Below, piece after piece: positions 1 through 64,000 of a stretch of 64,000 nucleotides of DNA. Origin of the DNA: Scyliorhinus canicula (lineage: Eukaryota); the NCBI RefSeq assembly GCF_902713615.1, contig NC_052157.1, positions 44,850,553 to 44,914,552 of the forward strand, read 5' to 3'. Both the position numbers and the translations under genes were made by a program. The notes below the pieces were generated by a model. The model saw nothing but the letters and a program-made list of their open reading frames with translations. It searched no databases and was not told the origin of the DNA. Numbering within the stretch: position 1 is the first letter of the stretch; every line of letters begins with the position of its first letter.

Positions 1-210
1 ATGTCTGCGTGGGTTTCTTCTCAAGTGCTCCAGTTTCCTCCCACAAGTCTCGAAATACGTGCTTGTTCGGTGAATTGGACATTCTGAATTCTCCCTCTGT
101 GTACCCGAACAGGCGTCAGAGTATGGCGACTAGTGGATTTTCACAGTAATTTCATTACAGTGTTAATGTAAGCCTACTTATGACAATAATAAAATTATAA
201 TAAAGATTAT
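1..210 (+). mobile_element. V-SINE/HE1-like SINE, 5'-truncated by window edge, tail type C
   Basis: Central V-SINE core (gcgtgggtttc...gtgctccagtttcctcccaca) followed by tail ...ttttcacagtaatttcattacagtgttaatgtaagcctact and (AAT)n. Confidence 0.8.
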
Positions 211-246
211 GATTACATCTTCAACCATTTTCCCCAGAACGTCTGT

Positions 247-460
247 TGCGGTGGTGGCGCAGTGGTTAGCACTGCTGCCTCACGGCACTGAGGTCCCGAG
301 TTCGATCCAGGTTACATGTGGAGTTTGCACATTCTCCCCGTGTTTCCGTGGGTCTCACCCCCACAACCCAAAGATGTGCAGGCTCAGTGGATTGGTCAAG
401 CTATATTGCCCCTTAATTGGAATAAAAAAAGAATTGGGTACTCTAAAAAAAAAATTTAAA
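247..460 (+). mobile_element. V-SINE/HE1-like SINE, A-rich tail (type A)
   Basis: tRNA-like head (ggtggcgcagtggttagc A-box; gttcgatcc B-box), V-core, tail gaattgggtactctaaaaaaaa. Confidence 0.85.
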
Positions 461-499
461 AGGCGGTGTACACTTTTCACCAGATCACACCTTAGCTGA

Positions 500-2015
500 T
501 CCCCTCCTCCTCTGGCACATTCTCCTTTGAGCATCTCATCTTGTTCCACTTCTCAAGTCTTATTCAAAATCACCGTTCTCTGCCGCCCTCACAAGATTTC
601 TCACCACGATATTGGCACTCCTTTCCTCTTCCAGCCTCTGCACTGAGCAACAAAACTATTCTCTCTCGCGCAAGATATTCATCTGGTATGGCCCTCATAT
701 CCATTCACTTAACTCCAAGAGATGCAGACTTGAAACAATATGACAGACAACTGGTTTAGCCACCTACCATCAAATCTGATTCAACTGTATACAATCACTA
801 TTGGCTCCTGCTCTTGTTTGTTAAAACTGCTAACTAGTTTAGGATCACCCTAGACTGCAAGCTCATTCTAGACTGCAAAAATATCTCTGCTTCTTCTCTA
901 CTGCAAACCACCTTGTTAAATCACTGCCCTGTTTTCTTCAAACTCATTCCAACAAGAAATGTGAGGAGCTCATGGACCTCTTTGTCATTAATATGGAGAT
1001 CATGAGTGTATTGGGTTACAGAAAGATACAGACGGGATTGTCAAATGGGCAGAAAGGTGGCTGATGGAATTTAATCCTGAAAAGTGTGAGGTGATACACT
1101 TTAAAATGTGACAAGGAAGTATTCAATGAATGGCATGATACTGGGAAATCCGAGGAACAAAGGGACCTTGGCGTGTTTGCCCATGATCTGGGAAGGTAGA
1201 AGGGCAGGTTAATGGGGTGGTGTGAAAGGCAAATGGGGCACTTGCCTTTATCATTAGAGGCATGGATTACAAAAGCTTGAAGGTCATGTTGGAGTTGTAT
1301 AAAACTTTGTTGAGGCCACAGCTGGAGTACTGTGTGCAATTCTGGTCACCACATTATAGGAAGGATGTAATTGCACTGGAGGGGGTGCAGAGGCTATTCT
1401 CCAGGGTGCTGCCTGGGATGGAACATTTAAGTTATGAAGAGAGGTTGGATAGGCTTGGGTTTCTTTCGCTGGAACAGAGAAGATTGAGGGGTGACCTGAT
1501 CGAGGTGTACATGATTATGAGGGACATGGATAGGGAGCACGTCATAACATTCAGGGCTATGGGCCAAGTGCTGGCAAAAGGGATTAGGTAGGCAGGTCAG
1601 GTGTTTTTCATGCATTGGTGCAGACTCAATGAACCAAAGGGCCTCTTCTGTACTTTATTATACTGTGATCTGATCAGTTGCCTCTAGCCAGTCCCTTAAT
1701 CCAATAAGCCAAACTTCCTCTAATGCTGCGCCCCACTCCCAACTCTCTATCTGTGAACTTGCATCTTTCTTTAGTTTCTTCCCCATCTCATCTCATGCCT
1801 TCTTCAATTCATCTTGTCCACTTGTCCAACCTCCTAATCCCTCAACACTCCCTATCCCCAGAGAACTGCTTGGCCATCCAGATTTTCCTCATCTCTTTGT
1901 TAGCTGATATTGTTAACCGTTTTCTCTTTTCAGGTATTATCCCTCTTCCATTTAAATCTGCCATTATCACCCCACTCCTCAAAAATCAACCTCTGACCCA
2001 GTTGTCTTTGCATAC
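500..2015 (+). mobile_element. Old degraded CR1/L2-clade LINE fragment, split by a younger CR1 insertion
   Basis: Decayed ORF2-like peptides on both sides of 1012-1667 (CEELMD... before; ...LADIVN.FLFSGIIPLPFKSAIITPLLK after). Confidence 0.55.
1012..1667 (+). mobile_element. CR1 LINE 3' fragment
   Basis: ORF 1262-1591 encodes the CR1 ORF2 C-terminus ([24 protein letters not shown]...RRLRGDLIEVY), followed by a CR1-type 3' UTR. Confidence 0.85.
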
Positions 2016-2883
2016 TGAAAGTGGGTCTCGGAGATTCCCAAAATCATGGATCTGTACTGAAAGTGTCGGCTTCATGTCTGGAAGCACATAAGGTTGCAGG
2101 ACCTATGAAAGAAATCAGTTGTATTAATTACAATTAATTGGACCAGTTTTTCTGAAGGTTACCAAACAGCTCCCCTTTCAGTGCTTGTCAATATTAGCAT
2201 GAGTCAGATTGGACTTCCCCAAGCAGTTTAGAGGTGCTGGGTGGTCACAAAATTAATTGAAAATAGAGCAGAATTAAACAAAGAAATTAGTTTCCCTTCT
2301 TGTCAGGTGAAAGTCATTAAATCAGGATTTTGACCAAGCAGCCCTCATTTTTGACCCGGTCATGATGATATGTGATTTGGAGCACAATTTGGAAGGGGTG
2401 CACCGTGGCACCCTGGGAGTGCCAGGGTACCCCCTGCCCAGAGCCCAACCACCCAGGGCCTCTGATGGCCCCTCGCGAGATTTAAGGGCCTTGTCGCGTC
2501 ACAGAGTCAGGCTCGATGAGGTAATTTGATCGCACCGATCGTTTCATATCTTTCTCCCCCATTTACCTATCCAGCTTCCCTTTAAGTACAGTCCCTACAA
2601 AATTACTACTGTTTTTGTTGGCATTCCGGTTCTAGGAAAGGGAAGTGGTGTTGAAGTAACCTTGGTGAATTGCTGCCCTGCGTGTTATAAATCATACGTT
2701 CTTGATTGTGATACACCAGTGGTGGATGTCATAGATGTTGAGAGTAGAGGAATTTGCTCAATAATTTCATAATTTTAAAGCCTTTATTACAATGTATTAG
2801 CAACACAAAAACAGCCCATGTCAGCTTTTATGCACCATAATATACCTCCACTCATCCCTCTTCACCTGACAAATCAACATATT

Positions 2884-3385
2884 GGGCACAATTTACCACC
2901 CAAAAAATAGAATCCCATTTTGGGCACGAAGAGCGGGATGTTTCTTGGTGCCTGCAGCGCCGTGAATGACCCTGCTCTCAAATGGAACTCTTTTTTTTTA
3001 CCTCGGTAAGAACACTCCACTGAGGCTGCACTTACCTCACTTGTTGAGGTAAATGGTGAAACCTCATCATTTTTAAATGCTGCCCCGATCTCTCCCCACT
3101 CCCCCACCGCTGCCTTTGGATCCCTCCAACACCCCAATTTACCTGTTAGGGTTTCCTTGACACCCCCCCCCCCCCCCCTCCCCCACCACCTCATAAGGGT
3201 AGGACATCCTTGGGCCCGATCCCTGGCAAGGGCAACCTGGAACCCAAACACCGTGGCACCCTGGGAGTACCAGGGTACCCCCTGCCCAGAGCCCAACCAC
3301 CCAGGGCCTCTGATGGCCCCTCACGAGATTTAAGGGCCTTGTCGCGTCAGAGTTAGGCTCGATGAGGTAATTCGATCACACCGAT
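2884..3385. mobile_element. Non-autonomous PIF/Harbinger-like MITE (degraded)
   Basis: Starts with gggcacaattt, similar to the GGG-terminal TIR family found elsewhere in the window; GC-rich core with ggcac/gtgcc units. Right end approximate. Confidence 0.5.
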
Positions 3386-3733
3386 CATTTCATATCTTTC
3401 TCCCCCATTTACCTATCCAGCTTTCCCTTAAGTGCAGTTGCATGCTGATGGTAGACCCAGGTTAGCAATCACCCTCTTTATAAGGGGCAGTGTGCAGCAG
3501 AGCTCTTTGCTGTCAGCACTGTCCCTGGAGCAGGAGGAGAGAGTATTGTGAATTCCCCATTGGATTTATTAGTGGTTATCTTTGTTTATGGGCCCTCCTA
3601 TGAGCAAGTTCCACAAGTGGAAACACCTCTATGTCTGTCTTAACAAATCATTTCATAACTTGAAAGATCTCTATAAAGTCACCACTCAGTCTTTTGTCTA
3701 GAGAAAAGGGCCCTCAGCCTTTTCAATCTTTTT

Positions 3734-3846
3734 CGTACCAGTCTCCCCGGACAGGCGCCGGAATGTGGCGACTAGGGGCTTTTCACAGTAACTTCATTGA
3801 AGCCTACTCGTGACAATAAGTAATTTTCATTTCATTTTTCATTTCA
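3734..3846 (+). mobile_element. 5'-truncated short SINE with the type-C tail
   Basis: acaggcgccggaatgtggcgactaggggcttttcacagtaacttcattgaagcctactcgtgacaataag + (TTTCA)n; same family as 38036-38220. Confidence 0.75.
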
Positions 3847-4389
3847 TAACTCAGTAAAAGGAAATTCAAGAATTGGTTAGTCTGCTGAAGCACATTCTAT
3901 GGTCATTATGATCCATGCACACTGAATTAAAATACTTTTTATCCTTTCAGATAATTGGTAACTCTTTTAAATTCTCAAACAAAACAAGTAGTTAACTTTG
4001 ATTCCGTGTAAAAATCTACTGTCAAAATAATGAGTAACACCTGGAGCAAAATGAATAACAAACGGAATACCATAGGGTTTAATTTGTAGTACACAAAATG
4101 AATTTCAGAATTGAATTTTAAATTGCTAGGTGGTGGCAGTTGCATAGGCATGTGTTTAACTTTTATTTAAATCTTGAACAGGGAAAAGAGGAACATGATA
4201 GAGAAAACGAATTGGTCTATAATTAATATTCAGAAATATTCATAACGTTAGCATCAGTACAATTAGCATACTGTATTGGCCATCTTTAAAGCATAAGGCC
4301 TCAAGACTGTTTCGAAATATTATTTATGGAGAGAATTGGAAATAGAATCACCAAAGCAATCTGTTAATAAAGCTCCTGCTTGTAACATT

Positions 4390-5176
4390 GGCCCGTAATT
4401 TCCTCGGAGTGGCAATCAATGGTGGATTGCCACTCCATAGCGACTTAGCTGCACTCGAATTCCAAAGCGCCTGTCTCACCCGAACTTGCTGGGTTAGACT
4501 GAAGAAGCGAAGCAGGTCAGTCGCTCCAGTTGTGAAGTACGAAAAGGAGCAGAGCGAAGAGGGACATGCCCCCTTTTTACAGCACAAGCTTCCATAAAGC
4601 AAGTGAGTTTATAGCGACTTGAAAGGGAGAAGGTAAATTTCTAAGGTAAATGAATGGGATGGGGAGGGGGGGCTTGTGTCAGGTCGGGTCCAGTCCAGGC
4701 GTTGGAGGAGAGAGTCGGGTTGGGAGGGGTGGCCTGGCCAGTCTGAGGTCGAGCCTGGTTGGGTGGGGGTGGGGGATGGGATCCCATTTGGGGTGGGGTG
4801 CTTGGTTGGAGGGCTCTTCGGGGAACTCAGAGATGGGGTGGATGTAGGGGTTGCCTGGGGACTCAGGGTTGTGGGGGGTTGTCCCGTGCGGTGCTCGCTC
4901 TGGGTGTTTAAAATAGTTACTCTGAGTTTAATAATGCTTTTTTCCTACAAACTCTTTGAGAGTAACTATGAGTGTAAAACTGGCAGAACCATCTGTAGAT
5001 AGCGATTTAAATCACTTTATTGGATTTTAATCGCAATTTCCAAGGGAAATTAGCCCTTCAGCATAATTGCCGGGTAAACCATTACGTGGGAATCTCCAAG
5101 AGGGAATGCCCAGCATTTCTTTGGAGTACCCACACCTACCCAACCCCTGTGCTGGGGAGCCAGGAGGTTATGGCCC
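4390..5176. mobile_element. Non-autonomous DNA transposon with imperfect TIRs (Harbinger-like)
   Basis: Left end ggcccgtaatttcc and right end ggaggttatggccc are imperfect inverted repeats; G-rich non-coding interior. Confidence 0.55.
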
Positions 5177-5277
5177 AATAAATTCTTTTTGGTGATTCTT
5201 TTTGAGACCTCCTATTAACATAGATGTTAATGGCCTCCATGGTTAAACCTGTAGTAGTGATTAATGTGACTGTTACC

Positions 5278-8200
5278 GGCAGGCAGTGCAGGGATCCCCT
5301 GTGGTCATTCCCCTCTATAACAAGTATACCGTTTTGGATACTGTTGCGGGGGACGACTTACCAGGGGTAAGCAATGGGGCACAGGTCTCTGGCACAGAGT
5401 CTGTCCCTGTTGCTCAGAAGGGAAGGGAGAAGAGGAACAGAGCACTTGTCATTGGGGACTCCATAGTTAGAGGAACAGACAGGAGGTTCTGTGGGAACGA
5501 AAGAGACTCACGGTTGGTGTTAGTGAGGCCACACCTGGAGTATTGTGTTCAGTTTTGGTCTCCTTACTTGAGAAAGGACATACTGGCACTGGAGGGTGTG
5601 CAGAGGAGATTCACTAGGTTAATCCCAGAGCTAAAGGGGTTGGATTATGAGGAGAGGTTGAGTAGACTGGGACTGTACTCGTTGGAATTTAGAAGGATGA
5701 GGGGGGATCTTATGAAACATTTAAAATTATGAAGGGAATAGATAGGATAGATGCGGGCAGGTTGTTTCCACTGGCGGGTGAAAGCAGAACTAGGGGACAT
5801 AGCCTCAAAATAAGGGGAAGTAGATTTAGGACTGAGTTTAGGAGGAACTTCTTCGCCCAAAGGGTTGTGAATCTATGGAATTCCTTGCCCAGTGAAGCAG
5901 TTGAGGCTCCTTCATTACATGTTTTTAAGGTAAAGATAGATAGTTTTTTGAAGAATAGAGGGATTAAGGGTTATGGTGTTCGGGCCGGAAAGTGGAGCTG
6001 AGTCCACAAAAGATCAGCCATGATCTCAGTGAATGGCGGAGCAGGCTCGAGGGGCCAGATGGCCTACTCCTGCTCCTAGTTCTTATGTTCTTATGGTGTG
6101 CTGCCTCCCAGGTGCCAGGGTTCGTGATGTCTCTGAGGTAGGAAGAGAGATGGGGATTTGAGACAGAAATTCAGGGAGCTAGGGTGGAAGCTGAGAGCTA
6201 GAACAAACAGAGTTGTTAACTCTGGGTTGTTACCCGTGCCACGTGCTAGCAAAGTGAGAAATAAGGAGAGAGAGGAATTGAACACGTGGCTACAGTGATG
6301 GTGCAGGAGGGAGGGTTTTGGTTTCCTGGATAATTGGGGCTCATTCTGTGGTAGGTGGGACCTCTACAAACAGGATGGTCTTCACCTGAACCAGAGGGGT
6401 ACCAATATCCTGGGGGGGGGAGATTTGCTAGTGCTCTTCGGGGGGGGGGGGGGTTTAAACTAATTCAGCAGGGGGATGGGAACCTAAATTGTAGTCCCAG
6501 TGTACAGGATGTTGAGAGTAGTGAGGTTAAAGATAGGGTTAAAAGATCGAAAGAGGGCACCGGCAAGCAAGACGCTGGTTTGAAGTGTGTCTACTTCAAC
6601 GCCAGGAGCATCCGGAATAAGGTGGGTGAGCTTGCAGCATGGGTTGGTACCTGGGATCTCGATGTTGTGGCGATTTCGGAGGCATGGGTAGAGCAGGGAC
6701 AGGAATGGTTGTTGCAGGTTCCAGGATTTAGATGTTTCTGTAAGAACAGAGAAGATGGTAAAAGAGGGGGGGGGGGTATGGCATTGTTAATCAAGGAAAG
6801 TATTACGGCGGTAGAAAGGACGTTTGAGGATTCGTCTACTGAGGTAATATGGGCCGAGGTTAGGAACAGGAGAGGAGAGGTCACCCTGTTGGGAGTTGAA
6901 CTATTCGGAGGTCTACAGACCAGAGATGCAGAGGAAAGGATTGCAAAGATGATTCTCGACAGGAGCGAGAGTAACAGGGTAGTTGTTATGGGGGACTTTA
7001 ACTTTCCAAATATTGACTGGAAATACTACAGTTCGAGTACTATAGATGGGTCAGTTTTTGTGCAGTGTGTGCAGGAGGGTTTTCTGACACAGTATGTAGA
7101 CAGGCCAACAAGGGGCGAGGCCACATTGGATTTGGTACTGGGTAATGAAACCGGCCAGGTGTTAGATTTAGATGTAGGTGAGCACTTTGGTGATAGTGAT
7201 CACAATTCGGTTATGTTTACTTTAGCTATGGGCAGGGATAGGTATATACCGCAAGGCAAGAATTATAGCTGGGGGAAAGGCAATTATGATGCTATTCGGC
7301 AAGATTTAGGATGTATAGGATGGGGAAGGAAACTGCAGGGGATGGGTACAATCGAAATGTGGAGCTTTTTCAAGGAACAGCTACTGCGTGTCCTTGATAA
7401 GTATGTACCTGTCAGGCAGGGAGGAAGTTGTCGAGCAAGGGATCTGTGGTTTACTAAGGAAGTTGAAGCACTTGTCAAGGGGAAGTAGAAGGCTTATGTT
7501 AGGATGAGACATGAAGGCTCAGTTAGGGCACTTGAGAGTTACAAGTTAGCCAGGAAGGACCTAAAGGGAGAGTTAAGAAGAGCGAGGAGAGGACACGAAA
7601 AGTAAGTGGCGGATAGGATCAAGGAAAACCCTAAGGCTTTCTGTAGGTATATCAGGAACAAAAGAATGACTAGAGTAAGAATGGGGCCAATCAAGGATAG
7701 TAGTGGAAAGTTGTGTGTGGAATCAGAGGAGATAGAGGAAGCGTTAAATGGATATATTTCGTCAGTGTTTACATTGGAGAAAGACAATGTTGTCGAGGAG
7801 AATACTCAGGTTCAGTCGACCAGGCTAGATGGAATTGAGGTTCACAAGGAGGAGGTGTTAGCAATTTTGGAAAGTGTAAAAATAGATAAGTCCCCTGGGC
7901 CAGATGGGATTTATTGTAGGATTCTCTGGGAAGCCAGGGAGGAGATTGCAGAGCCTTTGTCCTTGATCTTTATGGCGTCTTTGTCGACAGGAATAGTGCC
8001 GGAAGACTGGAGGATAGCAAATGTTGTTTTCTTGTTCAAGAAGGGGAGTAGAGACAACCCTGGTAATTATAGACCTGTGAGCCTTACTTCGGTTGTGGGT
8101 AAAATGTTGGGAAAGGTTATAAGAGGTTTATAATCATCTTGAGTTGATTAGCGATAGTCAACACGGTTTTGTGAAGGGTAGATCATGTCTCACAAACCTT

Positions 8201-9407
8201 ATTGAGTTTTTTGAGAAGGTGACCAAACAGGTGGATGAGGGTAAAGCGGTTGATGTGGTGTATATGGATTTCAGTAAGGCGTTTGATAAGGTTCCCCACG
8301 GTAGGCTATTGCAGAAAATAAGGAAGTATGGGATTGAAGGTGATTTAGCGGTTTGGATCAGTAATTGGCTAGCTGAAAGAAGACAGAGGGTGGTGGTTGA
8401 TGGCAAATGTTCATCCTGGAGTTCAGTTACTAGTGGTGTACCGCAAGGATCTGTTTTGGGGCCACTGCTGTTTGTCATTTTTATAAATGACCTGGAAAAG
8501 GGTGTAGAAGGATGGGTTAGTAAATTTGCAGATGACAAATTTGTGGATAGTGCTGAAGGATGTTATAGGATACAGAGGGACACAGATAAGCTGCAGAGCT
8601 GGGCTGAGAGGTGGCAGATGGAGTTTAATGCGGAAAAGTGTGAGATGGTTCACTTTGGAAGGAGTAACAGGAATGCAGAGTACTGGGCTAATGGCAAGAT
8701 TCTTGGTAGTGTAGATGAACAGAGAGATCTCGGCATCCAGGTACATAAATCCCTGAAAGTTGCCACCCAGGTTAATAGGGCTGTTAAGAAGGCATATGGT
8801 GTGCTAGCCTTTATCAGTAGGGGGATTGAGTTTCGGAGCCACAAGGTCATGTTGCAGCTGTACATAACTCTGGTGGGGCCGCTCCTGGAGTACTGCGTGC
8901 AGTTCTGGTCACCACATTATAGGAAGGATATGGTAGCTTTGGAAAGGGTTCAGAGGAGATTTACTAGAATGTTGCTGGTATGGAGGGAAGGTCTTACGAG
9001 GAAAGGCTCAGGGACTTGAGGTTGTTTTCGTTAGAGAGGAGAAGGCTGAGAGGTGACTTAATAGAGACATATAAGATAGTCAGAGGGTTAGATAGGGTGG
9101 ACAGTGAGAGCCTCTTTCCTCGAATGGTGATGAACAACACGAGGGGACATAGCTTTAAATTGAGGGGTGGGAGATATAGGACAGATGTCAGAGGCAATTT
9201 CTTTACTCAGAGAGTAGTAGGGGTGTGGAACGTCCTGCCTACAACAGTAGTAGACTCGCCAAATTTAAGGGCATTTAAGTGGTCACTGGATAGACATATG
9301 GATGAAAATGGAATAGTGTAAGTCAGATAGGCTTCAGATGGTTTCACAGGTCGGCGCAACATCGAGGGCCGAAGGGCCCATACTGCGCTGTAATGTTCTA
9401 TGTTCTA
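5278..9407 (+). mobile_element. Near-full-length CR1 (HER1-like) LINE, inactivated
   Basis: ORF1 SGNH-esterase motifs (GDSIVRG, CCLPGARVRDV, DGLHL). ORF2 APE endonuclease (CVYFNARSIRNK, MGDFNFP, HFGDSDHNSV) and RT (KSPGPDG, YRPVSLTS, DFSKAFDKV, GVPQGSVLGP, FADD). In-frame stops (7486, 7603) and frameshifts; (ATGTTCT)n tail at ~9392-9407. Confidence 0.95.
5521..6093 (+). mobile_element. 5'-truncated CR1 nested in ORF1 of the larger CR1
   Basis: Encodes the ORF2 C-terminus ([19 protein letters not shown]...), has a (TTCTTATG)n tail, and is flanked by TSD tggtgt at 5515-5520 and 6094-6099. Confidence 0.9.
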
Positions 9408-10064
9408 TTGCTGGTTCAAATTCTTCTCGGAATAGTCGAGCAGAAGTCAATAAAGGAAAGAAAAATATTTTTAGGCCGCCAAAGCAAGCTCAACAAGACA
9501 CGTCCATTGAAGATTTATTTTCCTCTCATTGGCATTGGGACCTCAAATAGATTAGTTTCACCAACAGAATTTAATGTATCCAGATGCTCAACGTGAATTC
9601 TGTTAGGATTCTCAGTACAAATGACACAAAAGACCTAGGTTCTCTTTTATTTCATCTATGTATCCTCATGATTTTTCAAGTGACCTCAGAGATACGTGTC
9701 CTAATATAAACACTTGTACTTTTTCAACATGGCTTCTCCTGATATGTCTCAAATCTTTTTTTCTCACTCATTTTAGTTGCTCACTTATCAATTTGCTGTA
9801 CTGTACTTTAAACAAACGTTCTTTGATGTATTGCTACATCCTCAATTCCTCAGCCCAGTGGGTGTTAGTTAACCACTTTTTAGCTTCATGATTGATCTCA
9901 ATATTTAGTCAACCATATTTTCAACTTAAAACCAGTAAAGGTAGTTGCTTCAGGAGTCTTTTCCAAAACTGACAGTCACAGATGAAGTCTGTCCTTTTAT
10001 TGGACGATGGTGTATGAATTCTCTAATCATTACAAGTGAATAAATAAATAAGTTCACTCATCGC

Positions 10065-10265
10065 TTTGGCTAGAATGTAGTGCAGAATGATGCCAATGGC
10101 GCAGTTTCAATCTCTGTATCAATTGATGTAGTTCATGGAGGTCTGCCACCTTGCTTTTCCACATGGCTTGCGGAGTGGTGTCCCTCAGGCTGTATATAAC
10201 CAATTGTCTTTCTCTAATGGAAAGAGATGCCTATGGTCCTTTGTGGACTATGGCTCATTACCATC
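10065..10265 (+). mobile_element. Degraded tRNA-derived SINE (family also at 28515-28745 and 49340-49565)
   Basis: Reverse-complement similarity to the two minus-strand copies (gtggtgtccctcagg...ctatggtcctttgtggactatggc). Confidence 0.55.
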
Positions 10266-11512
10266 TCTTTGGAAGATTGTCCCATTCATGTTGTCTAATG
10301 AATATGTTTTTAAGCTTCTGGCATACACAATTTCCTCTTCCCTTCAGCATTCAGTCTCCCACATGGAGAAGTTGACCAAGAAATGTCTAGAAAACCTGTT
10401 TTGAGTTAAGCATGTTGGACCAATTATTCTTTGCTGTCAGTGCGTGCCTTAGATGGTGCTTTTCAAGTACACTTAACAAAGCATTTTGAGGATGAAATCC
10501 TTTAGCTGGTCTGGCTTGGCATTAGGTATAAAGTAAAATAAGTCAGTTATTAAGCTCATCTGTACATTGGATGCTTGTGCATTCTTCTAATTTGCAAGAG
10601 TATAAAGAAAATTTATCCTGTAGTATTGTAGTCATAAATGTGAGATCTGTCATACCATAAGGATGAGACACCAGGCTTTGGAGTTGGCTTTAAAAAATTA
10701 CTCAGGATATATCCCTACACAGCTCAATTCCTATGAGAATGCAATGAGCAGTGGTAGTTCTATTCATTGGGACAGCTCTGATTATGTTAATGTTACCTAC
10801 CTTTCCAAAGATATTTTAGTCATTTAGCCAATTTAATGGTCAGGCTTCATGTTCTCAGTCAAATAATCCGTAGCTCATGGCATTAGCCACATGCGGATAG
10901 AAAAGAGGGTATCCCAGTGTTACCTCTTGGATTTCAATGGCATGTCATAATGGATGTGTCAACTTTTAATGCTGTGACTAACAAGAAATATCTAGCATTA
11001 TGATGATATGGCTTTTCTTTCAACATCTGGGTTTTGTTTGGATTCATGTCCTTGATGTAAAGAACACAGGTGATGTAATGATGGTTTGCCAATGATGTGA
11101 GAGTAATTTGAAGTGGTTAATTAAGAGTAGCACACAGTATTAAAATGAATTGACAGCAAAGCAACTTATTCAATAGCATATGGTCAGTCTTGGGAACTCT
11201 TTTTTAAAATGCTAGCAGTTACTTCCTTGCAGTAACCTGCTTCCTGAGTTCAACAGAATTCTATTATCTTCCTGAAAGAGTAGATAGTATCAGAGCTTAG
11301 GGCCCAGGCAGCTAAAGGCATGGCCACCAATGGTGGAGTAATTAAAATTGGGTATGGTCAAGGTACCAGAATTAGATGAGCATAGATACCCTGCAGTATT
11401 GTGGAGGAGATTACAGAGAAAGGAGCAGGAGGCCATGAAGAGACTTGAAAACTATGGTGAAACTTTTAAAATCAAGACATTGCTTGAGTAGGAGACAATG
11501 TATGTCAGATTC

Positions 11513-11666
11513 CACCGGCTGAATTCTCCGCCTTGCCACGCCACTTTTCAACCTCGACCCGTCGGCGGGATTCTCCGTTACGCTGGCCAGTCAATGGGGT
11601 TTCCCATTGTGGGGCAGCCTCACGCCGTTGGGAAACCCCCAGACGCTGGCAAACCGGAGATCCCAC
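11513..11666. mobile_element. Short Harbinger-like MITE
   Basis: ggcgggattctccg and caatggggtttcccatt motifs shared with 62416-62535 and 42975-43127. Confidence 0.6.
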
Positions 11667-12571
11667 ATGTTTCCTTTTCTCCAGTTAAGTAACATTAACT
11701 TTTCTGATTCATAAAGGAGTTTTCTAGAATTCATAAAGCGAAACAACGGCCTGCAAATTATATAAACCCATTAACATATAAAAATATCTCAAGATACTTC
11801 ATAGAAGCGCAGAGGGAAAAAATTAATTGATCGATAAGTAAAAGTAGACTGAGAAGGCTTCACAAAATACATGTTAAGCTTAAATAAGATATGAGCAGTT
11901 GCTCACCTCAGTTGAACGTGTATTTTACAAAAGAACAAACAATTTCGAGATCAAAGAATTATTTGCTAATTAATTCAATGAAAAAATCTTATTCAGCATC
12001 AAAGAGACTCTTCAAGCCACGATCAGGAAAACAAACAATGCAGGCATTGACACAGCCATCTTCCTGCTCCACTATTTATATGTGGATAGTTTTAAAGCCC
12101 CAGGGACTAAGATTTAGAAGGTATGGAAGGGGCTCATTGCAGCCCGTCTTTAACAAAGCTTGAGAGAAAAGATTATAGGAACAAGAAAATCCGCTCGTTC
12201 AGTGAAGAATATTGATATGTCATAATTTATTTTGCTGTTCCAAAGATCCTGCCATAAATAGTATTTGTCATGATGTGGGATTCCCAGCTGGCATCTGATA
12301 ACTCAAACGTCTTCCTAGTATGTATGATTCAGCATTACGCCACACGATACATATGAGCTCAGAGCTTGAAGGTTTACTGACACATACCATTACCCGTCAT
12401 TCGTTAAACCAAGCAGCCAAACAAGGCACTATCTACGTAAAATCCACAATGTTTTCTTTAAAAAAAATTTGACTAATTAAAAAGTAACCAATGAGAAACC
12501 AGAAACTAACATTAATTTGGTCAAAAAACTAACGACACTCCGTGCAAAGATTTATAGGGTTAGAATACTAT

Positions 12572-12788
12572 TTTTTTTTTTAATTTAGAGTACCCAATTA
12601 TTATTTTTTCCAATTAAGGGACAATTTAGTGTGGCCAATCCACCTAACCTGCACATCTTTGGGTTGTGGGGGTGAAACCCACGCAGACACGGGGAGAATG
12701 TGCAAACTCCACACGGACAGTGACTCAGCCGGGATTCGAATCTGGGTCCTCAGCGCCGTAGGCAGCAGTGCTACAACTGTGCCACCCA
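12572..12788 (-). mobile_element. V-SINE/HE1-like SINE, type A tail
   Basis: Reverse complement of the 247-460 family; TSD ttagaatactat at 12560-12571 and 12789-12800. Confidence 0.9.
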
Positions 12789-12959
12789 TTAGAATACTAT
12801 ATTGATGGTTAACTTGCATCAGGTTTCAAAAGAAAGGTAGATAATTACAGATTTTGGTTTTAACATACTGCTTTAATTCTGACAGTGTATGAAAGGTCTG
12901 TGGTTGAACTGCTTCCCCCCTCAAAATAATACATTTCAGCCAATACACATCCTGTCTGT

Positions 12960-13450
12960 CAATAGTTCATACTTACATTGAATTGCACTTCTATGTATCC
13001 ACCCACGTCACCTGTCTTTAGAACTCTACATCTAACCTGCACAATGTTTACTATGTTTCCAAATTTTACACCATTGATAAACTTAAAAATTCTGCTCCTT
13101 ACTACCAAGTCCAGGTCATTTATATATAACAAAAAAATGGTCAAAATGTTTTCCAAGAGGACCCAACAGTGTACCTCTCTCCAGTAGGTAAAATATCCAT
13201 TTGCTATTGCTTTCTGTATCTTATCCCTTAGCCAATTACCTACTCAAGTTATCACTGTGTTTAATTCCATTGTGCTTCTAATTTCTTTGTGTCACTTTAG
13301 CAAATGCCTCTCTTACTTCATCAAAGAACTCAGCCAAGTTAGACAGACAGATTAATAACCAATGTTGTCTGTCCCTGATTAATCCATACTTCAATAAGTG
13401 AAAATTAATTTTATTTTTAACAGTAGCCTCTAGTACTTTTCCCACCTCTA
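12960..13450 (-). mobile_element. Degraded CR1 RT fragment
   Basis: Minus-strand peptide FLLYINDLDLVVRSRIFKF(ADD-like)...VQFN, typical of CR1 RT. Confidence 0.65.
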
Positions 13451-13479
13451 ACTTAGAATGATGGCCCTGTGGTTATCAG

Positions 13480-14480
13480 GACCGGGATTCTCCGTTCTGG
13501 AGCGTACGTGCTCCCGCCAGCGGAGTCTGCTGATTCTGGGAGGGGGGGCCCCAATTCCAAGTCTCACTCCTTAACCATGCAAGTATATGCACGGTGGAGA
13601 GATTGCTGGATTCCGTCGGAATTTTGGTATCAGGCCGCCATTTTGAGTGGGAAGCCCAATCCCAAGGCCAGGTCTCAGCCCCTCCCACAACGCTAATGCT
13701 AATCTTGCCCCCTCTCTCCGCTGACAAGGAGGGACACCCTCCCCCCATCATGGGATTAATGGTTCACCTCCGCACAGCACACACCCATGAGGTTGATTCA
13801 CCCGCCCTATCAACCACCCCTGCCTGAAAGCTGAAGAGCAGTCCAGGCAGTAGAGTGGAAAAATCACTGCATTTTCACTTCTCCTTTCCTGACAAAAGTC
13901 TTTAAAGTAGCTGTTACAAGTATCAGAAACTTCCTGGAAAGCCCGGTACACTTTAATGGCTTCAAAACCCTTGACAGCTTTTGGAATGCAAAACTCCCAT
14001 TCAATTCACACAGTAATGCATATCACGTGCCCGTGATTGACAGTTGTACTGTTCCAGACACAGGTGTTTGGTGGACTGTTTATGTATATTTCCCTTCATG
14101 CTTGAATGCATCTCCATTATCCTACTTTTATGCTAGCCACAATGTTTATAAACAATCTTGCTGTGATTGACAGCTTCTGACTACATCAAAAGCAATAAAG
14201 TGGTTTCACTTCTTTTTCATAGCAGAAACCACACCCCTTGGTATTCCCAATGAGGTTGGGGGCAGGGGGAGACTCAGGCGTCAAGCCTGTTAATTGCACG
14301 CATATGTATGCTTAATGCTGACTTACATATTCCGCTGGTGTGGGGTGGGAGCAAGCTGCCCCTGCAAGCGAGGGATCGGAGCATATGGCTAGGGCACCAA
14401 ACCTGTTTCTTGGGCGACCTACCATTCTCCGCCCAATCGGGAATCTTGTGATCGGCATTTGGAAATGGACAATCCACCCC
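13480..14480. mobile_element. Non-autonomous Harbinger-like element (related to 60123-61530)
   Basis: Left end gaccgggattctcc; internal blocks (gtccag.cag...gaaaa.t.actg; ctgtgattg.ca) shared with the element at 60123. Confidence 0.5.
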
Positions 14481-14732
14481 CATGTCTAACCTTGTTCTTT
14501 TTATTTGAACAGGGCTGTAACATTTGCAATCTTCCAATTCTCCGGCACCATTCCCAAATCCAAGCAGAATTGAAAGATTGTATTGAGAGCCTCTACTGCC
14601 TCCAGTCTTTATTCCTTCAGAAATCTAGGTTGCATCCCCCTGGAGCAAGTAACTTGTTAACTTTGAATAGAACCAGCACATTAGTACCTCTTTGTGTTTT
14701 TATCTGATGTAACATGACTAATCAGGTGGCCC

Positions 14733-15055
14733 GGCAGCACAGTGGTTAGCACAGTTGCTTCACAGCTCCAGGTTTGATTCCTGGCTTGGGTCACTGCGCT
14801 GAGTCTGCACCTTCTCACCGTGTCTGCGTGGGTTTCCTCCGGGTGCTCCAGTTTCCTCCCACCGTCCAAAGATGTGCAGGTTGAGTGGGTTGGCCATGCT
14901 AAATTGCCCTTTTGTGTCCAAAAACGTTGGGTGAGGTTACTGCGTTACGGGGATGGGGTGGAGGTGTGGGCTTAGGAAGGGTGTTCTGTCCAAGGGCCGG
15001 TGCAGGCTCGATGGGCCGAATGGCCTACTTCTTCACTGTAAAATCTATGATTCTT
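14733..15055 (+). mobile_element. HE1-like V-SINE with CR1-derived tail (type B2)
   Basis: tRNA head, V-core, tail ggtgcaggctcgatgggccgaatggcct...ctgtaaaatctatgattct. Confidence 0.9.
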
Positions 15056-15199
15056 AAATCTCTCCATCCGACCTCTCTACTGCAACATTAACTTCACCCA
15101 TTTCTTTTGTGAAATTCTGATTTAAAGTTCTCATTCTGTTTCTCAATCATGCCTTGTGTCTTCAAAAGAAATTTTCCTTTTTTGTCTCGAATCATCCCT

Positions 15200-17585
15200 T
15201 TACTGATTTTTGGTGTGATTTTGCTAAAAGAAAACAAAGTCCCATAACGAGCATGTTTAATTGCATGTTTCTCGGCGCTCGCAGTGCCGGAAAATATGGC
15301 TATAAAACTGCACTCATATTAGATAAGGGGCCTCAGTGGGGAACATGCGGCCAAGGCCACACACAGCCCCATTTTATGCACTAGGTGTTCCGCTCACCGG
15401 AACTCTTCAGTATAGCGAAAGAAAACGGCGTCCCGATCTGAGGCCCCAACACAACCCTCAATCCCAAAGTGCTATAGGAGGGTTTCTAGCAGCCCCCCCC
15501 CCCCCGCCCCAACGCCCACGCAGGGCACCACGGCCCAATCGCCAGTACACAGAAAATGCCAGATTGGCAGTGCCAACCTGGCAGTGCTACCTGGGTGTGG
15601 TGATGTGCATCACTGCAAATACACAAGGGGTTAATGTAAATACATGTAGACTAGCTAGACACTAGAGGGAGCACCAGAGACATCACACACAAACACTCAA
15701 CCGATAGATCAGTGAGATAGGACACGACCAATGGGCATTCACGATACACACAGAGGTGACACGACCACAGGAGGCCATTACACCAACTCATATAAAGGAC
15801 ACCACACACAAGACATGACTCCAGTGTCACCAGCCTCCGCGGCGAGCTCGTGGACAGCCTCCCCGATAGACGCAACGCAAGACTCCAACGCGCAGTCCTT
15901 GCAGGAACAAGACCATGAGGGTCTAGCACCCTCTTCTGACCAACTAGCAGCAGACGATGCAAGTCTGCCATGCTCAATCAAACAGCAGGACGACCAAGAC
16001 GGTCTATCATGCTCCAGGGCAGAACAAAACGACGGTGACAGTCCAAGCCCAAGTGAAGAACAACAGCAAGACAATGACAGACCACCCACATTGGTTGCGC
16101 CACCAGATGAAGACTCTAACAATTTACTCAACCCAAGTGAACAGCTAGCAGCTACTGAGGCTCTACCCACGGTATGTGAGACGAGTGACGACAGCATCCC
16201 ACTTCCCATGCCAGTGCAAAGTGACAGATCTCAGCTAGTGTGCACAGAGGCACTCGACGATCACTGTGACACCACTGGTGACTCCAGTGACACCACGATA
16301 CTTCCAACCTCATTCGCTCGAACCTCTCTTCAAGTCAATGCATTCCTACATGTTCCAACTCCAGACGTGCAGCTTCAATAAATCTCAGCGGACTCCAGTG
16401 GACCTGCTAAGACTCCGGACAAGGAGCACCTGACTCCGGTGACACAAACGTGATTCCAGACGGGGAGCACCAACGAACCAACATTGACTCAGTTAACACA
16501 GACCGGACTCCAGATGGGGAGCAACCAAACGGCGACTCTGATTCACGTAAGTCGGACTTTACTCCAGACAGGAAGTGTCGCAACCTCAGTGATGGCACGC
16601 TCAGGGTGACAGCAGATGCCACAACGACAAGAGATGGATCACTTGGCAGTTACACTGGGTCAGTAATAACAAGCAGTGGCTACAGTCCGAGAGGAATTCA
16701 CCAATATTCCCCACAGCCATATCCACACATTTTGTCCACACCAGCTGTGCAGCCAATGACAGCTTTTGCTGGACAAACCCAAATCTGCATCACTATAAAT
16801 ACACAAAGGGTTAATATAAATACATGTAGACTAGCTAGACACTAGAGGGAGCACCAGAGACATCACACACACACACTCAACCAATAGATCAGTGAGATAG
16901 GACACGACCAATGGGCATTCACGATACACACAGAGGTACACGACCACAGGAGGGCATTACACCAACCCATATATAAAGGACACCACACACATGATCTGCC
17001 TCTTTCCAGTGGAGACAGTCAGTGAGTAGAGACACAGGGTTAATTTGATATCACTCCCACCACGTGGATTGTAGCAATCTGGTTAGTCAGTCTGAGTAGC
17101 TATAGTAGGATTAGCAGTAGTGTCGAACCCGAGTTATAGAAGTGTATATAGTTTAATAAATGTGTTGAAGTTATCTCCACGTCTGATCCTTCCTTTGTCA
17201 AGTGCACCACAAGGAAGCTGCTTATGCTACACCTAGAGCATAACAAGACACTGGGTAGTGCCAGGCTGGCACCAATGTGGCACAGCCAGGGTGCCCGGGT
17301 GGTACCAGTAGTGCTAGGGTACCACCCTGCCCAGAATGCCTGCACCTGGGGGCCTCTGAAGCCTTGGGAGACCTCCACGAGTCCTGTTTCATCTGGTCCC
17401 CGTTTTAGGAGACCAATACTGAACATGCGCTCGCCCGAGGTCTCCGAGAGAAGGAGATTGATCCCACGGGATTCGGGAATCTACACATTAAAATGAGACT
17501 AGCTGTCTCACTTTAATATGCAGATTTGCTAAAATGTGGGCGGGGTATACAGCGCACCGTCTCGTGAGATTTATCGACCCTGATG
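15200..17585. mobile_element. Harbinger-like MITE interrupted by an LTR element
   Basis: The ggcagtgcc/ggcacc repeat-rich core is continuous across the LTR insertion site (...gcagtgctacctggg | tagtgccaggctggcacc). Outer ends approximate. Confidence 0.5.
15596..17250 (+). mobile_element. Internally deleted LTR retrotransposon (Gypsy-like, non-autonomous)
   Basis: TG...CA termini with 5-bp TSD CTGGG (15591-15595, 17251-17255). ~205-bp direct repeat at ~15606-15810 and ~16785-16990. The 3' LTR has CCAAT boxes, TATAAA and AATAAA (17155). Confidence 0.85.
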
Positions 17586-17599
17586 CGCTGCTTTTCAGG

Positions 17600-18860
17600 C
17601 ACAGCATGGCCATTCAATCACACCCTATATTTGTTCTCAAATATTTGTTTTCTTTTGTATTATCTGCTTATCTTTTCTCATATTCACTCTTTACTTTTCT
17701 TATATCCCTTTTCAATTCCCCCCTGAACTCTCTGATCTGCTAGTTTTCTATTGCCCTTTGTACCTGGCATCGGTCATAACCTTTTTCTGTTTTTCTTCAT
17801 CTCGTATTTCCTTTATCATCCAGCGAGCACTAGCTTTGAGTGCCCTATCTTTCTTCCTTATGTGAAAATACTTGGTTTGTACCTGAACTACTCATTTACT
17901 ATTTTCCTGGCCAATCTTTGTTTCCAGTTGATCTGTGTCAGATTACTTTGAACATAATTGAAATTGGCTCCCTCTGAAGTTGGATATTTTCACTTTATAT
18001 CTTTCTTTGTCCCTTTCCCTAGTTAATTTAAGCTTAATGATGCAATAATCCATTTTTGCCCAGATGATCTTTCAGTGAAACACACACCACCTGCTCCATT
18101 TGAATCCCAAAACGCAATGCAGCACTGATTCATTCCTCATTGAGCGAAGGAAAGTTCTACTACAAGCATTTTTGAAATTCTTCACTGTCCTTGTTTTCTG
18201 TTCTGTCTTCTCCTGATCTATATGGAGTAATTGAAGTCGTCTACCAATACTGGTCTTATTTTTACATTTGTCTGAAATTTGCCTGCATATTTGCTCCTCT
18301 ATCACCTCATTATTTTGTGCCCTGCAGTAAACTATTTAGCATGTCTTCTGTTCCTGAACTCGAACCAAATAAATTTAGTCTGCAGTGAAACCATCTGTCC
18401 CTCTGTAGATTTGGAAAATTACCCTTAATCAATATTGTCCCTGCTCCACCACTGTCTTTTTCTTTTCCTTACATTCCCCATGTATACATTATATCAGGCC
18501 TGTTGTGTTCTTATTCCTGTCCATTTTTAAGCTGAGTCTCCATTACAAGCACTATAATCATAACATCAGGTACCTGTAGTTCCTTAGTTATAATTCATCT
18601 CACATTAACATGTGCATTAACACTATGCTATTCTGCTTTGCTTTTTTTCCTCTATCTAGTTCCTGATCCTTCTATACTATTCCTTCTTCTGTTACTGATG
18701 TTTGCTCTTGGTTTTCTATGCAACTTGTTTTCTCCCTTTTGGTGCTGCATTCTGGTTCCCCACTACCAACCAAATGAATTTAAAACCTCTCCCCGATTAC
18801 CAGTTAATCTCCTTGTGAGGACATTTATTCCAACCCTGTTTAGCTGCAACTCATCTTTAA
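17600..18860 (-). mobile_element. Old CR1 ORF1/endonuclease-region fragment
   Basis: Pyrimidine-rich plus strand; decayed CR1 endonuclease-like sequence on the minus strand. Confidence 0.45.
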
Positions 18861-18894
18861 CATAAAAAAACATTTTACAAAGGGGAAGAAGGAA

Positions 18895-19420
18895 TAACAA
18901 AAACAGACAATAGTGGCAAATCTCAGCACGTCTGACAGCATCTGTGGAGAGAAACGGGAGCTAACGTTTCAAGTCTGGATGACTTTTCGTCACAGCTTTG
19001 ACAAAGAGTCATCTAGACTCGAACCATTATAATAATAATTGTTATTTTCACAAGTAGGCTTACATTAACGCAGCAATGATGTTACTGTGAAAATCCCCCA
19101 GTCGCCACATTCCGGCGCCTGTTCGCATACACGGATGGAGAATTCAGAATGTCCAAATTACCTAACAGCCCGTCTTGTGGGAGGAAACCGGAGCACCCGG
19201 AGGAAACCCACACAGACACGGAGAGAATGTGCAGACTCCGCACAGACAGTGGCCCAAGCCAGGAATCGAACCTGGGACCCTGGCCCTGTGAAGCGACAGT
19301 GCTAACCACTGTGTGCTACCGTGCCGCCAGCTCCCTTTTCTCTCCACAGGTGCTGTCAAACCTGCTGAGATTGGCCAGTATTTCCTGTTTTTGTTTCAGA
19401 TTCCAGCATCCGCAGTAATT
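18895..19420. repeat. Palindromic shark interspersed repeat with a V-SINE inserted at its centre
   Basis: Arms ctcagcacgtctgacagcatctgtggagagaaa and ttttctctccacaggtgctgtcaaacctgctgag are inverted repeats. Related copies at ~27670-27900, 35820-35960, 47660-47850 and 51140-51220. Confidence 0.7.
19027..19328 (-). mobile_element. V-SINE, tail type C
   Basis: Reverse complement of the 62593-62892 type, with an (AAT)n tail. Confidence 0.9.
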
Positions 19421-20889
19421 AGCTTTTATAGAAGGAATAACATATTGACTATCCAACAGTATAGCACTTTATTTTTCCTATATATATTACAACTAGTTTG
19501 TGAAGATGCAAATATACAAACAATCATCGAGAGGAAAAAAACTGTCTAGTTTATCCATGTAATTGTGATATCTTGTACATCAAAATATATTGACTCTCAG
19601 CCCACCTTAAACCAGGTAATATCCTGTAATAATTAGGAAAATATGGGATAGAAATCCAGAATGTGTTTATCTATTCTTAGTTACATATTTATTGACAGCA
19701 GATATCAGTAATCTGTCAATGCAGCTATCGAGGGTGGTTTGGGTTCCAGAAACAGTTGGAACAATTATACATTCACTCAACAATGCCACAAGGCAATAGA
19801 AACACCATTTTAGCGATATAGAAAAAGACGACTAGACTCAATTAAGTTTATACCCATGATGTAATTCCACCAACCCATCACCTTATCATATCCACCTATC
19901 CCTTTGCCCTCTGCAAATGCTTTTGATATAATGTTGGGTAGGAATACACGGGGCCAACAAGGACCATTTAATCCATTTGGCTGACCTTATAATTTAAAAC
20001 CAGGATCACGGACAGAGTTAATTGTACTTTCTTATTTTCTGTGATCAAAGTTTTTTATTGTGTGGGGTTAGTGTGTGTTTGTCCCAATTTACATTATTTT
20101 CAGCAGCAAGCGTTTGTGAATTTAAAAATAAAGCAGATTATTTATTATGCTCTTTCCCCAGAGTTGTTAACACAATATCTTGTACATCCTTTTCCACATG
20201 CAGAGAATCGATACAAATGAGAGAGAAAACAATACAATTAAATGTTCAAATGATATCAGTCTCTTTTAGCAGGCCTGTACTTACTTAGCTGAATTGATTC
20301 TCTAGCTGGAGTGGATGTCACGTAAAAGCAGAGGATTTTCAATAAGCTGCAAGGTTTCTTGTAATTGAATTGCCAGGAGGTCGATTCTCGGGTGAACCTG
20401 AGGTTGAAATAGGTTTGGGGAAGATTCCTTCTCCCACTTTCAAGGTATAGCTACATTGTCTTGCTACTGGTCCAATGGTTTGTCAAATGGAATCTCATGG
20501 TGTTTCTCTGCTCTGAACAGCTTCTGCTGTACCTTTTACAAGCATGGCTGCCTTAACCATGTGACATATACACGCCCAAAGATCATTCTGAAATATAGGA
20601 GTGGCTTTGACCGACATACATCCTGTGATGTAGCCTTTCTCGTTTTTGAGTGTTTTGAGGCAGCAAGGGTCTTCATGTTTGAGGTGAGGGGCCATCACAA
20701 TACAATTTCACATTTATCCCAACACCCATTGAGTTTCAACATCACCATTGTTTATAGTGAGGCAAGAAGACGAATTGTCTGGTGTATCATTGTCCTTTTT
20801 GCTTATAGTTTATCCTTAACAAAAGGATGCGAGTTTCAAAAGTGTCATACTTTAGTGAGGTATTTGCTTGAGTCAAGCCAGTACCCATG

Positions 20890-21080
20890 ACTAAAATAGT
20901 ACATGGCTCTTGGTTTTATAAATGGAGGCTTAGAGTTCAAAAACAAGGTAGTTGCACTTAGCCCTTGAAAATCACTGGTTAGGCCCCAGCAGATGTATGT
21001 TGTCCAATTCTGCCCTCAGCCCTACCATCATTAGGGAGGATGTCAAGGCTTTAGAGGTGAAGAAGAGATTTATTAGAATG
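20890..21080 (+). mobile_element. Degraded CR1 3' fragment
   Basis: Decayed ..LVRPQ..YVVQFC.. and RRFIRM motifs. Confidence 0.5.
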
Positions 21081-22509
21081 AAAGGGAGTAACATTTTAAT
21101 TTTTAGCAGCTTTGCCTGAAGGGCTCATTGAAATGGTTGCTTCATCTTTGGAGCATTTTTCTGGCACTCCCACTGCATGATTGGAAGAGTCCCTAATTTA
21201 CGTAAATGCAATCTTTACAAGTCCTGTGCACAGTTGATTGAAAAGTTTCTACTACATTAGGTGCTTCTTGCTCACATTAGTTTGTGCATAACACACAGAG
21301 TATGGGATAGGTCTCAGACCACTGCATGTGATCATATCAGCTCAAAATGGGTATCTCAGCATATTATTAGCCCCACAGTGTAGTAAGTTACTTTCCATTT
21401 ATTTTCTTCATTAGAGGCTTGACAGTTACACAGCATGTACACCTACAAAGGTTGTGTTGAGAGCAGGGCAGGCCAGGCACAGATCAAGTGAAGGATGTCT
21501 GTGCTGAGGGATGGCAGAACCTTCCCTCTTAAGTGTCAGCACCAAGTGTTGTCAGATCATGGTAGCACAACTCAATGCATGCCTTTGTTTCAAAACCAGG
21601 AGGATGCTTTGTAGGAATCCTTCAAATGTTACTTGTCTGAATCTGATAACCAACTTAGTATCAGGCCCAGGGCACGTCTCTGTCTCTGTTGTTTTCCTTC
21701 AAATTGCTTGGAGACCATCTAAACTCATTTCACTGTCAGACGAAAGAGGAAACTTATTTCATGTGCTGAACTTGAATCCAGGGTCTCGGTGCTTAAATAG
21801 ATGTATGTACTTTTAAATAGTTATGTTGTTTATAGAAACTATCTTACGGCCACAAAAATCAGAGATATTTAAAAATAAGATGTAATTCCCAGTTTAATAG
21901 AAATTTGTATTTCCATTTGTGTCTGTAAAGCGTACCACTTTGGTTTTGACCTTTCCACTTGCCATATGGAAGGAACCATAATTAGTGGGGACCGTTTAAT
22001 GGACTTAGCTTAATGTGCAATATAAACCCCATTCAACCTGTCAGCTGTTCTGCTATTTGATATCTGTTATATGCTCTTTTTTTAAAGTAATAAACTATCC
22101 TAAATGCAGCAGACCAATGATGAGCATTGGGCTGTAATGTAGGACTATATTAGATTCAAACTTTGAAATGGCAATGTGCTTTGCATTGACTACATTACCC
22201 ATGCTATACAAGAATGGGATTTTTTCCAGATGTTCGGTTTTATTGATGTGAAAATTCGGAAGAGGCACAGTTTCAAAACCATTTCAGATCCGGTTACATG
22301 CTTTGATTGTGGTATCCAATAGCCTAAACCATTTCCTATTCTGTTACATTATTTAATTGTGGCATCATACGACTTAATAACTCTATAAGAGAATTTATTT
22401 TTCTGCCATTTCTGTGCTTTGAAACCAAATTGCTTTCATACGTAAGTTGGTGAACCACTTATTGAAAATCAAAGAAAATCCACACAATTTAGTAAAGAGC
22501 AGAGAAAGA

Positions 22510-22925
22510 CAGCATTTCTGAGGGATAACATTTTTAATATTTAATCTGAATAATTTGACTGCTTGTCCTATTTTGTTGCATTGCCTTGTAAAGCGTTCTG
22601 ATTACTCATTACCTAAGCAAGTGCTCCCTGAAATCATAGCCCTATTCACTGTGTAACAATGACATTTAAAACTCCCAACCAGCCCTACTGCACCTTTCAT
22701 AACCCCCTGGCTATTTCTACAGTGTCTGTAGCTAAATACTGTATTGGCACTTCTGATTGTGTGATCTAAAAGAAGCAAATTCACTGCCGACACCAAGATT
22801 AGGTTTATTAGAAACCAGTTCTGTTGATTTACTGTGGGCTTTTTTCCTATATGAACACCAAAATATTCACATGAGAGTTTCCTAATGGGAAGGATGATCC
22901 AAACTTGTCAAGCAGCAGGACGATT
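22510..22925 (+). repeat. Left copy of ~420-bp direct repeat flanking the RTE LINE
   Basis: Aligns end to end with 25258-25691 (cagcat..tgagggataa ... caggacgatt). Confidence 0.9.
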
Positions 22926-25257
22926 TTTTTCTTCTTCTTCCAAGATCATTCACTAATGAGTATGATTGTCCACCTAAGAAAGTCCGCATTACTGATCATG
23001 GGTTCTGTGGGTTCCTGCATGATCCTGGAGCCACATCTTTGACCGCACACTTGCCATGGATTTCCGGGAGGTGGGATCAGTCCTTGGACTCTAGATTGCT
23101 GATATTCCTTTCTCCAGGCTCCTTTTTCGGGCTTCCTCGTGCTGTCGGGTGTCCTCAAAGAATTTTGTCCCTTCAATCAGGAGGTTCCCCCATGTAGGTG
23201 TCTTCTGAGCGAAGGTATCCTAGGCATTGACATTGATGTTGCATTTCTTGAGGTAAGCCTTCACAGTGCCTTTGAAGCTTTTCCTTTGTTCGTTGTCCAC
23301 CTCTTGTTTGGGAGACTTTCTTGAACTGGGCAAAGAGGATTTGCTTGGCAGTCGGGACTCTGACATCCTAAGCACATGGCCGCCAGTGGAGTTGGTTTCG
23401 GATGACCATGGCCTCGGATGCTAGTGCTCTTGGCTCCTTCAAGGACATTGATGTTAGTATGCCTGCCCTCCTAGCTGATGCAGCAAATCCATCTCGAACA
23501 GCTTTGATGATGCTTCTCCAGTGTCTTGGGGTGGTGTCTTTACGTAGTCCAAGGGCGCAATTCTCCGCACTCACGACGGTGCGGAGAATAGCGAGAGTCG
23601 TAAATTTTTACGGCCACGCTAGTCCGACGCCCTCCCGCTATTCTCCCCCCACGCCCAACCCCCGACACGAATCGCTACCGCCGTTTTTTTACGGCCAGCA
23701 GCGATTCTCAGCTGGCCGATGGGCCGAATTCCAAGCCCTTTACGGCCGTTTTTACGAACGGCAAACACACCTGGTCTGGCCGTTCGTAAAAACGGTCGTA
23801 AAGTCCCGATTTTGAAAACCATGGCACCGATTGGCACGGCAGTACCACGGCCGTGCCAAGGGTGCCATGGGCCCGCGATCGGTGGGCACCGATCGCGGGC
23901 AGCGGGTCCGATTCCCGCGCACTCTTTGTCCTTCCGCCGCCCCGCTGTATCACTTCGTGGGGCGGCTGAGGGGCAGCCCGGCCCACGCATGCGCAGGTTT
24001 CGCGCAAATACGCGATGACGTCATCCGCGCATGCGCGGGTTGGAGTCTTCCAATCCGCGCATGCGCGGCTGACGTCATGTGACGCATCAGCCGGCGCAAA
24101 CTCTGGCAAGCGGGCTTAACGAAATTCGTTAAGCCCGCGATGCCGGAGTTCACGGCCGCGGCATACTAGCCCCGACCGGGGACCAGAATCGGTTCCCGGT
24201 CGGGGAGGGGGAGGCTGGCGTCAAACCCGCCCGGTTTTGACGCCAGCCTTACGATTTCTCCCTGTCTGGGAGAATCGCGCCCCAAGTTTCTCAGCCGTAT
24301 GGAAGAGTTGGGAGGACAACTGCCTTAAACAACAAGGATCTTGGTGTCAACACGAATGTCACGGTCACCAAAGACTCTTTTCCTTGGGCATCTCAAGGAG
24401 GCGCTTGCGGATCTCCGCATGGATGTCAGCCTTAGAGGAGAGTTGGTTCCCAGGTATGGGAAATGGGTTTCACTGTTGATCCTGATGGAGGGAGAGACCG
24501 GATCTTGCCCTGGGGCGGGTTGGTAAAAGAATTGAGTCTTCTTGAGGTTGAGGCTGAGACCAATGCTTCCACGAAGGTGTCGAGCATGACTTTGGAGATT
24601 GTATTCTGGGAGATTGGAGAATGGCGATGTCATCTGCATACTTAAGTTCCATGAGTGATGTCAGTGTTGTTTTCTTCTTGGATTTTAACTGGTTGAGGTT
24701 GAAATGTTCTTCGTCATGCAGACTATGTCCATTCCACTGGTAGTGACAAGGTGAAGTATGGTGGCAATGAAGATGGAGAAAAGAGTAGGGGTGATGACAT
24801 ATTCCTGCTTGACTCCCAATCCTGACCTCAAAGGTTTCTGTCTTATTTTCCACCAGTGAGGACTTCACCGACATGTTGTTGTGGTGGAGCCGGAGGATGT
24901 TGATGAATTTCTCTGGACAGCCGGCCTTTGACAGGGTCTTCCGCAGCACTTCCCGATTGACTGAGTCATGAGCCTTGGTCAGATTGATGAAGGCCATGAA
25001 GAGTAGAGTGGTTGATGCTGCTCCTGGCATTTCTCCTGAAGTTGCCGAGCAGAGAAAATTATTACCACTGTTCCAGGGTTTGGTCGGACGCCACACTGGC
25101 TTTCTGGAAGGATTTCTTCAGAGACTGGGATAAGGCGGCTCGCGAGGATTCGGGCGATGATCTTCCCGTAATGGAAAGTAGGGAGATTCCTCAGTATTCC
25201 TACAGTCCGCTTTGTCTCCTTTCTTGAAGATGGAGGTGATAACTGCATTCCTGAGCT
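22926..25257 (-). mobile_element. RTE-clade LINE, 5'-truncated and degraded
   Basis: Minus-strand RT peptides GKIIARILASRLIPVSEEILPESQCG, FSARQLQEKCQEQ, AHDSVNRE, ELKYADD, GLSLNLKKT, QLHW; (GAA)n-type tail at 22926-22940. Confidence 0.85.
23553..24282. mobile_element. Young PIF/Harbinger-like MITE nested in the RTE
   Basis: 14-bp TIRs gggcgcaattctcc / ggagaatcgcgccc; 3-bp TSD CAA (23550-23552, 24283-24285); very CpG-rich with many internal hairpins. Confidence 0.85.
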
Positions 25258-25691
25258 CAGCATATTTGAGGGATAATGTTTTTAATATTTAATCAGAATG
25301 ATATCACTACTTGTCCTATTTTGTTGCATTGCCTTGTAAAACTTTCTGATTACTCATTACCTATTGCAGACATCACTGCCTAAGCAAGCGCCTCCCTGAA
25401 ATCATAGCCATATTCACTGTGCAGCAATGACATTTAAAACTCCCAACCAGCCCTACTGCACCTTTCATAACCCTCTGGCTATTTCTAGTGTCTGTAGCTA
25501 AATATCGTGTTGGCAGTTCTGGCTGTATGACCCAACGAAAGCAAATTTTCTGCAGCCTCTTAAGATTAGGTTGATTGCAAACAGTTATGTGGATTTACTG
25601 TGGGCTTTTTGCCTATATAAGCTCCAAAATATTCACAAAAGTGTTTCCCAATTTGAAGGATGATCCAAGCTTGTCAAACAACAGGACGATT
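25258..25691 (+). repeat. Right copy of ~420-bp direct repeat flanking the RTE LINE
   Basis: Aligns with 22510-22925 and carries an extra ~19 bp (ttgcagacatcactgccta) bounded by ccta microhomology. Confidence 0.9.
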
Positions 25692-25959
25692 ATCAGTACA
25701 ATTAAACTTGAGCATCCCCTCAGCACACTTGGAGATCCTTAAATATCAGCTCTGCTAACCTGTGCTTATACTTTCTATATTTTAAAAAATGGGTATGTGT
25801 CCCAATGGGGAGAGAGTGTACAGTCTATATTAGGCAGATATAACATTCTGCATGTACAGATTTTATCAATTTGCTAGAAATAGTGAATAATTATTTTGTC
25901 TGGTTATTTACCCAGGAAACTAGTGAGATCACATGATGGAAAGAGGGATTGATAAACTA

Positions 25960-26720
25960 ATCAGACTTCTAAAGGATAAAACCCCTGGCCTGAATGGATT
26001 GCTTCCATGCATCATAAAAAAAGTTCGAGGAGAGGTGGCAGAGTCGCCATTTCATATGCATTAGAAAGATGAATAGTGCCAGATGTCTAGCAGACATCAA
26101 TTTGATTGCTGTATTCAAGATGGATATGCAGCATGTCCAGGGAACTGTGGACCAATTAGCTTAACATCAACTGTAGGAAAGATGATGGAATTCTTACTTA
26201 AAGATGTAATAAAAAAGCACATAGAAGCTTAAACTAAATTATAAAGTTGTCAGCGCAGATTTCAATAGAGAAGACCATGCTTGATCGACCTTATTGTAAT
26301 CTTTAAAGAAGTAGCAGGAGAAATAGCTGCGGGTAATGCAGCGGACTTAATAAATTTGTATTTCCAAAAGGTGTTCAATAAAGTACTGCAGAGTAGACTC
26401 ATGACAAAGGTCAGAACATGTGGAATGGAGGAGCAAGGAGCACAATGGATAGCAAACAGGCAACAAAATAAAAGCAGCGATCAGGACTTAAGGGTACTTA
26501 TTCAGATTGGCAGAAGGTGAGAAGAAGTGTTGCACGGGGATCAGTACTCAGACCACTACTCCGCATTTACATAAACTATTTGTACTTGGGGCTGGAAGTT
26601 CAATTTCAAGTTTTGTGGTTGATGTAGGTTAAGGATGGCGACAAAGTAAAGGAAGAAATTAATAAACATGCAGAATGAATGTGTATTTTGAACATGAACT
26701 TCACATAGAATTTTGAGAGA
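25960..26720 (+). mobile_element. Degraded CR1 RT fragment
   Basis: Decayed DKTPGLNG, PISLTSTVGKMME and YFQKVFNKV motifs. Confidence 0.7.
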
Positions 26721-26917
26721 AAGAATGAGTTCATCACAAAAGTGCGGTCCCAATTTTATTTCTCTTAACTGAATGCATTTTAATATAGTTAAAATCAGGC
26801 CCTTTAAGAAACTTTTAATAAAATAAACTATTTATTTCTAATTGGTGTAGGTGTTGCCTTCTGCGAAAGGTTGTGCACAAGTTGCTTATAAAAAATAAAC
26901 TGCAGCAATTCATTCTT

Positions 26918-27590
26918 TGTCAGAATTTTCCCAAAATTTATCAGTGTCAGGCACTGACTGAAAACGGCATATTTCTCGCCAGCAACACAGCTGAATTCTT
27001 AGACCATATTTTCTGGCACTTAGTGCACAGAATCTGGGAGCATAGTTTATGGTGGAGCGGAGCCTGATAGATCCGGATTCACAGAGATCAAGGCGCCATT
27101 TTTAAAGCACCCCCTCCCCATGGACACATGGGATCACCCCCACAAGCATCAGAACGATCCCCCCCACTTCGGTGGTATCAGGGGGAAATCTTCCCCTGCA
27201 CCTTTCCTCCCACACGACACAGAAGGGGAATGCCGCCAGCCTGCCAGAACCCCTTTGGCACTTCCCCCTTCATGTATCCATTTGGCCCTCAACCCCCAGG
27301 GCTTCCAGGCTCCTCCCCATCCTTGGCGTGGCCATCACGGCTGGGTTTCTATCTTGAAAATCAGTAGTCATCGCGCCGGCATTACATCATGCTGCCGGGG
27401 GGGGTGGGGGTGTGATACTTCGTGGGAAGACACCACGACATAAAGCCATTTAATTGTATTAAAATTTATTCTGGCCATGAACCTGTTCACGTCATGTGGG
27501 GTGGCACAAATCCTGTTTTGGTCCTCTCGCGTGATTTAGCAGCCATAACCGGATTTGCACGCAGCAAATGGGACCGCAAGATCTCACCCT
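26918..27590. mobile_element. Degraded Harbinger-like MITE
   Basis: GC-rich island with cagaattttccc / agatctcaccc ends and ggcgccatttttaaa motif shared with similar elements; ends approximate. Confidence 0.45.
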
Positions 27591-28514
27591 TCAACTAGAA
27601 GAAAGCATATTGCTTTGCGTTATTTACATGGGTAATCAAGTTTTAAAATAAAAAGGAAAATCTAGAATTCAGAAATAAAAAGGGAAACAATGGAAATACT
27701 CAAAAGGTTGGGTAGCATCTGGAGGATATAAAGAAACAGGTTGCTGTGGACTCTTTATCAGAATAATATGGACATGAAATGTTGATTTCACTGTTGCTGG
27801 CTGACCTGAGTATTCCCAGTATTTTCTATTTGCCTGTCTTTTCACTTCCCAGATGCTGACCAACTTGCTATATATTTTTAGCACGTTTTTGTTTTATTTC
27901 AGGTTTTTATTTATGTTTGTTTCTTTTCTTTTTGGAAAGTTGAGCAGTTGTCGGTTGCTTCAGTTGCTGCCTTTGGGTTGTGGATCCATATTTCCAAACC
28001 AGCAAAGTACTTCTACAATTGATACCATTATATTCTTTCTCTAAGCACTTGATTCAGTAGTTATTTTTCCTTAGTGTTTTAGTATTCTGTTCAGTATTTT
28101 ACCTTGTACTGTCTGTTTTCACCACCACCCAAGAATTAGGAAGTAATTTCAGCAGAGCTGCTCTGAAAATTTATCAGTGAAGTGAATGGCCAGTGGATCT
28201 GTTTTATTAATGTTGCTGGGGGATAAATATTGGCCTGGACACCAGGGAAAACTCCCCTCTCTTCTTTGAAAGAATATCATAGGATCCATCAGATTCCCTT
28301 AAGGGTCTCGGGTTACCTCTTATCTGTGCAGAAAGAGTGGGGAAACTGGTTCAGACCTCGGGGATTGCCATGTGTTCCACTGCTTCTGAAACAGTACGGG
28401 ACAAATCTGCTAGGAGACTAAATATGATCTCTTGTGATGAAGGGGCCTGGCAGCACAAAAGAAAATGATTCACCAATATCATAAAGACTTCTGAGATCAG
28501 TTTGGGTTAATATA

Positions 28515-28745
28515 AGGTAAAGTGGTCATAGTCCCATATGACTTTGGGCTGAGTTCCCCTTTTGAGGGGGAAGAGCTGACTGGTGGTGATTTAACCTGAG
28601 GATCACCACACCTCAGGCGAGGGGCAAGGTTGGGAAGGCAGGGCCTTCATGAATAACCTCAGCTGATATGGGAATGACACCCGCGCTGCAGGCCTCGCAC
28701 TGCAACACGAACCAGCTGTCTGGCTAAGTGAGCTAAACGGGCCCC
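28515..28745 (-). mobile_element. tRNA-derived SINE (second family)
   Basis: Closely matches 49340-49565 (ggtaaagtgg.catagtccca...ggtggtgatttaacctgag...gagctaaac). Confidence 0.75.
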
Positions 28746-28749
28746 CACT

Positions 28750-29290
28750 GGGTTCATACATCAGGCTGCTGAACAACCAGAGATCTGGACGGCCTTTGTA
28801 AAAGAGGAAGCCCTGCCCCCATCGCGCACACACGGGCAACTTCCCTCTCCTCTCCCCCCCCCCCCCCCCCCCCCCCCCCCCATGCACATGCGGAACGGCC
28901 TCTTCCCGCTCCCCCTTCCATGGAGAGTACCCCAGAGGGGGCCCCCTCGCCATGCCAGGGTTCAGCACTGTTCCCCCCGCCCTCCCCCTCAGGGCTGAAC
29001 GTAACTGCGTGCCTCCAGCGGGTTTACTTTGCCAGGTTCCGGTTTTTAAAAATTGTTCTAAATCTCATGTCGGCGAGGTGATCCCAATGTGAGGGAACAA
29101 TACGGCGGGGAAGCCCTATAATTAAATTTTATCTACTTAAATAAGCTCGGGAACCTTGTTACGTCAATGGTGGGGCAGGGACAATTGGGCCACGAGATCT
29201 CACCGACAAACTCAGGCACAGAATTCCGGACAATGACCCAGATTTTCGATTCCGGGGTTGGTGCGCAGAATCAAGAAAATTCTGAGCTCA
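28750..29290. mobile_element. Degraded GC-rich MITE-like element
   Basis: GC-rich island with a long poly-C run and motifs similar to the other Harbinger-like elements; ends approximate. Confidence 0.4.
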
Positions 29291-30844
29291 GCTTATGCGC
29301 CTCAAATAAAAAGACCTGAATGGCCAGATTTTCATTCCAAGAGGAAGGGTGCATGCTAGCTCAGGCCACTGCTGCCAGAAACTTGGTGGAGATGAGCTAC
29401 CAAAGACTGGGTTGGATTGTTTAAAAGGCCCGCCTTGGTCTTCTGGAACTTTGTCCCAATTGAAATATAAAGTCAGGTCTCGCAGCACCTGACTGTAAAG
29501 AGAAGTCATTGAGGCTAAAGTTCCCCCTCTTCACCCCTGCAACATTTTTTCCGGTGGTGGAGGCGGTTTGACATTGGCTGCCGGCAGGATGTTTTGGTTC
29601 CACTGAAGTCTACAGCGTTTTGATTGGCGCACCCGCCCCACTGCTGGGGAACCCACAGTGGGGAGGGTGGGCCATTCAGCCCATTGAGTCTTTGCAAAAC
29701 AATCCAGTCAGTGCCTTTCCCCCACAATGTCCCTGTAACCCTGCAAGTTTATTTCCTGAGCTAGCTGTGCAATTTCCTTATTCTGGTGTACATTTTACAT
29801 TCTTGACGCATGCCTGACAAGTTATAACCTCTCTTTTCTCTTTAATGCTGTTTACCAACCTGGATTCCACCGTTTGTATTTCAGCTCCAGCATATTTTTA
29901 GTATATTTACACACGTGTGCATGCTTAGGCATGTGTACATTTGTATTTATACTTTTATGGGTGCATTTTTGTGAATGTATGTAATGAATCAATATTCCTG
30001 TTAATTCCTGGCTAGTTACGTACTTATTCATAATTTCAGATCTGCAAACAATCATTACTCCCTAAAATTAGATACAGTGTCATAGAATAATTCTCATGAG
30101 ATTCTGTTACATGCATGGAAACATACATGTTATTCTTGTGTCACGGATGTTTGTATGAAACATGGAGCATTTTTAATGCAGCTCTTCTCATTGGTATTGA
30201 AAATGTAAAAACTGCAAGGAAGTTTAAAACTTGGGATAATGTTCAGAAAGGGGTTCATATATACATTTTTTTAATTCTCAAAAGTGGAACTCTGTAGGCC
30301 TACAAAGAGGGCAACTTCAACTTTGATCTGCTATAAAACTTTAACATATGGTTTTCATTAAGTGGATGGATCAGCATATTTGAGCATCTGTTTTGTTGTA
30401 AAGACCATCTATTTTCACTTGTACAAATTCAGTGATCCCACACTCAAAATGGAGCATGGTCGCAGAATTGGAACTGAAATGTTGCAGCCCATACATCAAC
30501 CCATTCCAGCTTCAAGTGTGACCCACTGTGGGAGCACTGAACTTACCCTGATTTATGGTCATTCAAACTCAAGCAGATACAGCTTTTAAATATTTTTTAT
30601 CTTTGCCTTTAATAATAACTGAGAATCTGCTGCACTTGCTGCCTCCCTTTAATCCCCTTTTTTCTCCACTTACTCACATCTCCTCTATCACCCCCCATAC
30701 CCTATCCCTGTATTTTCTCCATCCTCCCACCCCCCTCCCTGTGATTTATACTGGGGTACAGCTCAAAGGATACTGAAGTGCCATGACAACTAAATACAAT
30801 AGACAGACCTAAATATAAACCCATGATTTGTAATAAGGAATGAG

Positions 30845-31260
30845 AAAGAATGAGCATGCAGTTGTACAGTGCTGTTTCTATAAACTCAGGACATCCCAAA
30901 GTGCTTCACTGCCAATGAATTACTTTTTCAAATGCAGCCTCTGTAGTAGCAAAAGAGAACAATTCCCATTGGAAACAGCAACGTAATATTCACCAGATAA
31001 CCTGATTTAGCGATGCTGGTTGAGGAATGGATATTGATCAAACACCAAGAGCCTCTGTCATTCTTGAAATAGTGTGGAGTCTATTGCGTCCATCTGAGGG
31101 GTTTGACAGGCCCTCCAGTGTAATGCCTCATCTGAAAAACAGTGCAGCTCTCCCTCAGTACTGCAGTGGCATGTCATCCTAGATTATATGTTTAAATCTC
31201 TGGAATGGGCCCTCAACCTGATTTAGTGATAAGAATGCTTATCACTGAGCCAAGCCTTAC
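30845..31260 (-). mobile_element. Deu-domain SINE (SacSINE1/AmnSINE-like), old
   Basis: cagtgcagctctccctcagtactgcagtgg...ctagattatatg and ttcttgaaatagtg resemble the reverse complement of the DeuSINE central domain. Partial copies at ~28190-28300, 50730-51020 and 53180-53380. Confidence 0.65.
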
Positions 31261-31355
31261 CAGTATTAAAATTACAGTGGGGCACAAAGTTACAGTTTAG
31301 GTTAGGTATGTCAAATTTTAATTGATGGAAAATTTTTATTTGCCCCTTTCTTTGC

Positions 31356-32001
31356 TAGAATAGGCGTTGATGGTGCTGAAGATAGAAGGGGGGGTTACGT
31401 CGGCTATAATAGGAAAATAATGGAAGCAGGATCAGAATCCCTGGATAGGGTGAAGGCCAAATGGGAGGAAGAATTGAGGCAGACTTTGGAGGAAGGGTTG
31501 TGGTACGAAATTTTACAGAGGGTAAATGCATCGACATTGTGCCCAAGGTTGGCACTAATACAATTGAAGATAATTCATAGAACACATTTGACGAGGTAAA
31601 GAATGAGTCGCCTGTTCAAAGGAGTTGAGGACATTTGTGAAAGGTGCGTGAGGGGGCCATCCAATCATATGCACATGTTTTGGTCATGCCTAAAACTGAG
31701 GAAGCTCTGTAGCACTTTCTTTAGCAGCATCTCGACATTGTTAGAGTTGGACCTAGAACCCAGCCCCCTAGGGCTCGTATTCGTATGCCGGAGCTCCAAA
31801 CAGGCACAGGGGCAGATGTTCGAGCCTTTGCCTCGCTAGTGGCGAGGAAATGGATCCTATTGGGTTTGAAGTCAGTTTCTCCACCCTCTGCATCAGCATG
31901 ACTGGGAGACTTGATGGAGTTTCTTAGCCTAGAGAAGGTTAAATTTAGTTTAAGAGGTAATGAGAGGGGTTCACTAGATGTCACCCCTACATATCTCACT
32001 T
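31356..32001 (+). mobile_element. Older L1-clade LINE 3' fragment (continues ~33426-33560)
   Basis: ORF2 C-terminal zinc knuckle CERCVRGPSNHMHMFWSC; its 3' UTR resumes after the nested younger L1. Confidence 0.8.
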
Positions 32002-32019
32002 AAGTAATTACAGTCAGTT

Positions 32020-33407
32020 TAAAGAGGGGGATGCTGGAACGGAACCGTAGCAAGGGGGACTGGCGTTGCCGAACCTCAGCAACTACTACTGGGCGGCTAA
32101 CATAGCCATGATAAGGAAATGGATGGTGGGTACAGGGTCGGTTTGGGAGCAGGTGGAGGCTGCTTAGTGCAGGGGCTCCAGCTTGGCAGCCCTGGTCACG
32201 GCTCCCCTGCCGCTCCCACCGGCCAGGTACTCCACCAGCCCTATAGTGGTGGCAGCTTTGAGGATTTGGGGCCAATGGAGGAAGCATGTGGGGGAAGTGG
32301 GAGCGTCGGTCTGGTCCCCAATATGTGACAACCACCGATTTGTCCTGGGGAAGATGGATGGTGGGTTTCGAGCGTGGCCGAGGGCGGGGGTGGGAAGGAT
32401 GGGCGACTTGTTCCTGGAAGGGACCTTCGCGAACATGAGGGCGCTGGAGGAGAAGTTCGGGCTGGCGAGGGGGAATGACTTTCGGTACTTGCAGGTGCGG
32501 GATTTCGTACGTAGAAAGGTCCCGTCCTTTCCACGCCTTCCACCAAGGGGGATCCAGGACAGGGTAATTTCCAGGGGTGAGGTAGGAGAGGGGAGAGTCT
32601 CGGATATTTATAAGGAGCTTATGGGAGCAGAGGACACAGGGACCGAGGAACTGAAACATAAGTGGGAGGAGGAGCTCGGTCGGGAGTTGGAGGGAGGAGT
32701 ATGGCAGACGCTCTGAGGAGGGTAAATGCAACCGCAACATGTGCCAGGCTCGGCCTGATTCAGTTCAAGTTGGTTCACCGGGCCCACATGACGGTGGCCC
32801 GGATGAGAAAATTCTTTGGGCTGGAGGACAAGTGTGCTAGATGTGGGAGTGGACCAGCGAACCATGTCCACATGTTCTGGGCGTGTCCAAAACTCAGCGG
32901 ATACTGGCAGGGATTTGCGGACGTCATATCCCGGGTACTGAAAACAAGGGTGGTGATGAGTCCAGAGGTGGTGATTTTTGGGGTGTCGGAAGACCCGGGA
33001 GAACAGGAGGGGATAGAGGCCGACGTTGTGGCCTTTGTTTCCCTGATAGCCCGGCGACGAATACTGTTGGCCTGGAGGGACTCAAAGCCCCCAAAGACCG
33101 AAGTCTGGCTGTCGGACATGGCAAGCTTTCTCGGCTTGGAAAAATCAAGTTCGCCTTATGAGGATCACTATCGGGGTTCGCCTGTAGGTGGCAACCATTC
33201 ATCGACTTCTTCGCGGGGGACTAATCGTCAGTGGGGGGGGGGGGTAAAATAGTGTAGAGTAGGGGGGGAAGAATAGGCGGGTCTATCTGCGAGAGTGGTA
33301 CTGTTATTTGCACTATGTTTTTTGTAATTGGTATCTGCACACTAATGTATATTGTTACTGTTTACAATGCCAAAAATACCTCAATAAAATTGTCTGTTTA
33401 AAAAAAA
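32020..33407 (+). mobile_element. L1-clade LINE, 5'-truncated, nested in the older L1
   Basis: ORF2 C-terminus (FRYLQVRDF; CARCGSGPANHVHMFWAC), poly-G 3' UTR tract, AATAAA at 33383, poly-A, imperfect ~18-bp TSD aagtaatta(t)ca(g)tcagtt at 32002-32019 and 33408-33425. Confidence 0.9.
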
Positions 33408-33587
33408 AAGTAATTATCATCAGTTAGCAGCTAAAGGGGGTGTAGTTAGTTAGTTGATTAATTGTTTTCGGGTTGCCGGAGGAATTGTTTGAATGGTAGT
33501 TAAATGTATAATGTAAATTGTGTAAAACATTTTGAAAAATAATACAATTATTTTTAGAAATTTTAATTGATATTGGAAAAAGCACAT

Positions 33588-33896
33588 GGGCAGCACGGCG
33601 GCATGGTGGTTAGCGTAAATGCTTCACAGCTCCAGGGTCCCAGGTTTGATTCTCGGCTGGGTCACTGTCTGTGCGGAGTCTGCACGTCCTCCCCGTGTGT
33701 GCGTGGGTTTCCTCCGGGTGCTCCGGTTTCCTCCCACAGTCCAAAGATGTGCGGGTTAGGTGGATTGGCCATGCTAAATTGCCCGTAGTGTCCTAAAAAG
33801 TAAGGTTAAGGGGGGGGGTTTGAGTAGGGTGATCATTGCTCGGCACAACATCATGGGCCGAAGGGCCTGTTCTGTGCTGTACTGTTCTATGTTCTA
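33588..33896 (+). mobile_element. HE1-like V-SINE with CR1-derived tail (type B1)
   Basis: Tail cggcacaacatcatgggccgaagggcctgttctgtgctgtactgttctatgttcta matches the 3' end of the CR1 at ~9352-9407. Confidence 0.9.
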
Positions 33897-36529
33897 AGTC
33901 CAAGAAGAGGGATATAGGTGTTGATGGCATGGGCACGTAGAAAATGCTGGTATTTTATTTGATGCAATGTGTTGCATTATAGAATCTATAATGAAAATGA
34001 GGATCACAGTTTTAAATTTGGTTTTATTTTTAAGCTATTTGGGAATTAATTACTTTTTTCAACAATTTAATCTTTTTCCCAATAGCATCAAATAACCTGT
34101 AAATGGTAGAAAAAGCTTTTAATTATTGTCTTTTTAATTGTTTCATCCAAAATGGACCATTTGAACCTGACCCTGTTGACTATGGATTGGACAGGTGGTC
34201 CATAAGCAGCAAACATTGAATTCTATATTTTCCTTCCCCTGCACATTCCCTGCCCATCTTCCCAGCCAATACTTGCACTCTCCTCCACAGTTCTAACTAG
34301 CATTCTAAATCCACCCACAGAAAAGCCTGATACTCGGTGTCTCCCCAGCTCTTTTGTTAATGACTACAGGTCCTCCCTCCCTCCCTCACCCAGTTATTGC
34401 TCACGATTTTCTTCCCCCGCCCCACTGTGCTGGGGTGGGTTTCTCCCCTCTCGCTCCAAAAAACTACTTCCAACTGCTCTGTTTTCCCTGTGTGCTACTC
34501 TAGATTCCCCTCTCACCTCAGCAGAGTGGTCGAATTAACGTGGTGGGTGGAAGGAGTGTTCAAAAATGACTGATGGGAGGGAGGTGGATGTCAGAATCGT
34601 CTGAGGCATGGGGAAAATAAAATGAGAATTTAAGGAGAGGAAGGAGGGCACAAGGACTTAGTCTACGGGGAGTTGAAGGAATATGTCAGGATTAATGGTG
34701 GAGTGAAGGAAGACAGTGCTGGGTTGAAAGAGAGAGTATCAATTAATATTTTGGAGGCTTTAATGCACACTCAGCATTCACCATACTAGCAATTAAAGCA
34801 GCTTTCTGTACAAGCAGAAGGGGAAGCCTGTGTAATGGCTGTTTCATTTCTCTAGGTCAGGGATGATTGAAGTTGATTGCTGCTTCCACTATCAGCTAAG
34901 GCCAACTAACTCAGCCTGGATCAAACCTTGGATCTTTCTGGTCAGTGTGGTTCAGTGTCAAACAAGGTAATTTACCCACTGAACCATTCAGGGTTTGAGT
35001 TTATATTTTTAAAAGAAAATTACTAAGATGACATAATTTGTCCCAGAAAAGTCACTGCATTATTTTTAGAAGTAACAGATTTATTCTGACAACACACAGA
35101 TCAGCAGATTAGCTCAAGACAGTTAACGTGACCTGGAAGCCACATTTTCCCCTCGAGCAGCTTGCATGTCTTGTGCAGACATCGCTGGTGACGCATTTGC
35201 TTCCCAGTTCCACACAATAACACCTTGTAGAAGTGGAAGCCAGCACCCTAGGACAGTAACACATAAACACTTTGACACTTTTGTAAGAAATCCCTTATTC
35301 ATGCTGCTTCAGAAATAACTCTGCTAAAATAGTGAAGAACAGAATTTTGAAAGATGTTTCAGTTTTCCTGTGCTGTGTCCTACCATGTAACTTCAGAGTC
35401 AAATGTTTGTTTTCTTAAAAAATCAACAGGGCACACAGTATTTTGCATTATTTTCTTGTCAGATTTGGTGTTTTCTCACAATCTTGAATTAAAGCAACCC
35501 ATAAATTCTTTGCCGGTAATGGATGCTAAGAAAAGATGTGACATTGTATTTCATGTAACTCAATCTCTTGAATAATGGCTTTTCCTTGAAAAACTCGATC
35601 GCACAAAATAGTTTTCCGAACATATGGACATCACTGGCTGGCTTCTTATTACAGTGTAAAGTGAGTTCTGCAATTTCCACTGAGGTCAGCGTTAAAAACA
35701 ATGAATTTGAGGGCAGCTCGGGTTTTACTAAATTACTAACCTTGCTCAGCTTCATGTTCAGACTCAGCAGTATAGCCTGTCTCATTTCTTGTGAACTAAA
35801 TATGTCCTTGAGGCAGATGGAGCTGGAACTACTGAAACTAACAGCAAAATGCTGAAAATGCACGGCACATCTGACAAGGGGAAAATCTGAAATGTTATCT
35901 TGTCTGTTTCTTTTCAGATGTTGCTGGAGCTGCTGTTATCTCCTGACTTTATTTTTATTTCTAATGTGGGAATGAATAAGAGTTCTTATAAATGTAGCTC
36001 ACTCAAATCTTGCAGCATTGTACTGTCATTGAAATGGAAAATAGAGGAATCCATGCTATTTTGCAAACTTATATATAATATATATTTTGCATTCGAAATA
36101 AATAAAAAATATCTTCAAGTTAGCTGATAAATAAATGAAACACTGTGGAAATGGTACATCAACATTAATGAACTTTGTTAAACTTAGTGCAGAAATATCA
36201 TACTTGCGAAAAGCAATATCACGATGTTAAAAGAAATAAGTGTTTGGAGTGCAGTTGTATTTGAAGCATTGGATTTGAAAGCACCAAAGGTGTCTATTCG
36301 CCCATATTGTCCAACGGCTCTGTGCTGGCAATCCAAAATGAATCCCACTGTCCTACACTCTTCGCCATAGCCCAGTATCTGTTTCAAATATTTATCCAAA
36401 TTTCACTTAAAGATGTCATGCTCCCCAATCTTTCCAATCCCTGTGACAAGGTTTATGTGCTGCAAAAGCTTTGTGTAGTAATATTTGTCATTTCTACTCA
36501 TCTAAAGATAATGGCAAACACATTATACA

Positions 36530-37090
36530 ACAAATTCTTTTTATATTGCACCTTTAATGTCATAAATTATTCCAAGGTACTTCACAGGAGCATTATAAAA
36601 CAAAATATAGCGCTGAACCACATATATTGGTATAAGGATGGCTAAAAGTTTGGTAAAAGAGGTGCGTTTCAAGGAGCGTCTTAAAGGAAGAAAGAAAGGT
36701 GTAGTGAGGGAAATCCAGAGTTTAGTGCCAGGACAGCTGAAGGTAGGGCCACCAATGGTGGCGCGTTTAAAATTAGGATGCTCAAGAAACCAGAATTAAG
36801 AGGATTAACAATATCTCAAGGGTTGTGGGCTGGAGGAGATTGCATTGATAGAGAGGGGTGAGGTCATGGAGGAGTTTTGTCACACGGATACAAATTTTTT
36901 AATTAATTGTTACTTGTCTGGGACCCAATGTAGGTCACTGAGCACAGATGTGATAAGTGAATGGGACTTGGAGTGAGCTAAGACATGAGCAGTGGATTTT
37001 GAATGACCTCCAGTTTACAGAGGGTAGAATGTGGGAGACCAGCCAGGACTGCGTGGGAGTAGTTAAGTCTGGAGGTAATGAAGGCATGAA
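36530..37090 (-). mobile_element. L2/CR1-clade LINE 3' fragment
   Basis: Similar to 44625-45005 and 11290-11500 (ccaccaatggtgg, ggctggaggagatt.ca); minus strand encodes a P.YL...LRS.N-like LINE C-terminus. Confidence 0.6.
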
Positions 37091-38035
37091 TCAAAACTGA
37101 AAAGCCCAACCCAACATCTCTAAAACCAGTATTGGCTTTCTATCAGAACAAAGCCATCAAGACACCACATAATGTCGTCTTTAGCAGTTAATGAAGTACA
37201 ATGGAGTCCTATCCTATGTGCGTATGTATAATTTTGGTCAGAAATTTGAATTTTAAACGTCACCTAGCAAAGGTAAAACCAAGGATTTTCCTCATCTGAA
37301 AACTGATGAGCGGAACAAGGTGTTGATGAGTTCAACTTCAAGCACCCAGTCAAGATTGAATTTTACTGCATGCATACGGGTCATTCGGCCCATCAAGCCT
37401 ACGCCACTCCACACATGGCCTGATATACTCAGCTGCTGAATATTGCACATCCCTAATCTGGGGTGGGTGGGGTGGCGCAATTGTTAGCTTAACTCTGCAA
37501 TTAGTATTCCAACTGGAACATTAAAATGAACACCCATTCAATAGTGCCCACTATGGCACCTATATACCCCCCAAACAAAATAGGATGCCGCTAATGCTGT
37601 CACATGTGGTCACATTCAATCCTCATTCAACACTGGAATGAGTTCTGATATAATGTCCCAGACAAACACCTGATCACCATCATCAGAAGAGAACTTTCAA
37701 ACTTCAACCTGCCTGGAAGCAATGGTGCACGTTTCAGAATGTCGCATGGCACAGCACATTGTAAATCAGTGAGTCAGCTGTGCCTCACATGCACATGAAC
37801 CCACTTGCAAAGCTTGACTTGCCATTCTGGATTTCATTATTTGAATTTGACTGATCACTTCTTTTGCAGTCAGAAATAATAGTGGTAATCCTAACCTCAC
37901 TGCCCAGTCTTTTAGTGATAGACCTCCTGTTGGTGACTTCTCAAACAGAGGAGAAGTTCCTTCACTATCCATGCTATTAAACACCTTTATTATTTTATGG
38001 TAGTGAAGCCGTTATGTTACAGCTTACTCATCCCA

Positions 38036-38220
38036 GGGGCTGATTTAGCACAAGGCTAAAGAGCTGACTTTTAAAGCAGACCAAGGCAGGCCAGCAGCAA
38101 AGTTCACTTCCCGTACAAGCCTCCCCAAACAAGCCGGAATGTGGCGACTAGGGGCTTTTCACAGTAACTTCATTTGAAGCCTACTTGTGACAATAAGCAA
38201 TTTTCATTTTTCATTTCATC
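38036..38220 (+). mobile_element. Short tRNA-derived SINE with a different head and the type-C tail
   Basis: Head ggggctgatttagcacaaggctaaa...gttcacttccc, then ccggaatgtggcgactaggggcttttcacagtaacttcattt gaagcctacttgtgacaataag + (TTTCA)n. Confidence 0.8.
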
Positions 38221-38642
38221 CAGATGCTTGGACTAAATATTTCAGTGTGCATAAGTTCAAATCTCACCATAGTAATTTAGGATTTTGATTTAAAAATTAA
38301 TATGGAAATAGAGAGTTGCTAAAAGTGCTGGTGCAGTTGTCGGATTGTTGTAAAGATCTAAATAAATAAATCTCTCATCCTTATCTCTCATCCTTATCCA
38401 ATCTGGTCTATATGTGGCTCTTGTTCAAACTAACGATATAACTTCTCTAAAGTGACCTAATAAGATATTCAGTTGCATTGAACTGTTAAGGAAGGACAAT
38501 AAATGCCAACATTGGCAGCAAAACCACAACCTTATGATGAATATTTAATCTGCAGTAGAGATAAATGTGACTCGGCATTGGGTGGCTATAACTGAGGTAG
38601 AATTTAATTGTTGAGGGACTGCTTACTCAAATCTTAGCTGAT

Positions 38643-38997
38643 ACGGTAGCACGGTAGCATTGTGGATAGCACAATCGCTTCACAGCACCAGGGTCCCAGG
38701 TTCGATTCCGGCTTGGGTCACTGTCTGTGCGGAGTCTACACATCCTCCCCGTGTGTGCGTAGGTTTCCTCCGGGTGCTCCGGTTTCCTCCCACAGTCCAA
38801 AGATGTGCAGGTAGATGGATTGGCCATGTTAAATTGCCCTTAGTGTCCAAAATTGCCCTTAGTGTTGTGTGGGGTTACTGGGTTATGGGGACAGGGTGGA
38901 GGTGTTAACCTTGGGTAGGGTGTTCTTTCCAGGAGCCGATGCAGACTCGATGGGCCAAATGGCCTCCTTCTGTACTGTAAATGCTATGAAACTATGA
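38643..38997 (+). mobile_element. HE1-like V-SINE, tail B2
   Basis: tRNA head, V-core, tail gcagactcgatgggccaaatggcctccttctgtactgtaa. Confidence 0.9.
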
Positions 38998-39589
38998 AGA
39001 TGCAACTGTAGCTTTCCTAAAAATTGGGCCTTAAGGCATGTTGCCTACAGTAATAAATCTTAAGCTTTTGAAGATGGGGGACGTCCAAAGTGATTAAGTT
39101 GAGGCTAATTTGTTTTTTTCAGGGAAGATAAAACTGAATATGGTTTAGCACAGCAACTCTAGATTGTTACTTTTTACTACAATCTACGATAATTTAGAAA
39201 ATATTGTATAATGAAAATATGGAATATCCAATCATTTGAATTCAGCAACATAACCGCATAGCAAAGTAGGAATTTGGTCCTTAAAATATTGAATTATCAG
39301 CTGATTTGAAATAAGCAGGTTTGTTTTAATTGCATTAGGAATACTATCCAAAGACAAAGCCAAGTTTGACAAGTTGTTTTTGGTATTGAAAATAAAGAGT
39401 TTTCAGGCCTGGGTTTAAAATCATAGATTTTGTCCTTATTTTGTGTAATAATTTATGGTTAACAAATCAATCTCAGTATGGGAATTAAAGCTGGTTCTGC
39501 ACTGCAGATTAAGGAGTTGGAGATGCAAAACTGAGGAGCTGCTCTGCCCCCATTGGCAGGAGGCTACAATTGCAATGTAATAAGTTTAT

Positions 39590-39810
39590 TTATTTTTTTT
39601 AATTTAGAGTACCCAATTATATTTTTTCGAATTAAGAGGCAATTTAGCATGGCCAATCTACCTACCCTTGCACATCTTTGGGATGTGGAGGTGAGACCCA
39701 CGTATACAGGGGGAGAATGTGCAAACTCCACACAGACAGTGACCCGAGGCCAGGATTGAACCCGGGCCCTTGGCGCCGTGAGGCGGCAGTACTAACCAGT
39801 GCACCACTGT
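39590..39810 (-). mobile_element. V-SINE, tail type A
   Basis: tttttaatttagagtacccaatt...gcaaactccacacagacagtgaccc, reverse complement of the type A family. Confidence 0.85.
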
Positions 39811-42404
39811 CTGACCTGGTGTGACAGGTTTTTGCAGACATGCAATGTAGAAGTAGAAATATATAATCAAAGAAGTTGACACAAAAGTGTGACAATATAC
39901 TGACAGGAACTTTGTAGATAGGAAATACGTACAGGTGTAAGATATTTATTAACTCTAAAACAAGGCCTAGCAGGGAATTATTCTATCAAAGAAAAGAAAA
40001 AGCTTGTAGGTTTAGTAATATGTTCAGTATCTTAGGCATGATGTGATAATTTATCTCAATATCAGGGCAACTGAAAATACTGTCCAGACACATGACGGAG
40101 GACTCATCTACAAGAATGGCTTAAAACACAGGAACCAAAAGTGCTGAAATAAACTAGATAAACGTTTTTCAAAATAATATTGGTCGTCACAAAATGAAAG
40201 CATGATGAGTGATGCCTCGTCACAGAGTGAATGAAATAAACTTCATTGTGAATGTAACTCAATTGTGGAAAAGTAATGAGGCTGGATAATTTCATCATAA
40301 ATGGATTTTGTTTGCATTCTGGCAATAAATCTATGTGAGGACTGAGGACCAAATCTTATTTAAACAATAAACCTAGTTAAATCCACCACGCAGTGCAGGA
40401 CTGAGCCACATGAATGAGAAGGCCTAAAGTTTGATTTCTAGTTTATGATCTGCCAGATAACCTCATCCAAAGCAGCAGAAGGAATACGATTGACCATCAA
40501 TGACAAGGCAGGCACATGGGGCTATCAGCTAGTTTCTAAATATTGGCCACTGCCTATTGCAGTCTCTGCGGGAAATTGTGCTTTTATGGACCATGACTAA
40601 AAGCAAGGTTTGTTGGGACTTGATGACTCCCATAGCTGAATTGTTGCCCAACCCTTAAACCCCCCTCTCTCTCATAAAGAATGGGCCACACAAACGAGAT
40701 ACTGGGGATTGTCGGCACCAGTACCTTCATGAAAGGAGAAAATAAGAGAGGCAAAAACAACAGCTGAATCATCGCATGGAACTAATTCATCTTGGAGAGC
40801 AGGGCCCTTGACTGGCAGGATAAATGCATTTTTTTTTCTGTCTTGCTATGCTTTCACAAATTCTGTACTGCTAAACAGAAGCAGATGTACGGTGACATAT
40901 GCCCCTCCGGCACTGCCCTGTGTTCTCAGAGCAGAAAAGGGTTTTGTTTTACAGTGAATCTTGCCGTTGGTTTCACTGCCATCTGTGTTCTTTAAATTAG
41001 ACATCTCACTAGCTTAGATTCCCAACCAGGTGTAAGGGCTTGCCTGTGCTGGTGCAGTAATTATGATTTTTGACTGTTGCATGAGTGTTGGGTCATGCTA
41101 TTAGCATCATAAATCCTAAGTGGCATTCCAGTCCAGTGGCTTGAAGGCTAAAGTTAATAAAAAAAAAGTAATCTTGTCATAATTGACTCCTGCCTTTATG
41201 TTCTATAGAAGTCATCAAGATTTCCTCTCTCTGTGGTTTCTTAGTTGTTGAACGGATACTTCTATCAAAGGATTTAGTGAACAAAGCAGCTAATGTCTAA
41301 CTTTGTAAATCTCTGCTAATGTAGTGCTTTTTACCCCCAGTTAAAATAGTTATTTTATAATCTGAGAAATGTCGATATTCCCAGTAAATTCTGGCGTATA
41401 TTTCTCATCTTTGGCAGTGCAATTAGGGACCGTTCTGTAATAAACACTGAATATTCCCAGCATTGATGGGCTACAGTTGTGAAGAGAAAAGGATGATTTA
41501 TGAGTTTTATTTTCACAGGGACTGAGCTAGTCAAAGAATGGTCTGATTGTTACATAGAAGCTCACTACACTAAAACAGGCCATTTGGCCCAACGGCTTGA
41601 AGCTGGAATTTATGCTCTTCGTTGTGTTCTTCTCATCTTACTTCATCTAACCGTCTGGAATATCCTGCTATTCCTTTCTTCCTCATTTAACTTCCCCTCA
41701 AATACATCTTGATTCTGTGATGCTATTCACCTCAACCGCTCTACGTTGTAAAATAATTTCTGCTGAATCCCTATATATTAGTAACTATCATATTTATGCA
41801 TTATGCATTTTGCATTTGTCCACGAGTGGGAACTCCTTCCCTACCTTCTTATGAATGAAGGCTTTAAAGCAGTGGTGTGGTTCATTGATCTGTCAGCCAA
41901 TAACAAGACATTCAAATTTTAAAATTATGTTGGAAAAAAAAGTTAGAAAAAAACTATTTGCACCAAGGTGATTTTAATGTGTCATTCTCTGTTATAAGCT
42001 GTCATTGAAGTAGAGTCCATGATTTTCTTTGAAAGACAATTGGACAGTTGCTGAAAATTTTGCCTTGGTGTTCCGTGAGCAAGCCAAAGTGTGAGATCGA
42101 GTAGGATGGCTTATGTGGAGAAAAGCTGTATTGTGGACTTGATGACCTGAATGGCTTGTATTTCAAGGAATTTTAAAGCAAGCTGTGGTTCTACTTTCCA
42201 ACTAGTCCGCGCTGCTTAATATCTGTGCCGGCGACCTACATACTAATATGATCATAGTATTTACCGCTAGCTGGTTGAAACCCAAGTATTAAATCTATCA
42301 ATCATCTTTATTATTGGGTTCTGGGAAGAGAGTTTCACTGTTGGTACCCCTTTTTAAAAAAAATTATCAGTTTTAAAAGGATTAGAATTAATCATAAGAA
42401 ACGC

Positions 42405-42755
42405 TACGGTACGGTAGCATGGTGGTTAGCATAAATGCTTCACAGCTCCAGGGTCCCAGGTCCCAGGTTCGCTTCCCGGCTGGGCCACTGTCTGTGCGGA
42501 GTCTGCACGTCCTCCCCGTGTGTGCGTGGGTTTCCTCCGGGTGCTCCGGTTTCCTCCCACAGTCCAAAGATGTGCGGGTTAGGTGGATTGGCCATGCTAA
42601 ATTGCCGGTAGTGTCCTAAAAAAGTAAGGTTAAGGGGGGGTTCTTGGGTTACGGGTATAGGGTGGATACGTGGGTTTGAGTAGGGTGATAATTGCTCGGC
42701 ACAACATCGAGGGCCGAAGGGCCTGTTGTGTGCTGTACTGTTCTATGTTCTATGT
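42405..42755 (+). mobile_element. HE1-like V-SINE, tail B1
   Basis: Very similar to 33588-33896; (ATGTTCT)n tail. Confidence 0.9.
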
Positions 42756-42974
42756 CTTTTCTTTCAACCAATGAGCACTGATGATATAAGGAGAATGGTG
42801 TGACGGAGTTGATGATCCCTGATTGCATAAATCGACTGAATTATCTTCTGCAGAACTTGTACTGAAGGATATAGGGTCACAGTCAATATCTGTTATTAAA
42901 TCAGTCTCTCACATTTAATCAATTAGTCCTCCAAATGTTGTTGTTGGCATTAATTTTTGTGCTTAAATAATATT

Positions 42975-43127
42975 GGGTGACATCTTCTGGTCTGTCGACG
43001 GTGTACCCCCGCCACAGGTTTTCCCAATGGCGTGGAGTGGATTCAATGGGAAATCCCATTGACAGCGGTGGGACCAGAAGATCCAACGACGGGCCGCCTC
43101 CCACAAGGTGGCCAGAGAATCTCACCC
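42975..43127. mobile_element. Short Harbinger-like MITE
   Basis: Ends gggtgacatcttc / gagaatctcaccc; 3-bp TSD ATT on both sides. Confidence 0.7.
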
Positions 43128-44624
43128 ATTGTTTTAAAAATAGCAAGCTATTGACTGAATAGAAATGGTATTTAGGAAATGTAACCTCTATCCTCCCAGC
43201 AGCTTAAATCACACTGGAGAATGATAAGCACTAAAGAGTATCATATTTGATGGACATTTTGCTGGGACTGCATTTATTTTAAATGAGTTAATACTCCGCT
43301 TTAAAAAAAGAGAAATTTCAGACAAAATGCATTAATCGGTTATTCCACAGCATAGTTTCAAGACTTGCATGCCCAAGATGGGGGTGAACCTCCTGTTCAG
43401 AATCCCTGCTGGATGTTCAATGAATATCTTTTTAAACAGAACCTACTGAAACAAAATGACAAAAAAGGACCGTGATTATAAAAAGAACAAAAGCCACCAA
43501 TAAAAACGGTGCTAGAAAATTAGAATATCGAACTGAAGTTGCAGAAAAAATATGCCTGGCCTTTTCAGAGCTTTTTCCACACTTCCTAATTAACCACTGC
43601 AGATAGGTAATCAGAGCACATGGTGCAATCCCATCCAAAACCAATCGGAAATGACATATGCTCTGTTTAAATTAATTTGAATATTGCAGCTTCGCTTTGG
43701 CACAACTTTACATGCAACAATCAAAGGACTGAATTCTGCACAGACTGGGGGAACTTGCAAAAGGTCTTCACTTGCTGCTTTCCCAATCCTTGTTGCTTGT
43801 TTTGCCAAAAAAAAAGGATTGGCCCTTGGAAAATATGCCCTAGAATATTTTATATTTCTTGAGCTTGGTATATTCCAATTATTTGTGAGGTCCAGAGCTT
43901 CAATACTTGACCCCCGGTCTATTGATTAGCTGGCAGACCTGCTCCCAGGCGTTTCCCAATTCTGTCTGGAGCGAGGAAGTGCATGGGGATAGCCTGCAAT
44001 ATCTCCACACTGACTCTTCTCTCCCTGCTGTATTGAGGGGAAGCACTTTGTCATTCAGCCGTTCTCCAATTACCCAGCTCAGTTGAGAGACTGGCTGGCC
44101 TTGACCCAAATTCCTGCTCTACACAACACAGCTTTATGAACTGTGTAACAAAAATTGCCTCTTCCCACTTAGCAGGTAGCTGATAGCTGAATAACAAGGT
44201 TATCAAGAGACAGTCCCTGCATTTGAATTATTTATATTATTCAGTTTCATTATTTGCAATACAAATGATGGGTAAAACATGAATACAGTTTACCAAGAGT
44301 TGCAGCACTAATAATGTGAGATATACAAGTAAAAACCTTGCTAGATTAATTATGAAAACTTTGCCATCTCATCTTATTGATATCCCAAAATATTATCTGA
44401 CACTTGTATGCATAGGAAACTTGCAAGAAAATAATCTGTGTCGTTAAGTTCCCTCCTAAAATCATGAAATAAGCGGATGAGCTAATCACCTGTAAGTTTC
44501 TCTAATTTATAAGTTTACGTTCTGAAGTTAAGAGGAAGCTCAACACAGCAACAACTAATGGAACCTATAATTCAATGGAATGTCCAAGAGTATGACTCCA
44601 AGCCCCATTAGCAGATATTAGTTC

Positions 44625-45005
44625 AGGTGAACAAAAGCTTGGTCAAACAGGTAAGTTGAAGAAGTCTCCTAAAGGAGGAAAACAAAGTAGAGAGACTGAG
44701 GAGTGTGGAGAGGACATTCCAGTGCTTGGGGCATGGGTAACTGGAGGCACGGTCATCAGTGGTGGAGCGATTAAAATCGGGGATGCACAAGAGGTCAGAA
44801 TTTGAGGAGCGCAGATATCTTGGAGGGTTGTTGGGCTGGAGGCGATTACAGAGATAGGGAGGGGTAAGGCCACAGAGGGAAGTTGAAAACAAAGATGAGA
44901 ATTTTAAAATGAAGACATTACTTGACCAGGATGCAATGTAATTCAACTAGTATAGGGTTGATGGGGGAATGGAACCTGGTTAGAATACGACACCAGCAGC
45001 TGAAG
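44625..45005 (-). mobile_element. L2/CR1-clade LINE 3' fragment
   Basis: Minus-strand ORF ...GLTPPYLCNRLQPNNPPRYLRSSNS...HWNVL, typical of an L2/CR1 ORF2 C-terminus. Confidence 0.7.
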
Positions 45006-45474
45006 TACTGCAAATGACAGCAATTATAAGCCTAGAGTCTGAATCCAGCGATCTGCTGGGATAAAAGGCTCCCCCTCTCAGCTGGTTTAAGTGAGTTTGG
45101 CCAGCAAGGAAACCCGTTTGAAGGGAGCTGCAGGACAGGGACATGTCTACAATATCATAGCTCCACTCCTTTTGACCAGTAGGATTTATCATTAAATTGA
45201 CAGTTTACCCAGAGGTGACACAAAGATGGTTTGTCTGCGAAATGAAGAATTGCAGAAGGAGGCCATTTGGCCCATCAGGTCTGCACCTGCTGCCTGAAAG
45301 AGCACCTTATCTAGGTCCACTCCCCCAACCCATCCCCATAATCCTCAATCCCACTGTAACCTGCACTTCTTTGGACACTTAAGGGTCAATTTTAGCAAGG
45401 CAAATCCACAGTACTGTGTACTGCTCTGAATTTGGGATTAAAGTTTGTAGTTGAAGACGAGAGTAGGTTTGCAT

Positions 45475-45757
45475 CTTTATTATTGTCACAAGTAGGCTTA
45501 CATTAACACTGCAATGAACTTACTGTGAAAATCCCCCCGTCACCGCACTCCAGCGTCTGTTCGGGTACTCAGAGGGAGAATTCAGAATATCCAATTCACC
45601 CAATTTCGTGACTTGTGGGAGGAAACCAGAGCACCCAGAGGAACCCCACACAGACACAGGGAAAACATGCAGCCTCTGCTCAGACGGTGACCAAGTGGGA
45701 ATCGAACCTGGAACCCTGGCGCTGTGAAGCAGCATTACTAATCACTGCGCTACCATC
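45475..45757 (-). mobile_element. V-SINE, tail type C
   Basis: Reverse complement of the type C family. A separate B2-tail fragment lies at ~45245-45410. Confidence 0.85.
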
Positions 45758-46076
45758 CCGCCAATTTTCCCTGCCCGTCTTTTTCCTGCCTGTGTCCCAT
45801 GGGTGGAAATTATTTCATTCTGCAACACTCGTATTCGGCTTTTAATGGCTCAAAAATTGCTCTACTTTTATATACTTGCCATTCTGGTCATCTGATGATT
45901 ATACAGTGAATTATTGGAGAAGGACATGCTGATCTGAAATATTTTGATTTAACAAACCTGGGAAAATGTTATTCTCCTGTGCGTAGCTGTATTTTTCCCC
46001 GTACCCCAGCCCAGAATTCTTTTTCGTGGTTAGGTTCAACTGCATTGTAACGGTTACTGTTCCTTTTGTGATGCAG

Positions 46077-46265
46077 GTAATTCCCAGTGATCCCTACTGG
46101 GTACCCACAACAGAAGAAGAGTACTTGCATTTTGGAGAGAAGGCTGATTCAGTAAACCAGGCACACAAGTACATGAATACTGTGCGCAGACGGAAAGGGC
46201 TGTATGTGGAAGAGAAGATTGTCGAGCATGCTGAAAAGCAGAGAACACTCAGCAAAAATAAATAA
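46077..46265 (+). CDS. EFL1: Terminal coding exon of elongation factor-like GTPase 1 (EFL1/EFTUD1, ribosome maturation GTPase)
   Basis: Translates [62 protein letters not shown], which I recognise as the conserved EFL1 C-terminus. Preceded by a pyrimidine tract and CAG acceptor (tgttccttttgtgatgcag, AG at 46075-46076); phase 0; TAA stop at 46263-46265. Confidence 0.95.
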
Positions 46266-46875
46266 TTGCTTCAGAATACAAACTATTCAACTATGTTTGT
46301 TCATGTGTGGAGAATAGTCAAATTGAAGATGACATTGAAAACTTGCATAATTGAGTTTGCTGGAAATATTAGTATGCTACCTTAATATGATTACCTTCAA
46401 ACTCAAATCAAAACTTCTGTATTCTAATTCCCTGTACGGGTTGAGTACAAAATGCCATCAGCCAAAGTTAAAGACGGACTAAAATATGATATTTATGTGA
46501 TAAGACTTCTTAATGAATGAAAACACACCACAGTTACTTGAAACTGCTGCGGCAACGGAACTCAGGCATTTGTGTTGCACCCTCTGCAGTTTATAGATTG
46601 ATCTGGCCTGTTTTGAATTACTTCCAACAAGCCTAAGAGTTGCAACCGGAAAAAGTCACCCCTAATTCTGAATCGGACAATCAAGGTTGAAATGTTAAGA
46701 ATGTTTCACTAACTAATGTCCTCCTGTGGTCCAGTCTTACCAAGTTAAAATTAATACTAATGAATGCACATTTCAAAATGATATGATAGGAAGAAATAGA
46801 ACAGGTGGTTTAGCCACAGTACCACTATTGGTCTATATTAGAGGTGTCAATAAAAGTTACACTGTGATGATGCTG
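46266..46875 (+). other. EFL1: Probable EFL1 3' UTR
   Basis: Repeat-free AT-rich sequence between the stop codon and the AATAAA at 46849; 3' end approximate. Confidence 0.6.
46849..46854 (+). terminator. Candidate polyadenylation signal AATAAA
   Basis: First clear AATAAA downstream of the EFL1 stop (gtgtcAATAAAagttac), about 580 nt after the stop. Confidence 0.55.
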
Positions 46876-47239
46876 ATGCGCTCTTGAGCATAGCAGTACA
46901 TCACTCTGATTGCTCCAACAGATTTAGTTACATCCAAGAAAATTTTAACCCCTTATGGGTGGTTCTACCTGCTGTAGATATCGTAATCTAATTGTGTTCA
47001 TTTTTAATTCTTTAGTGGCATCACTGGTTTTGCTTATAGTGAGTGGAGGGGAAAATGAAAAGTAGCTTTGAAAGGAATGAATTATTATATATACTTACTC
47101 CAGCTTTGGATGTATTAGGTTAAAATCTAAGATTCTTTGGTCACATTTTTCTGCCTCAGCACAAAGCACATGATGACAGGAGAAAACGATAACCTTTTAC
47201 AAGCGCCCAGATTGGTTTAAGATTCCACTTCCTTTGTTT

Positions 47240-47465
47240 TTTTTAAATAAATTTAGAGTACCCCATTCAGTTTTTCCAATTAAGGGGCAATTTAGCATGG
47301 CCAATCCACCTACCCTGCACATCTTTTGGGTTGTGGGGGCGAAACGCACGCAAACAGGGGGAGAATTTGCAAATTCCACACGGACAGTGACCCAGAGCCG
47401 GGATCGAACCTGGGACCTCGGCGCCATGAGGCAGCAGGGCTAACCCACTACGCCACCGTGCTGCC
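47240..47465 (-). mobile_element. V-SINE, tail type A
   Basis: TSD ccacttcct(t/g)tgttt at 47225-47239 and 47466-47480. Confidence 0.9.
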
Positions 47466-49339
47466 CCACTTCCTGTGTTTAACATCACATTACAGTTGTA
47501 TAATCTACTGCTGAGAATGAGCGATTTTGCACAAAAACTGGTAGAATTATCCAAATTGAGCAAGGCCGATAACAGCAAACTAGGAATGCAGTGCTAAAAA
47601 ATTGAGTTGTCAATTATTTGAATTAAATGCAGACTATGATTGCCTCAACACAAAGCAAATTATTGCATATTCTGGAAATCAAATTAAAACATAAATGCTA
47701 GAAACACTCAGCAGGTCCAGCTGGCAGCATCTATAGAAAAAGAAACAGGTTGATGACTTTTTAAATCAGAATTTACTTGAAACATTGGCGCAGTTTCCCT
47801 CCACAGATGCTGCCAGGTCTTCTGAACATTTCCAGGATTTTCTGTAATGATCACAGGCCTGGTATCCATTAACAGACATGTAACATTAGCTCTGATCAAT
47901 AATTTGTGATGCAGAAAGCTGTTTCAGTTCTCCCTGTATTGTGAAATCTGATTAAACATTGATTCTCTAAAGTGAAATGCTGCTTAAGGTCACATTTTTA
48001 AGGCCATCATTTTGTGTAAAGGGGCTTTTGCATGTCCCTCAATCAATAATTGGGCAAGAGACAACCAGCTTAACAGTTACACGCACCCAATGTCAGCCAG
48101 CTTGATTCCGGTTTCTTGCCCTCTTGCCAATGAATGGGTCTCCAACATGGGGAAAAAGGAGGCGGAGAAGGAGGTGAAAATCGAAGAAAAATAGTATTGA
48201 AGCATTTTTTAAAATCCAAATACTTGCAAATCAAAATAAAAATTGGCTGTGAATGAGGGGTTAAGCAGTGACTTGGCTTATCTTTTGTGAAATGCTACAT
48301 TGATAAAGTTATTTTTTACATCAATCACAATGCATCGAAATATCTTCTAAAAATCTTACATCCGTATATATTTCCTGTCTACAAAACTTTACTTCCTGTT
48401 ACCACATTTTTCTCTCACTTCTTTGCATTAAAAATTTCTACCTCTACATTATAATGGAAATTGTGTGAACTCCACATTGAAGAAAATACTTTTTATTGGA
48501 GATTTTTGTCGTAAAAAAACAGCTGTGAATTTTTCATTGGGTTTCTGGTATTTCTTATCATTCAAAATAGTGCTAGTTTCATCTTTTCAGACATCAGTTT
48601 GCAGTTATAACAGTGTATTCTGGATGGAGATTTCCGTGACTATGCTGATTATATCTAAACAGCTGCAACAGCATTCAAAGAGCTTGACACTATCCAGGAC
48701 AGAGCGGCCTGCTTTATCAGCATCCCAACCATTGACATAAAAATCTATTTTCTGCATCATTGGTGCACTATAGTTGCAGCATGTCTTCTCCACAGGATGC
48801 GCTGCAGAAACTCGCCAAAGCTTCACCGCTCAGAACCGCTGGCAGGGGAGGCACATGAAAACACATACACCTTCAAGTCACACACCACCCTGACTTGGAC
48901 TTGTATCGCTGTTCCTGCATTGTTGCTGAGTCAAAATCCGAGAAATAAGTAGCTAGCAACACTGGAAATGCCTTTCTCATATGGACTACTGTGGTAGAAG
49001 ACCATCCAACACAGCGAGGGCAATTGGAGATGGGCGATAAATGCTACCCTTAGCAAAGTTCACAGCCAAAGAATGACTTCATTTAAATTAACTAAAAAAT
49101 GGTATGTTTAACTCAATAAAGAGCTCCTAGGAGCTCTTTGGACATGATATTACACTGATATGCACTGATATTAAATGGTACTTGAGAGTGATTATATTTC
49201 AAGTTAGTGGGGGCGGTTACTCAGGCCTCTTTTTGGACATGGTGCAAAACACAAAAAAGCTATAAAATAAGAGTTAAGTTTATCGAATGTGGTAAGGCAG
49301 AAAGCATGAAGGTGACCTTGGAACATGCATGAACTGCAT

Positions 49340-49565
49340 GGTAAAGTGGCCATAGTCCCAGATTACCAAAGGCTGCTTTCCCCTTTTGAGGGGGAGAGCT
49401 GGCTGGTGGTGATTTAACCTGAGTTTCACCACACCTCGGGCAAGGGACAAAGTTGAGAAGGCGGGGCCATTGTGAATAACCTCAGCCAGGGCGGGAATTG
49501 ACCCCGCGTTGTTGACCTCAAGCCGCATCATAACCTAGCCTTCCAGCCAACTGAGCTAAACCTAC
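49340..49565 (-). mobile_element. tRNA-derived SINE (second family)
   Basis: Matches 28515-28745. Confidence 0.75.
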
Positions 49566-52500
49566 CCAGCAGTTCCTAAATGCGCTCATGCTATTTGCCC
49601 CAGCTACCCCGTGTGGCAGCACTCCACACTCAAACTGCTCCCTAGGTAAAGCAATTAGGAAGTAAATATATTATTGAAAACTTTATCTCTCACAAAATCC
49701 TTAATCTTATGAAACATTTAACAGGATTTTGTACATTGTGTATAGCTTAGTAATTGGTGTACTCTTGTGAAAATATACAGGTTGAAATTTAGATGTTAAC
49801 CCATACTTGATTTTATCATAGGGTATCTTAGATTGGATGGTGTACTTATCTGTAATCATACTGATTTAATATGCAGAGATGAATGCTAATTTCAGCACCA
49901 GCATTTCCTTTTTATTAATGTACTTGTTCCATTTGTATCTATAAGGAACATCTAAAATTACTGCTAAAGTGCATTTTAACACGCATTCTTCAGCACGTCA
50001 TTACATATTCATTTTACAGACCATGAAAATTATTCTTGGCTGGTTGCAATAGTGATCTTGCACCCAGTACCCTTTGGGGCAGCAATTGGCAACCAGATTA
50101 AGATCGTACCCGTTTTCAAAGGTGAGCCAACCTTCCGTCCTGGAATTTAGTTGACAATTTAAATATGCACTGATATTAAATGGTACTTGAGAGTGATTCA
50201 ATTTCAAGTTAATGGGGGCGGTTACTCAGGCCTCAAAAGCAGTCCTATATTGGCCCATAAGTCTCAGAAGAGAGGCAGCCAGACAGATCAGTTTAATGAC
50301 GAGATTAGATCTCTGGTACAAGTATGCCCAGAAAAGACATTATCTGAGTCAAATTTAAGCAGACTTGTTCTGGGGTCCATTGGTGGTTAGGAGGCTGGAA
50401 TCTATGTTTATGTATTCAAAAGCCATGTATTTTTTTAATATAGTAGTGCAGTTTCTGCACACAGAGGGACCAATTTGGTTCTATTCAAATGTCACAAAGG
50501 GCAATTTTACATGCCAAATTAGAGGATGAAAGGGAAGGTGGACTAACAGCACTGTGAGTGTACCTACACCTCAGTGACTCGAGAAAGTAGCTCATCACCA
50601 CCTTTTCAAGTGCAACTAAGGATGGGTGATAAATGATAGCCTAGCCAGCAACTCCACCATCCCATAAAAATGAATAAAATAATATGTACTTTAACTTTAA
50701 GGGATTTTTAAAAAAATCTCTTACCACTGTATTAGAAAGGAAACTTCATATAATGCCTTCAGATGCTCCGAAGTGTATCACTTTTGAATTGCCTTCATTG
50801 TTGTAATGCATACCAATGCAAGATCCTAGTGATGGCTGAGGATTAAAGGTTATCCGGGACATTGGCAGAACTCCTGTGTACTTTTTATAGTGCAAAGGGG
50901 CATTTTACAACCACCTGACCAGACAGACAGTGTCTCTGTTTAACATCTCATGCAAAAGAGCACATATCTGACAATGTAACATTCCCTCAGTACTGCTTTG
51001 AAGGGTCAGCCTCTACTATCAGCTCCAGTGGTTACCAGGAGCTAAGCTGTTGGGCGGGTTCTCCCCTCCGGACCCGCTCAATAATTAACAGGCAGATCAC
51101 CTTGGTTCAATTGTGGTTTCATCTGTGGCAATGGAAGGTGACCGAACTGAAACATTAACTCGGTTTCTCTCTCCACAGATGCTGCCTGACCTGAATATTT
51201 CCAGAATTTTCTGTTCACAGCTGGTTATTAGCCATGTGACACGTCAAGTAGATAGTAGGTACTAGCAACTCCTGAAAGTATAGTCAGTATCATAACTCAC
51301 CAGAATATGTGTGACTTCAATGGTACCATCCTCCATTATAGATGCAGATGGCATTGGCAAATCCTTGACTTCTAAACCATGGATATATGAGTCAGCAGTT
51401 TCAAGCCCAATCTCCATCGAACACCTCCCAGCAGCTATAATGCTAAGCCTCATTTGAGTTTCCTCATCAGCTGTGTTACAGACATCTGCTTTTGGCATGG
51501 TGGGTCAGAACAGGCTCATCCACTAATTCTTTCATGAAACGGATAACCCTTGTGCATATGAAACTTTTCTAAAATGTAGCCCAGTTTTGATTTGAAATTG
51601 AGTTTGCATGATCATGGTTTACACTCGTGGGTTAGGTAGCCAATTAACCAGTGGATTGTCAAAATGCTACTTGGCATTAATTCCTGCAGCAGGTGTTAAA
51701 TAAAAGAAAAAGACCAGAGAAGGTGTTTGTTATAATTTGAAGGAATATGTTGCTCTCTTCAATCCACCGGCTGAGTAAGGATGATTGACGTTTTTGCATT
51801 GTGTCCCTAGGCCTGCTGTAACTAAAGTTGAGCTCTCGGAGACTGAGACAGAAAGGCTGTGATTCAGGGAGCTGAAACCTTAGCCTTGTTCAGATAGCTT
51901 GACATTATTTATCAAACTGCTGAGTGCAGTCTTCAACTGAGTTTCATCGGAAATGATCAGATTGCGGACCTTCTAAAACCCTGGTCAGGTGAAGCACAGG
52001 ATGTCAACAGCACAAAGCCCCAACAATGAATGAGTTTTGGTTGCAACTCTTTAGTTAAATATGTATTTCAGATCTTACTGGGTTCAATTTCGATACTGAA
52101 AGAGGAATATCTGATTCTTCAGTGACTGAAGTCTAGTATCTGCCGGACGAATGCAATAATGGACAACGTGAAACACCGCGCTGGGCTGTTGGCAGAAGGA
52201 TCACCGCTGCAAGCAGATGCTGCTTTCAGACAAAGGCTGCCTGTTTTGTCTGTTGCTTTCTTCCCTCTGAGGAACAGACCTTTGACCCCGGTCTTAGCCT
52301 GCCTGCCTTCTGGCTTAATTTTGGGGAGTGCTATTAATCTCTGTTACCGTGTTATTAGTTTTGTAAATTATTAAATGAGGATGATAATTCATGAATTTCG
52401 GAAATTGTTGATGCTTTGCATCGGATGGTTAAACCTGATTGGTTGTTACCGGGGCAGTATTTGCTTAAACTTTGTGCCTGTGGCTTCAGTTGTTCTTTCT

Positions 52501-52756
52501 AAATTGTTTTCTCTTCTTTAACTTCAGCCTGCTGTAGTTTGTTAAATATGTATTGTCTCTTTTAAGCGAGAAAAAAAAAATTCAAATCGCTGTTAAAATT
52601 ATATTGCTATTGTTATTGTTAACCATGCAGTACCTCTAAAATATGCTGAAAAAATATGGTTTCAGTCAGTTGTGCAATAAATCATGGGGATAACGCACAA
52701 TTAGGACTGGTGCTGATCTGACTGTGGTCTGCAAGTGTCAAGAAAGAACTTGCATT

Positions 52757-52970
52757 TATTTTTTTTTAAACGCATTTTATTCAAACTTGTGTCAAAGTAG
52801 GTTACAGCAAATAAACACCCCGGGAAGCATTCTTCCCAAAAATCAACTATACCGTTTGTACAGATTTTCCTCCTTTTTCATCCTGCCCCCCCCCCCCCCC
52901 CCCCCCCCCACCCCTGCGACAAACAGCTCCTCAAACACGGTCACAAACATCTCCCACCTTTTCTCAAACT
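52757..52970 (-). mobile_element. Short L1-clade 3' end fragment
   Basis: Plus strand shows poly-T, ttttatt (AATAAA on minus), a long poly-C tract and then ORF2-end-like sequence; same layout as 55249-55560. Confidence 0.65.
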
Positions 52971-53784
52971 AATAACTTGCTATAGGGCGGAATTTTTATG
53001 TTCCTCTGCTGGTAGGTTTATAGGCCGGGAGTGGAGTGACTGTAAAATTATTTGGATGGCCTTCCCACCAGCCTACGCCACCCCCCACCCACACTCTAGT
53101 CTTGTTCTATTGAGGCCCTTACAATCATAGAATCCCTACAGTGCAGAAGGAGGCCATTCGACCCATCAAGTCCCATCAAGCAGCATTGTGTTTGCCATTG
53201 ACTCCTCGAATGGTCAGAAAGGAAACTGCCATCGACGTCAAGATGTTCCAAAATGCTCTACAACCAATTAAGGTATTTTTTTGTGTATTACAGGGAGCAA
53301 CAAGCAGACAATGTTCACAGAGAAAGGTCCCACAATAGGCAACCTAATATTGACCAGATGGTCTCTTTCAAGGTAATGCCTTAGGGTAGTGGGGTAGTGC
53401 CCAATGCTAGGCTAGAAGTTCCTCGTTCAAGTCCCACTTCAGGACTCGACGGCCACAGAAGGTGCTTTCATACTGTGGTTGATTGTCAGCCTGTAAATCC
53501 TTCCAATATGCCTGATGGCAAGAGCAGGAGATTTTTTTTTTATCATTCAAGGAATGTGGGCATCACTGGGCTGTGCAAGCATTTCTTTCTCATCCCTAAT
53601 TGCCCTTGAACTGAGTGGCTTGCTTGGCCACTGGAGAATCAAGCCAAGAGTGGCAGATTTACTTCTGCCAAGAGTGGCAGATTTACAGATTACCCATGGT
53701 CATCATTAGACTTTTAACTCCAGACTTTTATTGAATTCAAATTTCATCGTCTGCCATGGTGGGATTTGAACCTAGTCCCTAGAG

Positions 53785-55223
53785 CAGTGTTTTTCAAACT
53801 TTTTGACCCAGGACCCTTTTTTGCCAACCGGCTGACCTTTGCAACCGATGACGGACGACCATCGTGACCCACGCCACGTTTGATTACCTTTAATGCGAAA
53901 AGGGAGTATACTTGGTCTTCGTGATCTCACTCCAATCAGGTTCGCAGGAGGAGAGATCAATGCGCATATCAGGTGTAGACTTCAACCAGTTCCTTTGTGC
54001 CGTCTTCATTTTTGTGACAATGGAAAATCCAACCTCGCACATGTAGGTCATTGTGAAAGGAAATAGCAACAAAATGTTGTTCTACTCAACACTGGGTACT
54101 TCTGGAAGATGCTACTCCAGAATGCTGACAGCCTCTTGGTCTTTTAGTGTGTTTCTAGTGTGCTGTCACAGGTCAGTTATTTGGCGTCACCTGTAAGTTA
54201 ATAACTGACTCTGGGGTCTCAACCTCAAAAGGAATTCACCCACCATATCTCTTTCAAAATCTGAAACTTCTCTCATTTGCCATTACTTCCCTGCACATAA
54301 CACACATGGGCTCAGCATCCAATTTACATTGGCACAATTGAAAAAAAGCATACCTCAAGAAATTATATTGATACTGATTTGTTCCTGAATTAACATTCTT
54401 CTTTGGAGGCTGTTCACCAGAGGCCCTGGAGCTCTGTACAGAGCTAACACTAGCACTGCTCTGTCCTGCCGTAGAATGGCCTGAGCATCTCTCTTCAGCA
54501 GATTCAAATGTGAGAATCTTGTCAGTAGGTACACTGCCTATTTATTCTCTGGCCGTCTCTTCCTTTTAATAAAACAATATATCTAAATAGTCCTCTTGCC
54601 TTGCTCAGTAGCAGCTAGAAAATGGAGTAATCTCTCCTCCATGATTTGGCCCAAAAGCAAATACTTACATAGAAGCCCTACAGTGCAGAAGGAGGCCCAT
54701 CGAGTCTGCACTTGCCCCTCCAAATGAGCAGCTTACCTAGGCCCACCTCCTCTGCCCTAAACCCATAACCCCACCTAACCTGCACATCTTTGAACAACTG
54801 AGGGGCAATTTATCATGGCCAATCCACCTAACCTGCACATCTTTGGACTGTGGGAGGAAACCAGAGCACACAGAGGAAACATATAAACTCCACACAGGCA
54901 CCTAAAGCTGGAATTGAATCCCGATCCCTGGAGCTGAGAGGCAGCAGTGCTAACCACTGTGCCACCGTGCAGAGCACTTGACATTAAGTGTATGTGAAGG
55001 GCGTGTGAGCTGTCCACTATGTGGCCGCTTATTGGCAGAAGACTGAACACAGCGTCATTTTGTTCTTATTTAAAAGCTGGTAGCGCCCACCATTCCCAAT
55101 TTAAATTCCGATAGCAGCCTTTTGATGCTTCTCCCGCGATCGGGACAACAATGGGAACACCGCGACTGATCACTCCGTGACCCTCTCGACACCTTCCCGA
55201 GACCTGCACTTTGCAAAGCCCTG
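53785..55223 (-). mobile_element. hAT (Charlie/Buster-like) DNA transposon, internally deleted
   Basis: TIRs cagtgtttttcaaac / ctttgcaaagccctg; 8-bp TSD ccctagag (53777-53784) / ccctaggc (55224-55231). Minus-strand transposase remnants: LLFPFTMTYMCEVGFSIVTKMKTAQRNWL...DMRIDLSSCEPDW (dimerisation domain) and PMCVLCREVMAN (BED-finger-like). Confidence 0.85.
54668..54970 (-). mobile_element. HE1-like V-SINE (tail B2) nested in the hAT element
   Basis: catagaagccctacagtgcagaaggaggccc...gcagtgctaaccactgtgccaccgtgc. Confidence 0.85.
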
Positions 55224-55248
55224 CCCTAGGCGTGATTCTCTGGATTAC

Positions 55249-57395
55249 TTTTTTTTTTAGAAAATATTTTATTGAAGCATTTGTAATTTTCACAGTTTAA
55301 CACATTAACATTTCTTAAACAACCGCGCGGGCCGAAAAACGCAAAAAACCTATAAAAGAAGTCCCCTACTGCCCACGCCCTAGTCCCTAACTACCTGTAT
55401 ACTGCGTTCATTGTCATCTAATACTGCTATGCCTCCTATTTTCTTCTCCCCCCCCCCCCCCCCCCCCCCCCCCCCCTTATTGCTGACGTTCAATTTTCTT
55501 TGAAGAAGTCGATGAACGGCTGCCATCTCTGGGTGAACCCCTGAATTGATCCTCTCAAGGCGAACTTGATTTTTTTCCAGGCTGAGAAACCCCGCCGTAT
55601 CGCTGACCCACACACCTGAATTCGGGGGCTCTGAGTCCCTCCATCCCAGCAAAATCCGTCTCCGGGCTGTCATAAGTATATGATGGTGCACAGACAGACA
55701 TTGGTTGACACATAGGATGACCAATGAACACACAGAACACAGCAGCCAATCACTAGACAGGACACGGCCACTATAAAGCCAGAGGGCACTAGTTTTCCCG
55801 CTCTCTTGGGATCCAGCCTCTGAGACAGTCAGAGCCCGTGAGCAACAACTCGAACATCCACCATGTGGTAGTAAGATAGTCTGGTCAGGTTAGCCTCAGG
55901 TCCCCAGTCAACTCAGCATAGTGTCAACCCACAGTTAAAGTATGTTTAACAGTTAAGAGGTCAATAAAATAGAGTTGCATTTCAAGTGTTGGAAGCCTGT
56001 CTCTCTCACTGCTATTGTAAACACAATCCTCGCAGACCCAGCATACCCAACACATCACGGGCCACCAGGGAGGAGAAGACCAGGACATCGGCCTCCCTTC
56101 CCCCCCTTGGCCCCCGGATCATCCGATACCCCAAATATTGTCAGTTCTGGACTCGGAGTTACCCCCCCCCTCCAGGACTTCTGACATAACGTCCGCAAAT
56201 CCCTGCCAGAATCCCCTCAACTTCAGACACGCCCAGAACATATTTACATGGTTAGCCGGGCTACCCCCACACCGCCCACATCTGTCCTCCACCTCGTCAA
56301 AGAACCTGCTCATCCGGGCTACCGTCATGTGGGCCCTGTGGACCACTTTGAACTGGATCAGGCTAAGTCTGGCACCTTGACTCCCTTCAAGGCCCTTTCA
56401 TTTCCAGCTCTCTTCCCAGCTCCTCTTCCCACTTCCGCTTCACCTCCCTCATCGAGGCCCCCTCCCAAACCATCAACTCTTTGTATATCTCCGAAATCCT
56501 CCCCTCTCCAACCCCAGTTTTTGGCATCACCTTATCTTGTAGTCCCCTCAGGAGGAGGCGAGGAAAGCTAGGAACCTCCTTCGTACAAAGTCCCGGACCT
56601 GAAGGTATTGAAACCCATTCCCGGCCGGTAGCTCAAAGTCCTCCTCTAGTGCCTTCAAGGTCGAAAAGCCCTCCTGGATAAATAAATCCCCAAATCTCTC
56701 GATCACTGCCTGCTGCAACCTCCTGAAGCCCCCATCCAGCCTCCTTGGGACAAACCGGTGATTGTTACAAATCGGAGACCATACTCCAATTCCATGTGCT
56801 GCCTCCATTGCCCCCACACCCGTATGGCTGCCACCACCACAGGGCTTGTAGAGTACCGAGCCGGCGAGAACGGCAGGGGCGCTGCTAGTAAAGCCTCCAA
56901 ATTCGTACCCTTGCAGGATTCCACGGGCTCCCAGGCCGACCCCTCCCCCACTACCCACTTCCTGACCATCAACATGCGGGCCGCCCAGTAATAATTAATA
57001 AAGCTCGGGAGGGCCAGGCCCCCCTCTCCGCGGCCCTTCTCCAGGAGTGCCCTTTTTACTCTCGGGGTTTTCCCCGCCTACACAAAACCTGTAATCGCCA
57101 AGCTTATTTTTGTTAAAAAAAAGCCTTTGGGACAAAAATCAGAAGCCATTGAAAAAAGAAAAGCAGTTTTGGGAGGACTGTCATCTTCTCCGTCTGGACC
57201 CTTCCCGCTAGCGTCAGCGGGAGCATGTCTCATCTATGGAAATCCCTTTTCATTTGGTCGACCGCTTTGCCCAGATTTAACTTGTGGAGCTGCCCCCACT
57301 CTTTAGCCACTTGAATCCCTAAATATCTAAAACTTCCCGCCAGCACTTTAAAAGGTAACTCCCTCAGTCTCCTTTCCTGCCCCCGTGCTGCATCA
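55249..57395 (-). mobile_element. L1-clade LINE, 5'-truncated, with internal deletions
   Basis: Minus-strand SFRYLGIQVAKEWGQLHKLNL, FQYLQVRDF and CGRCGGSPANHVNMFWAC; poly-A/AATAAA and poly-G 3' UTR; same family as 32020-33407. Confidence 0.9.
55668..56057 (+). mobile_element. Solo LTR (390 bp) inserted in the L1
   Basis: TG...CA ends; 5-bp TSD CGGGC (55663-55667, 56058-56062); CCAAT boxes, TATAAA (~55772), AATAAA (~55963). The L1 reading frame resumes on both sides. Confidence 0.9.
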
Positions 57396-57699
57396 AACTT
57401 TTTCCCAGATTGGCTAGACCAACTGCAGTCCACACCCATCACCCCAATGAAAATCCTGCCTTTGGGGGCATTTTCGCCTGAGGCAGAGCTGGGAATTTTC
57501 CCAACTCCGCCGACCCAGCTCAAGGAAGAAAATCCAGGCCTAACTCTCTGCACCTCTCTACCTGTCTCTCCCTTGAAGGTTTTCCTTAGTTGGTGAAAGA
57601 GGGTGCAGACGTATAGTGGTAATCAAACTGGACTAGTAATTCAGCGACGTAGGCTAATACTCCTGAGGACATGGGTTCAAATCCGACTAGAACAGCTGA

Positions 57700-58044
57700 T
57701 CATAGAATTTATAGAATCATTGAATTAACAGTGCAGAAGGAGGCCATTTGGCCCATCGAGTCTGCACCGGCTCTTGGAAAGAGCACCCTACCCAAGCCCA
57801 CAGCTCTACCCTATCCCCATAACCCAGTAACCCCACCCAACACTAAGGGCAATTTTGGACACTAAGGGCAGTCTGGCATGGCCAATCCACCCTAACCTGG
57901 ACATCTTTGGACTTTGGGAGGAAACCAGAGCACCCGGAGGAAATCTACGCACACACAGGGAGAACGTGCAGACTCCGCACAGACATGGTCCTAAATTGGG
58001 AATCAAACCTGGGACCCTGGAGCTGTGAAACAATTGTGCTAACC
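57700..58044 (-). mobile_element. HE1-like V-SINE, tail B2
   Basis: Reverse complement of the 38643-38997 type, inserted in an older SINE-like repeat (57605-58270). Confidence 0.9.
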
Positions 58045-58331
58045 ACTATGCTACCATGCTGCCCATGATGAAATGGAAATCCCATTAATGAAATCTAGAA
58101 TGTAAAGCTAGCCTTGATAATAGCGACCATGAAACCATTGTGAATTGTAAAAACCCATCTGGTTAACCGATGTCCTTTAGAGAAGGAAATATGCCATCCT
58201 TACCAAACCTGGCCTACTTGTGAGGCCAGTCACACACACACGCAGAAATGTGGTTGACTCTTAAATCCCCACGTAAACTGCTCAATTGTGTGAAACCACC
58301 CATGAGTAGTTCCCTTCCTAAGAGCATTTTT

Positions 58332-58605
58332 AATCTTTATTATTGTCACAAGTAGGCTTACATTAACACTGCAATGAAGTTACTGTGAAAATCCCTTCAT
58401 CGCCACTGTTTGGGTACACTGAGGGTGAATTCAGAATGTCCAGTTCACCCAACAGGACTTGTAGGAGGAAACCGGAGCACCCGAAGGAAACCCACACAGA
58501 CACAGGGCGAACGTGCAAACTCCACACAGACAGTGACCCAAGCAAGAATCGAACCTGGGATCCTGGTGCTGTGAAGCAATATTGCTAACCACTGTGCTAC
58601 CGTGC
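58332..58605 (-). mobile_element. V-SINE, tail type C
   Basis: atctttattattgtcacaagtaggcttacattaacactgcaatgaagttactgtgaaaa...gctaaccactgtgctaccgtgc. Confidence 0.9.
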
Positions 58606-59356
58606 ATTGTGAGTGCACCTGCACCACCACCCTGGTCTCAAAGACAGTTAAGGATGGGTAATAAGTGCTGGCCTAGCGACCCACGTAACCTTTAAAATAA
58701 TAGATTTTTAAAATGGCAATGAGATGTCAAACACTTACAAGCAATGGAAAAATAAAAACTAATGTGAAGTTGGAACAAAATGCCTTTACAAAGAATGTGG
58801 AATTCTGAAAACTTTAGAGGATGTAAATATGACCGGGATAAAAGACTTGGAGTTTTGTTTTTATTCATTCATGGGACGTGGGCGGTCCATCTGTGCCAGC
58901 ATTTACTGCCCATCCCTAATTGCTCTTGAGGGAACAGAGTCAACCGCAATGCCATGGGTCTGGAGTCAAATGTAAGCCAGTCCAGGTAAGGATGACAGAT
59001 TTCCACGCATTAGTGAACCAGATGCGTTTTTATGACAATCAACAATTGTTTCATCGTCATCATTAGACTTTTAATTCAAGATTTTTATTGAATTCAAATT
59101 TTACCATTTGCCATGGCGGGATTTGAACCTGGGACCCCAGAGTATTCTGGATTACTAATCCACTATGCCATCAGCCCCCTGGCCATTGGTTACCATTCCC
59201 TCATCCATTCTTCGACAAAGTCAAGGGTGAAATTGAAAAGATGTGAGAGCAAAGGGTTATCTCACCGGTCACCATACCAACAGGAATGGTTATGGCCTCA
59301 AAACCAAATTGCTCCATAAGAATCTGCATGGCCTTAACTCAACTAAACAAATAAGA

Positions 59357-59581
59357 GGGCAGCACGGTAGCGCAGTGAGTAGCACTGCAGCCTCACAACA
59401 CTAAGGTCTCAGGTTCGATCCCGGCTCTGGGTCACTGTCCGTGTGGAGTTTGCACATTCTCCCCGTGTTTGCATGGGTTTCGCCCTCACAACCCAAAGAT
59501 GTGCAGGCTGGGTGGATTGGCCACGCTGAATTGCCCCTTAATCGGAAAAAATGAATAGGGTACTCTAAATTTATTTTTTAA
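59357..59581 (+). mobile_element. V-SINE, tail type A, inserted in the Gypsy RT
   Basis: 15-bp TSD aactaaacaa(a/g)taag at 59341-59355 and 59582-59596. Confidence 0.9.
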
Positions 59582-60122
59582 AACTAAACAAGTAAGTGGA
59601 ATGTGGGATATATGTTCAATGGATGAGACTAATCAAGAGAACTCTATTTACCAAATTGGATGTGAACAGTGGAGTTTGGCAGTTGCACCTGGGCAAAGAA
59701 TCCAGCTTGCTGACCACATTTGTAGCCTCATTTAGTTCTCATTGCTTCAACAGATTGTCCTTTGGAATAGTGTCAAAATATTTCACAGAATGGTGTCTCT
59801 CACTCCAGAAGGTATGGGAAGAGTAATATGCCATGTGGACGACATACTTATACACGGTTCCATGAGACGCGCATGACCAGAGGGTCAGGGCATCTTCGAT
59901 TGTCTTACAGGGTGCAGGCCTAACATTGAATGAAAAATGTGAGTTTGCCAAAGCTATGATCAAGTTTCTATGTTACACAGTGCAAGAACCTGGAATCACT
60001 AACAATCTCCACAACGCAGGAACATAACTGAGGTTCAAAGTTTCCATGGGATGGTCAACCGTAGGGCAAGCTCCTACGAATTTAGCAGAGGTTAATGAGC
60101 CAATGAGGCAGCTGTTGAGACA

Positions 60123-61530
60123 GGGGGCAAAATTCTCTGTTAGGGGGACTAAGTTCTCCTACCAGAGGCGAATTGCATTGGATTCATGCTCCCGCTGGGA
60201 GCACAGATCAGGAAGCAATTCACTATCCTTCAGCATGCAAATCTATGCGTGGTGAGGATGACAAGGGATTGCCGAGGGAATCCTGCTATCGGGCTGCCAT
60301 TTTTAATGGGCAGCCCGATAGTGAGGTCCCACGGTTGGCCACCCCCCCCCCCCCCCCACATCTCAAATCAGCCCCCCACCCCTGGAATTTCTGGATCCTC
60401 CCTCCTCCCACTTACGCGGGAGACCTGCTCCAACCCCCCCAAGATCCCTAAATAGGGAGCCCCCACAGAGACCCCCTTAATAGGGGGAACACCCACCTCA
60501 AAGATCCCCCAGTAAAGAGACCCCTGTTAGGAAGCGCCCCCACCCAGAAAAGGGAAACCTGTTGGGAAGCCCCTCAGAAAAGAGAGCCTTGTCTGGAAGC
60601 TACACACAGTCCAGACAGAGGCAGTGAAAAAAATTACTGTTGTAACTCTCAGCTGGGCAATACACCTGCTGGCTCAGACGGAGGAAGCAGCACCTGTCAA
60701 TTCCTGGAAAGAGAAAGCAGTGACCTGTGTTTAAAACTCTCAGGTCCTCGAGCTGCAAGCCATTCATTCATTTCCTTTACCGAGCTGTGATTGGCAAATT
60801 CCACACACACAGTTATCAGTCTTGCTTCATTCACCTTCCTTCATTTTTCAGTAGCTCTTAAGTGCTCTAACCATAATGTTTACAAATATCAACCACATCA
60901 AAGAGAGTTAACATGCATTCCAATCAGCCCCTTCACGCTTGAGTGATTTTGAAATACTCAGCTGGAAAGTGAAAGCACTTAACTCTCTTTGAAGTGGTTG
61001 ATGTTTCTAAACATTTAAGGGGTCTCTGAGGGAGATGATGGGGGGGGGGGGGTCTCGTGGGTGTGGGGTGGACAGGTCTTGCATTGTTGCGGGGGTAGGC
61101 TGGCCCTTGGATAGACTTTAGGGACAACTCTCTGAAAGAGTTACCCCCTTGGCCCACGGGAAGTCCACCATGACAGGGCCATGCTGGGAAATACTTGTGG
61201 TTCTTGCCCAGAGGGCCGGAAAATCACGAGGGCTTGGAGAATACAGAGCCCAGCCTACTAAGTGTCTTAATGACCCATTTGCATTCTCCTGCTGGCACGC
61301 GGGCACAAGCCTTGATCTCGTCTCCAGTGGAAGGCTGGAGCATTGGAAACGGACTGGTGCCCGGCACGATCTCGTTTTCTTCACAACTCCCAATTCTCCA
61401 CTGCATCTGGAACCCTGCTACCAGCATCGAAGGGCGGAGACTTTATCCCAGGGTCAACAGTGGTGTTGGTATGTGGACCACAAAATGCTTTTAAATGGGT
61501 TAAATAACTTAGAATCTCTTCTAAAGTCTT
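60123..61530. mobile_element. Non-autonomous Harbinger-like element inserted in the Gypsy pol
   Basis: Begins gggggcaaaattctc exactly where the Gypsy RT breaks off; shares blocks with 13480-14480; right end approximate. Confidence 0.55.
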
Positions 61531-61561
61531 GACATATTATGACTCAAAATTAATGACTGCA

Positions 61562-61876
61562 GTAATAATGATAATCTTTATTAGTGTCACAAGTACACTT
61601 ACATTTACACTGCAATGAAGTTACTGTGAAAAGCCCCCAGTCGCCAAACTCCAGCACTTGTTCAGGTACACTGAGGGAGAATTCAGAATGTCCAAGTCAC
61701 CTAACAAGCACGTCTTTTGGGACTTCGTGGGAGTAAACCGGAGCACCCAGAGGAAACCCTTTCACAGACACAGGGCATACGTGCAGACTCCGCACAGACA
61801 GTGACCCAAGCCGGGAATCGAATCCGGGTCCCAGGCACTGTGAAGCGACAGTGCTAACCACTGTGCTACCGTGCCA
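61562..61876 (-). mobile_element. V-SINE, tail type C
   Basis: Reverse complement of the type C family; lies immediately before the Gypsy RNase H fragment. Confidence 0.9.
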
Positions 61877-62415
61877 CCGGTATCAGCAGGTACATCATCA
61901 ACGGGTCTGGGAGCTGTTTTATTTGAAATGGAGAGAGACAGCAAGTGTAAACCAGTCTAATTTACCTCCAGGTCACCAACGGAAACAGAACAACGACATA
62001 CCACAATTAGAAAAGAAGCATTAGCAACAATGTGGGCATGAGAACAGCAAACAATTCCATCCAAGGTGACAATGTCAGAAATCTGACTAACAGGGAATGG
62101 TGGAAAAGCCACAGCAACTGGAGGAAAAGATGAAAGTAAGATAACAAGAAAAAGGAAGGTAGAAATTTTACTATAGGATATTTTAAATTGGAAGATATGA
62201 ACTGCGTAGGAAGGTAAATTTGGAATCATTAGTGTCACAAAGGGAAAGTAAATATATAAGTTTATAAAGCAGTGATGTGGTTTCCCCTAGTGAGTGATGC
62301 GCAAATGACAGAACAGTATTACTCTCTCGGCCCTGGTTTAATTGTGTAACCGTGGGGTAAATTAACAAGGACATAACCCGAAAGGAAAGATTCTTTCAGA
62401 AGATACAAAAGCCGT

Positions 62416-62535
62416 GGGCGGGATTCTCCGTCCAATGGGGTTTCCCATTATGGGCAGCCCCACGTCGTCGGGAAATCCGCGATTTTGAGTGCGCTGCCGG
62501 CAAAATGGAGGATCCGCCGACAGAGAATCCAGCCC
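62416..62535. mobile_element. Short Harbinger-like MITE
   Basis: TIRs gggcgggattctc / gagaatccagccc; 3-bp flanks cgt / cat (TSD with one transition). Confidence 0.75.
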
Positions 62536-62592
62536 CATAGGTTTTTTTAAAAAAGGTTTTTATTCAAAGACCATATTGGTTTATATCTGCAT

Positions 62593-62892
62593 GGGCGGCA
62601 CAGTAGCAGAGTGGTTAGCACTGTTGCTTCACAGCTCCAGGGTCCCAGGTTCGATTCCGGCTTAGGTCACTGTGTGGAGTCTGCACGTTCTCCCCGTATC
62701 TGCGCGGGTTTCCTCCGGGTGCTCCAGTTTCCTTCCACAGCTTCAAAAGAAGTGCTGTTAGCTGAATTGAACATTCTGAATTCTCCCTCTGTGTACCTGA
62801 ACAGGCGCCAGAATGTGGCGACTAGGGGCTTTTCACAGTAACTTCATTGCAGTGTTCATGTAAGCCTACTTGTGACAATAAAAATTATTATT
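62593..62892 (+). mobile_element. V-SINE, tail type C
   Basis: Full head (gtggttagc, ggttcgattcc), V-core and tail ...gactaggggcttttcacagtaacttcattgcagtgttcatgtaagcctacttgtgacaata. Confidence 0.9.
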
Positions 62893-64000
62893 TTCTGTTG
62901 ATAATTTATCATCGCTTTGCAGTTTGAGTAAAAGTCCGAGTACGTTTCCCTCCATGTCCCGCCCCGTGATGCAGAAATTTGTCGGCCGTTCCTTCACTGT
63001 CACTGGGTCGAAAACCCTGAACTCTCACCCTAACTGCACAGTGGGTGCACCGACACCAAATGGCTCAAAAAGGCTTACCAATCAAGGACAAGGGAGGGAC
63101 AATAAATGCCAGCCTGTTTAATGAACAAAACAAAACAGTATGTAATGATTTCACACATCACTTACATTTTGAAAATATTAATGCCAATTATGAAGGAAAT
63201 TTTACTTTATCTGCAAGCACAATAACTTGGCTGCAAATTGGCTCACATCTTGTGTAAATAATTATCCAGTATGCTGCTGTTATTTGGGTGCTGTACAGTA
63301 GTGAATAAATTATTGTTGCATAGGCAGCTAACTTTAACACTTGAATACAGATAAGTAATATTTTGATTTGGCTTTTAAAAGATAACAGGGTATAATGGTG
63401 TCTTGACTCTTATTGTTCTAGTTCATTGGTTATATTACAGGGGTCATTTATCTTGGAAGTCAGAGTCAACATACTCAGCCGATCTCTGTGCTGTGGAGAG
63501 GCAGATCTTTCTACACAACTAGCCTTTGTAACTCTTAAATGTGTGGTAATGAACACAATGCTGTATTAACGCTATCAGGCAAACCTCATTAAATAGTATG
63601 GAAATTGTCATTCTGTGTAAGGACAAATAATCATAAAATTCAAAGCACCCTCCTGATTTCCAGACATAGTTCATGACCTTGCATGACTCGCTATTCCCAT
63701 ATATAATACATTTTAGACATTTATTTTAAATTGCCGGATTTATTGTACACTGACAAATCAGAACTCTGCACACGTCTGGCCGGTTATCTTGTTTTGCTAT
63801 CAGTGATGCGATATTGAAATCGGATTTAATTTACTTTCATTTCTGTCAACGCTAGAAGGTAATTGCAATGTTCCCCACCCAAACAAGATGTCATTTAATT
63901 TTATCTCACTAAAATAAATGAGACTCCTCCTTCGCTGCAGTTTTCAATAATGGGAGATATGGGCGGAAAGATCACCGTGGTGCAGCCACGGAATTACTTT

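What the first reader, a model, noticed from the sequence alone, without database searches (positions are those of the whole stretch)
22510..25691. RTE LINE bracketed by a giant (~420 bp) target-site duplication
Seen: 22510-22925 and 25258-25691 align end to end as direct repeats of non-repetitive-looking DNA. They abut the two ends of a 5'-truncated minus-strand RTE exactly: the (GAA)n tail starts right after the left copy, and the truncated 5' end stops right before the right copy. Known: ordinary LINE TSDs are ~5-20 bp, but C. elegans RTE-1 is reported to make target duplications of hundreds of bp. Inference: this shark RTE lineage makes its second-strand nick ~430 bp away and so duplicates host DNA at each insertion. 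That would be a route to duplicating enhancers or small exons in a vertebrate genome.
Basis: partly seen in the sequence, partly recalled or inferred. Interest (0 to 1): 0.8.

Follow-up and report, generated by a model that had tools for sequence, protein, structure and literature searches.

The report
Old LINE insertion with 420-bp target duplication
A decayed, 5'-truncated RTE-type jumping gene sits exactly between two copies of a ~420-bp stretch of host DNA, most likely an unusually long target-site duplication from one insertion event, which is a rare but already known outcome for LINEs and not shown to be a habit of this element family.

Summary
22510-22925 and 25258-25691 are direct repeats (361/413 aligned bases identical, 5 indels; blastn E 1e-125). 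They occur nowhere else in the 64-kb window.

They abut both ends of a minus-strand RTE/Rex3-like LINE. Its (GAA)4AAA tail starts at 22926. Its truncated reverse-transcriptase end stops at 25257-25261, sharing 4 nt (GCTG) with the repeat. A 728-bp inverted-repeat element is nested inside the LINE.

Junction details fit target-primed reverse transcription: a first nick at GATT^AT, a duplication that starts with A, and 5' microhomology. The LINE has 10-14 frameshifts and 4 stops in 1.6 kb. That decay matches the decay of the repeats, so both appear to be the same age. I read this as one long target-site duplication (about 0.75).

The lineage-wide claim is not supported. The closest retrievable relatives share the same 3' motif and (GAA)n tail, yet have duplications of 0-11 bp in five copies, and an amphioxus copy has 18 bp. 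The literature gives 7-15 bp for the RTE clade.

Duplications over 100 bp are already documented for L1, Dualen and R9. No other shark copies and no orthologous empty site could be reached with these tools. The scan separately noted a SINE flanked by a 3.1-kb repeat in this genome; I did not check it.

The parts
22510..22925 (.). Left copy of the direct repeat (416 bp). In the LINE's orientation it lies downstream of the tail.
   Evidence: aligns end to end with 25258-25691, 87.4% identity over aligned bases
22926..22945 (-). The LINE's very short 3' UTR and tail, TCTTG(GAA)4AAA, directly after the stop codon at 22946-22948
   Evidence: The upstream 3' motif AATCATACTC...TGA..GAT plus a (GAA)n tail is shared with relatives L001 and L004
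22926..23553 (-). 3' part of the RTE/Rex3-like LINE (C-terminal part of the ORF, decayed)
   Evidence: tblastn and frameshift-aware alignment to P0195, P0201 and P0097
23554..24281 (.). Nested 728-bp GC-rich, hairpin-rich element with 13-bp terminal inverted repeats (GGCGCAATTCTCC / GGAGAATCGCGCC). It is flanked by CCAAG on both sides (23549-23553 and 24282-24286) and inserted later than the LINE.
   Evidence: The LINE reading frame resumes across it
24287..25257 (-). 5' part of the LINE: reverse-transcriptase domain, truncated at about residue 536-572 of the ~1050-1100-aa relatives (endonuclease domain missing)
25258..25261 (-). 4 nt (GCTG on the minus strand) present in both repeat copies that also fit the LINE's conserved Ala-Glu/Asp codons: probable 5'-junction microhomology
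   Evidence: (an A or S residue, then D/E-L-R, in relatives)
25258..25691 (.). Right copy of the direct repeat (434 bp, including a 19-bp indel). In the LINE's orientation it lies upstream of the truncated 5' end.

Best explanation

Inferred sequence of events:
1. The element's endonuclease nicked the window's + strand at GACGATT^ATCAG (25691/25692).
2. The TT-3'OH primed on the A-rich (GAA)n tail of the LINE RNA.
3. Reverse transcription stopped, or was cut short, inside the reverse-transcriptase region.
4. The other strand was broken about 416 nt away, at AATGCTG^TCTTTCT, instead of the usual ~10 nt.
5. That strand's 3' end annealed to the cDNA through about 4 nt (GCTG) and primed second-strand synthesis.
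6. Fill-in of the two long single-stranded stretches left the host block on both sides of the insert.

Afterwards a 728-bp inverted-repeat element landed inside the LINE. Everything then decayed neutrally, probably with a gene-conversion patch in the left ~240 bp of the repeats.

Shown directly: the repeats, the exact abutment at both ends, the tail, the truncation, the nested insertion, and equal decay. Inferred: the nick positions, the microhomology, the conversion patch, and that the distant break was a sporadic event (a stray or repair/replication-associated nick, as proposed for L1) and not a property of the family.
For: Both repeat ends coincide with the LINE's ends to within 0-4 nt.

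The block occurs only twice in 64 kb, while the window's SINE families have many copies.

The block has no LTR features: no TG...CA termini and no short flanking duplication.

The first-nick context GATT^AT resembles that of relatives (AGTT^AA, CTTT^AT). A duplication starting with A matches A-rich-tailed animal RTEs (PMC6007223).

The 4-nt overlap at the 5' junction fits conserved codons of relatives.

Age match: the repeats differ by 52 substitutions and 5 indels per 413 bp across two lineages. That predicts about 10 indels and about 5 stops in 1603 bp of LINE. Observed are 10-14 frameshifts and 4 stops.

Duplications over 100 bp, up to kilobases, are documented for L1 and attributed to a distant second nick (PMC5223499). 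They are also documented for Dualen and R9 (PMC9977147).
Against: No empty site and no genome-wide copy count of the block could be obtained, so a low-copy dispersed repeat is not excluded.

Divergence between the copies is uneven: about 7% in the left 240 bp against about 20% in the right 175 bp (Fisher p = 1.3e-4). That needs an extra assumption, gene conversion or local constraint.

The age match is rough because the indel count is small.

The microhomology rests on codons of relatives only about 50% identical to this element, not on this family's own sequence.
Confidence: 0.75

Rival explanations
1. Family trait: this shark RTE lineage, or the shark's repair environment, regularly places the second break hundreds of bp away, so most of its insertions duplicate long stretches of host DNA.
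For: This copy has a ~416-bp duplication. Another first-stage note in the same genome reports a SINE flanked by a 3.1-kb direct repeat (s1-240195; unchecked). Published RTE surveys searched only for duplications of 10-49 bp, so long ones would have been missed (PMC6007223). A LINE family with a median duplication of 900 bp exists (Dualen-4b, PMC9977147).
Against: This is a single case. Five copies of the closest retrievable family, with the same 3' motif and (GAA)n tail and 52% amino-acid identity, have duplications of about 0-11 bp. An amphioxus relative has 18 bp. The RTE-clade mode is 10-12 bp, including in zebrafish (Ichiyanagi and Okada 2008, as cited in PMC6007223). No other copy of this family lies in the window.
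Confidence: 0.08
2. Pre-existing tandem duplication: the ~420-bp block was already duplicated head to tail, and the LINE happened to insert at the junction between the two copies.
For: Local unique direct repeats of ~200 bp that are not obviously LINE-associated exist elsewhere in the window (2401-2592 / 3249-3438 and 15603-15821 / 16783-17002). Small duplications therefore do arise here by other routes. The uneven divergence of the repeat is not predicted by a simple one-step duplication.
Against: The insertion would have to land within 0-4 nt of the junction of an ~830-bp tandem pair, roughly a 1-in-200 coincidence. The LINE would also have no recognisable short duplication of its own, and none is seen at the junctions. 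The repeats and the LINE have decayed to the same degree.
Confidence: 0.07
3. The block is itself a low-copy mobile or dispersed repeat (an LTR, a SINE-like unit or part of a composite element), and the LINE lies between two independent copies.
For: Genome-wide copy number could not be measured. The window is very repeat-rich.
Against: There are only two copies in 64 kb, both touching the LINE. The block lacks TG...CA termini, a flanking short duplication, a tail, a tRNA-like head and any Rfam match. Its ends bear no resemblance to the LINE's 3' end. Two independent copies ending exactly at the LINE's two ends would be a double coincidence.
Confidence: 0.05

Closest known systems
Large (>100 bp) target-site duplications of human L1 (Gilbert 2002/2005 and Symer 2002, as summarised in PMC5223499)
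   Same: A LINE inserted by target-primed reverse transcription, often 5'-truncated, is flanked by direct repeats of hundreds of bp to kilobases. This is attributed to a second-strand break far from the first nick. The possible duplication of exons is already discussed there.
   Different: L1 is a different clade, with a poly(A) tail and two ORFs. Those cases are de novo events in cultured cells (under 10% of events in HeLa, most events in repair-deficient cells). This case is an ancient fixed germline insertion of an RTE-type element.
Ordinary RTE-clade / Rex3 insertions
   Same: Relatives carry one ORF with an AP-endonuclease and a reverse transcriptase. The stop codon lies a few nt from a (GAA)n-type tail. 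5' truncation is common, the first nick is A/T-rich, and the duplication starts with A.
   Different: The usual duplication is 7-15 bp, and 0-18 bp in the relatives examined here. This copy has ~416 bp.
Dualen-4b_cRei (Chlamydomonas) and rotifer R9
   Same: LINEs flanked by exceptionally long duplications: median 900 bp for Dualen-4b and 126 bp for R9 (PMC9977147).
   Different: There the long duplication is a family-wide, reproducible trait, tied to dual endonucleases or to site specificity. Here only one copy is known and its relatives make short duplications.
C. elegans RTE-1 (Youngman 1996; Malik and Eickbush 1998)
   Same: It is the founding member of the clade.
   Different: The claim could not be checked because the papers are not in the held library. 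A later survey of 53 RTE-1 copies looked only for duplications of 10-49 bp.

Membership tests
[quoted passage not shown] | Single ORF of about 1000 aa with an N-terminal AP-endonuclease and a reverse transcriptase | tested here: inconclusive
   The reverse-transcriptase and C-terminal parts are present and align to residues ~540-1089 of relatives 1041-1099 aa long. Those relatives carry PF03372, PF14529 and PF00078. The endonuclease part is absent from this 5'-truncated copy. Pfam found nothing in the broken ORF pieces themselves.
[quoted passage not shown] | Unusually short 3' UTR ending in short A-rich tandem repeats | tested here: met
   The stop codon is at 22946-22948, followed by 20 nt, TCTTG(GAA)4AAA. 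Compare the RTE description in PMC1291365 and the Rex3 (GAA)2 tail 3 nt after the stop in PMC6274825.
[quoted passage not shown] | Reverse-transcriptase phylogeny groups it with reference RTE elements (RTE-1, BovB, Rex3) | not tested
The relatives found are unnamed or auto-named.
Target-site duplication made by target-primed reverse transcription | Direct repeats of host DNA immediately abut the 3' tail and the 5' end of the insert | tested here: met
   0-2 nt ambiguity at the tail and a 4-nt overlap at the 5' end.
Target-site duplication made by target-primed reverse transcription | The repeat is single-copy host DNA and an empty site exists in relatives | not testable with these tools
   Only the 64-kb window is available, and there the block has two copies. 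No shark sequence could be reached.
Target-site duplication made by target-primed reverse transcription | The repeats are as old as the insert | tested here: met
   The repeats differ by 52 substitutions and 5 indels per 413 bp. The LINE has 10-14 frameshifts and 4 stops per 1603 bp. These agree within wide Poisson limits.
LINE families with obligate long duplications (Dualen-4b, R9 type) | Most or all copies of the family carry long duplications | tested here: not met
   This was tested only on the nearest retrievable relatives: five copies have 0-11 bp and one amphioxus copy has 18 bp.

The most novel reading that the evidence does not exclude
Long target duplications of hundreds of bp to kilobases are a recurrent outcome of RTE or RTE-dependent SINE insertion in this shark genome. 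The cause could be the element or a host repair peculiarity. Retrotransposition would then be a steady source of small local duplications of intronic or regulatory DNA. The unchecked note of a SINE flanked by a 3.1-kb repeat in the same genome would be a second instance.
Probability: 0.1. Interest if true: 0.65.

Novelty: new member of a known kind. Interest (0 to 1): 0.3.

Why it matters
If the reading is right, this is a clean fossil of a LINE insertion whose second-strand break lay about 416 bp from the first. It shows that the large duplications seen for L1 in cultured cells also arise and become fixed in the germline with an RTE-type element in a cartilaginous fish.

It also points to a blind spot. 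Published RTE surveys cap the duplication search at 49 bp, so the long tail of the distribution is unmeasured. As one event, it does not change what is known about the mechanism.

Tried and rejected
- **Broken ORF pieces.** Pfam on six ORF pieces of the LINE found nothing because the frames are broken. I identified the LINE instead through a representatives search, tblastn and a frameshift-aware alignment.
- **Other copies of the shark family.** I could not collect any. A word-index search with the 208-aa ORF scored nothing. A search with the whale-shark fragment P0034 (76% identical in its best 46-aa stretch) found only itself. Relatives of P0097 were amphioxus, crustacean, coral, flatworm and unnamed metagenomic proteins.
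- **Earlier findings of the scan.** Searches by place and by sequence came back blank.
- **Source papers for the RTE-1 precedent.** They are not held, and text searches did not recover the claim.
- **Rfam and tandem repeats.** Rfam gave no hit over the window, and the tandem-repeat scan around the locus showed nothing relevant.
- **LTR reading of the block.** Rejected: no TG...CA termini, no short flanking duplication, and the interior is a LINE running from its tail to a truncation point.
- **Tandem duplication of [block + LINE].** Rejected: no LINE sequence follows the right copy.
- **Duplication made of only half the block.** I considered this to explain the uneven divergence. It is rejected because both halves are present on both sides of the LINE.
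- **Host exons as a route to orthologous loci.** Rejected because the open-frame scan was uninformative: 425 open frames, mostly transposon-derived.

Full report
**Observation**

The repeat finder, blastn and MAFFT all show that 22510-22925 (416 bp) and 25258-25691 (434 bp) are direct repeats that align end to end. blastn gives 82.6% identity over 437 columns, E about 1e-125. A global alignment gives 361 identical of 413 aligned bases (87.4%, 52 mismatches) and five indel events, one of them 19 bp.

A self-comparison of the whole window finds no third copy of the block and no second copy of the element between the repeats. The window's SINE-like families, by contrast, recur many times. The copies differ by about 13%, so this is not an assembly artefact.

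**What lies between the repeats**

The minus strand of 22926-25257 encodes a decayed reverse transcriptase with motifs such as LRNAVITSIFKKGDK, YADDIAIL and a C-terminal ...CGQRCGSRI.... Pfam misses the broken ORF pieces. An exhaustive representatives search followed by tblastn aligns the region to residues ~540-1030 of ~1050-1100-aa proteins. Those proteins carry Exo_endo_phos plus RVT_1.

A frameshift-aware alignment gives 52% amino-acid identity to P0195, running from window 25261 down to 23021. The copy therefore lacks the endonuclease half and is 5'-truncated.

Its stop codon (22946-22948) is followed by only 20 nt, TCTTG(GAA)4AAA. That is the RTE/Rex3 hallmark of a very short 3' UTR ending in short A-rich repeats (PMC1291365; PMC6274825). 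The 3' end shares the motif AATCATACTC..TGA..GAT-(GAA)n with the P0195 family. A whale-shark protein fragment (P0034) is 76% identical over its best 46-aa stretch, so the family exists in another shark. I did not run a phylogeny against reference RTEs.

A 728-bp GC-rich element full of small hairpins (23554-24281) interrupts the LINE. It has 13-bp terminal inverted repeats and is flanked by CCAAG on both sides, so it arrived later.

**Junctions**

The left repeat ends ...CAGGACGATT at 22925, and the right repeat ends with the same bases at 25691 followed by ATCAGTAC. After the left copy the LINE tail begins at once. In the element's orientation the duplication starts AATCG... right after the A-rich tail. 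The inferred first nick on the window's + strand is GACGATT^ATCAG.

Relatives with clear short duplications show similar contexts, AGTT^AA and CTTT^AT. Animal RTEs with A-rich tails typically have duplications that start with A (PMC6007223).

At the other end, more than 20 relatives align up to 25258-25261 with a conserved A/S-D/E-L-R motif. The four bases GCTG (minus strand) belong to both repeat copies and also fit the LINE's Ala and Glu/Asp codons. This is what microhomology-primed second-strand synthesis at a 5'-truncated insertion would leave. It is an inference, because relatives about 50% identical to this element stand in for the family's own sequence.

**Age test**

If the repeats arose with the insertion, the two should have decayed alike. 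The repeats show 52 substitutions and 5 indels per 413 bp summed over two lineages. Scaled to one lineage and 1603 bp of LINE, that predicts roughly 10 indels, 100-130 substitutions and hence about 5 new stop codons.

The frameshift-aware alignment finds 10-14 frameshifts and 4 in-frame stops. The agreement is rough because the counts are small, but it argues against a much older or much younger duplication.

One oddity remains. Divergence is about 7% in the left ~240 bp and about 20% in the right ~175 bp (Fisher p = 1.3e-4). Both halves occur on both sides of the LINE, so a shorter original duplication cannot explain this. Later gene conversion between the copies, which lie 2.7 kb apart, is the simplest account. 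Constraint on the left half cannot be excluded.

**Is it a family habit?**

No other copy of this LINE lies in the window, and shark genomes proved unreachable with the available collections. As a proxy I fetched the closest relatives that sit on long contigs.

- Five copies of the P0195 family, which shares the 3' motif and (GAA)n tail, have clearly defined ends. Their duplications are 11, about 6, about 0, 11 and 11 bp.
- An amphioxus relative has an 18-bp duplication.
- The literature gives 7-15 bp for RTE-clade LINEs, with a mode of 10-12 bp.

That survey searched only for duplications of 10-49 bp, so rare long ones would have been missed.

**Comparison with known cases**

- L1 duplications over 100 bp occur in under 10% of recovered events in HeLa cells. 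They reach 5.3 kb in cells deficient in nucleotide-excision repair. They are ascribed to use of a distant, unrelated second nick, and exon duplication is noted as a consequence (PMC5223499).
- Dualen-4b has a median duplication of 900 bp and R9 has 126 bp (PMC9977147).

**Rivals**

- A LINE landing exactly at the junction of a pre-existing tandem pair needs about a 1-in-200 coincidence, and the LINE would have no short duplication of its own.
- A dispersed or LTR-like block needs a double coincidence, and the block lacks every structural mark of such elements.
- Neither can be formally excluded without the genome-wide copy number and an orthologous empty site.

**Verdict**

The best reading is a single sporadic long target-site duplication made by an RTE-type LINE (about 0.75). 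It is a new example of a known phenomenon, of modest interest. A small chance (about 0.1) remains that long duplications are recurrent in this genome. The scan's unchecked note s1-240195, a SINE flanked by a 3.1-kb repeat, makes that worth a genome-wide look.

Noticed in passing
window 23549-24286: A 728-bp GC-rich (60-67%) element nested in the LINE. It has 13-bp terminal inverted repeats (GGCGCAATTCTCC), is flanked by CCAAG on both sides, and is packed with a dozen short near-perfect hairpins, for example 24015-24078 with 30-nt arms. It looks like a non-autonomous DNA transposon of unidentified superfamily.
   Followed up: partly
window 2401-2592 and 3249-3438: A unique local direct repeat (192 bp, 94% identical) flanks 656 bp that shows no LINE tail or reverse-transcriptase signal. 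It has no other copy in the window. Its origin is unknown: a local duplication or a small LTR-like element.
   Followed up: partly
window 15603-15821 and 16783-17002: A unique local direct repeat (~220 bp, 93% identical) flanks ~960 bp that contains a 221-codon open frame (15716-16378). It may be a small LTR-type or composite element and is not LINE-like.
   Followed up: partly
window 22510-22925 vs 25258-25691: Divergence between the two repeat copies is strongly uneven: about 7% in the first ~240 bp and about 20% in the last ~175 bp (p = 1.3e-4). This suggests a gene-conversion tract or local constraint.
   Followed up: partly
L001, L003-L006 (ENA assemblies ERZ25073769, ERZ25073763, ERZ26696836): A young, nearly identical (98.8-99.9%) full-length RTE family of 3983 bp with an intact 1099-1120-aa ORF, a (GAA)n tail and ~11-bp target duplications. 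It lies on long contigs of 'metagenome' assemblies, so those contigs evidently come from an unidentified eukaryote. L006 carries an internal ~845-bp deletion.
   Followed up: partly
window 22276-22316 and 22326-22366: A 41-nt unit repeated 50 bp apart at 80% identity, just upstream of the left repeat copy. Its significance is unknown.
   Followed up: no
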